Assembly (NCBI GenBank): GCA_038087875.1
Contig: CM075988.1
Span: forward strand, 20,212,001-20,276,000
Reading direction: 5' to 3'
Length of the DNA: 64,000 nt
Source: Malacoraja senta
Taxonomy: Eukaryota
Shown piece after piece: positions 1-64,000 of this stretch; within the stretch, counting starts at the first letter, position 1, and the number at the start of each line of letters is the position of its first letter. The translations under genes and the position numbers were made by a program. The notes under the pieces are model-generated. The model did no database searches. It was not told the origin of the DNA and was given only the letters and a program-made list of their open reading frames with translations.

Positions 1-780
1 GTTCTCAATGATGAGATGGAGTATAGGAAGGAATAGAGAACTAATTAACATGGTGTCAGTAATCTCTCCTTCAATGTAAGCAAGATGAAGGAGCTAGTTA
101 TCGACTTCAGGAAGCATAGTGGAACACATTCCCAAGATAAACTGTCGTGGACCAACCGCATTGATGTGACAGTTAAGAAGGCACACCAACACCTCTACTT
201 CCTGAGGAGACTAATGAAATTTGACCGGTTTCTAATCACTCTTAGAACGTTCGCCAGATGCGCCACAGAAAGCATACTGTCGGGTTATATCTCAGCCTGG
301 TTTTGGATCAGCACAGCCCAAAACCGCTAGAAATTGAAGGTTTGTAAACGTAGCCCAGTCCATCACACAGACCAGATTTCCCGCCCTCGACTCCATCTAC
401 ACTTCATGCTGTCTCGGAAAAAGCAGCCAACATGATCAAAGACGTCTTCTCCCATCCACCAGATGGTAGAGAAGCCTGAGAGCACACACTACTGGACTCA
501 GGAATAGCTGCTTCCCCTCTTGTTACCAGGCTTTTGAACAGTCCTTCCATAAGCTAGGATACATTCCGATTCACTCGGACATTGGATTTTAGCTATGGAA
601 CTGATGCATTACAATGCTGAAAACTATATTCTGCACTCTGTATCTCCCCCTTTGCTCTATCAATTGTACTTGGGTTTGACTTGATTGTATTCATGCATGG
701 TGTATCTGATCTGTTTGAATAGCATGCAAAACAAAGCTTTTTATTGTATCTTGGCACATGTGACAATAATAAACCTAAAT
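1..780 (+). mobile_element. Rex1/Babar LINE 3' fragment
   Basis: ORF 85..330 has KELVIDFRK, KKAHQHLYFLRRL and ESILSGYISAWF. It is followed by a 3' tail ending catgtgacaataataaac. Confidence 0.8.
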
Positions 781-1196
781 GTCTGATGCCAGAAAAGAAA
801 TCGATAGAACAATAAACATAAAAGTGGATATAGACTTCTTTGCCAAATTGCTAAACACTGCAATTCGGCAAATAACACCATATTGATGATTTTCATCTTG
901 TAATACTTTTTATTTTCAAACTTGTCCAGACAAATATTTTGCCTGTAATGAGCTGTACTGGATGTCTGACAACATAGGCGTTGGATGGGAGATGGCTTGA
1001 AATATAGCTGGATGTTGCCAGTGCACTGACAGAGCTGATGCTGGGTTTTTGGATAATGCAGCTAAGGGAGATTTTGTAGGTAGAGCAATATGTTTCCAAG
1101 AACATGGAGGACTCTTGGAGGTAACAGTGTGGCAACATGGAGAAAAACTATTGCATGAGATAAGGAGTCTTCTCTGCTCAGTTACACCCTAGACGG

Positions 1197-1298
1197 ATCT
1201 CAGTCTGAAGAAGGGTTTCGGCCCGAAACGTTGCCTACTTCCTTCGCTCCATAGATGCTGCTGCACCCGCTGAGTTTCTCCAGCACTTTTGTCTACCT
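1197..1298 (+). mobile_element. Penelope-like terminal-repeat fragment with hammerhead motif
   Basis: Homologous to the sequence directly after the GIY-YIG ORF at 44980-45068. Confidence 0.75.
1205..1232 (+). ncRNA. Minimal type I hammerhead ribozyme motif (intact core)
   Basis: CTGAAGA-A-GGGT(TTCG)GCCC-GAAA-CGTT: CUGAnGA and GAAA boxes, stem II with a UUCG loop, and a palindromic ACGT stem III. Confidence 0.65.
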
Positions 1299-1710
1299 CC
1301 CATTTAGACTTTTAACTGTGCTTGTAAATGTCTGAGATAACGTCTAATGTAATTTTATCATGAATATTGTGTAGATAATTTGGGAAAATGTATTTACAGA
1401 TTCAGTTGGTTTCATTTGTTTCAATTAACTGTAGAGGAGGCTTCTATTCAATTGATCTGAATCTGTGAGAGTGGACAATCCAATTTCTTTAAAAATGCAC
1501 TTGGCTCAGATTGGACAACTGATTAAAGAAACATTTAGCTGTCAAATTGCTTGATTTAACAATCACTTATCTACCAAGTCCCAAAGTTGTATTCTCCAGC
1601 TGAAGGAAACTGACCCTCACCAGCCAATCCCCTTTTGAATTTTGTTTGCTTCAATGAGATCACAGTAATTTCTTTATTAAATATAAGACAGTCTTTTCTC
1701 AGAGGACACC

Positions 1711-3135
1711 ATCTGTAGAAGTTGGTAAGAGTCGTTGGAGATATGCTGAACCTCCTTTGTCTTCTGAGGAAGTAGAGGTGTTGATGTGCTTTTCTGGTTG
1801 TAGCTTCAATGTGGCTGATCCAGGACAGATTGTTGGTGATATTTATGCCAAGCAACTTGAAGCTCTCAGTCATTTCCACTTCGGCAACATCGATGTTGAT
1901 TGGGACGTATTCCATCATGCTTCCTGAAGTCATTAACTAGCTCCTTTGTCTTGCTGACATTGAGGGAAAGGTTGTTGCCTTGACACAATGTTATTAAACA
2001 CTCTTATCTTCTTCCTGTACTCTTGACTCATCATTGTTCAAGATCAGGCCCACTACATTGGTGTCGTCTGCAAACTTAAATAGAGTTAAAACAGAATCTG
2101 GCTGCACAGTCATGAGTGTATAGGGAATGTAGTATGGAGCTGAGAACGTATCCTCGCGGGGCACCGGTGTTGAGAATTATTGTGGTGGATGTATTGTCAC
2201 CTATCCTCACTGATATGGGTCTATGTATCAGAAAGTCGAGGATCCAGTGGCAGAGGGGGTTGACTACTGACTACTAGGTCCAGGAGTTTGGAGATGAGTT
2301 TGGAGGCGGTGCAGAAGGGAAACTCCCGCGAGGCGCCTCAGAGCCATGCAAGAGCAGACCTGGTGGCCAGCAGGAACAACCGGCGGACGGCTGAGAGAGC
2401 GGACGGGCTCACCGGCCACCAAGAACAAAGCCCCTTGCAGCCGGCCGAGAACGAGGACTGGCCCGATGGCCACCATAAACAAAGACTCAGTGGGTCGTTG
2501 CCTACAGGGGGAAGCTCGGATGCCCCGAAGACACGAGAGTCGAGGAGGGAGCAGTTGGTGACGACGGATGCGTGGAGTGGGCCGGGGTATTGTCTCCAGC
2601 GCCGTCAAGGTCGGCTGCAGGTACCCCTCGGGACACAGGCAGGACGAGGAACATAAGGTCATGGGCCTGCAACAGCCTAGGCTTGCTTGGACCGGGGGCG
2701 CTCCAGTATTTCCAACATGTGGACTGAACTTGGACTTTTTTTTGTATTGTAAACGGCGCCAAAATATGGCAACTCCATTTGTGGGTTGTGCAAAAGATGG
2801 AGCTATGGTCAATAAATAGGAGTCTAACGTAGGAGCCCTTGTTGTCCAGGTGTTCCAGAAATGAGTGTAGGTCCAGGGAGATGGCGATTGCTGTGGACCT
2901 GTTGCAACAGTAAACAAACTGCAGTGGATCAAGGTTGCCTGGCAGGCTGTGCGTCATCACCAGTCTTGGAAGCACTTCATGATGGTGGGTAACAGAGCCA
3001 CTGCAGTATCATTTAGGAGGCTGCCTTGCTTTTCTTTGATGGTGGTCTTCTTAAAGCAGGTGAGGACCTCAGAATGGAGCAGTGAGTGGGTAAAGATGTT
3101 TGTGAATATGCCTGCCAGCTGATCTGCGCAGATGC
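1711..3135 (-). mobile_element. Rex1/Babar LINE RT fragment, interrupted by an insertion at about 2304-2795
   Basis: [14 protein letters not shown]...[17 protein letters not shown] (2502..2975) and ESFKLLGINITNNLSW..KAHQHLYFLRR (1571..1933). Confidence 0.8.
2304..2795 (+). mobile_element. GC-rich non-autonomous element inserted into Rex1
   Basis: It splits the Rex1 coding sequence (gagtttgga|...|gatggagctatggt). It ends with the ggcgccaaaatatggcaactc core shared with the copies near 20960, 35370 and 59200. Confidence 0.55.
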
Positions 3136-3968
3136 TGAGAATGCGGCCATGGACTCCAGTTACTATCTGGATTCATTCTCAGGAAGGCCACTTACCACGC
3201 TTACATCTGCTACAGTAACCGAGGGTACAGGGGCACCCGAGGCTGACAGGGTGCACCCGAGACTTCGCAATACGAAAAAATTTAACCACATAGCGCTGCA
3301 AATATGCCAATTTAGTTAGTATGTCATAGTTGTATTAAAATATACCAGTATTTATAAGGACACCAAAATGTTCAACAGCAGTGAGAAAATTGCAGTATTG
3401 CTTGTAACATGAACAAGGAAACCAACCACAAATCAACCCTGCGGTACTTCTGGTCTGCCTCATTAAACGTTCAGGGTGGTGTCCTGGAGGGATCCGTGCC
3501 AATCACTTTTCTCTGTCCAGAAAGATTCAGTGGCACGCAAGCAGGCTGTGGTGCCTGGAGAAGGAACGGGGTGAGAGAGAGATGTTTTTGATGGAACTGA
3601 AGGAGAAGATGTGTTTTTAATTATTTTAGGCGACTTCTTTACTGAACCAGATGCTATTCAACTGTAATTATGAATACGTGAAGAGAAGTGCTGTTGGTTG
3701 AAGCTCTATTTGCTACCACTGGCAGAGCTTTCTGCTGCCTCACAATGCACTGCTTCCTCTTTGATTGCCCCGTGGTGTTATAAAGCTGAAATACCCTTGT
3801 TCGACATGAACCTGCTTCCCACCACAATTTTATTACAAGAGGAAAGACAAGTAGTGACAACCGGGGACATTTTTTACTGACATTGGTTTAGGGGGGAGAT
3901 TCCTGCAGCATTTTCTCTCTCATTTTCTTTCACTTCTTGTAAGTACATTGTTTGCTTCTGTGTGACTA

Positions 3969-6043
3969 AAGCGAGGTCTTGTCTATGCTGGCAAGGCCTT
4001 TGATGGTTTTTTCCCTCAGTTGGTCACACTGGTCTGAGTCTTTGAGGCTTGCATTGTACCACCGTCCTAAACTCTTGACTGGCAGCTCTGACACCATCAG
4101 AATGGGTGTTTCATCAATGTGGAATCGCTTCTCTACGATTTTTCCTCTGATGATGGATATGCTCCTGGATTTGCTGGGTTTCAACTTCATCCGGGCCCAT
4201 GTTATGTTCGCATGAAGCTTTTCCAGCAGGCATTTGGTACATGCAATGGTTGAGGTCAGGGTGGTCATGTCGTCCATGTAGGCGCGAATGGGAGGTAGCC
4301 GCTGCCCAGACTGCAGCCGCTCTCCTCCTACGACCCACTTGGAAGCCAGGATGATCACTTCCATCGCCATGGTGAAGGCTAGCGGGGAGATGGTGCAACC
4401 TGCCATTATTCCCACTTCCAGTGATTGCAATGATGTTGTGTATTCTGTTGTTGTAATACAGAATTGCAAGTCTTGGAAGTAGTTTCTGACCAGGTTTGTA
4501 ATGGTCTTTGGCACATGGAAGAACTCGAAGGCTGTCCAGAGGAGAGAATGGGGAACAGATCCAATAGCATTGGCTAGGTCCAGGAATAAGACGTGCAGAT
4601 CTCTTCCTTCCCTTTTTGCAGACTGGATTTGATGCCATATCATGCTTGTGTGCTCTAAGCATCTAGAGAAGCCTGGTATACCAGCTTTCTGTACCGACTT
4701 ATCAATCAGGTTGTTCTGTTTCAGGTAGGTTATCATATCTTTGAGCAACAATGCTAAAGAAGATCTTCCCTTCAACATTCAAGAGATTGATTTGCTGGAA
4801 TTGGTCGATGTTTGAGGCATCTTTTTCCTTGGGGATCACCACTCCCCCTGCTCTTCGCCATGCTTTTGTGATGGTTTGCTTTCTCCATGCTATCTTCATT
4901 TGCCTCCATAAGAACCGTAGAACATTTGGAGCATGTTTGTACAGCCGGTATGGAACTCCGTTTGCTCCTGGAGCTGAAGCTGCCCTTGCCTTCCTTACGG
5001 CTTTCTCGACTTTGCTCCATCTTGGGAGGCTGTTGTCCAACTGGTGTTCTGGTTGAGGAATGGGTGGCATGTCTGGAGGTACCCCCCCTCTGCTCAAATC
5101 TTTGGTTGTCTGTGTACGTTGATTTCAGGTGGTCCTCCAATTCCCTCTTTGACACCTTAAGTGACCCGCTCTTTTCCTTTGTGAAGAGTCCTTTCACAAA
5201 TCTGAAGGGATCCTTGTAGAAGGATTTTCTTGCCTTCTCCATCTTGCGTCGAGTTCTGAGGGTTTCTGCTCTCCGCAGTCTTCCCAGGGGTCCCTTTAGA
5301 TCTGCTTGCAGGAGGTTGATGCCCACTCTTTCCTCCAGTGAGGATTTCCTCCACCGTTTCCTCAGGTCCCTTCTCTCTGATTAGGCGCTCGATTTCTCGC
5401 TGCCTTCTGAGCTTGGGAGGGGTTGTTGTTTCCTTCTTTTTCGTTCCGAAATTTTCTGCCCCGTAGGAGTAGATCAGATCTCTCATTTTCTCCAGTTTCT
5501 TCTCCATTGTTCCTTGAAGTCCGTCTAGGATCTTACTCAGGTCTGCGTCGATTGTTGCCCACTCTTTCTTGCTGCTGGACTTTGGCCACTTCACATGATG
5601 CCTTGCATCTTCTCCAAAGCAGGCTGCGTCTGGCTGGTTTCCGGGTTCTCAGATGTTATGCTTGAATTACTCTCCTTAGCCACTGGGGTATTGATGCTCG
5701 TTGGACTGTAGGTTGTATCCTGCCGCTGAGCTTCACTCGACTGATTTGATCTTTCTTTCAGGAAATACTGATCAATGCGAGGTCCCGGCCTCACCTCCTT
5801 CAAGCACTTCATCCACCCTTGATGTATTTTTAGGCATCTGATGGATGTTACCTTGGACCAGCCGCAGCTACACACTCGGAGTTCTTGTCCTGCAGCTGAT
5901 GTTGTACGTGCCATGCCGATTATTTTCTTCATCGTCGTGTTCATGCCAGGGTCGGTTACCGGGTTATCATCCGATGAGTCATCTTCCACCCCCGCTCTCG
6001 CAGACTCAGGGGGTGTTTTCCTCTTTGAATTTTTCGTAGCTAT
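3969..6043 (-). pseudogene. HERO ORF N-terminal part: zinc finger plus reverse transcriptase, frameshifted and truncated after ...ASIDKTSL
   Basis: Overlapping frame pieces 5591..5989, 5157..5594, 4772..5326, 4702..5097 and 3966..4778 join into one RT polyprotein (ASAPGANGVPYRLYK, WRRAGGVVIPKEK, INLLNVEGKIFFS). Confidence 0.88.
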
Positions 6044-6437
6044 GAGGGGTGACTCCTATTCACAATTCACAGTGACGGAGCCTGCCGTCATGGGTAGCTG
6101 GTCCATGACAGCCCCGTTGGGGTCTTTTCCTCCTGTCAGCTGTCTTTCCACGCCGTCACATGGTCTTTCCCTAGTTGTTAGCTGCACTTTCACAGCAGTC
6201 ACTGGATTTCTCCAGCTTATCAGTTGAGCTTATAGGACTTGATATTACAATCCCTACTATAATTGGCACATTGTTACTATCTTGAGTGGGGGTAGGGGTA
6301 AAAACTTTATTGGGGTCATCAGATGGGCACCCTCCTTCCTTGGTGTTTCTTTGATAGGCCCACGACACTTCCAGAGGGCTCAAAAGCAACACCTGGCATC
6401 CCAGGTGCGCTCCCCTCCGTTTTACCCCTCTTGCTGG

Positions 6438-7553
6438 TCATTTTGCAGCCCAGTTGGAGTCCTTCCTCTTAAGCCACAGCCAGTTGCCGCTTCGCTCGGC
6501 AGCAACTGACAGCGACTTGACGGCTTGCCGGAAGGCCTGTCCTTGAACTCCCATTCCCTTCAGGAGTCTGGTTGTGGACATGGCTACAAACCCTCTACAA
6601 CCAACCTCTACAGGGAGCACCTGGGTACGCCAGCCGCATTGTTCTGCCTCGGCTGCTAAGTCTGAATACTTCAGAGATTTGCGTTCATGTGCTTCACCAA
6701 CTGCAGCCTCCCAAGGCACAGTTAACTCCACGATGTACAGGGACTTCTGTGAGGTTGACCACAAGATCAGGTCCGGCCTGAGATTAGTTGTGATGATCTC
6801 TGGTGGAAAGATAAGCTTCTGGTCTAGATCAGCCTGCATTTTCCAGTCCCGGGCAGTGTCCAGGAGGGTCGGTTCCTTTCTTGCAAGTAGCTTCTCTGGA
6901 AGTTGTCCTGCCTTTACAAAAGAGCTGGTGTTCGAGAAAACAGGCGTTGGGGGAGGGAGGGCTTTGGTGGTAGTTCCCCTTCCTTCCAAGATAATCGGCA
7001 GTTGTCGCAGGACCTGATTGTGCCTCCAGGTGTAGCGGGAAGAACATCGTCGGTGGCTCTGATGATGAAGCTAAGACGGCCTCCTTCCATCTCTCACAGA
7101 TCCTTCCAGGTAAGCTTACGATGCTCCATGTTTTCCCAGGTAGTCCACTGGCCCTGTTTGGACTGTGAGACTGCCTTTGCACATCTCTCTGCCTCCTCTT
7201 GCTGACAGACCTCAGCAACTACCAGCTTTCTTCTCTGGGTGGATGTTGCCTTGTGCCATGTGGGTCGACTTGTCCCGAGTCCAATCCCACCTCTTCTCTG
7301 CTGCACCTGTCCTACAATGTCTCCATGCCTGAGAGCAAATTTTGCTTGCTGTACAGCCTCCGATGGGATCCACTTCCTCCCAGTTGCCAGTATGGGAGCA
7401 GCCGCTCGTACCGCATCATCTTGAGACTCGGTCAGGGTCATGTCCAGCCTCACTTTGGTGCATTTGTGTTCTTCTGTGAGGCTAGAGACAGGCAGTTCCA
7501 GAGCGCTGTGTCCAAACAAGCCGATATTGCTGAGGCAACGCGGGAGGCCAAGC
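6438..7553 (-). pseudogene. HERO ORF C-terminal part: post-RT region plus PD-(D/E)xK restriction-like endonuclease; CCHC knuckle deleted
   Basis: ORFs 7094..7555 (LGLPRCLS...TGRKW...QGQWTTWE) and 6438..6989 (RPD..VELTVPWE..VEVGCRGF..WLWLKR), with an in-frame stop and a deletion between them. Confidence 0.88.
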
Positions 7554-7778
7554 AAACTCAGCTTTAAGTACTAATAACAACCGTGTTATGCAGTTTGAAT
7601 TCATAAATTGTGAATTCAATCAATGGTCTTGTTGATTTTTCTGCACTACGTTCCCACCTTGCTGTGTTGCGTATGCTTTAAAAAAAAAATCAAATGTTAA
7701 TATTATGAAGTTCAGTTTTGCATGGACAGAAAATGATTAAATTATCTGAAATGGAGGAAAGATTTTCTCTCATTCTGA

Positions 7779-7795
7779 CACCAGCAGATGGCGTA
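7779..7795 (+). promoter_or_regulatory. Candidate CTCF site
   Basis: CACCAGCAGATGGCGTA matches the CCASYAGRKGGCR consensus and lies in non-repeat sequence. Motif match only. Confidence 0.4.
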
Positions 7796-8159
7796 GTCAC
7801 ACCACTGGAGAAACACAAGATCTTGATCTCTCTCTAAACTTGTGGAAAAAATTATATTGAGCAATTTTTCAGCCATGCAAACTGTGAGATTAAACATACC
7901 ATCCACGATAAGACATTAGTTTGCTTCATAATTCTTGTAATTTTATTGAAGATTAAAATTAAAAAGTTTCAATTTTACATAGGATTTACGTGTAATGTAA
8001 TGTACAGCTATAATATTGCACCATTTTATGTGTCTGTTAATAGGCTACCTGTAAAAAGGGCAGTTTTAATAGTTGATGCAATTTTTCCTGAATTCTAATG
8101 AATGGATAACGTATGGTGCTCTTCTAATTTTTCACTTGTTAAATTGATTATCATCAAAA

Positions 8160-8675
8160 TTTGAGGAAGGACATTCTTGCTATTGAGGGAGTGCAGCGTG
8201 GCTTCATGAGGTTAATTTCCGGGATGGCGGGACTGTCATATAATGAAAGAATGGAGCGACTGGGCTTGTATTCACTGGAATTTAGAAGGATGAGAAGGGA
8301 TCAAATAGAAACATATAAGGGATTGGACATGCTAGATGCAACATGTTCCTGATGTTGGGGGAGTCCAGAACTAGGGGCCACAGTTTCCGAATAAGGGGTG
8401 GGCTATTTAGAACTGAGATGAGGAAAAACCTTTTCACACAGATTGTGAATTTGTGGAATTCTCTGCCAAAGAAGGCAGTGGATGCCGATTCACTGGATGC
8501 ATTCAAAAGAGAGTTAGATAGAGCTCTTGGGGCTAGCGGAATCATGGGATATGGGGAGAAGGCAGGAACGGGGTACTGATTGTGGATGATCAGCCATGAT
8601 CACATTGAATGGCGGCCCTGGCTTGACAGGCCGAATGGCCTACTCCTGCACCTATTGTCTATGTATCTATGTATC
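8160..8675 (+). mobile_element. CR1 LINE 3' end (relatively young)
   Basis: RKDILAIEGVQRGFMRLISGMAGLSYNERMERLGLYSLEFRRMR and SRTRGHS..NLWNSLP, with a (CTATGTAT)-like tail. Confidence 0.85.
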
Positions 8676-10589
8676 ATAAACAGGCAATTTTATTATTAGT
8701 ATCAGTATTGGTTTAATATTGTCATGTATATCGAGATACGGAGAAACACTTTGTTTTTGCATACTTCCCTGGCAAATGGGTACAACAGGTGGTGCAAAAG
8801 GGAAAATAAACAGAATACAGAACAGCGTGTTACAGCTACAGATAACGTGCAGATAAATATGAACAAAATTTGCTCTCATGATATTGAAAATGTTTTATCT
8901 AGATCTAGAGCATCAAATGATTAGATCTAGATCTAGAAAGGATGTAAACTTACAAGATCTTCACAATGCAGGGTCGAAGTCTGCTCTGTTGTCTATACAA
9001 GCATGTGATGTGGTAATGCATGTACTTCTGAAATTCAAGAACTAAACTTCAGAACATCATGTGCAGGAATTTGGTGCATAGAATTTAGGATGAACTTCAC
9101 CTCAGGATATTTACTTATTGCATGCCTAAATCAAGTCGTCATCCTGAAATAAATCTTGCTTCTGGTTAGATGGTAGAGTTGCAAAGTTTATGGTTTTACA
9201 TGCAAGACTGAAAGAAAAATGTGATTAATCCATCTAGTATATTAAGGCATGTTTCACTGAGAACAACACATGTTGGTCATGGTGTTAGTCAAATCTCCTT
9301 AATTGAAAAGTAAGGCTGTTTTGATTTATAGTTGTGAGGCAAGATGAACTCTGGGATTGGATATTATTGCAATCTGGAGTCTGCAATTGGCAACATGATC
9401 TGGCATGTATAATATTAGCTCAGTCAACTGAATATATACTGGCCTCAAGTTTTAGCTGACATGAAGTCATCAGTTAATACAGCACAGTCATGTTCCTTCA
9501 TATCGGGCATGCTTTTTTCAACAGATAATTCGCGCCACTGTCGGTTATTTCCCAGGGAGAGTTACTGCGGGAACATTTCTGCCATGAGGCCGTTTCTATT
9601 AATCTTGTGTGTATTTTTAGTCTTGTTGCTGCTCAAGTAATCTGTTGACCGAAAATGGTATTGTTCTGTGAAAGAGGCACTTGATGTCACTTGTTGTACG
9701 GTGGAAGCACCCTGGCCAGCGGGGCAATATAAGCAACTTTCAGCGTTTGAATACTTTGCATTTCTTTCAGCATAAAAAAAGTTTTTGGTTCAAGGCCAAG
9801 GGTTTTATTCAGCTGTGATTTACTTTCTCCTCTTTAAAGCTGACTTCTTACTTACTGGAAGTGCACTGTTTTGCTTTAGTTTGCATGTGCCTTGACCACT
9901 ACAAGGTCAACCCAGTCTGCAACTAAACGTCATGGTTACGAAGCAACATTTCGGCATTGCTAGCCTCTTAAGGAATGGAAAATAGTTTATTTCACGATTA
10001 TCATTTTTATTTGACATTTGGCAAGGATGGTAGTTAAAGAAAACTCTTACCTCCAATCCAATTTCAGGCAGATGAAGTTACGTTAGCCTCCCTTATATCC
10101 ATTTGACTGGCACAAAAGAAGCATTTAGATTTGGATGACGTGCTTCCTAAGTAGCATTATACTGTGTTTTAGTTTTGACAAGAGCCTTGTTATTTTTATA
10201 AGGTCGTTAAGAGTTCATAGCAACGTGATACTCTTAAAGTGAAGTTCATCTGAAATTGATGCCACGTTAATTCACCTGAAGTTTGAGATGAATCCCATCT
10301 CCTGCTGAGCAGTGGCAGTGAACTCCGCAGACTGTTTTACAAGCAAGAATAACCTGAATAGTTTGACAAAACATGCTTATGAAAATATCAGACTCATCTA
10401 TGTGTCTATATGTCAGATGCTTTGTCTTCTATAATCTTCAAAATACTTCAAAAGTCGTCATATAAATTGGAAGAAAAGCAACAGTATTCAGAAACTATGG
10501 AAATAATGGAAGTTCATTTTGTAAAGTCCCACTTACTTTCCACAAACAAAATGCAGCATGTGAACTGTATTGAAAACTTTGGAGACACA

Positions 10590-11160
10590 GGTATGCAGAT
10601 GACACCACCGTAGTGGAGCGGATAGCGAATAATGGCAAGACTGAGTACAAAAGGAGATTGAGAACCTTGTAACGGTGCCAAGACAACAACCTCTCCCTTA
10701 ATGTGAGCAAGACAAAGGAGATAGTGATTGATTTCACGAAGCGAAACAGTACACACACACCACAGATTCTACATTGATGGTGCTGAAGTGGAGATAGCTG
10801 AAAGCTTCAATTCAAAGCTGAATAAACATCAGCAATTTTTCCTGGACCAGCCATATCAAAGGTATGGCCAAGAAAGCACACCAACGCCAACGCATCTACT
10901 TCCTTAGAAGGCTTAGGAAGTTTGGCATGTCTCCAACTCTCACCAACATCTACAGATGCACTGGAGTAAGCATCTTATCTTGTCTGGTTTGGGAACAGCT
11001 CCATCCATGACCGCAAGAAATTGTAGAGAGTTGTGCACGCAGCCCAGACCATCACATAAACCATCTCCCTTCCATTGACTTGATCCGCACTTCACGTTTC
11101 TTCAGCAAGGCCGCCAGCATAAGAACCAGTCTCACCCTGGTCACTCCCTCTTCTCCCCTA
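10590..11160 (+). mobile_element. Rex1/Babar LINE fragment
   Basis: gcagatgacaccaccgt (ADDTT), aacctctcccttaatgtgagcaagacaaaggag (NLSLNVSKTKE) and ctacttccttagaaggct (YFLRRL). Confidence 0.75.
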
Positions 11161-12200
11161 AGGCAGTGAAACTACCAGTGTTTGGTATTGTTATCCCGAG
11201 AAACTGCTCACAATTTTGCAATTTCCACGTTCATATTTGATACTGAAAGCCCAAAATTGCTAACATAAGTTCTGAGATTGTTGCAGGCTTTGCTGCTTAT
11301 GACCTTCTCCAACCAATCAAATATTTAACTTCTTTTGTGTCCATCCTCCATGTTTCAAATGTTGACATCGCTGTCATCGTCCGTCCTGAAAAGGACGCAA
11401 GCTTCCGGCGACAATCAGTGGGAGTCATCACTTGTTGCAATAAATGATGGTGGTAGCAGAGTTAGCTCAGGATACTTCTAGTTTCCAGTCCAGCGACGTG
11501 GACGCTTCTGCTATGGGGCCAATATTTAACTAATAGTGTCCAAAAGCACTATAATTACTGACTGGCAATCTCTCTGACTTAAAAAATATTTATGTATGTG
11601 TTTTGTTCATTCCTCACATTATTTCATGTGAAGGATGAGTGAAATATACACATAAAGCTATTAGCACTTTTGACAAGGATAGGATTTCTAGGGAAGTACA
11701 TTATCCCAAAGTATCAATACTGAGAATTTTTTCGACTATCGATGCTACTAATTGTACAGCAGCATATAATTGTGTACACATGTTCTACATTGTTCCAGCA
11801 TTTATTTCCATTGGTTTAATTAGTTGCTATTCATTGATTTTCTGTGACCAAGCAATGTTGTTTATGGCAGTTGAAAGTAGATTAGATTGGTTACATCAAT
11901 ACCAAAGCCTTTACTTGGCATTAGTACTGATATTGCAGTGCACTCTTGAATTGGAAAGTGAGCTTCCACAATGGATGCAATTTCCTGTTGTGTGGATGTA
12001 TCTTTCATTACTCTCTCTATATTCATGCACTCACTACTTTCTGTTTGGAGTTAATTTGTGTTTCATGTCCCGCATTGAATTTTCCTCTCTAAACTGAAGT
12101 ATATGATAGAAAACAGGAAAATAATTCAATGTATGAAAAATAATTTCAATCTGAACTTCCCACTTCTTTTCCCATTTGGAACCCTTGACTTTGACTAAAT

Positions 12201-12989
12201 AGAATCAGAATCAGAAGCAGGTTTATTGTCATTCAAACATATGTTCAAACGTAATTATGTTCCTGCAGTCCCACTAACAAAAAAACCAAAACACACAATC
12301 AACATAATTCCACACAAACATCCATCACAGTGAATCTCCAAACACCTCCTCACTGTGATGGAAGGTAAAAGTCGTCTAATCTCTTCCCTGCTCTCCATTC
12401 TTATTCTTCTCCCCGCAGTCAAGCAGCTGATCGAGGCTCTTGATGTTAGAGCCCCCGGCGGGCGATGGTAAGTCTTGCGGCCGTTTTAAGCCGCACCGGG
12501 CTATGTAAGGCCCCGCTCCAGGTCGATTTAAACCCCTAGATTCGGGCGGGCGAAGTTTGCTGTTGAGGGAGCTCCGAAAAGCGGTCTCCCACCAGGGACC
12601 CGCGAGCTCCCGATGTTACCGTCCACAGGGCCTGCAGCCGAAGCCTCCAAAGCTCCGAAGACGGGTCGCAGCCGCACGCCACCACAGCGCTCCGCACTCT
12701 GAAGTCGGCCAGCTCCGCGATGGTGAGTCTGCAGGCTCTGCGACTGGAGCCCCCAGGTCGATTCCGGTTGGAGGCCGCCGGCTCCACGGTGTTAGGCCCC
12801 AACAACAACGGAGACTCGACAAGTAAAAAGTCGGGTCCCGTACAGGGAAGAGTTTCCCCCGCCCCCCCCCCACATATACACTGCGAAAAATAATATAAAA
12901 ATTAAAACCAAAACATACACTTAACAGGACAAAAGAAAAAAAATACGGACCGACTGCAGAGGCCGCTGCCGCGAGGCGCCGCCATCTTG
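12201..12989 (-). mobile_element. GC-rich non-autonomous retroposon with YY1-like head and Rex1-type tail
   Basis: On the - strand it starts CAAGATGGCGGC and ends gacaataaac...(TTCTGA)n. It is CpG-rich and has an internal 13-bp stem (12321-12362). Confidence 0.6.
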
Positions 12990-14689
12990 CCAGGTAAGGT
13001 CCAGTTTATTTTCCTAGATTCCTTCAGTAAAGTAGAACCCTCCAGGCCACTGATTTAATTCAGCGAATTGTGAATGTTGTGATAGGATCAACTAGGTAGG
13101 CAGTGGGACTGTGGTGTGAAACAGTCCTGATCTATTCTCCACTCATGCTGAGCGATTTACTATATTACACTGTTCCAGTACTGGTCAAGTCTTGCATATT
13201 GAACACTGATGAGTTTGGATCTCCCAACACAGTCAGGATTAAAATCTATAAAACTCTTGGCATGTCCAGTGTCTTTAATTCTCAGACAAATAATTTATGC
13301 CGAGTACCATAACTTTACTTTGCACCAGAGCTGAAGATGCAAAGTAGTCTTTTCTGCCACAAAATTGCCACTGGATGTGGTTGCAACTTCTGTTGTCCAT
13401 CCCCAATGAGTAACATGGAATCATTAAAAATCAGAAAATATCTGAGTAATTTAATCTTTAATTGTAACTTTTTCAAGAGAACTGAACTTAGTATATTTGA
13501 GATATTAGCATTTCTGATAGGTAGATATCTAACATTATGCAACTGGTTAAATACTACAGGTACAATAATATCAGTTTGAGATCAACGATATTCAGAACTG
13601 ACCGGAATCCCTTAATAGTAGCGTATGATAGAACTATTGGGAAATTACAAATCTCTCGTGTAATTGCAACACAGATTGTAATGCCCAGAAATGTTTATCT
13701 TTGGCATACTGGTATTTGCAGTTCTTCTTCATGAGGTAATCAGATTTGTCGCGTGACTTTACTTTTATAGAAAATTATTGCTAGTCCCATAATCTTTAGA
13801 GTGTACTGGCATCAAATCCTCTAGAGCATTATTTCCATTTTTAGTCTCACTATGTTTAGAAGGCAAATTGAAAGAAAGTGATGTGCATGGTTTTGTTTCC
13901 CAACAGAAGTCCTACACATTTCCTCGTGGAAGTTCCAGTTTGAGATTATGTGCATTGACACTATATAAAATAGATTGGTGTAAAACAAAAAAAATGATGC
14001 AGTTTATTTGCAGCATATCTTAGTAGGAACTTGTATAAATGCAAAAATGCCTTGTTACAAAAGCACAGATCACACCGATGACTGGTCATACTTGCCCTCC
14101 GCACTTGCACACTGCAGTGCAGAAACACGGCACGTGCTAAAAGTCAGGCGATGGTGCATCTGAGCTTCCTACAGAGTAAAGAGGATGTTCTGTGATGCAG
14201 TGAGTGGTGGGGCAGTATGCACCTTGTCTTCAGCTCCACAACTTTGTGCCATCCACATCTGGTGCAGGTGGCAGCAGCATTCATTTGAAACAAAAACAGA
14301 AAATGCTGGAAACACTCAGCAGGTCAGGCAGCATCTGTAGCAAGAGAAACAGTCAAGGTTTTGGATTTGCCACTGACCATCTGAAGGAAATGCAAGAAAC
14401 AGAACCATCAAGGGTGGCAGAACTTGAGTTTAAAGGGAGTGTGGAAACTAGGCTTCCTCGAGTGGTCAGAAAACGCAGAAACCAGTGTCCTGGCAAGTGC
14501 TTGGGTTGCGTAGGAACCCGAGCCCCAGTGAGAGATTGCAGTGAGAAACCTGTACCTTGGTGAGTGCACAAGGAGCATGGGAACTGGGGATTTGGTGAGC
14601 AGAAGAGAGTGCCGGAGCCCAGTTAAGTATAAATAGCAAACATTGACCAGTGAGCAAAACCATCCGGACTTCCAAATGGCCGGATAGCG

Positions 14690-14965
14690 GATTAGACTCA
14701 CACAGCGTGGAAACAGGACCTTCGGCCCAACTTGTCCACGCCGGCCAACGTGCCCCATCTACAATTGTCCAACCTGCCTGCATTTGGCTCGTATTCTTCT
14801 AAACCTTTCCTATCCATATACCTGTCCAAATGTCTTTTCATCATTGTGATAGTACCTGCCATAGGCTACCTCCTCCTGCAGCTTGTTCCACATACCTACC
14901 ACCTTTTGTGTAAAAAAAGTTGCCCCACAGGTTCATTTTACATCTTTCCCCCTTAACCTTAAATT
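14690..14965 (-). mobile_element. CR1 3' tail fragment
   Basis: Reverse complement of the CR1 tail at 44160-44444. Confidence 0.7.
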
Positions 14966-15264
14966 GTCAGAGTTTTACATTTTGTCTTGTCCATCATGAG
15001 ATGACATTAAAATTTCACCAAGCTGCAACATCATTTAAGAATGCTGATAATTTATTTTATTTCTTAGTAAAGAATAACCCCCCCCACAAGGGAACAAATA
15101 GATATTTTATGCTGGATAACTGAAGAATGCATCATTTTAATTTTGGTATGTTGAAGACAGCACAATCAATGATTTTACAGTTCTTGGAGTTACTATTCTG
15201 TTCATGTTGCAAGTATAAACATTTATTAAAGGTCATTCTTGTTTAATTTTAGTGGATTATTATA

Positions 15265-15461
15265 ATGTGTTTTCGCTCGAACTTCACGTCAATCACTCGA
15301 CCTCCGCGCGGCCCCCGCTTCCGGTTTGGTCGCGCTCGCCGAATGCAGCCGCATGCTGGTGGGACCGGTCCTGTACGGGGATCACTCGACCTCCGCGCGG
15401 CCCCCGCTTCCGGTTTGGTCGCGCTTGCCGCATGCAGTCGCATACTTGTGGGACAGGCCCT
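15265..15461. mobile_element. PIF/Harbinger-type MITE fragment (one TIR, internal duplication)
   Basis: It ends GTGGGACAGGCCCT followed by TAA, the same TIR as 17131-17427. Two units of about 80 bp lie at 15292 and 15382. Confidence 0.6.
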
Positions 15462-15939
15462 TAACCCTCTAAGTTACTGCAGCACATGTGTCTTTTGTTG
15501 TAAACCACCATCTGCAGTTCCTTGTTTCTACAATCTAACATAAAGTTTGCTCAAGCAATGCAGATGACTCCATATAGTGAATGCTCAAAATCACAAATAC
15601 TTCAGTCACAAGATTAGAATATTGATCATTGTGGAATCATACCGAAATGTAAATTTTCTCCTTAATACAGTAGCTTTGCACTGTTTCAGTTACTTCCCCG
15701 GCTGTAAAATTCTTTGGTCATGAAGGACACTTTCGTTTGTCTTACTTTGTCTTTTTTCTTCAACCTTTGTAATTCCTGGTGGTGGAGGCAGATACATAGA
15801 AAGTAGAATCCTCCAGGCCACTGATTTGCATCAATGGATTGTAAATGTTGTAATATGAGAGGTCAGTTAGACAAAGAAACCGTAGTGTGAGACTGACATA
15901 CCCATTGATACCCAATTCTGTATAACTTGGGTAGCCTTT

Positions 15940-16245
15940 TTTTCTAATGATTCATTCCAGGATGGAAATGTGAAAGGCTAGAGATCATAGCTTTAAGGTC
16001 CGAGGAGAAAAATTTAATGAGATCAGCAAGGCTGATCAACAAATAGTGAATGTGAGAAAGCATTGCCATGGGTGGTGGTGGAAGTAGATGCGATAGTGGC
16101 CTTTAAGAAGCTTTTAGATAGGCACTTGGAGATGCAGGGAATGGAAGGATATGGATCACATGCAGGCTGGGGAGATTAGTTTTTTGAGGCATCATGCTCG
16201 GCACAGACATGACGGTCTGATGAACGTATTCATGTGCTATTCTAC
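15940..16245 (+). mobile_element. CR1 3' fragment (old)
   Basis: ctagagatcatagctttaagg...gtggtggaagtagat...ttagataggcac, homologous to the other CR1 tails. Confidence 0.6.
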
Positions 16246-17250
16246 AGATATTCTATAGGACAAAAATAATGTATTTGGAAGGCAAAAGCATTTTGATGCG
16301 AATCTGTGGGCCAGTTGCAGCATGATAGCACATCTTTATGTCAATTACATTTGATTAGCTGCGATTTTTTTCCCCATTGTCTTTCAAACAAACTGACACT
16401 TGTCATGCTTTGGCCTAAAGGATCTTCATTGCTTGTAATGCATTAAAACCATTGATTTGTTTTTGTGAAATTTTGGCTAAAGCAAATAAAATCATTATCA
16501 AAAACAGATACTTTTCCCAATGCTAACAATAAACATGACATGTATGTGGTAAATTACTTATCATTGATGTTTTACATGCAGAACCCTGGCTGAGGCAGTG
16601 CTCCATTGTGGGTCCTAGACTTTCTAATAAAGCATTCAACTCTCCCATTGGTAGGCTGGGCTCCTCTGATTTAGATCTCTCTTTTGCTTCAGTCCCCTGG
16701 GTACCATTTGCATTAATCATCATGACTCGTGCATGAGGTGTCCAAAGACATGATCATTGATATACTGTTTAATTCAACATGTACACATATCAGTGAGAAA
16801 GAGTGGGACGGTTGTCGACGTTAGAATTCATAAGAACACGTATTCATCATAAAATATGTTTCTCTAATTGGATATCACAATGTTGCAATTATTGAAATGA
16901 GTAAGCATTGGATCATTTGCTAAGTGTTTAAACATTTGAGCACCATTAATGTGAAGGAGTGTTGCTGGATATAACTCAAATGTTTTGGGAAGACTGTATT
17001 TAATGATAGTATACATTAGGTGGCAGTAGATCATCACAATTGTGCTTTACCTTTTCAATGTAAATTTAGGTTGTGTTTCCTTTGCTGTGCAGTAGCTGTA
17101 CAGTGAGAGTAAGTATGAACAGTTGTGTTAAGGGCCTGTCCCACTTGGCCGTCATTTACGCGACAGACCGGTAGTGACTGACGCGCGACGGTAGCGCGCG
17201 TCATCATGCGTCCGCACAGGCGTCTGGAGCGCGTGATGTCATTTGAAGAT

Positions 17251-17370
17251 AGACACAAAATGCTGGAGTAACTCAGCAGGACCGGCAGCATCTCTGGAGA
17301 GAAGGAATGGATGATGTTTCGGGTCGAGACTCTTCAGTCTGAAGAAGGGTCTCTACCCGAAACGTCACCC
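17251..17370. mobile_element. Penelope-derived inverted hammerhead cassette nested in the MITE
   Basis: A - strand cassette (17251-17337) abuts a + strand motif (17339-17366). Confidence 0.75.
17339..17366 (+). ncRNA. Minimal hammerhead ribozyme motif (intact core)
   Basis: CTGAAGA-A-GGGT(CTCT)ACCC-GAAA-CGTC, with a GUC cleavage triplet. Confidence 0.62.
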
Positions 17371-17811
17371 ACACGCTAGCAGGTCGCGTAAATGGCGTGC
17401 GAATGACGGCCAAGTGGGACAGGCCCTTTAGGTTCAATTTGATACTCAGCTAGATGAGGAAGAGAGAACTAGCAGTTATTCCTGTTCTTGATCACACTGC
17501 TTGATCAATATGAGAGCAGACTGCTCAGATCAGGTACTGAAAAACTTCCAATATAGTCAAGAGTGTTTAATTGTCATGAATCCATGACGGAACAATGAAA
17601 TTCATACTTGCAGCAGCTTACCAGGCCTGTGCACACAATACTTATTAATAACACATAATAAAGATCAGTAAACTAATAACTAATAATCAGTGCATGTGTC
17701 ATTACCTGCCAGCTCTTTCAAAACATGAGGGTAAAACATGAAGATTTGTATATAAATGCTGTTTGACTAGCACGGATTCCATAAATTAAAACTGGGTAAG
17801 TTTGCATTTTT

Positions 17812-18323
17812 AGGCCCTACCAAGACATTTCTAGATACATGGAACCCTTTCTCTGAACTGGTTAACTCTCTTACCTTGTCCCCGGACTCGGAAGAAGACT
17901 GAGCGTTCTCCATCATCGTTTTGTTCTACAGCAGCTGCTTTCCCCTTAACCCCCCCCTCCCTACAATTGTTTGTTTAGATATATATGTATATATATATAT
18001 TTTTTTATTTTTTATTTTATATTTTTAATTATATATTTTTTAATTTTATTTTTTATTTTTTTATTTTTATATAGCACATTTTGTTTCGTCTATTCTACCA
18101 TTTGTGTGTGGATGTGTACGTATGTGAGTGTTGTTTGTCCCCGTTTGGCTCCGACCTGACTTGGGTGGGTTGAAGGTGGGTAAGGGTAAGGATTTTGAGG
18201 ATCGCTTACATACTGTTGTACAATTATGCCTTGATTGTTACTGTCTGTTATTATTGTATGTATGTAAATTGCCGTGAAATTCAAATAAAAAGATTTAAAT
18301 CGAGAAAAAAAAAAGAAAAAAAA
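17812..18323 (+). mobile_element. 5'-truncated L1-clade LINE (ORF2 C-terminus, 3'UTR, polyA) with 10-bp TSD
   Basis: Translates as GPTKTFLDTWNPFSELVNS...*. It has AATAAA and an A-rich tail. TSD TTGCATTTTT at 17802-17811 and 18324-18333. Confidence 0.75.
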
Positions 18324-19254
18324 TTGCATTTTTCAAAAATGCATTAAACTAATATTTCCTTGAAAGAGTTTCATTGTTCTGTTGTTGGTACATATGACAA
18401 TTAAACACTCTTGACTTGACTCTTCATTCTTCATTGAAGAACTTGGTGGACTGTGGCCCTTTACAGAGCTCTGTGAAAAGATTAAAATGCTGTATCACAT
18501 TCTGCAATCTATTCTCCTTGCTTTCTCTGCTTTAGCATGGTTAGTTCCTGGCCGGTCATAATACAAAGCTCTGTAACTCCAGTCAAAAATTAATATTAAA
18601 AAACAAGTTAAGAAGGACCTTGCATCATTTCACAATTTAATGCCTGTCAGGTGTCCAGGGAACCATTGTCAACATTGTCAATTGCAGGGAGTAAGCCACA
18701 CATGATTTACTTCCTGCTGTGTGCAGGGTGAAATGGAATATTGCTGAGATCCACTCTCGAGCTATTCAGCTTCTAATATGCCTCTATTATACAGAAGCCT
18801 CTTGCCATAATAAAGTACAAAAGGATGATAAAAGCACAGCACATAGATCAACGATTCCAGCGTTTTTCCATATACCCCAAAATGACGTTATTGTTTTTTC
18901 CATTAAAGTCTTCAACTCTGTGTCCAAGCATTAGTGTCAGTTTCCAAACAGTATATTTAATGGACTTGGCTACTAATTGAGACAGTTGCATTTTTTTAAT
19001 AGAAGCCAGAATAATTAAAATGCGTTGAGTCGCAACTTGAGAAGGATTATTACAGAATATAATCTTCAGATTTCTTTAAACTTTAAAACTTTATTGCATA
19101 TATGTGTGTGTTATGAGTGACCCAATTAATTCCACTGTGAGATGCAGATATTTCAGTGATGTTTCATATATTTCTTCAAAGCCTGTTTATTTCTTATTTT
19201 GAGGGAATTGAGATAAAAATACAATGAATATTATCTTTTCTAATCTGAGAATAT

Positions 19255-19570
19255 GGTAGAATGAATTAAGACCTGTTGAGTCAACACATAAATTTAAATT
19301 CCACCACGGCAGCTGGGGAATTCAAGTTCAAATAATTGAATAAATGAAGAGTAAAAGGAAAGAACCAGGAATAGAGGCCATGGAACAGTGTCATTAAAAA
19401 CCCGACTGATTCACTACTCTTCCTCGGGGAAGGAAATTTGCCATCTTTGCCAACTTGTGACTCCAGACTTCTAGCACACTGGTTGACTCATAACTGCCTC
19501 CTGCAGTGGTTCAGAAAGTCAGGAGAAGTTAGGGATTGACAATAAATGCCAAAACATCCAATGAGTGGAT
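19255..19570 (+). mobile_element. SacSINE1/DeuSINE-like ancient SINE
   Basis: aaattccaccacggcagctgg...aaaaacccgactgattcacta...ggaaggaaatttgccatc...gtgactccaga...ggttgactc...aataaatgcc. Confidence 0.6.
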
Positions 19571-19710
19571 AGGTAAAAAAATACAATAACGGAACACTGT
19601 CCTGATGGGAGGCCGTCAACCTGAAGCATTAACTCTGTAAATTCTGTTTTTTTCTGTTCACTGTTACAACCTGACTAGCTGAGGATTTCCATCATCTTCT
19701 AGTTTTATTT

Positions 19711-20400
19711 AATGGTGTCAGGAAAACAATCTAGCCCTTAACGCCATCAGTATGAAAGAGTTGAGGTGGTGAACACAACCCAGTTTTCATTACAGATTTG
19801 CTGTAGAGAAGGTGGAAAGTTTCAAGTTCCTAAGCATCCATATTCACCAGCAACCTAATCTGGCCCCTTCACACTGCTGAGGTGTATTTACTTTCTTCAG
19901 CATCTGAAAAAAATTGAGATGTCCACGAGGATTTTCTTGAACTTCTATGGATGTGCTATGGAAAGCATTCTGATGGGATGCATCTCAGCCTGGTATGGCA
20001 ACTGCTGTGCTCTTGACCACCTGAGCATGTCGAGAGTGGTGAACACAGCCCAGACCATTACAGGCTTGTCACTTCCTTTCATCCAGTCCATCATCTTGGT
20101 GCATCAGGAAACCTGCAAATATTGTCAAAGATGCCTGCCACCCTGGCCATTCCCTTTTCAAGGGAAGATGCAGGCGCTTGAAATTTTGTACATCCAAACA
20201 CGAACAGCTTGCTCCCTCGTGATAACAAATTCCTGAATCGTTCGTCTCTATCACACCCCTTTGTCGGAGGTGCTGTCACATGATCTTGCTCATTACCTTA
20301 TTGATATTCTGTTAATGCACTGTAGATGTTGCACTACTTTGTACTAGTACAATCTTTGCATCACATTGTGGTTATTGTTGTACTTCTTCTGTTTACTCTA
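19711..20400 (+). mobile_element. Rex1/Babar LINE 3' fragment
   Basis: ORF 19919..20236 has NFYGCAMESILMGCISAWYGNC and RVVNTAQTITG. Confidence 0.75.
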
Positions 20401-20771
20401 TGAGCTTCATGTGAATATTGCACGCTGGTGTCTATGAAACACCTTGGTGTAATGAGGTGTCCCGGCCTGTCGCTGCGCACCGGCAATGGAGGACCCGCTC
20501 GCTGTGGACCGACGACGGAGGACCCACTCGCCGGAGACTGAGACTCGCCCGCCGCAGACTGACGATGGAGGACCCACTGCTAGGCCTGGTTTGCCCACCG
20601 CAGACTCTGATTCGGGCCCAAGCCACCGGTATCAACGGGAATCGCAACACCGAGAGCAAGGAAGGACTGAGAGCGAGGCTGAGATGGACTGCTGAGAATA
20701 ATATGGGCCGCCGAGAAGGAAGGGGGAACTGGGGGGGGGGGGCGGGGGAAGATATGATAGAATTGTTCTTT

Positions 20772-20934
20772 TAAGAAGGAACTGCAGATGCTGGAAAATC
20801 GAAGGTAGACAAAAATGCTGGAGAAACTCAGCGGTTGAGGCATCATTTATGGAGCGAAGGAAATAGGCGACGTTTCAGGACGAGACCCTTCAGACTCGAA
20901 ATAGGCGACGTTTCGGGTCGAGACCCTTCTTCAG
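20772..20934 (-). mobile_element. Penelope-derived cassette with tandem hammerhead motifs
   Basis: A perfect motif at 20907-20934 and a degenerate direct copy at 20869-20893. Confidence 0.75.
20907..20934 (-). ncRNA. Minimal hammerhead ribozyme motif (consensus)
   Basis: Reverse complement is CTGAAGAAGGGTCTCGACCCGAAACGTC. Confidence 0.65.
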
Positions 20935-21089
20935 ATAGGATTGTTTGGTACTTCTGTAACTTTGTCAGTGCCAAAACCTGACAACACTTGTGTACTGCCT
21001 AGGTTGTATGCAAAGCAAAGCATTTCACCGTACCTAGGTACATGTGACAATAACATTTAATTTCTTCATTTATGAAATGTCAATCATCA

Positions 21090-21330
21090 TTGACCTCGGG
21101 TGCTGCCTGTGTGGAATTTTCATGTTTACCCTGTCATGGCGTATATTTCCTCCGGCCCTCCAGTTTTCTCAGACATGTGGGTTTGCGGGTTAATTGGCCT
21201 GTTTAAATTTCACCTAGTGTGTAGGGAATGGATGAAAAAGTGGAGTAACAGAACTAATGTAAACGGTTGATCAATGGTTGGTGTGAACCAAAGGACCAAT
21301 TTCCATGCAGTATCTCCAAACTAAACTAAA
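21090..21330 (+). mobile_element. V-SINE (HE1-like) fragment
   Basis: tgtgtggaattttcatgtt...ggttaattggcc...cctagtgtgtagg, with a (CTAAA)n tail. Confidence 0.65.
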
Positions 21331-22178
21331 TCAAATAGATCAGTCAGCATTCTTCTCAACTCAATACAAATTAAATGTATGCTGCCTGTCCTCATAATTT
21401 AATCCTTTAATCCTTAGAATTAATCGGAAGCATTGTTTGCATCACCTCCATGTACAGTGTGGCGATAGTTTGAGAAAGAATTGTTCTTTAAATTGTTTAA
21501 TTATTGTTATATAGAATGCTTGCTCAAAATTCTTCTCATTAATGTTTTTATCTTTAATATTTTCATTACCGTGACAACTTTAGATGTTTTCAAATCGCTA
21601 CCATCTTGCTGATGTTCATCTCAGCACTTGAAGATTTTGACTTTTCAAGTATTAGGTAATAATTCTGTTAATTGGGTAAAAGGAATCTCAAGCCTCTATT
21701 GAGTAACAGAAATTGTTTTGGTTGCCAAAATATCATTGTAAATTAAGCTGTAATAAATAAAATCAAGCACAGAAATTGCATAACCACATATAATAGCACA
21801 GATTGTGCGTGCATAACATATTGAGAAGCAAAGGGAACCGGGAACTCAAAAATCCTTTCTTTTAGCAGAAGCATATTGGGTATAGAAAGGGCTGCATCTG
21901 GCTGTAGTTCATAAAAATGACTAATTGTTAACGGATTTAATGAGCTTCTTATCTCACAGTTTGGGATATTTTACACCATGCCTGTCTTACAATGGTTTCA
22001 CTGTATCACAATACAGCCACTGCAGTTATCCCAATTACCTGAGGGAGTAGATTTCAGCTGAGGTCAAGTTCATGTATACCTATGTTCAGTTTGGTTGCCA
22101 CCTCTTTTGACCAGAAAGTCATTCAAGACATTTCTCATGAAAATGGAAAAGGAATAGACAGTGTAACAGCTTACATTC

Positions 22179-22290
22179 TTACTTCACACTCCTACAGTTA
22201 CAGATTTCACCACCGGTAGCCCATGTCTGTTTGAATGCTTACTTTATCCTCCTACAGTTACAAGTCTGATTGCCAACACTCATGTCTAGT
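22179..22290 (+). repeat. Diverged 60-bp tandem duplication
   Basis: ttactt....ctcctacagttaca...catgtct occurs twice, 60 bp apart. Confidence 0.6.
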
Positions 22291-23719
22291 TACGTATTCT
22301 ATATCAGATTTCACTGTTAACCCCCGTGTTCATAGCTTGAGCACTGAAGTGTTTGTGGATAAAGAATTTGTGTGCTGCAAGAAGATCTGTTTTCAGATTT
22401 GAAGGAGCCTTATCAATAACTGACATGGGGAAATGTGCAACACACATCCATCTGAACAGAATATACCTTAAGGAAGCATAGGATCAGGGAACAATATCAT
22501 GGGAAATGGAGCTCATTAGGGTTGAGGGGGAAACATAACTTGAATAAGGTAGCAGCAGCACCCACTCAACATGACTAGAATCCATTCTGTTCCCAGAACA
22601 AAGTAAGTTCTTCCTTTACATTTTTAGTGAAGACCAGAAAGTGTCAAAAGTGCCCTCTTCATTTGCACCAATAACGCTAACATGCCCTAATGTTGCATTG
22701 TTGCTTGTCTTAAGTAATAACATAGCAACAGTAGTAACTGGCAGTAATCATGTTATTCCTCATGGGTGTTACAGCCCAGAATTCCAGAAGAAAAAGGCAA
22801 AGGTGAAAGAGACAGATTGTTGCTGCCTGTGTAAATACAGCCTTGGTTTGTGATAAACTGCAGTAATTTGAAGTTTTTGCAGGAGAAAAAAAATCAGAAA
22901 ATTGAAGAACACAATAAATTATGTATGTAGTATAAATAAACTACAGATATTGGCTTAAAGGAGCTGTAAATGTTCATCTGATAGAACTGACGGATTCAGT
23001 GAAAATTATGGTTTATCTTCCTATTTTTCTTGAGAAAGGGAAATACAGGAGAAGCTCATTGCTACCCAAAACTGACCCTACTAATCCTTTGGGGCCAATT
23101 CCTAAATCATCTTCTATTGAAAATGTGAGATATCCCAAGTTTCTTGACATTTTGCAGGGATATTGTTGGAGTACCTATTCCATTGGGTTTTGTTATGAGT
23201 GTATAATTTTTTTTAACAATGCCAGTAAAGCACTTACAAATATTTTTCCTGGCACACTCGCAGACCTTAATCAGACCTACTTTAGTACTGAGAAATGTTC
23301 AAGTGTAGTGTAGGATGAGTTTGTGCATAATGTCTCATCTTCATATGTTGTGCTGATAATCTTGTTCTAATGAATGAGCAAATCATTCAGCAATGCCTGG
23401 ACTGGTCTTCTTGACTTGTCTGAGCTGTTTTGTGATACATGGTTGATAATTGTATTGAGACTTAAACCGAAATGTAAAGAGGGTTATGAGAATTTTGATT
23501 ATTGGAGACTCTTTACTGGATGTCCTTGGGCAAGAGTCAGGGACCTCCCCAATCACTGCAAGTGATATTAAGACCAATGCATTCTATTTCTCATGATTCA
23601 CATTGCAATTTGAAATTAAATCCAGCTGAACTAGATCCAGTGACAAGGTGGTGTTTTGTGCAATAATGATTGAATAAATTCTATAGACAGAAAGTTTCAA
23701 TTCAAATTCAAAGTTGTGG

Positions 23720-23890
23720 AAGACCTTAGCAGGTCAGGAATCTCTGGAGGAAATGAACAGAAGACGTTTTGGGTTGAGACCCTTCTTCAGTGTGCCTATC
23801 CATTCCACAGATGCTGCCTGACCCACTGAGTTTCTCCAGTACCTTTTTTTTTGTCCAAGATTCTGGCATCTGCAGTTTCTTGTGTTTCCT
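23720..23890. mobile_element. Penelope-derived fold-back cassette
   Basis: A - strand cassette with a degenerate motif at 23763-23790, followed by a + strand gatgctgcctgacccactgag arm. Confidence 0.65.
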
Positions 23891-24419
23891 ATTCAAATTG
23901 TTCTCTATTCACCAGTAGTACTATTTCCCAAAGTGCTATTAAATACAAAGTGGAATGTATGTCAAGTACAATTTTGCACTAAGAATGTGGTGAAGAGGAG
24001 TGAACCATTGCACAGTTGGAATACCGATATTGCTGAATTTACTTCATCTTTGTCAGCTTTGTGTACTATTTGAACATCAGTATAATCTTCACAATAACAA
24101 GTTTGAAGCAAGCTAAATCTTGTCACATTTATAAACAATGTATCCTGGTAATCAACTGCAGAAAAAATGTTACTGAACAAGAGCAGTTACTAGAATCATT
24201 AATCCTTATACATGGAAATGATAACAGGTTGTGACTACAAGCAAGAATCAACTGTTGGCAAAAACATGCCAATCTCTACATGTAATAATCTCTGTATGCA
24301 GTGAGCAAGCTAAAACATGCAAATGTAGACAGTTCCAGGCAACTAAGGCTAGAATTACCCCTCGAGGAGACTGCTTTCAGAGGCCTGTAACAACTATAAA
24401 TGCTCTCTCATGATGTCAC

Positions 24420-25485
24420 TACGCAGATTGAAAAATTAAGCTTGCATCAAACCAAAGATCTGGTCAGTGACTCCAGGAAGTGGAGTGAAATACATATCTC
24501 AGTCTGTACCATTGGTACTAAAATGGAAATAATGTAAATATCACCAACAATTTGTCCTGATCCAACCATATTTATGCTACGGCTAAAAAAGCTCATCAAC
24601 ACCTTTGAAGACAATGGAAAATCAGCACTAGTATTATAACCAGTTTAGTTTAGAGATACAGCATGGAAACAGGCCCTTCAGCCCACTGAATCCACCCTGA
24701 CCAACGAACACTAGTTCTATCCTATTTACAAGGAACAATTTACAAAAGCCAATTAACCTACAAACCCGTCTTTGGAATGTGGGAGGAAACCGGAGCACCT
24801 GGTGAAAACCCAAGTGGTCACATGGAGATCATACAAACTCCGTACAGACCATACCCGTAGTCAGGTTCGAACCCGGGTCTCTGGCGATGTAAGGCAGCAA
24901 TTCTGCCACTGCACTACTGTAACGCCATAAGATGCTTGATAGAAAGCATAACATTTGGATCAGTTACAGCTTGGTATAGCAACTAGTCTTCCCAAGACTG
25001 CAAGAATTTGCAGCAGAGAGTCGTGAACACAGCCCAGTCCATCCGCAAACAAGCCTTCCTCCCCCCCCCCCCCCACTCTGCCCCAACCATCGACTCCATC
25101 TACACTTCATTCAGGCTTGGGGAAAGCAGCAGCCAACATAATCAAGGACCATTCACACCCTGGTATTTATCTCTTCTCTACTCTGCTGTTGGGCAGATAA
25201 TACAAAAACTTGAAAGCATATACTACCAGCATTTACGAACGCTGTATTCAGACTATTGAATGATCTATGCCAAGGATAAATTCCCGATTTTGCAATCTAC
25301 CTCATCGTGGCCCTTTATAAATCTGCATATTCTCTGTAGCTGTAACACTATATTCTGCACTCTGTTAATTTTCCCTGTTGCACTACCTGATCTGCTCAAG
25401 TAATGTATAATTTGCCTAGACAGCACATAGCATTGAGTTTCTTACTGTATTTTGGTGCAAGTGACAATAATAAACCAATACCAAT
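24420..25485 (+). mobile_element. Rex1/Babar 3' fragment carrying a nested V-SINE
   Basis: LQQRVVNTAQSI and TIDSIYT, with a tail ending gtgacaataataaacc. Confidence 0.7.
24643..24927 (-). mobile_element. V-SINE (HE1-like), near full length
   Basis: tRNA-like head with B box (reverse complement of ttcgaacccggg), V domain (gtacggagtttgtatg) and (CTAAA)n tail. Confidence 0.75.
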
Positions 25486-25784
25486 ACAGGACACTGTATG
25501 TATCTATCGACCGAAGCACAATATTTGCAGCATAATATCTTAAACTACAATTCTTCTATTGAGGTGTGTACATCCAGAGTTCAATGCTTATGTGGGTATA
25601 GTGTTAGCGATGAACAGAACATTTATCTCCCATTGCCTACATTGACTTTTAGAATACTTTGGGGTACTCATTCATTCTTCTTCATAAATCAAAATGCATG
25701 AAAATGCCCAACTACTGTTGCTCTGTGACCCATGTGGAGATGATATTCCTCAATAATCTAAGAGCATTCATCCTTTTCTTGGCA

Positions 25785-26100
25785 TGAATAAGGCAGACAG
25801 TCAGAACATTTTTCTGAGGGTGGAAATCTCCAACACTAGAGGGCATAGCTATAAGGTGAGGGGAAAGTTTAATGAATATGTGTGGGGCAAGTTTTTTTAC
25901 ATAGAAAGTGGTGGGGAACCGTAATGCATTGCCAGGGATGGTCGTGGAGGCAGATAAAATAGTGATGTGTAAGAGGCTTTTGGATAGGAACATGGAAGTG
26001 CAGGAAATAGAGGGATATGGATCATCTTCAGGCAGATGAGATCAGTCTTCATGTTCAACACAAACATTGTAGTCAAAGAGCCCATTCCTGTACAGTTCTA
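25785..26100 (+). mobile_element. CR1 3' fragment
   Basis: gacagtcagaac...aacactagagggcatagctataagg, shared with 48340-48400. Confidence 0.7.
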
Positions 26101-27569
26101 TGTTTCCTTGCTTCAGTTTTGTACTATTATGGTAACCTAATATTACGGTGACTGTTTTATTGTATTCTTAGCTAGTATGTGTTTATCTGTGTGTTTCATC
26201 AAAAAGCAGGCAGCAGCTGTTAAACAGCAGCAAATCATTGTTCCTTTGCCGATACATATGAGAGTTAAACACTCTTGACTCATTACTCTTGCTACTTCCT
26301 TTCAGTTTAGACACAAGATTGTGGTTTTGCCCATTAGACCATGTCTTGGTCTTAGACTCTTCTTGACCAAAACATTTTGAAGATCTTTAGCTTGTGAACT
26401 AATTTCCAGCACTATGAGCCATGTAAAATATGCTGAGCATATTATGTTGAACTTCCTTCGCCTTATTTTCTACACACTTGTGGCTTGTACATACCTTTTC
26501 TTCATTGTCTTGAGAGTTCCCAGCCAGAACCAAATACTGTGTTATTACCCTGTTTGTATAACAAAAGTAAAGAAAAATGCAAATGCTGGAAGTCTGGAAT
26601 ATAAACAGAAAACGTTGAAAACACCCAGTAGGTTTGGTTGTAAAAAAGAAGGGAAAGCAGTTCATAACTAACTTGATTTTTCCCTCTCACAGTTCTGACA
26701 CAGGGAGTTTAACATGAAATGTCAACTTTGCTTTGCTTTCCATAGATGCTGTCTGACCTATTGTGTGCTTCCAGCATTTTCTGGGGGTTTTTTGTATGGT
26801 AATATATCCTGCAGCAATTAAATCAGCATTTCACACCTTGCCCTCTTGGGCATTGACTGTTCTAATTAAAGAGTGTTTTATTAGTATACAATCAAATGCT
26901 ATTAAATTGATTTCTTTTGGCAAGGAAGGCAAGTTGGCAGAGAGGACCTTATTAATTCTTTGATGTAATTAAATGCACTGCGTGGTGTGATGGTGTGACG
27001 TACATTTAGATTTGAAGGTTACTTTATTGATTGCTGTCTTCTGCTGAGTTTGTAAGTCCAGGTTGTGATGGCAACGGGAATACAATAAGCAGTCTCAGCA
27101 TTTTTGGCTGGAGAAGTGGGGGGAAAAGCACGGTTCCCATACTTTATGCTTACTCACGGTGGCCTGTGTGTGAGTTGTGAATAGTGGTGATATCAAATCT
27201 GATTGAGGTGAGCTTACAATTGATTAGCCCATCACAATTGATATACAGGCCATGCATGCATCCCATTCCAGGATACTCCAGCAGATACTCCAGGAGTGAA
27301 AGGATAATCAAATGAAAGTGATAAGGACCCATGGTCACACGAGAGCCTGTTTGGAAAGGCAATGTAGCAGTGAGTGTGAAAGAACAGCACAGCAAACTTT
27401 CCACCCAAAGATAGGTGTTTTGAGTTTCTTTTGTGGACAGTCCTTGACAAGTTGTGCAGTGTTTCTTGCAGATGGCTCTTGTCTGACATCAAGAGGAGAG
27501 GCTGGACAGGCTAGGATAGTTTTCTTGGCAGAAGGACGAGGGGCAACGTGATTGAGGTAAACAAAATGG

Positions 27570-28270
27570 AGATAAAGGAACTACAGATGCTGGAACCTTG
27601 AGAAAAACACAAAATCTGGCATATCTGTGGAGGGAATAGATAGGCAATGTTTTGGGTCGGGACCCTTCTTCAGACCTTTGAGTTTTGCTTGAGGTATACA
27701 AAATGTTGATGAACATAGACAAGATAATGAATAACTCTTCCCTTTAGTAGGAATGCCCGTGACCACTGGACATAGATTTCAAGTAAGGGATGGAAATTTA
27801 GAGAGGACATGAGGAAGAATTATTTTAACCAGAGGGCGTTGAAATTTAGAATGCAAGGGAGGGTGGAGCAAAAGGTGTGGGTCAATGTTTTGGGTTTAGA
27901 TCTTGCATGAGGACTGAGAATGATGAGGAAAGGCGTCTAGTATACTCAGTATGCAGCGGTTTGGGATTTGGAGGGGAGGAGGATGGCTGCTGTGGGGGGC
28001 AAGTGAAATAGAGGCGGGTAGCTGATAGATGCATTAGATATTGGGTGATGATGGGCAAATGGAACCAGGTGGATGTTGGGGATGGGAAAGACGAAGAAAG
28101 GGAGAAGGAGGTGAGGTGAACAAGAGTGTGTGTGGGGGAGGAGAATACAAGGGGTGTGGATTACTTGATGGTGGAAAATGCAATGTTCATACCATTGTGC
28201 TGTAGGTACCCAAGTGGAATGTGAGATGTCATTCTTCCAATTTGCGTTTGGGTTCTCCTTACCAATGGAA
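27570..28270 (-). mobile_element. Penelope-like fragments (hammerhead cassette and GIY-YIG C-terminus) with an intervening CR1 piece
   Basis: Degenerate motif at 27646-27673. 28160-28260 is reverse-homologous to the GIY-YIG end at 44790-44876. Confidence 0.55.
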
Positions 28271-28547
28271 TTGGTATTGGTTTATTATTGTCACATGTAC
28301 CAAGATACAGGGAAAAAAATGTGTTTGATTGCTATCCAATCAATATGTCAGATAATATGATAAATGAATGCAATCAATACATACACAAATACAACGGTTA
28401 GATTAAAGAGGAAAATGCAGAGTGCAGAATTATTTTTGAGAGTACGGATAGAAATGCTGATAGATTTCCAAATGGAATAGAGATTTTATGATTGGAGCAA
28501 TTGTACTGGATGATAGTAGATCCACTTCTGAGACCAACACGTAAAGG

Positions 28548-28845
28548 GTTTAGAATTTAGAGATACAGCGTGGGAACAGGCCCTTCAACCCAGCGGGTCC
28601 ACGACGACCAACGATCATCCATACACTATTTCTATCCTACACACCAGGGACAATTTACAGAATCCAATTACCATACAAACCCGCAATTAACCTACAGACA
28701 TCTTTGGAATTTGCGAGGTAACTGGAGCACCTGGAGTAATTCTGCATCGTCACAGGGAGAACATACAAACACCATATCAGTGGTCAGGATTGAACCTGAG
28801 TCTCTGACGTTATTAGGTAGCAACTGTGCCGCCCTAACACCACCT
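28548..28845 (-). mobile_element. V-SINE
   Basis: Homologous to 24643-24927 and 34296-34582. Confidence 0.7.
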
Positions 28846-29559
28846 TGTAGAAGGTTGTGCTATTTTGCATAGCATGTATGCTCTGTCCGCAATGGCCGTC
28901 TTCAGTTTCCAGTGGCACGTCACTCCCACACCGACCTGTCAGTCCTTAGCCTTCTCCATTGCTACTGTTGCCTTGATACAAAGGCCAATCACTGTCATCT
29001 CACTGCTGGAATTCATTTCTAAATGTGGTGTTCATTTATATCATCGTCAAATTCCCAATAAAGTCCCGTAAAACCAATATGTTTCAATTTGCAGCATTGT
29101 TAAATGTCTACTTTTAGAGTAAATCACCTGAAAATAACATGAAATGATAGGTCCCCAGGAGCTACAAGTTAAACTCCTAAACATGTGATTAACCAGGTAA
29201 AATGTTTGAAAGTAGTATGCTTTAACTCATTTTAAAACTATTCTATTTGCCTTTCAATTTCTATCCATATCTCATGTTGGACTTTTCAAATGATTAAGCA
29301 AGGTATCGTGATCCTGCCAAACTTTCAAAGTAATAAACGTGTTTTGTGTGTTCAATAAAAGTCTTGGCTGAAGAACAGTTTGTTTCTACGCAAGCAATAA
29401 ATGTGTTTGTAGAGTAAATACAGCCATTTAAGCTATTAAAGTACATTATTTTATTGGAGAGGCTTGGAATAATAGTTGATGACTTCACTGTGGAGCTGCT
29501 GTATATCTGAAATCTTAAGTATGTTTATGTTTTAGAAAGTATGCTTTGGTTTAGGAGAT

Positions 29560-30060
29560 GCCAGAGACTGCAGATGCTGGCATCTGGAGCAAAGTCAACT
29601 TTTGGAGGAACTTAGCGGGCCAAGCAGCATCTGTGGAGGGAAGTGGATGGTCAATGTTTCAGACTAAGACCCTGCATAAGGACTAACAGTATAAATGGAA
29701 AATAAGCAGTCGAGAGTTGAGAAGGAGGGGTGAGATAGGGGGTGATGGGTGATAGGTGGAAACAGTTGACATATGGGATAATGGGCCGATGGATGAGAGG
29801 AGGGAGAAGGTAGAGACAGGCTGGAAGTATATAAATGGAACCAGGTATGATAGGCAAATGGGACTAGATGAAAGAGGGGAAGAGTAGACCGTGAAAGAAA
29901 AGAAGTTAGGTGCATAGGTGGGTAAATGGGAAAGGTGAACAAAGGGAAAGAGAACCAGGTTGGAATGGAAAGGAATACAGAGGGTGTGGATTACCTAAAC
30001 ATGAAAAATGCAGTATTCTTGCTACTGGGTTGTAGGCTACCCGAGTGGAATATGAGGTGA
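29560..30060 (-). mobile_element. Penelope-like 3' fragment
   Basis: Cassette at 29570-29680, a purine-rich spacer, and the GIY-YIG C-terminus in reverse at 29990-30060. Confidence 0.6.
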
Positions 30061-30129
30061 CGGAGGCTTGATTCCTGTGATGCATTTTCAGAGCTCAAGC
30101 TTGAGGTTATTCTACAATTTAGTATGATC

Positions 30130-30570
30130 ATAGAACATAGAATAGCACAGTGGAGGATTAGGCCCCTTGGCCATGGTATCTGCCAATCTTGATGTCAAAT
30201 TAAACTAATCCTATCTGCCTGCAAATGATCCATTACCGCCATTCCCTGCACATTCACGTGCCTATCTAAAAGCCTCTTAAACCCCACTATTGTGTGGTGG
30301 ATCTGCATCCCTTCAGGTTATTTTAGACACCCACCACTCTCTGTAAAAAAAAACTTTGTTGCACATCTCCTTTAAACTTGCCCCCTCTTAAAGCTGTGTC
30401 CTCTAGAATTTGACATTCTTGCCCTCGGCAAAACCTGCTGGCTATGTACCTTATACATGCCTCTCATAATTTTATAAACTTCTATCAGGTCTCCCTTTAG
30501 TCTCCGGCGCTCCAGAGAAAACAGTCCAGGTTTGTCCAAACTCCTTATCGCTAATCCAGGCAGCATCTTG
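30130..30570 (-). mobile_element. CR1 3' fragment
   Basis: LDKPGLFSLERRRLKGDLIEVYKIMRG (30372..30599). Confidence 0.8.
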
Positions 30571-30852
30571 AGATACGAGACCGTCAGTAAGCAATACATT
30601 CTCTCTTTGGAAGTATTGCAAAATGTAAATAATGATTTTTTTTAAATAGAAAAATACATTTTAATTGGCGGACCTAATTGCACAGATGTATTATACACTG
30701 TTATTTGCTGTATTCTTTATTGGACCTTGTTTGAAAACATTTCAAGATGAGAATGAAGTTCATTATACGTGAACATTTTTAAAAGTAGGCAGTGGCTATT
30801 GAACAGGCAGAAGTAGTATGTTGCCACTGAGATGAACAAAACCAAATATATT

Positions 30853-30970
30853 TCTGAAGAAGGGTCCCGACCCAAAACGTCCTTGTTTTCCAGATATGCT
30901 GTCAGACCTGCTGAGTTCCTCCAGTATTTTGTGTCTTCCTTTGGTGAACCAGCATCTACAGTTCCTGTTA
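30853..30970 (+). mobile_element. Penelope-derived hammerhead cassette (G12 mutated)
   Basis: CTGAAGAAGGGTCCCGACCCAAAACGTC followed by the cassette tail. Confidence 0.65.
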
Positions 30971-31130
30971 TTACAATTTTTTTTCTGCTTTTGGAAATAA
31001 GTATAACATTAGCCAGCACATGGTTCTGGTGTGTAGATGCACAGTTTCTTGTACTTTAAAATCTGCTTTTCTTTGGGAATTACTGAATAATAAAAACTAC
31101 ATCATGATAAACAAATATTTCATGGAGTCA

Positions 31131-31374
31131 GACACAAAATGCTGGAGTAACTCAGCGTGACAGGCAGCATCTCTGGAGAGAAGGAATGGATGCCGTTTCG
31201 GGTCGAGACCCTTCTTCAGACTGATAGGAAGTCCTATCTTCAGTATGAAGAAGGATCTCAACCCGAAACATCACCCATCCCTTCTCTCCAGAGATGCCTG
31301 TCCCGCTGAGTTACTCCAGCATTTTGTGTCTACCTTTGATTTAAACCAGCATCTGCAGTTCTTTCTTACACATC
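31131..31374. mobile_element. Palindromic Penelope-derived double-hammerhead element
   Basis: Arms 31131-31229 and 31232-31330 are inverted repeats. The element is flanked by TCATGGAGTCA (31120-31130, 31375-31385). Confidence 0.78.
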
Positions 31375-33439
31375 TCATGGAGTCATACAGTGTGTAAACA
31401 GGCCCTTCGGGCCAACTTGCCCACACCAACCAACATGCCCCATTTACACGAGTCATACCTACCCTCTAAACCTATCCTATCCATGTACCTGTCCAAATGT
31501 CTCTTAAATGTTATAATAGTGCTTTCTCTGTTGATTATTTCTGTTCGTGGCAGTGTCAAAGAGACATATTGAAAAAGATATATTGTATGTCAAAAAAGCA
31601 TCAGAGCAAGATCATAAATATAAAGTAATAAATCAACATTGATATAAGATATTGCAATCGCTGACGATAAACTGCAATGGTGAAATCCGCTGTTTTGGTA
31701 TCAACATAAGTTACACCACATTCAGTTAAAAAACACAGATTAGACTGGCAGTAATTCCTACTTGCTCGCAAGGTGTTGCTGAGGGTATTCAGTCTGTGTG
31801 GGAGAAACGTGAGAGACATCCATGTGAAGAGGTTTAAAAAAATGGGTTGTTGCTCCTTGCTTTAGGGTTGAGATTTTAGTTAAGTGCATTCATTCTTCTT
31901 CAGTCACAGAACCTTGAGTTTGACCAGAAGAGTTCAATTCAGTACTAATGTCTTACAGCAAAATTACAGAATAACAAAAATTAACAAGTGTGCTATTACT
32001 CACAATCGTAATGTCCTCTTTGGACAATGTAACATCCAAACTAATGCATTTTTAATGAGATCATACATTGTTAGTAGGTGATCCAGGAACAAATGTGCAT
32101 GTTAGCCACACTTAACTTGCGAGGAAAATTAACTTGAACTATCCCCAAAAAAATCTCAACATTAAGTCATGCAACACAGAAATTTAAATGACTGCTAGCG
32201 TGCACATTTTTAACTTTACTCATTTGTCTTGTGCAAGGTCGGAGAGATGATTGCATTGACGATCGAGACATTTTTTATTTTGGGCAGCTGTGATAACATC
32301 AAACTTCTCTCCACATCTGTCTGAAAAAGTGTTTCTCCATCCGCCTACTTATTATCCATTTCCGTTCCAATCATCAAGTGGTAGCAGGCCAACAATATTT
32401 GTAGTCTGGTGCTTGAGTCCAATTGAGTACAAGAAATTGATTTAAACGGTCAAAGCATATTTCCGTTAGGCTTCTTACAGACAACAAGCGCAGTGGACAT
32501 TCATACCTTAATCATACCTCGACCACAGAGCACAAAAGTAAAAACCTAATGTTATACATCTGATGTATTTTAAGTTTACAACACTTGGTGGAACTTGCGA
32601 TGTTTGTTGATGGAAAATATTTGAACTGTTCACCATTAATGAAAGCAGCTGCCACAAAATTGCCTTGTAGTTTTCACAAGTTGGTGGGGATGGAACAGTG
32701 GTGGTATGAGTCACCAAGTGAGTGGTTTCTGCAAAACGCGGATAGGGGAGGAGAAAGGAAGATGTGACTGGTGGTGGGATTATGCTGCAGCTGGTGGAAA
32801 TTTCAAAAGATGATATGTTGTGTGCATAAGCTTGCTGGGTGGAAGGTGATTACCCGAGGACTCTTGTTCTGTCATGGGGGAGAGGGGTGAGAACAGACAT
32901 GGGGGAAATAGAAGAAATGTGGTTGTGATTCCTTCGACAGAGGGAATGCCATGTTTACTTAAAGGGCATCTGGCCAAGGTAAACTAGGTTCACCGAGTCA
33001 AGATCAGGTGGGTTTCCTTGCATCCAGCTCTATGTTGGTGTTCTCCCTGCCCAGTGACTACTGAATACCAGATTTTCAGTCCTTTGACTGTTGATCTGCC
33101 AGCACCCTACCTTCCTGACCTTCTAACTACCCCTGTACTGAATACCCTTGTCAATGTGCTGGTTGACCCAACCTCCGTCACATTGATGGATACCTCAAAA
33201 CCTACAATCCCCAAACCCATCTCCTCCCTCAGAACCTTCCAGTCCGATTATTCTTTATCCCTTCCAGTTCACATCCTCATGTTCACCCTTGGTTCTCAGT
33301 CAGCTTCATTGATCCCTCCCACTGCCTCCAGCACCTTTGTGACAGGTCTTTGCTTTTTCCCCATGCAGAACATCATTAACATCTGTTAAAGTTTTCCAAA
33401 AAGCCAAGTGCTTTGTGATGTTACTTACAAGTTCAGGTT

Positions 33440-33950
33440 TAAACTCAAGTTTATTGTCATGTGCACGAGTACAGTGAGGTGCAGGTACAAAGAATGTTTT
33501 TGCTTGCAGCAGCATCACAGGCACAAAAACCCCCCAAATTATACATAAATGTCAAAAAACAAAAAAGACCATTCAAAAAAATAAGACATTAGTGCAGAAA
33601 TATAATTAGAAAAAAAAGTCCATTATAGTGCAAGAGGTGAGCCATAGTGTTTCGTTGTCGAGGTAAGATTTGGGATGTGCAGGTTGGTTCAAGAATCTGA
33701 TAGTAATCAGCTGTTCCTGAATCTGATGGCGTGGGACTTCAATCTTCTGCACTTCCTGCCTGGTAGTGTGAAGAGGGCATGACCCAGATGGTGGTGATCC
33801 ATGATAGATGCCGCCTTCTTGAGGCATCGTCTCATGTAAGTGCTTTTGATAGAAAGGCTGTCTATGCCCATGATGGACTGGGCGGAGTACACCACTCTGC
33901 AGCTTCATGCGCCCTCGGTGTTGGAATTGCTGTACCAGACCGTATAGATG
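33440..33950 (-). mobile_element. Rex1/Babar 3' fragment
   Basis: SAQSIMG..RRCLKKAASI..HHLGHALF..RLKS..RFRNS (33707..33895), followed by the tail. Confidence 0.7.
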
Positions 33951-34295
33951 TCTTAGCAATGTAAGTTTTTCATTTTTTTAATAACATCACACTGAAGTTT
34001 TAGTTGGAAAAGCTATTCAGGGGAAGATCCGGTAAAGTTGATTGGGTATAGTGCAGATTAATGTTATTTATTATCATAGTTGCATGAGTGCAATAAGGCA
34101 TTACTACAGTTATCAGCATGTTGCTTTCAGTGATTCAGGCATTGTGTGGTTGTGTTTCTCTGCCACATGCACTTAATCTAATTGATGACATGTCTGAAAA
34201 CAATGCAGCAGAGAGGAAGGGAAAGGGAAAGAATGTGACCTCCATAAATTTCATACCGAATACAACTTTCAGAACAGGTGAAACCTTTGTATGAT

Positions 34296-34582
34296 TTAGT
34301 TTAGTTTAGTTTATTTTCGAGATGCAGCTTGGAAGCAGGCCCTTCGGACCAACAAGTGTGCGACGACCAGCGATCCCCGCATAGTAACACTATCCTACAC
34401 ACACTATGGACAATTTACATTTATACTAAGACAATTAACCTACAAACCTGTACATCTTTGGAGTGTGGGAGGAAACCGATGGTCTCGGAGAAAACCCACG
34501 TGGTCACACGGAGCAGGAACAAACTCCGTACAGACAGCACCCTACCGCTCTTGCGCTCTACCACTGCACCACCATGCCGCCC
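34296..34582 (-). mobile_element. V-SINE (HE1-like)
   Basis: (TTTAG)n tail, aaactccgtacagacagcacc, and head ctaccactgcaccaccatgccgccc. Confidence 0.75.
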
Positions 34583-37500
34583 TTTGTTTTGCGCTGAATC
34601 GTAACCACTAGAATACCAGGGTGAATGATGGTGAACATGGATTTTAATACTGTCTCAGAGAAAGTCGTGATAAATAATGGAGATTTCTGTTTTCAGAATG
34701 GAAGCATCATTTAACGAATACTTGCAGAATTCATGTCTTTTCAGAAATGCTAGAGGCCTCTACACCGTCGCATAACTGTATTTTTGACAAACAGGTTGTT
34801 TTGGAAATATTTGGGCTTATCACTGATTTTAATTAGTGCTAAAGTTTAATTTAACATGGCAATTCTCTCATCTTGTAAATTTGTTTTAAGCTCTAAATAG
34901 ATTACAGCTATGCAATAGCATACTGGAGTTGATTGTGTCTGTAAAGACAGCTTCTTTTTGCCATATGAATGAATATCTTCCTGAGAAATTCATAGGTGCA
35001 AAATGTTCAAGGTGTGGGAGTGCTACCGAAGCAGCCTTGTATTCACAAAGATTTTTCTTCTCCCCCTCCAGTAGTGGATTGTGGGGCTGAGAAGCTTGGA
35101 ACCAGGAAATAGCAGAGGTTTCTGATACAACACTGAGATCAATGAGTGGTCTTTAGTATTGGAACCCAGTGGGTATTGGTAGTCAGCGTTTTGGAAATTC
35201 AATCGTTCAATGGTATATTGTCATGCGCACCCAGATATAGTGAAAAAGTTGTTTTGCATAAAATTCAGTAAAATCATACTATACGTAAGCACAATCATAA
35301 ATAAGTACAAAAGTGCAAAGATTATAGTGTAAGAATGGTAGACTTCACTGAGGCAATACACAAAGAGTCGCCACGTTTCCAGCACCAACTTATGCCTTCA
35401 AGTTATTCTGAACATCTTCCTACCTACATGTATAGAAAAGTCTTCTTTACTGTTACAGAGATAAAAGCTGATGGCTCTCCTGTTTTTGTGCAGACATTTC
35501 AGGTGACTGGACAAATTCAGAAAGGGAGTAAAAATACCATTCACTGAATGACAATGAATTTCTAAAGCTTTTTTTTTTATTTGAATATTTCTTTCAACAA
35601 TTTTATTTTTGTTATGTAACATTGCATTCAGTGACTTTTTTCTTAAATCCAGCCAGCATCCTCCTCGTGTAAAGCCATTCAATTCCATAGTATGAAGGGT
35701 TTTTAGTATTATAATACATATCTGAACTCTGCTGTTAATACAATTATATTAATGTAGAGTGCACACAAGTTAAATGAGTTGGCAATGCAGGTACATTAAG
35801 AATCCATAGTTACATGGATTGCTCGTGTCAATAGTTGAAGTTGTAGTAAGCGCCAAGTGCTGAAACGTTTTCATCCGGCTACAAAAATATTTGTGGTGAG
35901 AACGGTTAGACCTTTTGGCGTTGTGCACTTACCAGTTTAAAGAGGAAGCCTTCAATCAAAAATAGTAAGTAATAAGTTAATTTTGCTGTCAGAATTTAAA
36001 CATGAAGACTCAATTAATGAACGTTGATATCTCTACACTAAGTCATTGGGTATATATTGACTTTTTAATCAGTTTATTTGGATAATTTTTGTGGGTCAGT
36101 GGGTGCCTGCAGGCCACCATCGGAATTTTCCCATCATTGAAATAAAATTAGTTTGGATTTTAATCCTGATATTGTTAAACTTTAAGATAAATTTGAATTA
36201 AACAAAATTTATGCAGTTGCTTTTGAGAGCCATTCTAGACCATGTTGTAAAAACAATACATTATTTTCCAAAAGCTCCTTTGATCATTCAGGTGCTAGTC
36301 CAATATAAATTACATGAGATTGGGTTTTTGTGTGAACATTGATATCTGAACTTTAGATCACATTTTCAATTCTTGTTTTCTTTCTTAGTAAATGCTTTTG
36401 TTTCCAGAATGAATAGTTTATTGAAATAACAAAAGCCTTATCCAATGCCACATTCATAATGATAATGCCATTACATGGCAGAGGTTTGGTAATCATTTTC
36501 CGTCTAGCCGCCTTCAAAGTAAAATTATAGCGCATGGGTGTGATAACAATGTGAGAAATCCATTTGCAGAAAAGAAAGGCAGAACTTGGCATTGATATAA
36601 CAACTTATTAGGTCTCTCAAATGGAATGAAAACAGACAAGAACAACGGGTGTTCTCATGTTGTATGCAGGCAGTCTAATAATAGGCCATGTCCTGGACTT
36701 GCTGATAACTTAGTGAGACTACAATAGATATTCAATACAAATTATGAAAATTGATCTAGTCCTTACTCTGCTGTTCATTGAAAACATGGTCAGTTTATGT
36801 TCCTGATTACTAATCATGAACATTTGCTATCATATGGCATGCATAGACATCAGACGAAGGTGAAGGAATTTTTCCAAATGTGCAAATATGACTTGAAATC
36901 ACTGCAACTCTGCTGTGGATGTAGCACTTTCAGAAAAAGATGATGCTTATTTCCTTGTTCATTTACTGTCATTTTGTTCTCTTTAGTAACATGCTTACAG
37001 ATCTAAATAATCTAGATCCATAGAGTTATACAGCACGGAACAGGCCCAACTTGTCCACGCTGACCAAATCTAATTATATTTGGTGCCGATGCTTTAGCAG
37101 CAGAATGTTTAAAAAATATATATTGCTGTAGTGGTATTGAGTTACTTTTTTCCCTGAAAAATGAGCATATTGCAAGGCAATTGTCTACAACTATTGCCAT
37201 AGAATCTACATTTCACTGTACAGTTCATAGGGGTTTTCTACACTTTTGTCACAAAATTAAATTTGTAATTATGTTAAGGATTATTTGAAATATTTAGGAT
37301 AAATAGCAAGCTTCAACATTCATTCATGCCATAAATTTAAATATGCACCGCTTAGTTACAGAATACTACTGTGTAAAGAAAAATATTGAATACCGAGGTA
37401 TAGATTTTGTCAATTAAAATTTATTGGAAAACATTCTGCGTGAGTAATAGTTATCACGTGTGGGGTTGTCTGAAATATCTTGCTGTAACCTTTCAAAATC

Positions 37501-38576
37501 AGGTTGGTCTTTAATCCGAATCCCTAGACATGTTAAAATTACATTAAAAAATATATGATAGTCCCAGATATGCTGTTCTGTTACTGCGTTTTGTCAAAGC
37601 CTGTTCTCACTTTCTCAGCCGATCTCTCTTTCCTTCCCTTTATCTCCATCTTTGGTCAGAGACAAAATTCCATTAGATACCTACAGGTTGACTACACCTT
37701 TGATGTGGTTTTCTATACACTGTTTTCGAGATGTATTCCTTATTTTCTTAACAATGGTTTCCTCACCAACAGCATTGATAGGACACTCAGCCGTATCTGT
37801 CCTTTTTATGCACTGCTGTTCTCATCTCACCCATCATTCCACTCTTGAGTTCAATAGCATTTCCCTTGCCTTCCTTCTCCAGTCCACCAGCTCCACAATT
37901 TCTGATAAAAGTTTTTGACCTAAATCATTTGATCTAAAATAACTCTTTATCACTCTCTTCGTAGATCCTGCTTGACCTGCTATGTATTGCCAGAATTTTT
38001 GTATTTGTTTGAGATTTCTACCAATTTCACTTTTTTTTTGTTTTTCAATGAATTTAGTTAATTGATAACTGTTGCCATCTTTTCCTAAAAAACCTTCATC
38101 ACCTTCCTTGGAGATAACTAATAAACAGAGGATACAGCTTTTAGATCCTTGAAGGTTGTAGGGTTCCCCTGAGTCAACTATTTTGTTACCAGATATTTTC
38201 ATGAGCAAAACTTGTTGCTTTCATTCCAACAAATTGTATTCCAGTCTTGTGCACTTGTTGTATGGTCATCAGCAACCCATCAAAGACACTCTCTTGGCTG
38301 CTCATATGGTGCAGACTCTCTGCTATATGCCTAATATATGTTGTCTTTGAAGATCAACATGTTATCTTGCTAACCTAGCTAAGAAAAGGATGCACTTCCA
38401 ACTGATAGAACTTACTTCATTATGTAGTATGTAGTATTGAGTTGTATAACCTACAGTTTGTATTTGTGTATTGGCCAAAAAACTTCTTGTTTAGTTTTAT
38501 TTATGATTGGTATGATTGATCAAATATTATTTTTGATTATCATTATGCAATATGATTATATATTTCCTCATTACAG

Positions 38577-38761
38577 GTGGCTTGAAGTTCAGATTATTAA
38601 CCTGACGAGCACTCAATACTGGGTTGTATACCTCAAACTTTTACAAGAGGCTATCTGGCCGGGAGGAGCTTTACCTAAATGTCCAAAACCTGCTCGAAAT
38701 CAAGAGCAGAAAATGCAGACCCAGGAGCTGGCCTTACAATGTCTCATGAAGATGCTACCAG
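38577..38761 (+). CDS. SNX19: SNX19 internal coding exon (Nexin_C region), 185 bp
   Basis: Acceptor ttcctcattacAG at 38576, donor GTtaat at 38762. Translation WLEVQIINLTSTQYWVVYLKLLQEAIWPGGALPKCPKPARNQEQKMQTQELALQCLMKMLP closely resembles the SNX19 C-terminal region (WLEVQxxNLT...QExIWPGGxLP...R.QEQK). Confidence 0.93.
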
Positions 38762-38919
38762 GTTAATATATTTTTATTTTTAATAAATGCAAGAGTTAAC
38801 CAGATTTGCCTTGTGCTAAAGAATGATTTTTCTATACTTGCTATGTGGCTTATAAAACAGAATAAATGTTCAAATTGAAGGCAAATTGAATATGTTCATT
38901 GTGAATGAAACGCTTACTA

Positions 38920-39980
38920 TGAATGAAATGAATGAAATTCTTTATTGTCATTATAACATGTAAACATGTACAACAAAATTAAAAATGCCAACCAGTCAGT
39001 GCACCATTCACACATTATCTAAAAGCTAACGATACGTAAAAGAGAAATAATTAAAATAAACAACTAAAATAAATAACATGAAAAAAACAAGCATAAACAC
39101 ACAACCATACATTCTGTCGATTTCACAATCCCTTTGGTATGTAGCGCACCTGCGCTCATTTGGTGGCTACATTAAGTGTAGTTATTGCTGTGGGATAAAA
39201 ACTGTTTTTGAGTCTGTTTGTCCTTGTCCTCATTGATCTGTACCGTCTGCCTGACGGCAACAGTTCAAACAGGGAGTGTCCGGGGTGGGAAATGTCCTTT
39301 ATAATGTTCTGGGATTTCTTGAGACAGTGGGAACTGTGTAAGTCCTCCAAGGTGAGGAGAGGGCAGCCGACAATCTTCTGGGCATTGTCAATAGCCCTCT
39401 GGAGCGCTTTCCTCTTAGCCGCTGTGCAGCTGGTGTACCACACGCATACACAGTATGTTAGGATGCTCTCTATGGAGCACCGATAAAAGGACAGCAGCAG
39501 TCTCTGAGTGATGTTGTTCTTCCTGAGCACCCTCAGGAAGTGCAGTCTCTGCTGGACCTTTTTCAGCAGCGCAGAGGTGTTCACGCTCCATGTCAGGTCC
39601 TCCTCAATGTGGATTCCCAGGAAGCGGAAATCCGCCACCCTCTCCACACAGTCCCCTCTGATGATTAATGGTGTAATGTCCGTTTTCTTCTTCCTGTAGT
39701 CTATTATGAGCTCCTTGGTCTTTGAGGTGTTGAGGAGCAGGTTATTCTCTCCACACCACACTGTCAGCTGCTCCACCTCATCCCTGTAGGCGTACTCATC
39801 CCCCCCAGAGATGAGCCCCACCACCGTGGTGTCATCCGCGAATTTGACAATGGTGTTACTGTGGTGGGCGGGGGTGCAGTCATATGTGTAGATGGTGTAA
39901 AGCAGGGGGCTCAGCACGCAGCCCTGTGGAGAGCCGGTACTAAGGCTGAGGGCCGTGGATGTGTGATGGCCCACTCTGAC
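38920..39980 (-). mobile_element. Young 5'-truncated Rex1/Babar LINE with an uninterrupted RT C-terminal ORF
   Basis: 272-aa ORF 39156..39974 with TGSPQGCVLSPLLY, KFADDTTVVGLI, LNTSKTKELIIDYRK and LPSGRRYRS, plus an (ATTC)n-type tail. Confidence 0.9.
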
Positions 39981-41039
39981 TACAGGGGTCAGCAGCCCAA
40001 ATAACGAGGTGTGTATTGAATTTTATTTTAAATGCTTCATCTTAAGAGCCACAAACATGTGAATCCACTCTCCCTAACCAAATAACAGGACAAAGATGTA
40101 GTCTATTCAAGATCAATGATGCTTATCTTTTTCATGAAGACCAGATTTGCAAACCAAGCCCCATCCAGAGACCACTCAAGAGGAACAGGTTTTAATTGCA
40201 CATAGCCAGACACTGGTATCTTTAGACATGTTTGATCACTCAAGTGCTGTGGTTCTCATTACTCCACTCACTGTCTCCTCTCTGTTCCACGCATTATGTG
40301 CTCACTATTCCACTCACAACCACTCTGCAGCTACCTGCTGCTTCCTCAGTGCCCCTTCACTGAATCCCCGCCACCATCTTGCAGCTCCCTCCGCTGCTCA
40401 ATTCACCAGACCTCTGTTGTTCCTTCTCACCTTGTCAATGATCTCAACATCTCTCTCAAAGAAAGATTTTTGCAGAAAATCAGGTCAGGCAACGTTTAGG
40501 CTTATCATTGTCATGGTTACCGAGGTAAAGTGAAAACCTTTATTTTGAATGTTCTCCAATTAGATCAGATAACTGTCTTACTTCATGTTTCTAACATCTG
40601 CAGTATTTACATTTTCAACATCTTCCACGTTTAAAACCACTTGAGCTTCCTAATGAGTGGCAATGAGAACGTTTTTTTTTTCTTAAATAACCATATTGAA
40701 ATTAAAACTTAAATAACAGCCAATCTGTCAATATCCAGTTGTGCCTCAAACTTCTTACGAATGAGGCAGCTAAAACAGAATTAGAAACTAAAATTAATTT
40801 TCAGACATCATTCTATTCCTTCACTGTATGAGGCGTTATCTCAAGAAGGCGACATCTAACATAAAAGTATCCCCACATCCGGGCCCTGCTCCCTTCTTGC
40901 TGTTACCGTCGAGCAGGTGGTACAGAAGCCCAAAGTCACCCCACACCAGCTGTTCAGTGCTGCCACTGAAGTTTGTGAGTTTATTATTCTATAAGTACAT
41001 AAAAGTACCTTATGGAGGTAGAAGCAGTCATGAGGATTG

Positions 41040-41335
41040 TAGGTATGGTAAATATTCATAGACTTTTTCCCATGGTAGAGGTGTTTAAATCTAGAGGACA
41101 TGGGTTTAAGGAGATAGGAGAAAGATTTTAAAAGAGACCTGAAGAGATAGTTTTCACAGACGTGGAGAGAGCTGTCAGATGAAGTGGTAGAGAAGGATAC
41201 AATGACAACATCTGAAAGACAGTTAGACAGGTACGTGGATAGGAAAGGTTTCAAGGGATATGGGCCAAACGCAGGCAAATGGGGCAGCGTATGGACGAGT
41301 TGGGTTGAAATGCCTGTTTCTGTGCTGTATAACTC
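41040..41335 (+). mobile_element. CR1 3' fragment
   Basis: ctagaggacatgggtttaag...ttagacaggtacgtggatagg...ggatatgggccaaacgcagg. Confidence 0.7.
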
Positions 41336-43126
41336 CAGGAATTTATGAACCTTGAAATGATTTTTCATTTGTAAACCTTTTTACTCTGGAGCTCATCTTA
41401 GAATTCGGTAATAAAGTGTAGGATTAACTGTGATGCATTTCTGTTTATCCTTTGCTTTGTTTTTATTATCCTTTGCTTTTATAACTTGGGTATGTTTGAA
41501 TACATGTTCAGATTGATAACTTTATCTTCATAATTGGCATGGGAGACAATTATGGGGTTGGAGCTAATTAATGGTGCTCCCTCACTTAACTCCTTAATAC
41601 ATTTGAGCTTTTCATTATGGCAAACTTTCAGCATATTAACAAAATATTAGCAAAAGTATGGAGAAAACAATGCAATTAGCACTTTTTAAAATACAAAAAA
41701 GGAATCTATTTAAGAATCGTATTAAAGATGTTGCTTGAAATGCAATTGCCACTGTTAATAGAACATTGCAATGTACATAAAACTGTCTAAGCTGACATTG
41801 GCTTAGTTGTTAGACTTCCTTTCTAAAGAACATTAGCATGTTGTGCACAATATAAATCAGGTCAAATAAATATATTAGTTCTGTCTTGTTGAGGCAGTGT
41901 AAAGAAGTTGTACTGTGATCTTCAAAATGTCGTTTGGTTATAAATTCTATTAATATTTGACCCAGTGTTCCACTTTTGGCTGCTTCATCAATTCTGCATC
42001 CCATCTATTAAAACAACTGCCAAGATGCACTTTTATGGTTAAGTTCATATCTCTCTGCTGGTTTCCAGTTATGTAAACCATTTATACTTTAGCATCAGCA
42101 ATATGATTTGCCTCATTTAGCTGTGGAGAGACTTGTACAATTAGACAAAACATATCTTGTGTTCCAAGCACCGCTTATCATTTGTTTTGGAAGGCCTGGT
42201 TTTCTTAATCTTATACAATAAATCACTTTATAAAGTGCCTGCTTTTTGTAACACTTTTAAGATATTGTTTTGTTTTTTCAAGATTTGAAGGGCTTAAATG
42301 ATTGAAATTGTAAGTATTAGCCTTCCAGCATTCACTTGTTAATAATAAAGCTCACTCTTTGTTATCCAACGATGCCACATTATCAAAACTTATCAATGTA
42401 ATTTGGCTTTTAAATTATGCATTTTTGTTTGCTAAAGCAATAGACAGTAAATGTGTACATGCTTAGTGCCTTTAGGTGGCAGTCTTGGCTCAATTGTAAA
42501 GTCTCAGGGTCTGAATTATGGATCCATGTTGCACTCCAGAGATCTGAGCACCAAACCCAGTGATGTTTAAAAAAAAAAGTCCTGTCTCACATGAAAATAA
42601 CGATCCTCCTGCAATTTGAAGAAGAGTGAGTGTAATTTCCTTGTGATTTTCCCAACTTTAATCTCACCAATAACTCTAGAACGTTACTTGGCTGCTTTTT
42701 TTACTGTTCATTTCGGGAACTCTGTGTACTGATTAGTGGTCACGTTTTTCAGCAATAATGACTGCTAGGTATTGTTTGGTTGTAAGACAACATGGAAGTG
42801 CACATTATTCATCTTCTTTTTCCTTCACTCCATTCTCCTTCTTTGTGTTTTGCTATTTTGATGTCCCATTCCTCGCATGTCTCATGGAGTGTCAGAGCAA
42901 TTGTTATTTTGAAGTCCCATCAAAGTTGTTGCATTGATAAATGTAGCATTAATTTGCACACTTGTGCCTACAAGTAAGAATTACATTCATAGCTTTTAGA
43001 GAATAATTCAGGATACTTCGAGGGAGGTCACGGTTCCCCCTCAATCTGAAGTGACTCTAAGTGACAGATGAAGCAATAACATTGACTTGCACCTGTGGCA
43101 ATGGTTGCAAAATAGATTCCATATCC

Positions 43127-43460
43127 TTTTTTTTAATTTTATTTTTTTATTTTATTTATTAGAAGTACATTAAATTACAAACAATTACATTAGTACACAT
43201 CAGGTATATCTTATTACAATTAATGTACTCCTTCATTTTTTAAAGATAATAAAAAGAAAAGGTTGAAATTAAGAAGGAGAAAGTGAAAGAAATTAGTGTT
43301 AGTGTAAAAGCGTGACGAAAGATAAGAATAAAGACCCTATAGAAGAGAAATTAGAGAAAAGAGATTAAGAGATAGACCCTAGGATAGAAAAAAGAGAAAG
43401 AAGAGAAAAGATAAAAAAACAGATACTCTATTATGAACATCAAGCAAATGGGATATCAAG
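43127..43460 (-). mobile_element. Probable L1 3'UTR/polyA remnant
   Basis: T-rich start containing tttatt, followed by an A/G-rich tract. No coding part was seen. Confidence 0.4.
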
Positions 43461-44089
43461 CATATCGTTCTTAACAGCAGTTATTTTCTGCAATTGGAGT
43501 TATTCTAGTCAAAAATCTTTGAAAGAATTTAGGCAAACGAACAAAAAATTGCAATAAACATCTCTAAAACTGAACTAAAACAAAATTTCATAATTGCATT
43601 TAGTAGCTTCCTTTGCCCTCCTTTTCTATTACTATATTTTAAACTAATTGGATCTCACACATTTGCTAACCAATTGAAAATATTTGCTTTAAATAATATA
43701 GGGGTTGGTTGTTTTGTGCAACACATATTCTGAAGTTTAATCCTCCAAATTCATTTCGTAATCAATTTCACTGACGATAGGGAATATTAGCACTGGGGCA
43801 TAATTGTATGCAATGGCATTCTGTGTAATTAAAGTTAATTGAATATTGCCCAGCATAAAACCTGGGGCCATCATCTTTCTGTAATAATTTTTTCACTTCT
43901 TAAATAAAATAAAATCTTCAGCGTCCTTTTAAAAATGTCAGTTTAAGATATGTCTTTTATATCTGAAGAGGAAAAATGAGATTTCCTATATCACAGCATG
44001 GAGCCACTTCCTATAAAAGAGACTTATTGTTCTGTGGCCTTTCTGTGGTTAGTGTTGGTTCTGGCTCTGCCACGTTTTAGAATCTATGT

Positions 44090-44444
44090 CAGAAATCATG
44101 AGAGGAATAGATCAGGTAGATGCACAGAGTCTCTTCACTAGGTGAATTGAGGACCAGAGGACACGGGTTTAAGGTGAAGGGGGAAAAATGTAATGGTAAT
44201 CTGAGGGGTAACATTTTCACAAAAAGGGTGGTGGGTATATGGAACAAGCTGCCAGAGGAGGTAATTGAGACAGGGACTATCCCAACATTTAAGAAACAGT
44301 TAGACAGGTACATGGATAGGACAGGTTTGGAGGGATATGGACCTAACGCAGGCAGGTGGGACTAGTGTAGCTGGGACATGTTGGCCGGTGTGGGCAAGTT
44401 GGGCCGAAGGACTTGTTTCCACTCTGTATCACTCTATGACTCTA
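44090..44444 (+). mobile_element. CR1 3' end
   Basis: RTRGHGFKVKG..LRGNIFTKRVVGIWNKLPEEV..FKKQLDRYM, with an (ACTCTATG)n tail. Confidence 0.85.
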
Positions 44445-44618
44445 ATCCCGATGTTCGGCAGAACCTTGCTGATTAGGATGACATTGGCTTCTCAAGGAAA
44501 TTCTCATTGTTGATTAGTGTGGCTTATCAAATGAGTGACAAATGCTGACAGCTTTTATTTCCTATTTCTCAAAGGAATTAAATTTTAATTATTACAGCTG
44601 CTCCTTGATTTATTTGTT

Positions 44619-45068
44619 TTGAATATCGGCAAGAGCAAGTGCAGGCTCGGCGATCGTTTCGCTGAACACCTCCGCTCAGTCCGCCTTAACCTACCTGATC
44701 TCCCGGTTACTCAGCACTTTAACTCCCCCTCCCATTCCGAATCTGGCCTTTCAGTCCTGGGCCTCCTCCATTGTCAAAGTGAGTCCCAGTGTAAATTGGA
44801 GGAACAGCACCTCATATTTTGCTTGGGTAGCTTACATCCCAGCGGTATGAACATTGACTTCTCTAACTTCAAGTAGCCCTTGCATTCCCTCTCTCTCCAT
44901 CCCCTCCCTCGTCCCAGTTCTCTCACCAGTCTTCATGTCTCCGACCACATTCTATCTCTGTCCCGCCCACTCCCCTGACATCAGTCTGAAGAAGGGTCTC
45001 GACCCGAAAAGTCACCCATTCCTTCTCGCCAGAGATGATGCCTGTCCCGCTGAGTTACTCCAGCATTC
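44619..45068 (+). mobile_element. Penelope-like element 3' part: GIY-YIG endonuclease C-terminus plus hammerhead-bearing terminal repeat
   Basis: ORF 44619..44876 IGKSKCRLGDRFAEHLRSV...HFNSPSHS...EEQHLIFCLGSLHPSGMN. Motif CTGAAGAAGGGTCTCGACCCGAAAAGTC at 44986-45013. Confidence 0.85.
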
Positions 45069-46696
45069 TGATTTATTTAATTTTATTTATTTTATTGAAT
45101 ATTGTAGTTTAAATACCAGTCTTGATTGACGTGGATGAGTTAGGATGAAGGGCCTCCTTCTGTACCGTATGACAATGATTCTATAATAATAAAATGTTTC
45201 TGCTCCACCTTGGAAAGAGAAGGATACTCATTTATGCACCAAGGATTGGGATTGATGGCTGGGAAGATGAAGAAATGTATTCCCTTACTCCAGCCATGAT
45301 CCTTGAATTATTAATGCATAGACTTGAATTTTATATTGATGTAGTTTGTGCGATTTACTTTCTATACAATTTGGGTGGTGGGGTCACCCCAGCGGTGAGG
45401 TCAGTGTTTATTACCCATCATCAGTTTCCCGTTGAACGGAGGTGGTGCCACCTCAAACTACTGCAGAGAGTCAGTGAGGTGCCCTCACAGTGCTGTAGGA
45501 TGGACTTCCCAGGATCTTGACCCAGAAGTGATAAATTGGCAGGTCAAGATTTGTGACTTGATGGAGAGCTTGCAAGTGGTTGCTTTCCTCTGCAGTGCTC
45601 CCTTAACCTTCTGGGTATCTGAGGTCATGGTTTTGAAGTTGTCAACAATGCCTTGCTGAGTTGTTGCGGTGGATTTGGAAATGGTAGTCTTTGGATCCCA
45701 ACCAAGTGACCACAGTCTTGGATGTGAACATCTTGAGTGTTGGAACTGCACTCATCCTTGCAATGGAGGGTATTCCATTGTATTCTTGACATGTCAGAAG
45801 AATTTTGGAAGGCAGGAGATGTATTTTGTGCCACAGAGTACCCAGCTTCACATATTTTTGGTGATAATACAATTAAACGGCTAGGCTATTTAACGTGACC
45901 CGAAGGATGATACCTGGTAGGTGTACTAACATGGGCCAAATGAAGCAGGTGGGATGAGTGTAGATGGTGCGTGTTGGTCGGTGTGGGCAAATTGGGCTGA
46001 AGGGCCTGTTTCAAAGCTGTAGAACTATGATTCTACTGCAGCAAGTGGTACTGCTGGCTTTCAACTCCAGTGACCCAAATTTCATCCTGACCTCCCATTA
46101 TTGCACATTCTTCATATGGCTATGTGGTTTTCTCTCAGAACGTGGTTTCCTTCCATGTCCCACAGAAATGCTGGTCGATAGGTTATTTGGTCAATGTAAA
46201 TGACCCCCCAGGTGAAGTGCGTGGGAAATTAATCGGCATGTGAGATGAGTGAATAAATAGGATTGATGGGATTACTTTGAGAGCTGTCATCTATGGGCAA
46301 AGAACGGCCTCTTCTATTGTAATAAAATATCAATGCGATGGTGGGGAATTTGAGTGGTAAGAATAGCCAAGGTATAGAAAACTACAAACCTAATAAGGGA
46401 AATGGGATTTGTACAGATACATGCAGTGGTTGGCATGAATATGATGGACTGAAGGGCCCGTTTCTGGGCTGTGTTGAATGGTCGAGCAGGCAACTTGATT
46501 TTCACTGGATAGCTTTGTGATTGGACTTGATATCGCATGTTACTTGAGGGACAGCCCATCCTGAATGATCTCCAAGTCTTACAGATTGGAGGAAAGGTAG
46601 ATACAGTATCTGAGAACATTTTTTGAAGCCAAGTTACCTTAACTAATGACTAGTTCTATACCTTTTGTTTAAACACTTTTTCTTCTATTTTGACAG

Positions 46697-46784
46697 CTCT
46701 GATTCCTGAGGTTCTTGGTGAAGAAGGTTATGAGAAAAGTTGGCAGCTGGTGCTGGAATCTCTGCAGGATCCGGTGATAAACAG
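46697..46784 (+). CDS. SNX19: SNX19 next coding exon, 88 bp
   Basis: Polypyrimidine tract plus tgacAG at 46696, donor GTtggt at 46785. The phase matches the previous exon (G+CT=Ala). Translation ALIPEVLGEEGYEKSWQLVLESLQDPVINR matches the SNX19 motif SWxLVLESLQxPxINR. Confidence 0.92.
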
Positions 46785-47341
46785 GTTGGTCCACTACAGA
46801 CCTTTAGATTTGCCAAGTTCAGTTTTGTACTTCGGTTGAGTTGCCAGACTGAGAATCCACTCTGAATTGAAATGCCCTGTAGTGCTCACCTTCGTTAGAA
46901 GAAAATTAGTATGTTTAATGAAAACTATTGCTGAACAAGAGAAATGCACTCAATAATTCAAATCTTGCTCGAATACTTATCTATCAGAAATAGTCAAGAT
47001 TTGTTCTTGGCATTGTCCTTGTAGATCACTTTTACTGTATTTTTATATGTATGAATAATTAGAAATTAGAAAATAATGTTTTCCACTTACTGTATGCTCC
47101 AATCTTACTGAGATTTAAAGTGCATTACAGATGTGATGACCAGTAAACACATAATTTATTTATCATCCAAATAATAACGTATGACATAATAGAAGCTTCT
47201 CAATTTCTCTATCACCCAGGTTATCAGTGTGGAAACGGTAGTGATGGAAACATTTTAAAAGCTGATCCAACTCCTCGTGTTCCATCTAAAATCTGTCCAT
47301 TGCTCGTTTGAAGAAACAGAATTGGTTATTACTCACATGAG

Positions 47342-47670
47342 ATAGACACAAAAAGCTGGAGTAACCCAGCGGGGCAGGCAGCATCTCTAGAGAAAAGGAA
47401 AAGGTGATGTTTCGGGACGAGACCCTTCTTCAGACTGGTTATGGGTTGAGTAAAACAAGAGATTTAGATGATGATGTGGAGAGATAAGGAACAATGTATG
47501 AAAGATATGCAAAAAAGTAACGATGATAAAGAAAACAGGCCATTGTTATCTGTTTGTAGGGTGAAAATGAGAAGCTAGTGCCACGGGCGGGGGAGGGATA
47601 GAGAGAGAGGGAATGCCGGGGCTACCTGAAGTGAAATAAATCAATATTCATACCACTGGGCTGTAAGCTG
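47342..47670 (-). mobile_element. Penelope-like 3' fragment
   Basis: Cassette with motif at 47406-47433 and the GIY-YIG end in reverse at 47625-47670. Confidence 0.7.
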
Positions 47671-47769
47671 GGCAAATTGAGTAGTGAATTTGTTTACTCA
47701 CTAAAGCAGCAAACAGCCACCAGGAGCACTGAAATTAATTATTAACAATGACAAAAATATGATATCAGG

Positions 47770-48020
47770 TGCTGGCCATGTAGAGTTTGCATGTTCTCCT
47801 TGTGGTCATGTTGGTTTGCTCCTGGTGTTTGTTTTCTTCCCACATCCCAAAGACGTGTGGATTTATAGGTTATTTGGCCTCTTTAAATTACCATTAGTGT
47901 GTAGGGAGCGGATGCAAAATTGAATAACGTAGAACTAGTGTGAACAGGTCGGCATGAACTTAGTAGGCCAAAATGCTGGTTTCAATGGTGTATCTCTAAA
48001 ATTAGATCTGTATCTCTAAA
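47770..48020 (+). mobile_element. V-SINE fragment
   Basis: gtagagtttgcatgttctcc...cccacatcccaaagacgtg. Confidence 0.7.
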
Positions 48021-48114
48021 ACCACATGCATCCTGCAATGGGGCAACCGGAACTGCACACAATGCTCTGAATGCAACTTAATCAAAGCTGCAACAAGACT
48101 TTCTGCCTTTGGAT

Positions 48115-48430
48115 TTTTGCATGCAGTTCTGGTCACCCGATTGCAGGAAAGATTGCATACAAACATGTGGACACTTTAAAGAGGGTGGAGAGGAGAATGA
48201 CCAGAATGCTGCCTGGATTAGAGGGCTTCAGATACAGGGAGAGGTTGGATAGACTTGGAATGTTTTCTCTTGAACATCGGAGGTTGAGGGCGAACGATAG
48301 AAGTTTATAAAATGATGAGGGGCATAGATAGGGTAGACAGTCAGAACCTTTTTCCCAGGGTGGAAATGTCCAACACTGGAGGGCATAGCTATAAGATTAG
48401 AGGGGGATAGTTTAACAGAGATTTGTGGGG
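48115..48430 (+). mobile_element. CR1 fragment
   Basis: LKRVERRMTRMLPGLEGFRYRERLDRLGMFSLEHRRLR. Confidence 0.8.
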
Positions 48431-49749
48431 CAAGCCCTGAGTGTGTCGGAAGTGAATATGAAAATGGGATAACATGGAACAAGTGGGAAAGGGCAATCGA
48501 TGGTCAGTGTGGACTTAGTGGGTTGAAGGACCTGTTTCCATGCTGTATCTTCCAATCAATCAATTAATCAAAGATTTAAAACTGTGTTTGCTGTTTTATG
48601 GTTTTATATTTGCTCAGTTGACTTCAAGCATATGAACTGAGCAAGTGTCAGATTTTCCACCTTTCTAAGGTAACAAAGCTGCCCAACAGCTTTGGAAATG
48701 CACAATCCCTTTCTAATAGAATGTACTGAGGCGTGACAGATAAAATGCTTTACATGTCCACTGGCGATATTGGGAGGATGTTCATATTGCTTCTTATACT
48801 GAAAGTTTAAGGTGAAAATTGACTGCAGAATCTCTCAGTACAGAAGTCTTGAGAAAACCCAGTCTCAGCTGTAATTAGAATTCAGTCAATATCAAATTGA
48901 ATGAAAATTACTGTACGTAACTTGAACCAAATGTTTGGTAGCAATATTGTCTACTTTGCCAATCTTTATGAGACCAAATGAAATCTGCATTTAATTTTTT
49001 TGTAGCCTTTTTGGCTCCCAGTAGATACAATCAGCACAATGGTGGCATCTCACGGGATTAGACAATGAGGGAAAAAAAGCCTTGCTTTGTAGCTCAGTCT
49101 TGGAAAGCAGTGCAGGATATATTTTTCAAGTGACCCATAGCTCATAAAACATCTTTTTTTAAATCTCATACAAATGAAAAGATCTGGAGCCATTTACTTG
49201 TCACCTTTTTATTGGAAAACCTTTGTATATATTATGTTATAAAAAATGATTCGAAATCGTTTTTGGTATAGTGGACACATTTTCCACATGCTGGATTGCA
49301 TTTAAGCAAGCCAACTAAACCATGAATGATTTTATGTTGCTTTAAATAGTGCATTTCTTGGGGAGACTCTGGCTGCAGGCAACAGATTTTTAGGGTTCCG
49401 TCAAAAAATTTGTAGGAAATGCATACCAAATGTACACTTTCATTGCCAAATTTGATCTAATATTTTGAGTCAAAATCCCAAGTTCCCCACTTTATGTGTA
49501 CCCAACAGCATTAACAAGTATTAAGTCTAGGAATTTGGTCTTTGTTGGTAACTAGGTCCCAGGATAAATCCTGACTCAGTCTATCATAAATCTAGTGTGG
49601 TTTGCATTTGCACTTTAGTCTTGACTATATTTTCTTTTCCTTTCGGACCTCAAAGGTTGCGGATTCCAACAACCTTGAATTCTAGCACTTCTCCAGACCT
49701 TCTATCTCCCTTTACCTTCCTCTGACTACATGTTTCCCACCTGTACCTA

Positions 49750-52535
49750 CCATAGAAAACAGAACAGCACAGGACAGGAACAGGCCAATTTAACTCAACT
49801 CCTCTGCCCGCTCATAATCCATATCCTGCATATTCCATGTGCCTATCTAAAAGCCTCTTAAACACCACTATCCTATCTGCCTCCACCAGCAACCCTGGGA
49901 GCATGTTCCAGGTATTATGTTTTCACCATACCTTCTGATTTTACAATTTTTATATCATCCATAAACTTACTAACCATGCTACCATAATATCCAAATTGTT
50001 AATATAACTAACAGACGACAGTTCTGATCGTTACGGCACACCATTGGTTACAGGTTTCCTGCCTTAAAAACAATCCTCTCCCACCATCTTCTGTGTCCTG
50101 CCTTCAAACCAATTTTCTATCCAGTTGGTTGGTTTGTCCTGGATTCGATGTAATCTAACCTTCCAGACCAGCCTACCATCAGGTACCTTGTCGGACGTCT
50201 TGCTAAAGTCCATGTAGACAATGTTATTTTTGTCACCTCGTCAAAAAACTCAAATAGATGAGACAATTTCCCACTCACAATGCGATGCTGACTATCCCTA
50301 ATCAGTCCTTTCCTTCCCAAGTGCATGTAGTTCCTGTCTCTGAGAATCCCCTCCAGTAACTCACCCACCAGTTATAAGGGTCATTGCTTTTCCTTACAGC
50401 CTTTCTAAATAAAGGCACAACATTCGCCACCCTTCAATCTTCTGGCATCTTGCCTGTGCCTATCTCTAATTGTGCCCACAATTACTTCCCTAACTTCTCA
50501 CAATGTACTTGGACACACTTGATCAGGTCTCGGGGACTTAGCTACCATAATACATTTTAAGATGTTCAACATTGATTTATACCAATGTTGATTTCAAAAG
50601 TATAAATATATAACTAATCAGTAACAGTACAATGATTGTTCAATCTCAACTTTTGATGTTTGACTCATGCTCCCAGACAATGCGAGCCAGTTTCCACATG
50701 TTTTCACTAAAAGTGTTGAAAATCATGTTTCTCTTTATTAATATTCAAAGTTTCCTTGGCCATAATGGCCGAGGTTGATGGTGGAGGAGTGTTTCTCTGA
50801 CTGGAGGATTAGAGTTGGTGTTCCACAAAGATCAGTGCTGGGACCTCTACTGTTTGCGATATTTATGGAAACTTGGATGAAAATGTAGATGGGCTGATTA
50901 GTAAGACATATTAAAATGGTGGATAGTGAAGAAGGTTGCCAAAGAGTTTAGCAGGATATTGATCATTTGGATATAAGACAAAAAAATTGGCTTTAGATGG
51001 AGTTTAAACCAGACAAGTGTGAGGTGTTGCACTTTAGGAAGGCAAATATACAGTCAACGGCAGGACCCCTGAAGTCAGATTTTGTGGTTCAGGTCCATAG
51101 CTTACTAAAAATGGAACAGCTTCCCTATAACCACCAGGCTATTGAACAATACATACTCCAATTGAACTCTGAACTACGAACTGTACTGGTTGCACGAGGG
51201 AGCTCGGACGTTGTTTTGTTCTGAACTATATTGTTTTTTGTTCATTTAATGAACTTATTTGTATTTGTTTGATTGTACTTTCTATAAAGTATTGTGTTTA
51301 CAACTGTTGTGCTGCTGCAAGAATGTCATTGTTCCGTTTCAGTTCATATGACCACTAAACACTTTTGTGTCAGCATTGAGTATAATAGTCAGCAAATCGT
51401 GTTACAGCTGTATAAAACGTTGTTAAGGCTACATTTGGAGTATAGTGTGTAGTTACGGTTGGCTCATTACAAGATGAATGGTGGAGGCTTTCGCGAGGGT
51501 GTTGAAGAAGTTCGCCAGGATTTTACTGGGATTAGAAGATATTGGTTATGAGGAAATGTTGGATAGACAGATTGTTTTCTCTGAAGGCACTGATAGGGTA
51601 GATAGTCAGAGTCTTTTTCCAGGGATGGGAATGTCAAATATTAGAGAGCATAGGTTTAAGGGGAGAGGGGGGGACATGTAAATAAAATGCATGGATAGGT
51701 ATATAGTTAGGAAGGGTTTCAGGGCTTAGTTGGCATAACAAAGATGGACCAAAGGACCTGTTTCTGTGCTGTTTCGAACAAAGAATATACAGCACAGGAA
51801 AAGGCTGTTCAGAGCACTATGTCCGTGCCAAACACAATACCAGGTTAATCCTATCTCCTCTGCCTGCAAGTCATCCATATCCATCCATTCCCTGCATACC
51901 CATGTACCTGTAATAAACCTCTTAAATGCCAATTGTATATCTGCCTCCACCACCACCCCTGAAATTGTGTTCCAGGCATCCACCACTCACTGTGTAAATA
52001 AAACCCGCAGCGCCTTTAAATCTTGCTCCTCTCATCTTAAAGCTATGCCTCTAGACATTTCCACGCTGGGCAAAAAGGATCTGACTGTCTACCCTATTTA
52101 TACCTCATAATTTTATGTACTTCTATCAGATTTATCCCATAGGCTCCGACGCTCCAGAGAAAACAATCTAAGTTTGTCCAACCTTTCCTTATAGCTAATA
52201 CTCTCTAATCCAGACACTATTCTGGTACTGTTCTGCACCCTCACCAAAGCCTCTATATCCTTCCTGTAATGGACCAGTACAGCTTTATGACTGTGCGTGG
52301 TAAATTTTTATTTACACAAACAGTAGGCGCTGGAACACGCTGCCGGGGGTGGGGGCGGGTAGTGAAAGCAGATACGAAAGTGACATTTAAGAGACATTTG
52401 GACAGGCGCATGAACAGGCATGGGATGGAGGGATACTGATTATGTGCAGGTGGATTTGATTAGTTTAGTTTAGCATCATGATTGAAATAAACATGACTGG
52501 TGAACTGAAGGGTCTATTCCTCTGCTGTTCTATAG
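49750..52535. mobile_element. Cluster of nested CR1 fragments in both orientations
   Basis: - strand RT piece 50020-50560 (LLEGILRDR..LIRDSQH). + strand piece 50765-51720 (gttccacaaagatcagtgctgggacc; MEFKPDKCEVLHF). - strand tail 51780-52270. + strand tail 52300-52535. Confidence 0.7.
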
Positions 52536-54059
52536 TGTTAATAATAGAAATATTAGTTGTTTTAGTGTTTCTTGCTGGTAAGTAGTAAAGTTGGTTTCCG
52601 AAAGCTATAATAGTACACTGGCCACGACTAGTGAATGGAAATAATTTTGAGTATTCTCCTGTGGTGCATGTTTTTATCACTTATTCAACTTGTATTACAG
52701 AGTAAGTAATGGATAAAATACTATTGAGCCTAAAGAACATAAAATATATTCCAGATAGAAACTCATTGTGGCAATCAATGAAACCTGCTCTGGGCAAAAT
52801 ATTGAATACACTTGCAATTTAAAACATTATTTTGAAAGGATCAAGTGTCTTTATGATTTAGTTGTTTGTCCTTCATCTTCATTGTGTGCAGCAAATTGAT
52901 TTCAACAGTTCATTATTTCAAGTTAATCATAAAGGTTTGGTATGAAATCTTTGCAATGCATTTTTTGTACTTTGAAAGCTGAAAAGGGGACATTACCGTG
53001 TGTTATGGAAATTCTTCTTACAGATGTATTGATACTCAGCAAGTCAAATAGTCTACCTCCATTCCTCCCTATACCTTTTATTTGTAATGCTAATGCCTGA
53101 TTTCTGACAGGGAAGTTTTGATCTATCAGAGACCATAAGCAAAATGTGTATGGGTGCATTGATTTCTCATCCACCACAGCCTGGTTGACATTGAGAATAA
53201 AGCCAAATTGTGTTAATCCATAAATATTGATGCCAAGGATCAAAGATGCTTCTTTTAAAATCTGCAGTAAAGATAATCTACTGCAAGATAAATAGTCTTT
53301 GATTGTTATGCCTTCACTATAACTGATGTTGACACACTAGCTTACTTACTTCTAATTAATTTCATATTTTCAAGCTCTGCTCCCTCGCTGATTCTCTCCC
53401 TTTCATTGAACCAGATCGATTGAATCCTCGGTCATAATTGACCCTAGCTTGAGCCTCAACTATTTATCTTTGCCATCACAAAGACACTAATATAATACTG
53501 CCTGACTTTGCCTCAACCAAAGGCCAGCTGCGACTGATCCATGCGTTTCCTGCCAAGGTTTGACTGTTCCAATGCCCTGTTCCACTTTCTGTAAATTTAA
53601 GATAATCTAAGACACTGCTGCCTCTGCCCTACTCCAATTCAACCACCATCCATGTGCTTGCTGACCTTATTTGACTCAATGTTAAACAATATGTTAATGT
53701 TAATATTCGCATGTTTGCTTTAAAGTCTCTTTATATATTCTTACCTCTCACTCATTTTGTAATATTTGTCAGTCCTTTATTCTGTTGTCATTTCCAAATG
53801 TGATTGCCATTGATGATTATGTCTTCAGTTACCAGGTCTTACATTCTGGTATTCCCTCCCTCACTTATTATGAAAACATCACGATCAAACTTTGTGGTTT
53901 GTTTCAAATTCATTTATAATGGTCCTGTGACATGCCTCAGGATATTTTGCTGGGTAGAAGGCCCTTTTTAAAGAATTAATATAGTAGATGTGGTTATCAT
54001 TTATTGTCTTGTGAAGATGAGTAGTCAGCTGTCTTCTAGTGACTATAATTTAATAATGC

Positions 54060-54985
54060 TATCAGATAGGAAGTTCCAGCGATGATGAAGGAACCACAAT
54101 ATATTTCCAGGTCAGGTTGGTGTGCTGCTTGGAGAGGTTGTGAATTGCTGATGGTAGTGTTTTAAGGTGCCCACTACCATTGGTAGTAGAGTTAGTCAGT
54201 TTGGTAGGTGCTTTCATTGTGGCCAAAGCACGTATCTTGTGTTTTATAGATGGTGCACAATGTGCTGGTGTAAATGATAATGCTTCCACTCTGGTTTCAA
54301 GATTCAAGAGAGTTTATTGTCATGTGTCCCAAATAGGACAATGAAATTCTTGCTTTGCTTCAGCACAACAGAATATAGTAGGCATAAATAAATACAGAAC
54401 AGAACAGATCAGTGTGACCATATACCAATGAATATATATATATACACATAAATAAACAGATAAAGTGCAATGGGCTATTTAACGATCAGAGTTTTGTTTG
54501 AGTTGAGTTTAATAGCCTGATGGCTGTGGGGAAGCAGCTATTCCTGAATGACTCTGAGCTGGCACATATGATGAAGACGGTGCTTTGTGCTGGTTGAGTG
54601 GTTTATGAGGTGGTGCACTCCTTTCATTTATGTAGGGCTTCTGTGGTGTCAGAGTTCTCAATGCCATCACAAATGATCCTTCTCCACGTTGAGTGGTCAA
54701 GCACAGGGGAATCACAGAGGTCATTTTCTCAAGGAGGTTTTGAACACATCCTTGAATCTTTTCATTTGTCTGTCTGGTATTCCATAACAGGGTTTGGAAT
54801 AGGCCATAAGGTTTGGAAGCCTGGTGTGAATACGTGCTACCTGAAAGAAGGTTGAAAACATCATCCATCATTTTACTCATGACTGAAAGTAAATTGATTG
54901 GGTGGACATTAACCAGATTGGATGTGTCTTGATGTTTGTGAACAGGATGTACCTGGGCAATGTTCCACATTGCTGGGTAGATATC
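54060..54985 (-). mobile_element. Old CR1-group LINE fragments with a nested Rex1-type tail (about 54296-54550)
   Basis: IYPAMWNIAQVHPVHKHQDTSNLVNVHPINLLSVMSKMM in ORF 54509..55189. Confidence 0.55.
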
Positions 54986-57900
54986 AGTGTATAAATAAAT
55001 CAGTAGAAGATGTAGTGGTTTTTCCACATAAATAAATGGTATATGTGTATATAGATTGCGTTCATGTTTAAAGTCATTTAACATTTTTATTGGATTGCAC
55101 CCACTGCCTCCAGGAAGGCGATCCAAATGCCAATTAAATTGGAGTTGGACGTCATTTACAGCAAGTATTTGGCACACGATTCCAGTCACCGTATTGCATT
55201 TTAATCAAAAATACCTAAAGCTTTTATTTGGACTAAAATTGAAATTCAGCTACATTCAAAGAACTGTCAAGATTTCAAACACACCTCTGCCTTCAGTCTA
55301 ACTACCATATGGTGTAAAGCTGCCTTTTGTTCTTAAGCCTTTGAGGGCATTGTGTACAGCGTTCAGAAATAATGATTGTTTCTTTCTATTTTTTTGAGAG
55401 TCCTCAAAGACGAACACATTTCGAGACTCTCTGTGGGTATTGCTGGATTTTTAACATTTCAACTCAGTGCCTGAGGGACGTCTCAAATTCTGCGAAACTA
55501 AAATGTACCACAGTGGGTTAGATTGCTTTTTGCATCTTCTAGATGTCATGTATAACCACAACCTGGGCTCTAGATCTAAGGTGAAGGAACACAGAGGAGC
55601 ACAGTGGCACAATGGCACAATGATTGGCGCTGTTGCCACATGGCACGTCTTTGGAAATTGGGAGAAAACCAGACTGTCAGTTCTGACCGGGTAGTAGCTG
55701 TTCGGAGTTTGCACTTTTTTCCTCTGGCCTTGTGGGTTACCCCAGGTACTCGGGTTTCTTCCCACATTCTTGCCTTCACACCCAAGGTCATGTTACCTGC
55801 AGCTCTGTATTTGGAGCACAACTTCACAATGCTTATCCTGAAAGCTGTTTTGAGAATGTCTCTATTCTTTTATGGTCATGTTGCCTAATTCTTGTTGTAA
55901 CTCTGCAATCATTGCACATTCTCCATTAATAGACATCTGGTCTACTGCATGTGGGATCTGCTGCTTGACTTCTTAATCCCAGAAGCTTCCAACGAGGAGT
56001 TCCAAAAGTCTCTATTGACCTCTGCTTCAGGAAGCTCAGAGAAAATGCTGGGATGAGGTAAGTGGCTGATCTAGCAAATATTCTCATTGGCATTTTGCTT
56101 CTCTGATGTTCTAATGTCAATGCCTGTCATCTGCCTATTTTGACTATCATGAATAAACTAAATCTGCAGATGCTGAAATCTTCAGCAAAACACAAAATAG
56201 CTGGGGGAACTCAGCGGGTTAGGTAGCATCTGTGGATGGAATGGACAGACGATGTTTCAGGTCTATTGTATAATAAATTCCAAATGTCTATTCTAGTTTT
56301 ACTTCACATTAGCAGTTTGGAAGAGGCACATCAACAATTTTTCAGCCATGAACCCATTAGTAGAAAAAACAGTTGTACCTGCAAGCTATGTTATGGTTAC
56401 ATTCCAATTTGTAATCAGATAATTCTTTTCTTGCATATCATTGAAATAAATTTCTTGGCCAACATCTCCAGTTTAAAGGCTATTTAAGTTTAAAACCTGT
56501 GAAATTTGTCCAGAATTGTAAAGTGGTATTTATTTATCAACAACGGAATAAAGTGGGTTTTTTCTGGATTTACTTATAGCTTTTTCTCTCTTGTATAGCC
56601 AAGAACCATCTCCACCCATCAACTGAATACAAGGGAAGTGTATCTCAAGAATATTGCTGGGATGTCGTGAAAAGAGATCAGATAAAGGTCGTTTTGCACA
56701 AGTGGATGCAAGATCAATTCTGAGTCTAAATTCTTTACATTTCAACATTAGTTTCATAGTAAAATGAATGCACTAAATAATGAGCTATTTATTGAAAATG
56801 TAATGCATGTTAGAAATTATCTGGCACTGCGCTCAGCTTTGTTCATCAGAGAAGATCTGGATGGGTTATTTTACACTGTATTGGCCTTCTTCAGTGGATA
56901 GAATGTGTACAGAGAAATCAAGATAATTGTAACGTTTAACGTGCAATACTGTTAAAACTAACACAACTCAAAAAGGTGAGTTTTAAATGTCTTTCATTCA
57001 TCAGATGACAACACCTCGGAGGTAGGTGTATACAGCAGTCTTCTCAATCATTCCTTCTCGCATTTCATCCGCATAAATGACTAAGCTGCTTTATTATGGT
57101 TGTGCTGCCAAGACCAGTCCCCATAAATGCACTAATTTAAAATATTTATTCAAACATTCCTAAAACCAATGCTTTTTCTGCAATGGTACATGCTGGTATA
57201 AAGTACCTCTTCAGAAGTCAAACGTCATTATTTTGTTTTCCAGTCACGTGACACGCATGTTTGTTAATCGTGCGTACTGGCAACTTTTTATCTACAAAAA
57301 GCACTGCCTAAAACAGAAATACTAGCACAATGTGCACTTACTGTTTAGCACTTTTTGGGGTACCAAGTCCATGAAATTCTTCAGAATTATTTTATTTAGA
57401 TTACACAAATGTGGAAGACATTCTCTTTTCATGTTAAATGGGTTTCTGCTGCACCTTTAGCTGGGGAACACATTAAAGGATTTTTTAAAATTACGACCCA
57501 AGCAAAAAGAAAAAAATTTGAAGCTGCAATCCATACTTAGTACAACATGGTGGCTGAGAGCTATTCCTTGTTGTCTGTCACAGTTTGGCCTTGGATAGAA
57601 CAGAAGTCACCAATCTTAGCTTTGTTTTAATCAAGATATAGTTGTTCAGAGGCGACCTATTTAATTGCCACATATTTTTTAATTTGTTGAATCGCTTGAG
57701 CGACGCGCATGTTTGGCCATTGAGAGAAGCTGCAGCATGAGAACCACTGCTTGCAGGTGTGTAACTGATGTGAAATGGCAATGCTGGAAATACTCAGCAG
57801 CACCATTAATGTTTCCATTCAGTGTCCTTTCTCCACAGTCTGACTGCTGAGTGTCTACAGCAGTTAACATTTTTATTATACGTTTTGAGCATTTGCAATG

Positions 57901-59040
57901 TTTCTGTGAATTTGATATTGAATTAGCGGCTTTTAAAAGTATATAAGAAAAATTGTATTTTCAGTCTCAATTATAATTCTGATGTAGGTTAATTATTTAT
58001 CAACCTGTGCTGCAGTTTCCTCATTCCAAGGTTGACATTTGTAAATAATAACTAATACAGAGCAAGATATGCTTCCTGTCAGGATAAAACACAGTGCTGT
58101 AACTATTTGATCTTGTCCCCCTCTTCCATCTGCTGCTATGTCCATCTGCTGTGGTGGTGAATTGTTGGGTGTTGCTTAATGCAAACTGAATTATCTTGAA
58201 AATAGAAAAGGTGCCTCAACCCATTCTGCATTAGATGTTAAACATTATCTTTTGAGCTTGTATGAAAGTCTGTCTTCTGCGGACATAGACTGAAATAAGG
58301 AACAGAATCAAAGCACAAATACAAAGTTGCACCTTCCATTAAATTCTCTGTTAATCATTTTCCTCTACCTAACTGTGCCTGCCATTTTCTTTAGAAATAG
58401 AGCAGACTTTGAGAGTTTTGCTTAATTTAAATGTTATGTTGAATAATCAAACAGTTATGGAGCTAGACTACCAATTCCTGTAAGCTTCTTCTGGGATCTT
58501 AAGCACTTGTGCTAAATCCAGGGGTTTCATGCTTGTAAAGAAACACACATTCCAAATTGTGGAAATTTAGTTCTCTTTCACACTAATTCCCCAATAGACA
58601 CAACTGGGACTCCCATGCACAATAAATCCATGTACCCAAACTCAGGAAATTCAAGTTGACCCAATCTCCCCCAGATTCTCACCTGCTCCCTTTCCTAATT
58701 CCTAGCCTTTCCAGACCTTTTCATCACTCATGCAGAGTCAGATGCAGCCGTAAATTTTCTGAGCTGGAGGATTAATTATTATTAAAAGACTAAATGTCTA
58801 AACCTCTTTCAGGGAACAACCTGTTCTAGCTATTAAGGTGGTACAAGAGTTGTTACTCCTTATATATGTAGTCCCTAAGGCTGATCTCAACAAGAAGTAG
58901 TTTCATATATCAGTGCAGCTAATCATAAGCTTTATATGATTAATGTGAATAGCAGCAAGAGCCAGACATAATTGGATCAAGGGCAGGATTGGCCCAAATA
59001 ATCTGTATTGCTTGTTGCATTCTCTTTCCCGTTCTCAATT

Positions 59041-59656
59041 CAATGGTTCAATGGTTTTTTATTGTCACATGTACCTGGTTACAGTGACATTCCTTTTTAG
59101 CATACAGTTCAGTAAAAATATTATTATACATAGGCACAATTATGCTCAAGTACAAGAGTGTAAGAATAGTAGATTTTGCTGAGGCAGTATACAAGAGTCA
59201 CCACATTATCAGAACCATCTTGTACCCTTCAAGTTCAAAGTAGCTACAAATGATAGTCTTAACTTGGCCATAAAGGCCCAATGTCCTGGTGGCGGCACTG
59301 CAGGGTCGACCTGGCCTGGCTCGGCCCGGCGATTTTGTTGGTGTCCTCCACTGCAACTCCGTGCCTTTGCAGGCCGTTTCCAGTTCATGCATTGGACCAC
59401 TTGGAGCAGCAATCGATTTAATCAAGCCCCAGGCTGCTGCAGGGTCTCCAACGGCCCACCTCACCAACGCATCTATCCGAGCACGTCGTCCGGCAAGCAC
59501 GCCGTCCCTCGTCTCATTCAGCCAGCCTTTGTGTCCCAGGGGTCTCCTGCAGCCGATCTCAGAACACCCAGAGCGCTTCCGAGGGCGGGGGATGTGAGCT
59601 CCCAGCCCTTTCGTCGACAGCACCCCCTTCTTCTGTTTACCGCTGCCACCATCTTG
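59041..59656 (-). mobile_element. GC-rich non-autonomous element with YY1-like head and Rex1-type tail
   Basis: On the - strand: head CAAGATGGTGGCAGCGG, CpG-rich body, core gtggtgactcttgtatactgcc, and tail catgtgacaataaa(ACCATTGA)n. Confidence 0.55.
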
Positions 59657-61964
59657 AAGCAAAGGGTTGCTGTGTTTGTAAAATGAAGAGTGAATGCTCA
59701 ATTGAGTCTTATTGAAGTTTTGTGGGTAAAGGAGTAAAAGGAAGAAATTGACTCGTGCTTGAAAAGAAGATAGACCAGGCTTCAAAGTTGCTTTAAATAG
59801 AATTTAAAAGCTTGATGCTAATGCTGAAGTTCATCTCAGTTAATGAGAAGCTGAAGTACTTTATAGTGGAACCCATTGGCATGATGCAGGTTGAACATAA
59901 TGGAAATCCACACAGGCAGATGCACAAGCTGCTATTTTAAGATTTCTGTTTTTCCAAAGTGACACTTCAGTTAGATGCTACTGTTTTGCATCAGGATATT
60001 ATTGGGTAACTGTGGATATGGTGTATGTTTGCATAAATATGCAGAGCATGTTCAATTATAACTATTCATTGTCTCAAAAGTTAAGTGACTAGTCAGAGTT
60101 CCCCGTTGTAAAACTCAAGCCTGCTGCTTCTAAGAATTGTGAACTTGTTAACTATGAAACATTGTCTCCCACTAGCCTTGGAGTGACGGAGCCAGTTTTA
60201 ACCATTCTCCTAACGTGGGAACCAGTAAGTTACTCACATAATTTACACTCGACCCAATGAAGTTAATTGAAAGGAAAATGGAGCAGAATGCTACACAGGT
60301 GATTACCCGACTGCTGATGATACCATGCAGATGGCAACAGTTAGGATCAGCTGAGATGTGTCTGTACTTTCATGACTTACCCTGAAAATGCATTGCTGTA
60401 TGGAGAACAATGTGGTCAGATTTTGTAATAGAGTTATAGTTTATGATGTATATTGTGCATTAAAGTTCTATAAATAAAGCTTTGAAGATGAGTGTCAGAT
60501 ACTCTGATCAATTTTATTCACAGCCGTTGTCCAACAGCTTCACTGACTCAACACCAGAACGGGTTTCTGGACAAAAGAAATGGTCCATCTCTGAAATGCC
60601 TTCATGTTTCTAAACAACTTCCAAGGAAATGAAGGATCCTGACCCGAATCATCACCTATCCATGTTCTCCATGGAAACCTATACCTTCTTCCCAATGTGA
60701 GTAGTGAAATGAGAGCATGGTCAGGGTGCTGTAGGTCCCCTCAACGGGTGTAGCCAGCAAATGATGATGCTGGCTACATTTTAGAGGTTGCACCTCCTAT
60801 AGATCCCTTTGATGGTGGTGATGTCTGTACCTATGATGGACTGGGCAGTATTCACCACGTTTTGCAATCTCCTTCGTTCCTGGGCTTTCTTCATGATGCA
60901 CCAATGTGGTAGGTCCAGGACAGATCTTCAAATCAATGTATGCACGGGACCTAAAGAGGGGCCATGCAACGTTACAAATGACAGAAGAATTAAAATTTGT
61001 TCAAAATCATTTTATTTGGTCACCATCAAAAGCTTCATGCATGCTGGTGCTAATCCAATGGTAACAGAAAATGCTGCAAACATTTGGGAGATTGGCAGCC
61101 TCTTCAGAAACTGAAACAAGTTTCAACTAGAAGAAAAATAGATAATAGGTTAGTTTTACATTTAAATGGCAAGGAAAGTGGTGAAAAGGCAGGGAGAATA
61201 TCTGATCGGGTGAGGAGAGAGTTGCTATGGGAATCTGAAGAAGGGTCCCAAGCCTGCCCATTCCCTCCACAGATGCTGCCTGACCCGTTGAGTTATTCCA
61301 GCGCTTTATTTCTTTTTTATAAACCAGCATCTACAGTTTCTTGTGTCTCCAAGTAGATGTATTGGATTGAGGCAAATTATATTGCAAAGTCATATCTCAA
61401 CAGCACCTGCAGGATGTAATGACAATGGAGACAGTCAAAGAATGTTCTCAGAGAACACTGAAAAAGAACCATTTACGTTGGTGCGATAAATAATATTTAA
61501 ACATTAATTCAGGTTACTCATTGCTGCCAACTAAATTGTTAAGCATTTTTTTATTACTATGAAGTTATTCTATACATCCTCCTTAGCGTGTAAATATATA
61601 TAAAATTTCTTCCCTCTGAACAATTTTTACTGTTGTAACTCTCCAGAAATTTGCTCGCAATACTGTCCTTTCCATAACCAATTGAAAAGTAAAGGTTTTA
61701 GCACAAATTTGAAAGTTTGGCAATCTGTTTAGCCTTTTCTCTTGTGCAACCGTATATGTACACATTAATTTCACATACGTCAATTGTATTATAACTGGAC
61801 ATGAGAGGGAAGCATTTTATACACACAGGAAAAGTGAAAAGCATATTTCTGTAATGTTATACACTCTTTAATGTCTCCCAAAGGAAACAAAAAAATATGA
61901 GACTACTGGCTCTACAAACATTAAGAAAGCCAACACTCTTGCGGTTTGAATCTGCACACTAGTG

Positions 61965-62190
61965 TAGGGGAGTGCAGTGCTAATGTTACTAAATGAATAA
62001 TCCAGAGGCCAGCACTAATAGACCTGGGAATGTGAGTTCATATCCCAGCATGGCATTTTGTGAATTTGAAATTGATTTAAAATTCAGCAGATAAAATAAA
62101 ACCAGAACCAGTAAAATATTGGTCATGAAGTTTTTCAAACTTGTTTAAAAAAAAGAAAGACATAGTTCATTCATGCCCTTTATAAAAATA
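61965..62190 (+). mobile_element. SacSINE1-like SINE fragment
   Basis: gtgcagtgctaatgttact...taatccagaggcc...gagttcatatcccagcatggca. Confidence 0.5.
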
Positions 62191-62539
62191 TTTCTCATGT
62201 TGGGGGAGTTCAGATAAAGTGGTCAGAACTAGCACAGGGACATCTTGGGTAATGTTAACATTTATACAAAGAGTACTAGAAATTTAGAGCACTCGTCAGC
62301 TGTAGAGCTGCGTATTCATTTTAAAACTAATGCAGATACATACTTTTCTTAGACCACGTTACTGAATGTAATAGACCAAGAAGGGTTGATTAAGCATGGT
62401 CTAAATGAACTGAAGAACGTTCCTTCCTTATCCTGTCTGATTAGCCTGTGTCCTGTTGAACTCCTTTACCCACTGACATATCACTGCCTCAAAATCCTAT
62501 CAGTGATTCGATATGTCACTGGATACTCCAATGAACTTG

Positions 62540-63065
62540 TCGAAAGTATCAGGAATGCTTGCATCATGACCTGGTATGGAAATTTCAGCTGACAGACCTG
62601 TGAGACAGTGGTGGACTCAGCCCGGCCCATTATGGGCACAGCCCTCCCCACCAACTAAAGCATCTATATGAGGCACTTCCTCATGAAGGTAGCTTCTATC
62701 ATCAGGGATCCCCACCATCTGGGCCATGCCCTCTTCTCACTGCTACCATCAGGCAGTAGGTACAGAAGCCTGAAGTCCCACCACATCAGATTCAGGAACA
62801 GCTATTCTCCTGCAATCATGCGGTTGTTGAACTGACCTGCACAACCCTAATCCTACCATGACAATGGAACACTACAGACGATGTCTTCCCCTACATGGGG
62901 GTTTCTAATTGTGTTTTTCATTAAATACTAATACCAAATTCCTCTGGGAAACACAATTTCAGTTTTTGTGTGTTTGAGACTGTGTTCCTGTGATGCTGCT
63001 GCAAGCAAAATTTTCATTATACCTGCCCCTCACCATACCTGTGTCTCTGACAATAAACCCGACTT
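62540..63065 (+). mobile_element. Rex1/Babar 3' fragment
   Basis: CIMTWYGN, then ctaccatcaggcagtaggtacagaagcctg (LPSGxRYRSL), then tail gacaataaac. Confidence 0.7.
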
Positions 63066-63911
63066 GCCTTGACAGTGGCCCACCTCTGTCCAGGAGCAAT
63101 AAGGGATAGACCATGAACGATGGTCTTTCTAGCGTTGTTGACATTCCAAAAATGAACCAAAAAAACAGCATATAAATTCTACGTAGCTCGGTCTGAGGAG
63201 AGAAAAATGGTCATGATTTTTTAAATTAAACTATTGTATCTTGTTTTACATAGTGCAAGTATAAAATATGGCCAGCGAAGAATGTGTGTTTACTGCCATA
63301 TGCTAGCATTTAAATAGATAGGCCAGGCCTTGCAGAGTTTTTGACATTTAATAGCAAGGGAACATATTTTTTACTCAAATTGACTGAGTTGGAATGCAGG
63401 AATGTTAGCAGATGCTTCAAATCGGGTCTTTTCCTCTCCTTATAAACCGGACATTTTACTTCAATTAATTCAGACCACAGGTGTCAGTTGGATTTCACGA
63501 TTGTCAGGGGACTCTTTAGTCTGCAGCTTTCTGTGTCTACAATGGCACTGATATAAGCAAGCTGCTCAAGCCAAGGAAACAATTCAGAAGTGATTTACTT
63601 AATAAGGACTGTGTGACATTCCATTTGGGATTTTTCAAAAACGTGCACTTTGCTATTTTGCATTGTAGTAAAATGAAGTTCATCATGGTTTGGCTTGTAA
63701 AGCTTTTTTTGAGTTCTGCGTTTGGACTGGGCTGAAAATTCTCTATGAGAACTGGGATTGATGGAAGTCCTAAATGCCAGGCTTTCAACTGTAAACAAAA
63801 GGTTGTAAAAGGTCACAAAAACTCCGGGTTTGCTAATGCTGCCTGATATGCAGTAAGATGGAGAGTGGTTTAAATGCATTTGCTAGTATAACTTTTCTCA
63901 TTAAAAAGGAC

Positions 63912-64000
63912 AGTGGGTAGAGCTGCTGCCTCACAGTGCCGCAGACCCAGGTTCGATCCTGACATTGGGTGTTGTTTATGTGGAGTTTGCACGTTCTCCC
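63912..64000 (+). mobile_element. V-SINE 5' part (runs off the window)
   Basis: tRNA-like head with B box ggttcgatcc and V domain gtggagtttgcacgttctccc. Confidence 0.75.

Follow-up and report, generated by a model that had tools for sequence, protein, structure and literature searches.

What question does this locus raise? Within a 64,000-nucleotide (64-kb) stretch of the Malacoraja senta genome, hereafter the window, a LINE-like insert on the minus strand (7553-3969) starts in the middle of a coding region, runs to the end of the element, passes directly into the beginning of the element and breaks off inside the reverse transcriptase (RT), so that its parts lie in a circularly permuted order. 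How such an order came about can be approached through the anatomy of the insert, its age and the structure of related copies. The reading that we favour, with a probability of roughly 60%, is that the insert is a partial tandem, an old and decayed HERO-like copy made by the normal mode of its family and truncated later.

Anatomy and age of the permuted insert

Comparison by blastx and tblastn with full-length relatives, the closest intact one being the 1154-aa protein P0170, assigns 7552-7037 to P0170 residues 746-917, 7040-6441 to residues 955-1154 and 6043-3975 to residues 1-698. This bears out the order proposed in the earlier note (post-RT region, restriction-like endonuclease (RLE), stop, 3'UTR, 5'UTR, zinc finger, RT). 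Read along the minus strand, the insert opens with the thumb/linker that follows the RT (7038-7553; 82.6% amino acid identity by blastx), which represents a 5'-truncated upstream partial copy; with its tail, this copy (7553-6221) makes up the C-terminal third of the element. Its abrupt outer start lies at 7553, where other copies run on with different, conserved letters, as a loose end in X4 records. At 7037-7038 some 110 nt (37 codons) have been lost internally, and with them the CCHC zinc knuckle, P0170 residues 918-954 with their C-x2-C...H...C motif having no counterpart in the window by blastx; conserved loose ends flank this point on both sides in X1, X2 and X4. The end of the linker and the RLE with its PD...E...K motif follow (6438-7037; 77.5% by blastx), the RLE being kept at 7037-6441 and closed by a TGA stop codon at 6440-6438. 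The 217-nt 3'UTR, or tail (6221-6437), ends at the canonical 3' terminus of the family (6219-6223) and is directly abutted by the 5'UTR leader of the downstream unit (6037-6220), with the closing CAACTG of the tail followed immediately by ATAAGCTGG. Position 6221 thus adjoins 6220 base-for-base as in relatives, and the earlier observation that neither polyA nor host DNA separates the two UTRs is correct. The AATAAA at 6306-6311, considered as a polyadenylation signal, is private to the window copy and missing at the aligned position in L002 and L003, and hence gives no evidence for such a signal. The downstream unit continues from a putative N-terminal zinc-finger region into the RT domain (3969-6036) and includes a conserved stretch C-x-C...H...C lacking a Pfam match (window ORF 5989-5591, P0170 residues 58-80) and a Pfam RVT_1 match at 3969-4778 (E 7e-15), RVT_1 being likewise recognized in P0170. 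This head half is decayed, with several frameshifts and stops and with ATA at the ORF start (~6036) where relatives have ATG, and it ends at 3969, where canonical copies go on with CCTGG....

The two outer ends are nearly adjacent in the native element. The gap between them corresponds to residues 699-745, that is, to 45-47 codons or 135 nt as measured in L002, L003 and L004, in line with the 40-50 codons estimated beforehand. The 3585 nt present plus the internal deletion of ~110 nt amount to one unit minus 135 nt, taking the 3858-nt period of L002 as the unit. The claim that nothing is present twice also stands, self-blastn and tblastn of the 64 kb matching only the element and revealing neither a second copy nor a displaced 3' part elsewhere in the window. 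GCTT occurs at both outer ends, and a 9-nt string identical to the canonical bases just before 7553 sits 29 nt beyond the other outer end; together with the 135-nt spacing, such features might have been left by a single-step insertion of one unit length.

The insert is an old, orthologous insertion and not a misassembly, because contigs at single-copy depth bridge its outer junctions in X15, with identical sequence, and in three organisms that are ~5-6% diverged. Both flanks are single-copy DNA. At the 3' outer end (3700-3968) four organisms share the junction; at the 5' outer end (7554-7800) it is shared by X15, X1 and X4, X2 carrying a 129-nt deletion across it (joint 7468->7598). A joint 7553->3969 is present in contigs of X15 and X4. 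The two halves do not differ in their distance from relatives, each matching L002 and L003 at 79.8-84.4%. No significant target-site duplication was found at the outer ends, the best candidate being GTACTTA(C)AAG at 8 and 22 nt from the ends (p ~0.04-0.12 by shuffling), and no significant tail remnant lies past 3969 (p > 0.28). Taken by itself, the locus holds no more than a dead and broken repeat.

A tail before the leader in related copies

Eight relatives with a complete leader, independent of one another, were compared; they come from five other assemblies, from two metagenome contigs and from Logan contigs. All eight (L002, L003 and L005-L010) carry a piece of the 3' tail directly upstream of the leader, with the same precise junction as the window. 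The upstream tails measure 19 nt (L003), about 37 nt (L008), 59 nt (L009), 75 nt (L002), 126 nt (L005), 411 nt (L006), at least 420 nt (the L010-L017 family) and 2967 nt (L007), a range that includes the 1333 nt of the window (7553-6221). Wherever both tails exist, upstream and downstream sequences are 97-100% identical: 100% in L002, 99.2% in L005, 57/59 positions in L009, 99.5% in L006 (411 nt plus 3913 nt) and 99.93% (2965/2967) in L007, which with 2967 nt plus 4017 nt and a period of 4017 reaches 1.74 units and whose 5' junction lies on a 12-nt microhomology. The surplus beyond one unit is always a 5'-truncated tail on the upstream side, and L001 and L004, which have no such tail, break off before they reach the first base of the leader. 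From these comparisons, partial tandems appear to be a normal product of the family, a rule based on related species, copies of the source genome having been seen as summed contig tables. In those tables coverage of the junction corresponds to between a few and a few tens of copy-equivalents, and in protein databases the N-terminal ORF, used as a route to copies from the window's own genome, matches nothing above 73% identity. As to the circular or head-to-tail intermediate suggested earlier, the head-to-tail part has stood, the junction being conserved in all leader-complete copies, and the part concerning an insert of just under one unit derived from a circle is not supported, since relatives exceed one unit. 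Circles had been expected to leave the same 3'UTR-5'UTR junction in many copies, which the relatives do share, and no copy longer than one unit, an expectation contradicted in related species by L007, L006, L005, L002 and L009.

In other respects the family behaves as a LINE that uses target-primed reverse transcription (TPRT). Its 3' ends at 6219-6223 lead into unrelated flanks in tens of contigs per run (agreement 0.39-0.53, four runs), and alignment places the 3' end of L002 on the very base that forms the canonical 3' terminus of the window copy. Depth climbs steeply 3'-ward to 10-20 times the interior depth at the 3' end. The family thus shows the common 3' end and the variable 5' truncation of the TPRT footprint. 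The leader is predicted to be a conserved structured RNA that begins exactly at the tail-to-leader joint: RNAalifold on nine copies gives 40 pairs, 14 of them with compensatory changes, and the MFE z-score is -3.6. An HDV-like ribozyme had been considered in the leader from a nested double-pseudoknot spotted by eye, and was rejected, as covariation in the nine copies favours a long simple hairpin incompatible with P1; a search for Rfam ribozymes returned no match in the leader at E up to 10.

At the protein level, the element is an R2-group LINE with RT, CCHC and RLE, as sequence comparison and structural modelling both indicate. The alignment A2 of 38 homologues contains invariant C33, C36, H44 and C49 as well as P144, D145, E160 and K176. 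The C-terminal model, with pLDDT 85 over the homologous 255 aa, matches the R2 proteins 9dou, 9nl2 and 8gh6 (R2Tg, turtle R2 and R2Bm) over ~250 columns (E 1.6e-8 to 1.6e-6); next among the structural matches are viral cap-snatching PD-(D/E)xK nucleases. The best PDB matches of the RT are R2 proteins (E 1e-23) and then L1 ORF2p (1e-21). A DIRS-like element, with a circular DNA intermediate and a tyrosine recombinase, was considered and rejected, Pfam recognizing only RVT_1 in the intact 1154-aa protein, the rest of which is R2-like linker plus RLE.

Origins of the window copy

In the mechanism that we prefer, reverse transcription would begin at the 3' end of the tail, copy the whole unit and, at the first base of the leader, carry on unbroken into another tail sequence over a varying length; joining of this cDNA to the target would yield a 5'-truncated tail followed by a full unit, resembling a Penelope pseudo-LTR. 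A 5'-truncated surplus on the upstream side is what would be expected if synthesis starts at the 3' end and overruns the 5' end, and tails that hardly differ between the upstream and downstream positions favour a single event on a single template, from which we infer a single continuous act of reverse transcription. The junction could be crossed by an end-to-end template jump or on an RNA template that already contains it, be it a circle, a concatemer or a transcript initiated inside an upstream tail. Bibillo and Eickbush reportedly found in 2004 that the jumps of R2 between templates in vitro often add bases. Here the junction is precise in 8 of 8 copies, unlike those jumps, and crossing may thus take place in another way than by a simple jump. 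In the window copy, the downstream unit (6220-3969) would most likely have lost its last ~1.6 kb by a later deletion, which would predate the divergence of the four sampled organisms. That this deletion came later is an assumption on our side, the outer ends having yielded neither a significant remnant of the missing 3' part nor a significant target-site duplication. Under this partial-tandem reading, the location of the outer ends just 135 nt apart in the unit is most likely a coincidence, one whose chance expectation is ~7% (270/3858 nt) in a locus that was picked for that very feature.

The same spacing would follow directly if a unit-length circle, either RNA copied once round or DNA, had integrated in one step, having been opened close to the border between RT and thumb and linked to a chromosome break at the cost of ~135 nt. 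A DNA circle might, for example, have been released when the two tails of a partial tandem recombined, and partial tandems with two near-identical tails, able to shed such circles, do exist. The canonical insert length of one unit minus 135 nt, the absence of any duplicated part, the GCTT shared by the ends and the lack of a clear target-site duplication, as end-joining predicts, all agree with this scenario, and a template in which the junction is already present would agree with its invariable precision. However, the coincidence that it explains is the modest one estimated above, in a locus selected for it, and relatives sharing this junction are longer than one unit, with a surplus that always lies upstream and points to synthesis primed at the 3' end, not to randomly opened circles. 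Moreover, neither a circular molecule nor a second permuted copy was found in the summed contig tables and the runs on record. The junction stretch was absent from every run recorded as RNA. We regard this origin as possible but unlikely. Somewhat more doubtful is a related scheme that extends to the whole family, in which HERO-type LINEs would copy an RNA already holding the tail-to-leader junction, as a circular unit or a concatemer, with reverse transcription starting just before the leader and going round to produce partial tandems of any length; the window copy would then be a single near-complete turn captured at a break.

Less probable again is that a segment of a cDNA or RNA longer than one unit was inserted in one step without priming by the element itself, through internal priming or double-strand-break capture, so that both ends would have been truncated from the outset. 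Such an event would fit the lack of both a significant target-site duplication and a 3' remnant, and also the position of the 3' outer end inside the RT, where the priming typical of the family, with 3' ends at 6219-6223, never starts. Endonuclease-independent LINE insertions truncated at the 3' end are known for L1, Morrish and colleagues having reportedly described them in 2002. Yet these insertions are rare compared with deletions in old repeats, and the junction sequences give no specific pointer to them. Much harder to defend is the idea of two insertions, in which an older 5'-truncated copy received a full-length one precisely at its 3' end, the endonuclease being directed to the end of the element's own tail. 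Many RLE LINE clades are site-specific (PMC4640811) and the junction always falls at the same base, but the tails are 99.2-100% identical in young copies, including L007 over nearly 3 kb, the halves of the window copy are equally diverged from relatives, and most 3' ends in four genomes adjoin unrelated, diverse flanks, showing that the own tail is not needed as a target. Finally, repeats are prone to collapse, but a wrong joining of two fragments during assembly has a negligible likelihood, given the independent single-copy-depth contigs that bridge the outer junctions across four organisms and the canonical inner junction in at least eight other sources.

Implications and comparison with known systems

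Textbook LINEs have no terminal repeats, and a pseudo-LTR arrangement is treated as a hallmark of Penelope-like elements (PLEs). The habit of placing a tail before the leader has so far, to our knowledge, been described for Penelope elements and not for LINEs. The full-text literature searched, Repbase Reports and Kapitonov et al. 2009 being outside its scope, contained no description of partial tandems in HERO or other RLE LINEs, nor of a structured leader in HERO. Our observations suggest that a clade of RLE LINEs, at least in teleosts, regularly makes copies of more than one unit with a precise joint and a structured leader. If this rule holds, it would affect the HERO consensus and the annotation of copy boundaries, as a tail located upstream of a 5'UTR could be misread as an LTR, as a stretch of the 5'UTR itself or as a circular permutation. 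It would also offer a natural system to study how R2-type enzymes cross template ends, by jumping or on circular or concatemeric RNA, and would be relevant to gene insertion by R2-like proteins, where concatemeric products are unwanted.

The HERO clade consists of RLE LINEs with mostly non-specific insertion (PMC4640811) and a reported range of sea urchin, lancelet and fish (PMC9004415). In agreement with this, our element is an RLE LINE, the insertions of its family are mostly non-site-specific, and homologues occur in many teleosts, in the lamprey Lampetra and in the lancelet Branchiostoma, P0154, P0218 and P0219 being lancelet and lamprey ones. The element is called HERO-like here; its RT was compared with R2-clade proteins in the PDB, to which it is distant. 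R2 elements (Bombyx mori, birds, turtle) share the protein architecture, and end-to-end jumps would give tail-to-leader joints; in vitro, the R2 RT can leave an RNA at its 5' end and resume at the 3' end of a second RNA (Bibillo and Eickbush 2002 and 2004, cited in PMC7650587). By contrast, R2 is specific for a 28S rDNA site, whereas the HERO-like family has diverse flanks, and the RT studied here is about as distant from R2 as from L1 ORF2p, judging from the E values given above. Regular partial tandems are not known from R2. Retrozymes and similar elements, thought to copy circular RNA by rolling circle, resemble the family in their head-to-tail genomic copies and precise unit junction, but they are small and non-autonomous, unlike this 3.9-kb autonomous LINE. 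The closest parallel in copy structure is found in PLEs, in which a full-length unit is preceded by its own 5'-truncated copy, the pseudo-LTR (PMC8557442). Direct repeats of variable length frame the unit and 5' truncation is frequent in both, and this type of partial tandem occurs in 8/8 leader-complete relatives and in the window copy. Our comparison covers partial tandems, PLEs having in addition inverted upstream copies and 30-40-bp "tail" extensions. They differ in combining a telomerase-like RT with a GIY-YIG endonuclease, in place of the R2-type RT, CCHC and PD-(D/E)xK RLE found here. The element is therefore PLE-like in its copy structure and is not a PLE.

Structure and age of the element in the window

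Comparison with full-length relatives, found by exhaustive HMMER and word-indexed searches, shows that positions 7553–3969 (minus strand, like all parts listed here) are a single unbroken block of one LINE family. Aligned to the closest intact relative protein (P0170, 1154 aa), the block starts with the thumb-side or linker part (7552–7037, aa 746–917), proceeds through the C-terminal part (7040–6441, aa 955–1154; stop codon at 6440–6438) into a 3'UTR of 217 nt and a 5'UTR of 184 nt, and continues with the N-terminal part through the reverse transcriptase (RT; 6043–3975, aa 1–698), ending ~30 residues past RT motif 7. A Pfam RVT_1 match (3969–4778) corresponds to the RT of this downstream unit. 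The gap separating the outer ends corresponds to aa 699–745, or 135 nt in the DNA of three relatives, and no element segment is duplicated within the 64-kb window. The earlier note, which had described a permuted HERO/RLE retrotransposon with 40–50 codons missing and nothing present twice, thus had the order of parts, the size of the gap and the lack of duplication right. Its description requires three corrections: the CCHC knuckle (37 codons) has been lost by deletion at 7037/7038, the AATAAA is a peculiarity of this copy, and the start codon is mutated. The head half also carries several frameshifts and stops.

The locus is real and old. Single-copy-depth contigs from sequencing run X15 span both outer junctions with zero differences, and outer-junction contigs, also at single-copy depth, occur in runs X1, X2 and X4 at ~5–6% divergence. 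In X2 (organism B), an extra 129-nt deletion (window 7468–7598, with 10 other letters instead) has eliminated the 5' outer junction. The insertion is older than the split of the organisms sequenced in these four runs and was already permuted and truncated by then. About 600 nt from the element, two ORFs (8161–8579, plus strand) resemble by eye the C-terminal end of a CR1/L2-type LINE RT (LYSLEFRR...) and look like a repeat fragment unrelated to it.

The tail-to-leader junction in related copies

We examined loci of relatives, picked for protein similarity without regard to their structure: intact or near-intact copies plus one leader-bearing metagenome contig. Five assemblies, two metagenomes and a set of Logan contigs supplied them, and their subfamilies are only ~55–75% identical in protein. 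In all eight copies that reach the first base of the leader (5'UTR), a piece of the 3' tail lies directly 5' of it, joined at the base seen in the window; eight out of eight puts the share of leader-complete copies built this way at ~0.7 or more (lower 95% bound). This upstream tail measures 19 nt in L003, ~37 nt in L008, 59 nt in L009 (57/59 identical), 75 nt in L002 (100% identical to its own 3'-end tail), 126 nt in L005 (99.2%), 411 nt in L006 (99.5%), at least 420 nt in the L010–L017 family and 2967 nt in L007 (99.93%; repeat period, 4017 nt). The two copies devoid of it, L001 and L004, are both truncated short of the leader's first base. The family's full-length insertions ordinarily form partial tandems, in which a 5'-truncated tail, of whatever length, precedes a full unit. 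Copies in the source genome appear in summed contig tables, which show between a few and a few tens of copy-equivalents across the junction at 6210. Among sequencing runs recorded as RNA, none contained the junction stretch.

The leader (window 6037–6220, minus strand; L002:9824–9995, L005:3870–4041, L006:3822–3991, L007:3707–3878) is, judging from covariation, a conserved structured RNA that starts exactly at this junction. RNAalifold predicts 40 pairs across nine copies, 14 with compensatory changes, in three hairpin regions (MFE z-score −3.6), and the structure is kept across subfamilies whose proteins are just ~55–60% identical; Rfam yielded no match for the leader. The bases flanking the junction on both sides are also conserved between subfamilies. 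In X1, X15 and X16, about 90 nt of the leader (window 6120–6209) reach 10–30 times the depth of the element interior, an excess absent from X4, whereas depth at 6210–6220 is low; some contigs part from the leader after 6126 or before 6172. Other HERO families, or an abundant non-autonomous element, may contain the 90-nt stretch as well. The tail, in turn, contains the subfamily-conserved motifs GUGUC, GAAACAC and CUGAUGA in this order (window ~6383–6323, minus strand; L002, L003, L006, L010). Rfam yielded no hammerhead match at E up to 10; if the candidate hammerhead-like motif cleaves, it would offer a route to unit-length circular RNA.

Origin of the window copy

The upstream tail in the window (7553–6221, 1333 nt) falls inside the observed range of 19–2967 nt and its inner junction (6221/6220) is canonical. 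The sole odd feature of the copy is that its downstream unit (6220–3969) ends without the last ~1.6 kb, most simply explained by a deletion within an old, decayed repeat. We favor, with a probability of about 0.6, the reading that this ordinary dead repeat looks permuted because it is part of a partial tandem whose downstream end was deleted. In such partial tandems, the near-identity of the two tails suggests that both are copied in a single event from a single template. Synthesis would end with the upstream tail, after which the cDNA is attached to the target; microhomology at the upstream end is then expected, as in L007, where flank and element share 12 nt (L007:700–760). The flanks of L007 upstream and downstream of the partial tandem (674–752 and 7726–7806) show 86% similarity across 81 nt, which makes its target a local repeat. 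At the window locus, we detected no significant tail remnant beyond 3969 and no significant target-site duplication around the element.

GCTT occurs at both outer ends (3969–3972 and 7550–7553), and a 9-nt string (CAAGAAGTG) at 3927–3935, 29 nt past the 3' outer end, matches the canonical sequence immediately preceding 7553. Like the near-unit length, these features may be relics of a one-step, unit-length origin or simply chance. They would fit a unit-length circle, which may have been an RNA traversed a single time by the RT or a DNA that left a partial tandem by excision and inserted again; we nevertheless consider such a circle unlikely. A randomly placed breakpoint has a ~7% chance (~270/3858 positions) of lying no more than 135 nt from the position homologous to 7553, and the locus was flagged for precisely this closeness of its outer ends. 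Moreover, relatives exceed one unit (L007 has 1.74 units), an observation that the earlier note itself had named as contrary to its proposal. One-step capture of a slice from a longer cDNA is more improbable still.

Element class and known copying systems

The solved structures closest to the RT are R2 proteins (E 1e-23), with L1 ORF2p close behind. In the C-terminal 255 residues, CCHC and P-D...E...K are invariant in 38 homologues, and their AlphaFold model (pLDDT 85) matches the linker and restriction-like endonuclease (RLE) of R2Tg, turtle R2 and R2Bm (E 1.6e-8 to 1.6e-6), followed by viral PD-(D/E)xK nucleases. In four runs, tens of contigs exit the element at 6219–6223 into unrelated flanks, so the family is dispersed, and contig depth climbs 10–20-fold towards the 3' end; a common 3' end and depth gradient of this kind are what target-primed reverse transcription with 5' truncation leaves behind. 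Homologues are abundant in teleosts, lamprey and lancelet in the word-indexed search. An R2-group, non-site-specific LINE with this host range matches published descriptions of the HERO clade (PMC4640811, PMC9004415), to which the family may belong. Three ENA and JGI “metagenome” contigs (L003, L004, L008) belong to the family, and unit-length contigs (~4 kb, ENA and Logan) with intact ORFs are frequent in metagenome assemblies of marine and other origin; such animal LINE contigs most likely derive from host (fish) DNA in the samples.

Two family-level candidates may account for the crossing of the junction: an end-to-end template jump, as R2 RT performs in vitro (work cited in PMC7650587), or a template already holding the junction, be it circular, concatemeric or transcribed from inside an upstream tail. 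We lean towards a templated junction because it is precise in 8/8 copies and its flanking bases are conserved between subfamilies.

We found no description of partial tandems in HERO or any RLE LINE in the full-text literature outside Repbase Reports and the clade-defining paper. The dead window locus exposes a family-wide copying habit of a HERO-like LINE. Partial tandems forming pseudo-LTRs are a hallmark of Penelope-like elements, according to PMC8557442, and the same 5'-truncated upstream copy followed by a full unit characterizes the window's family. The habit appears to be new for a HERO-like RLE LINE; the pseudo-LTR arrangement itself is already known from Penelope-like elements.
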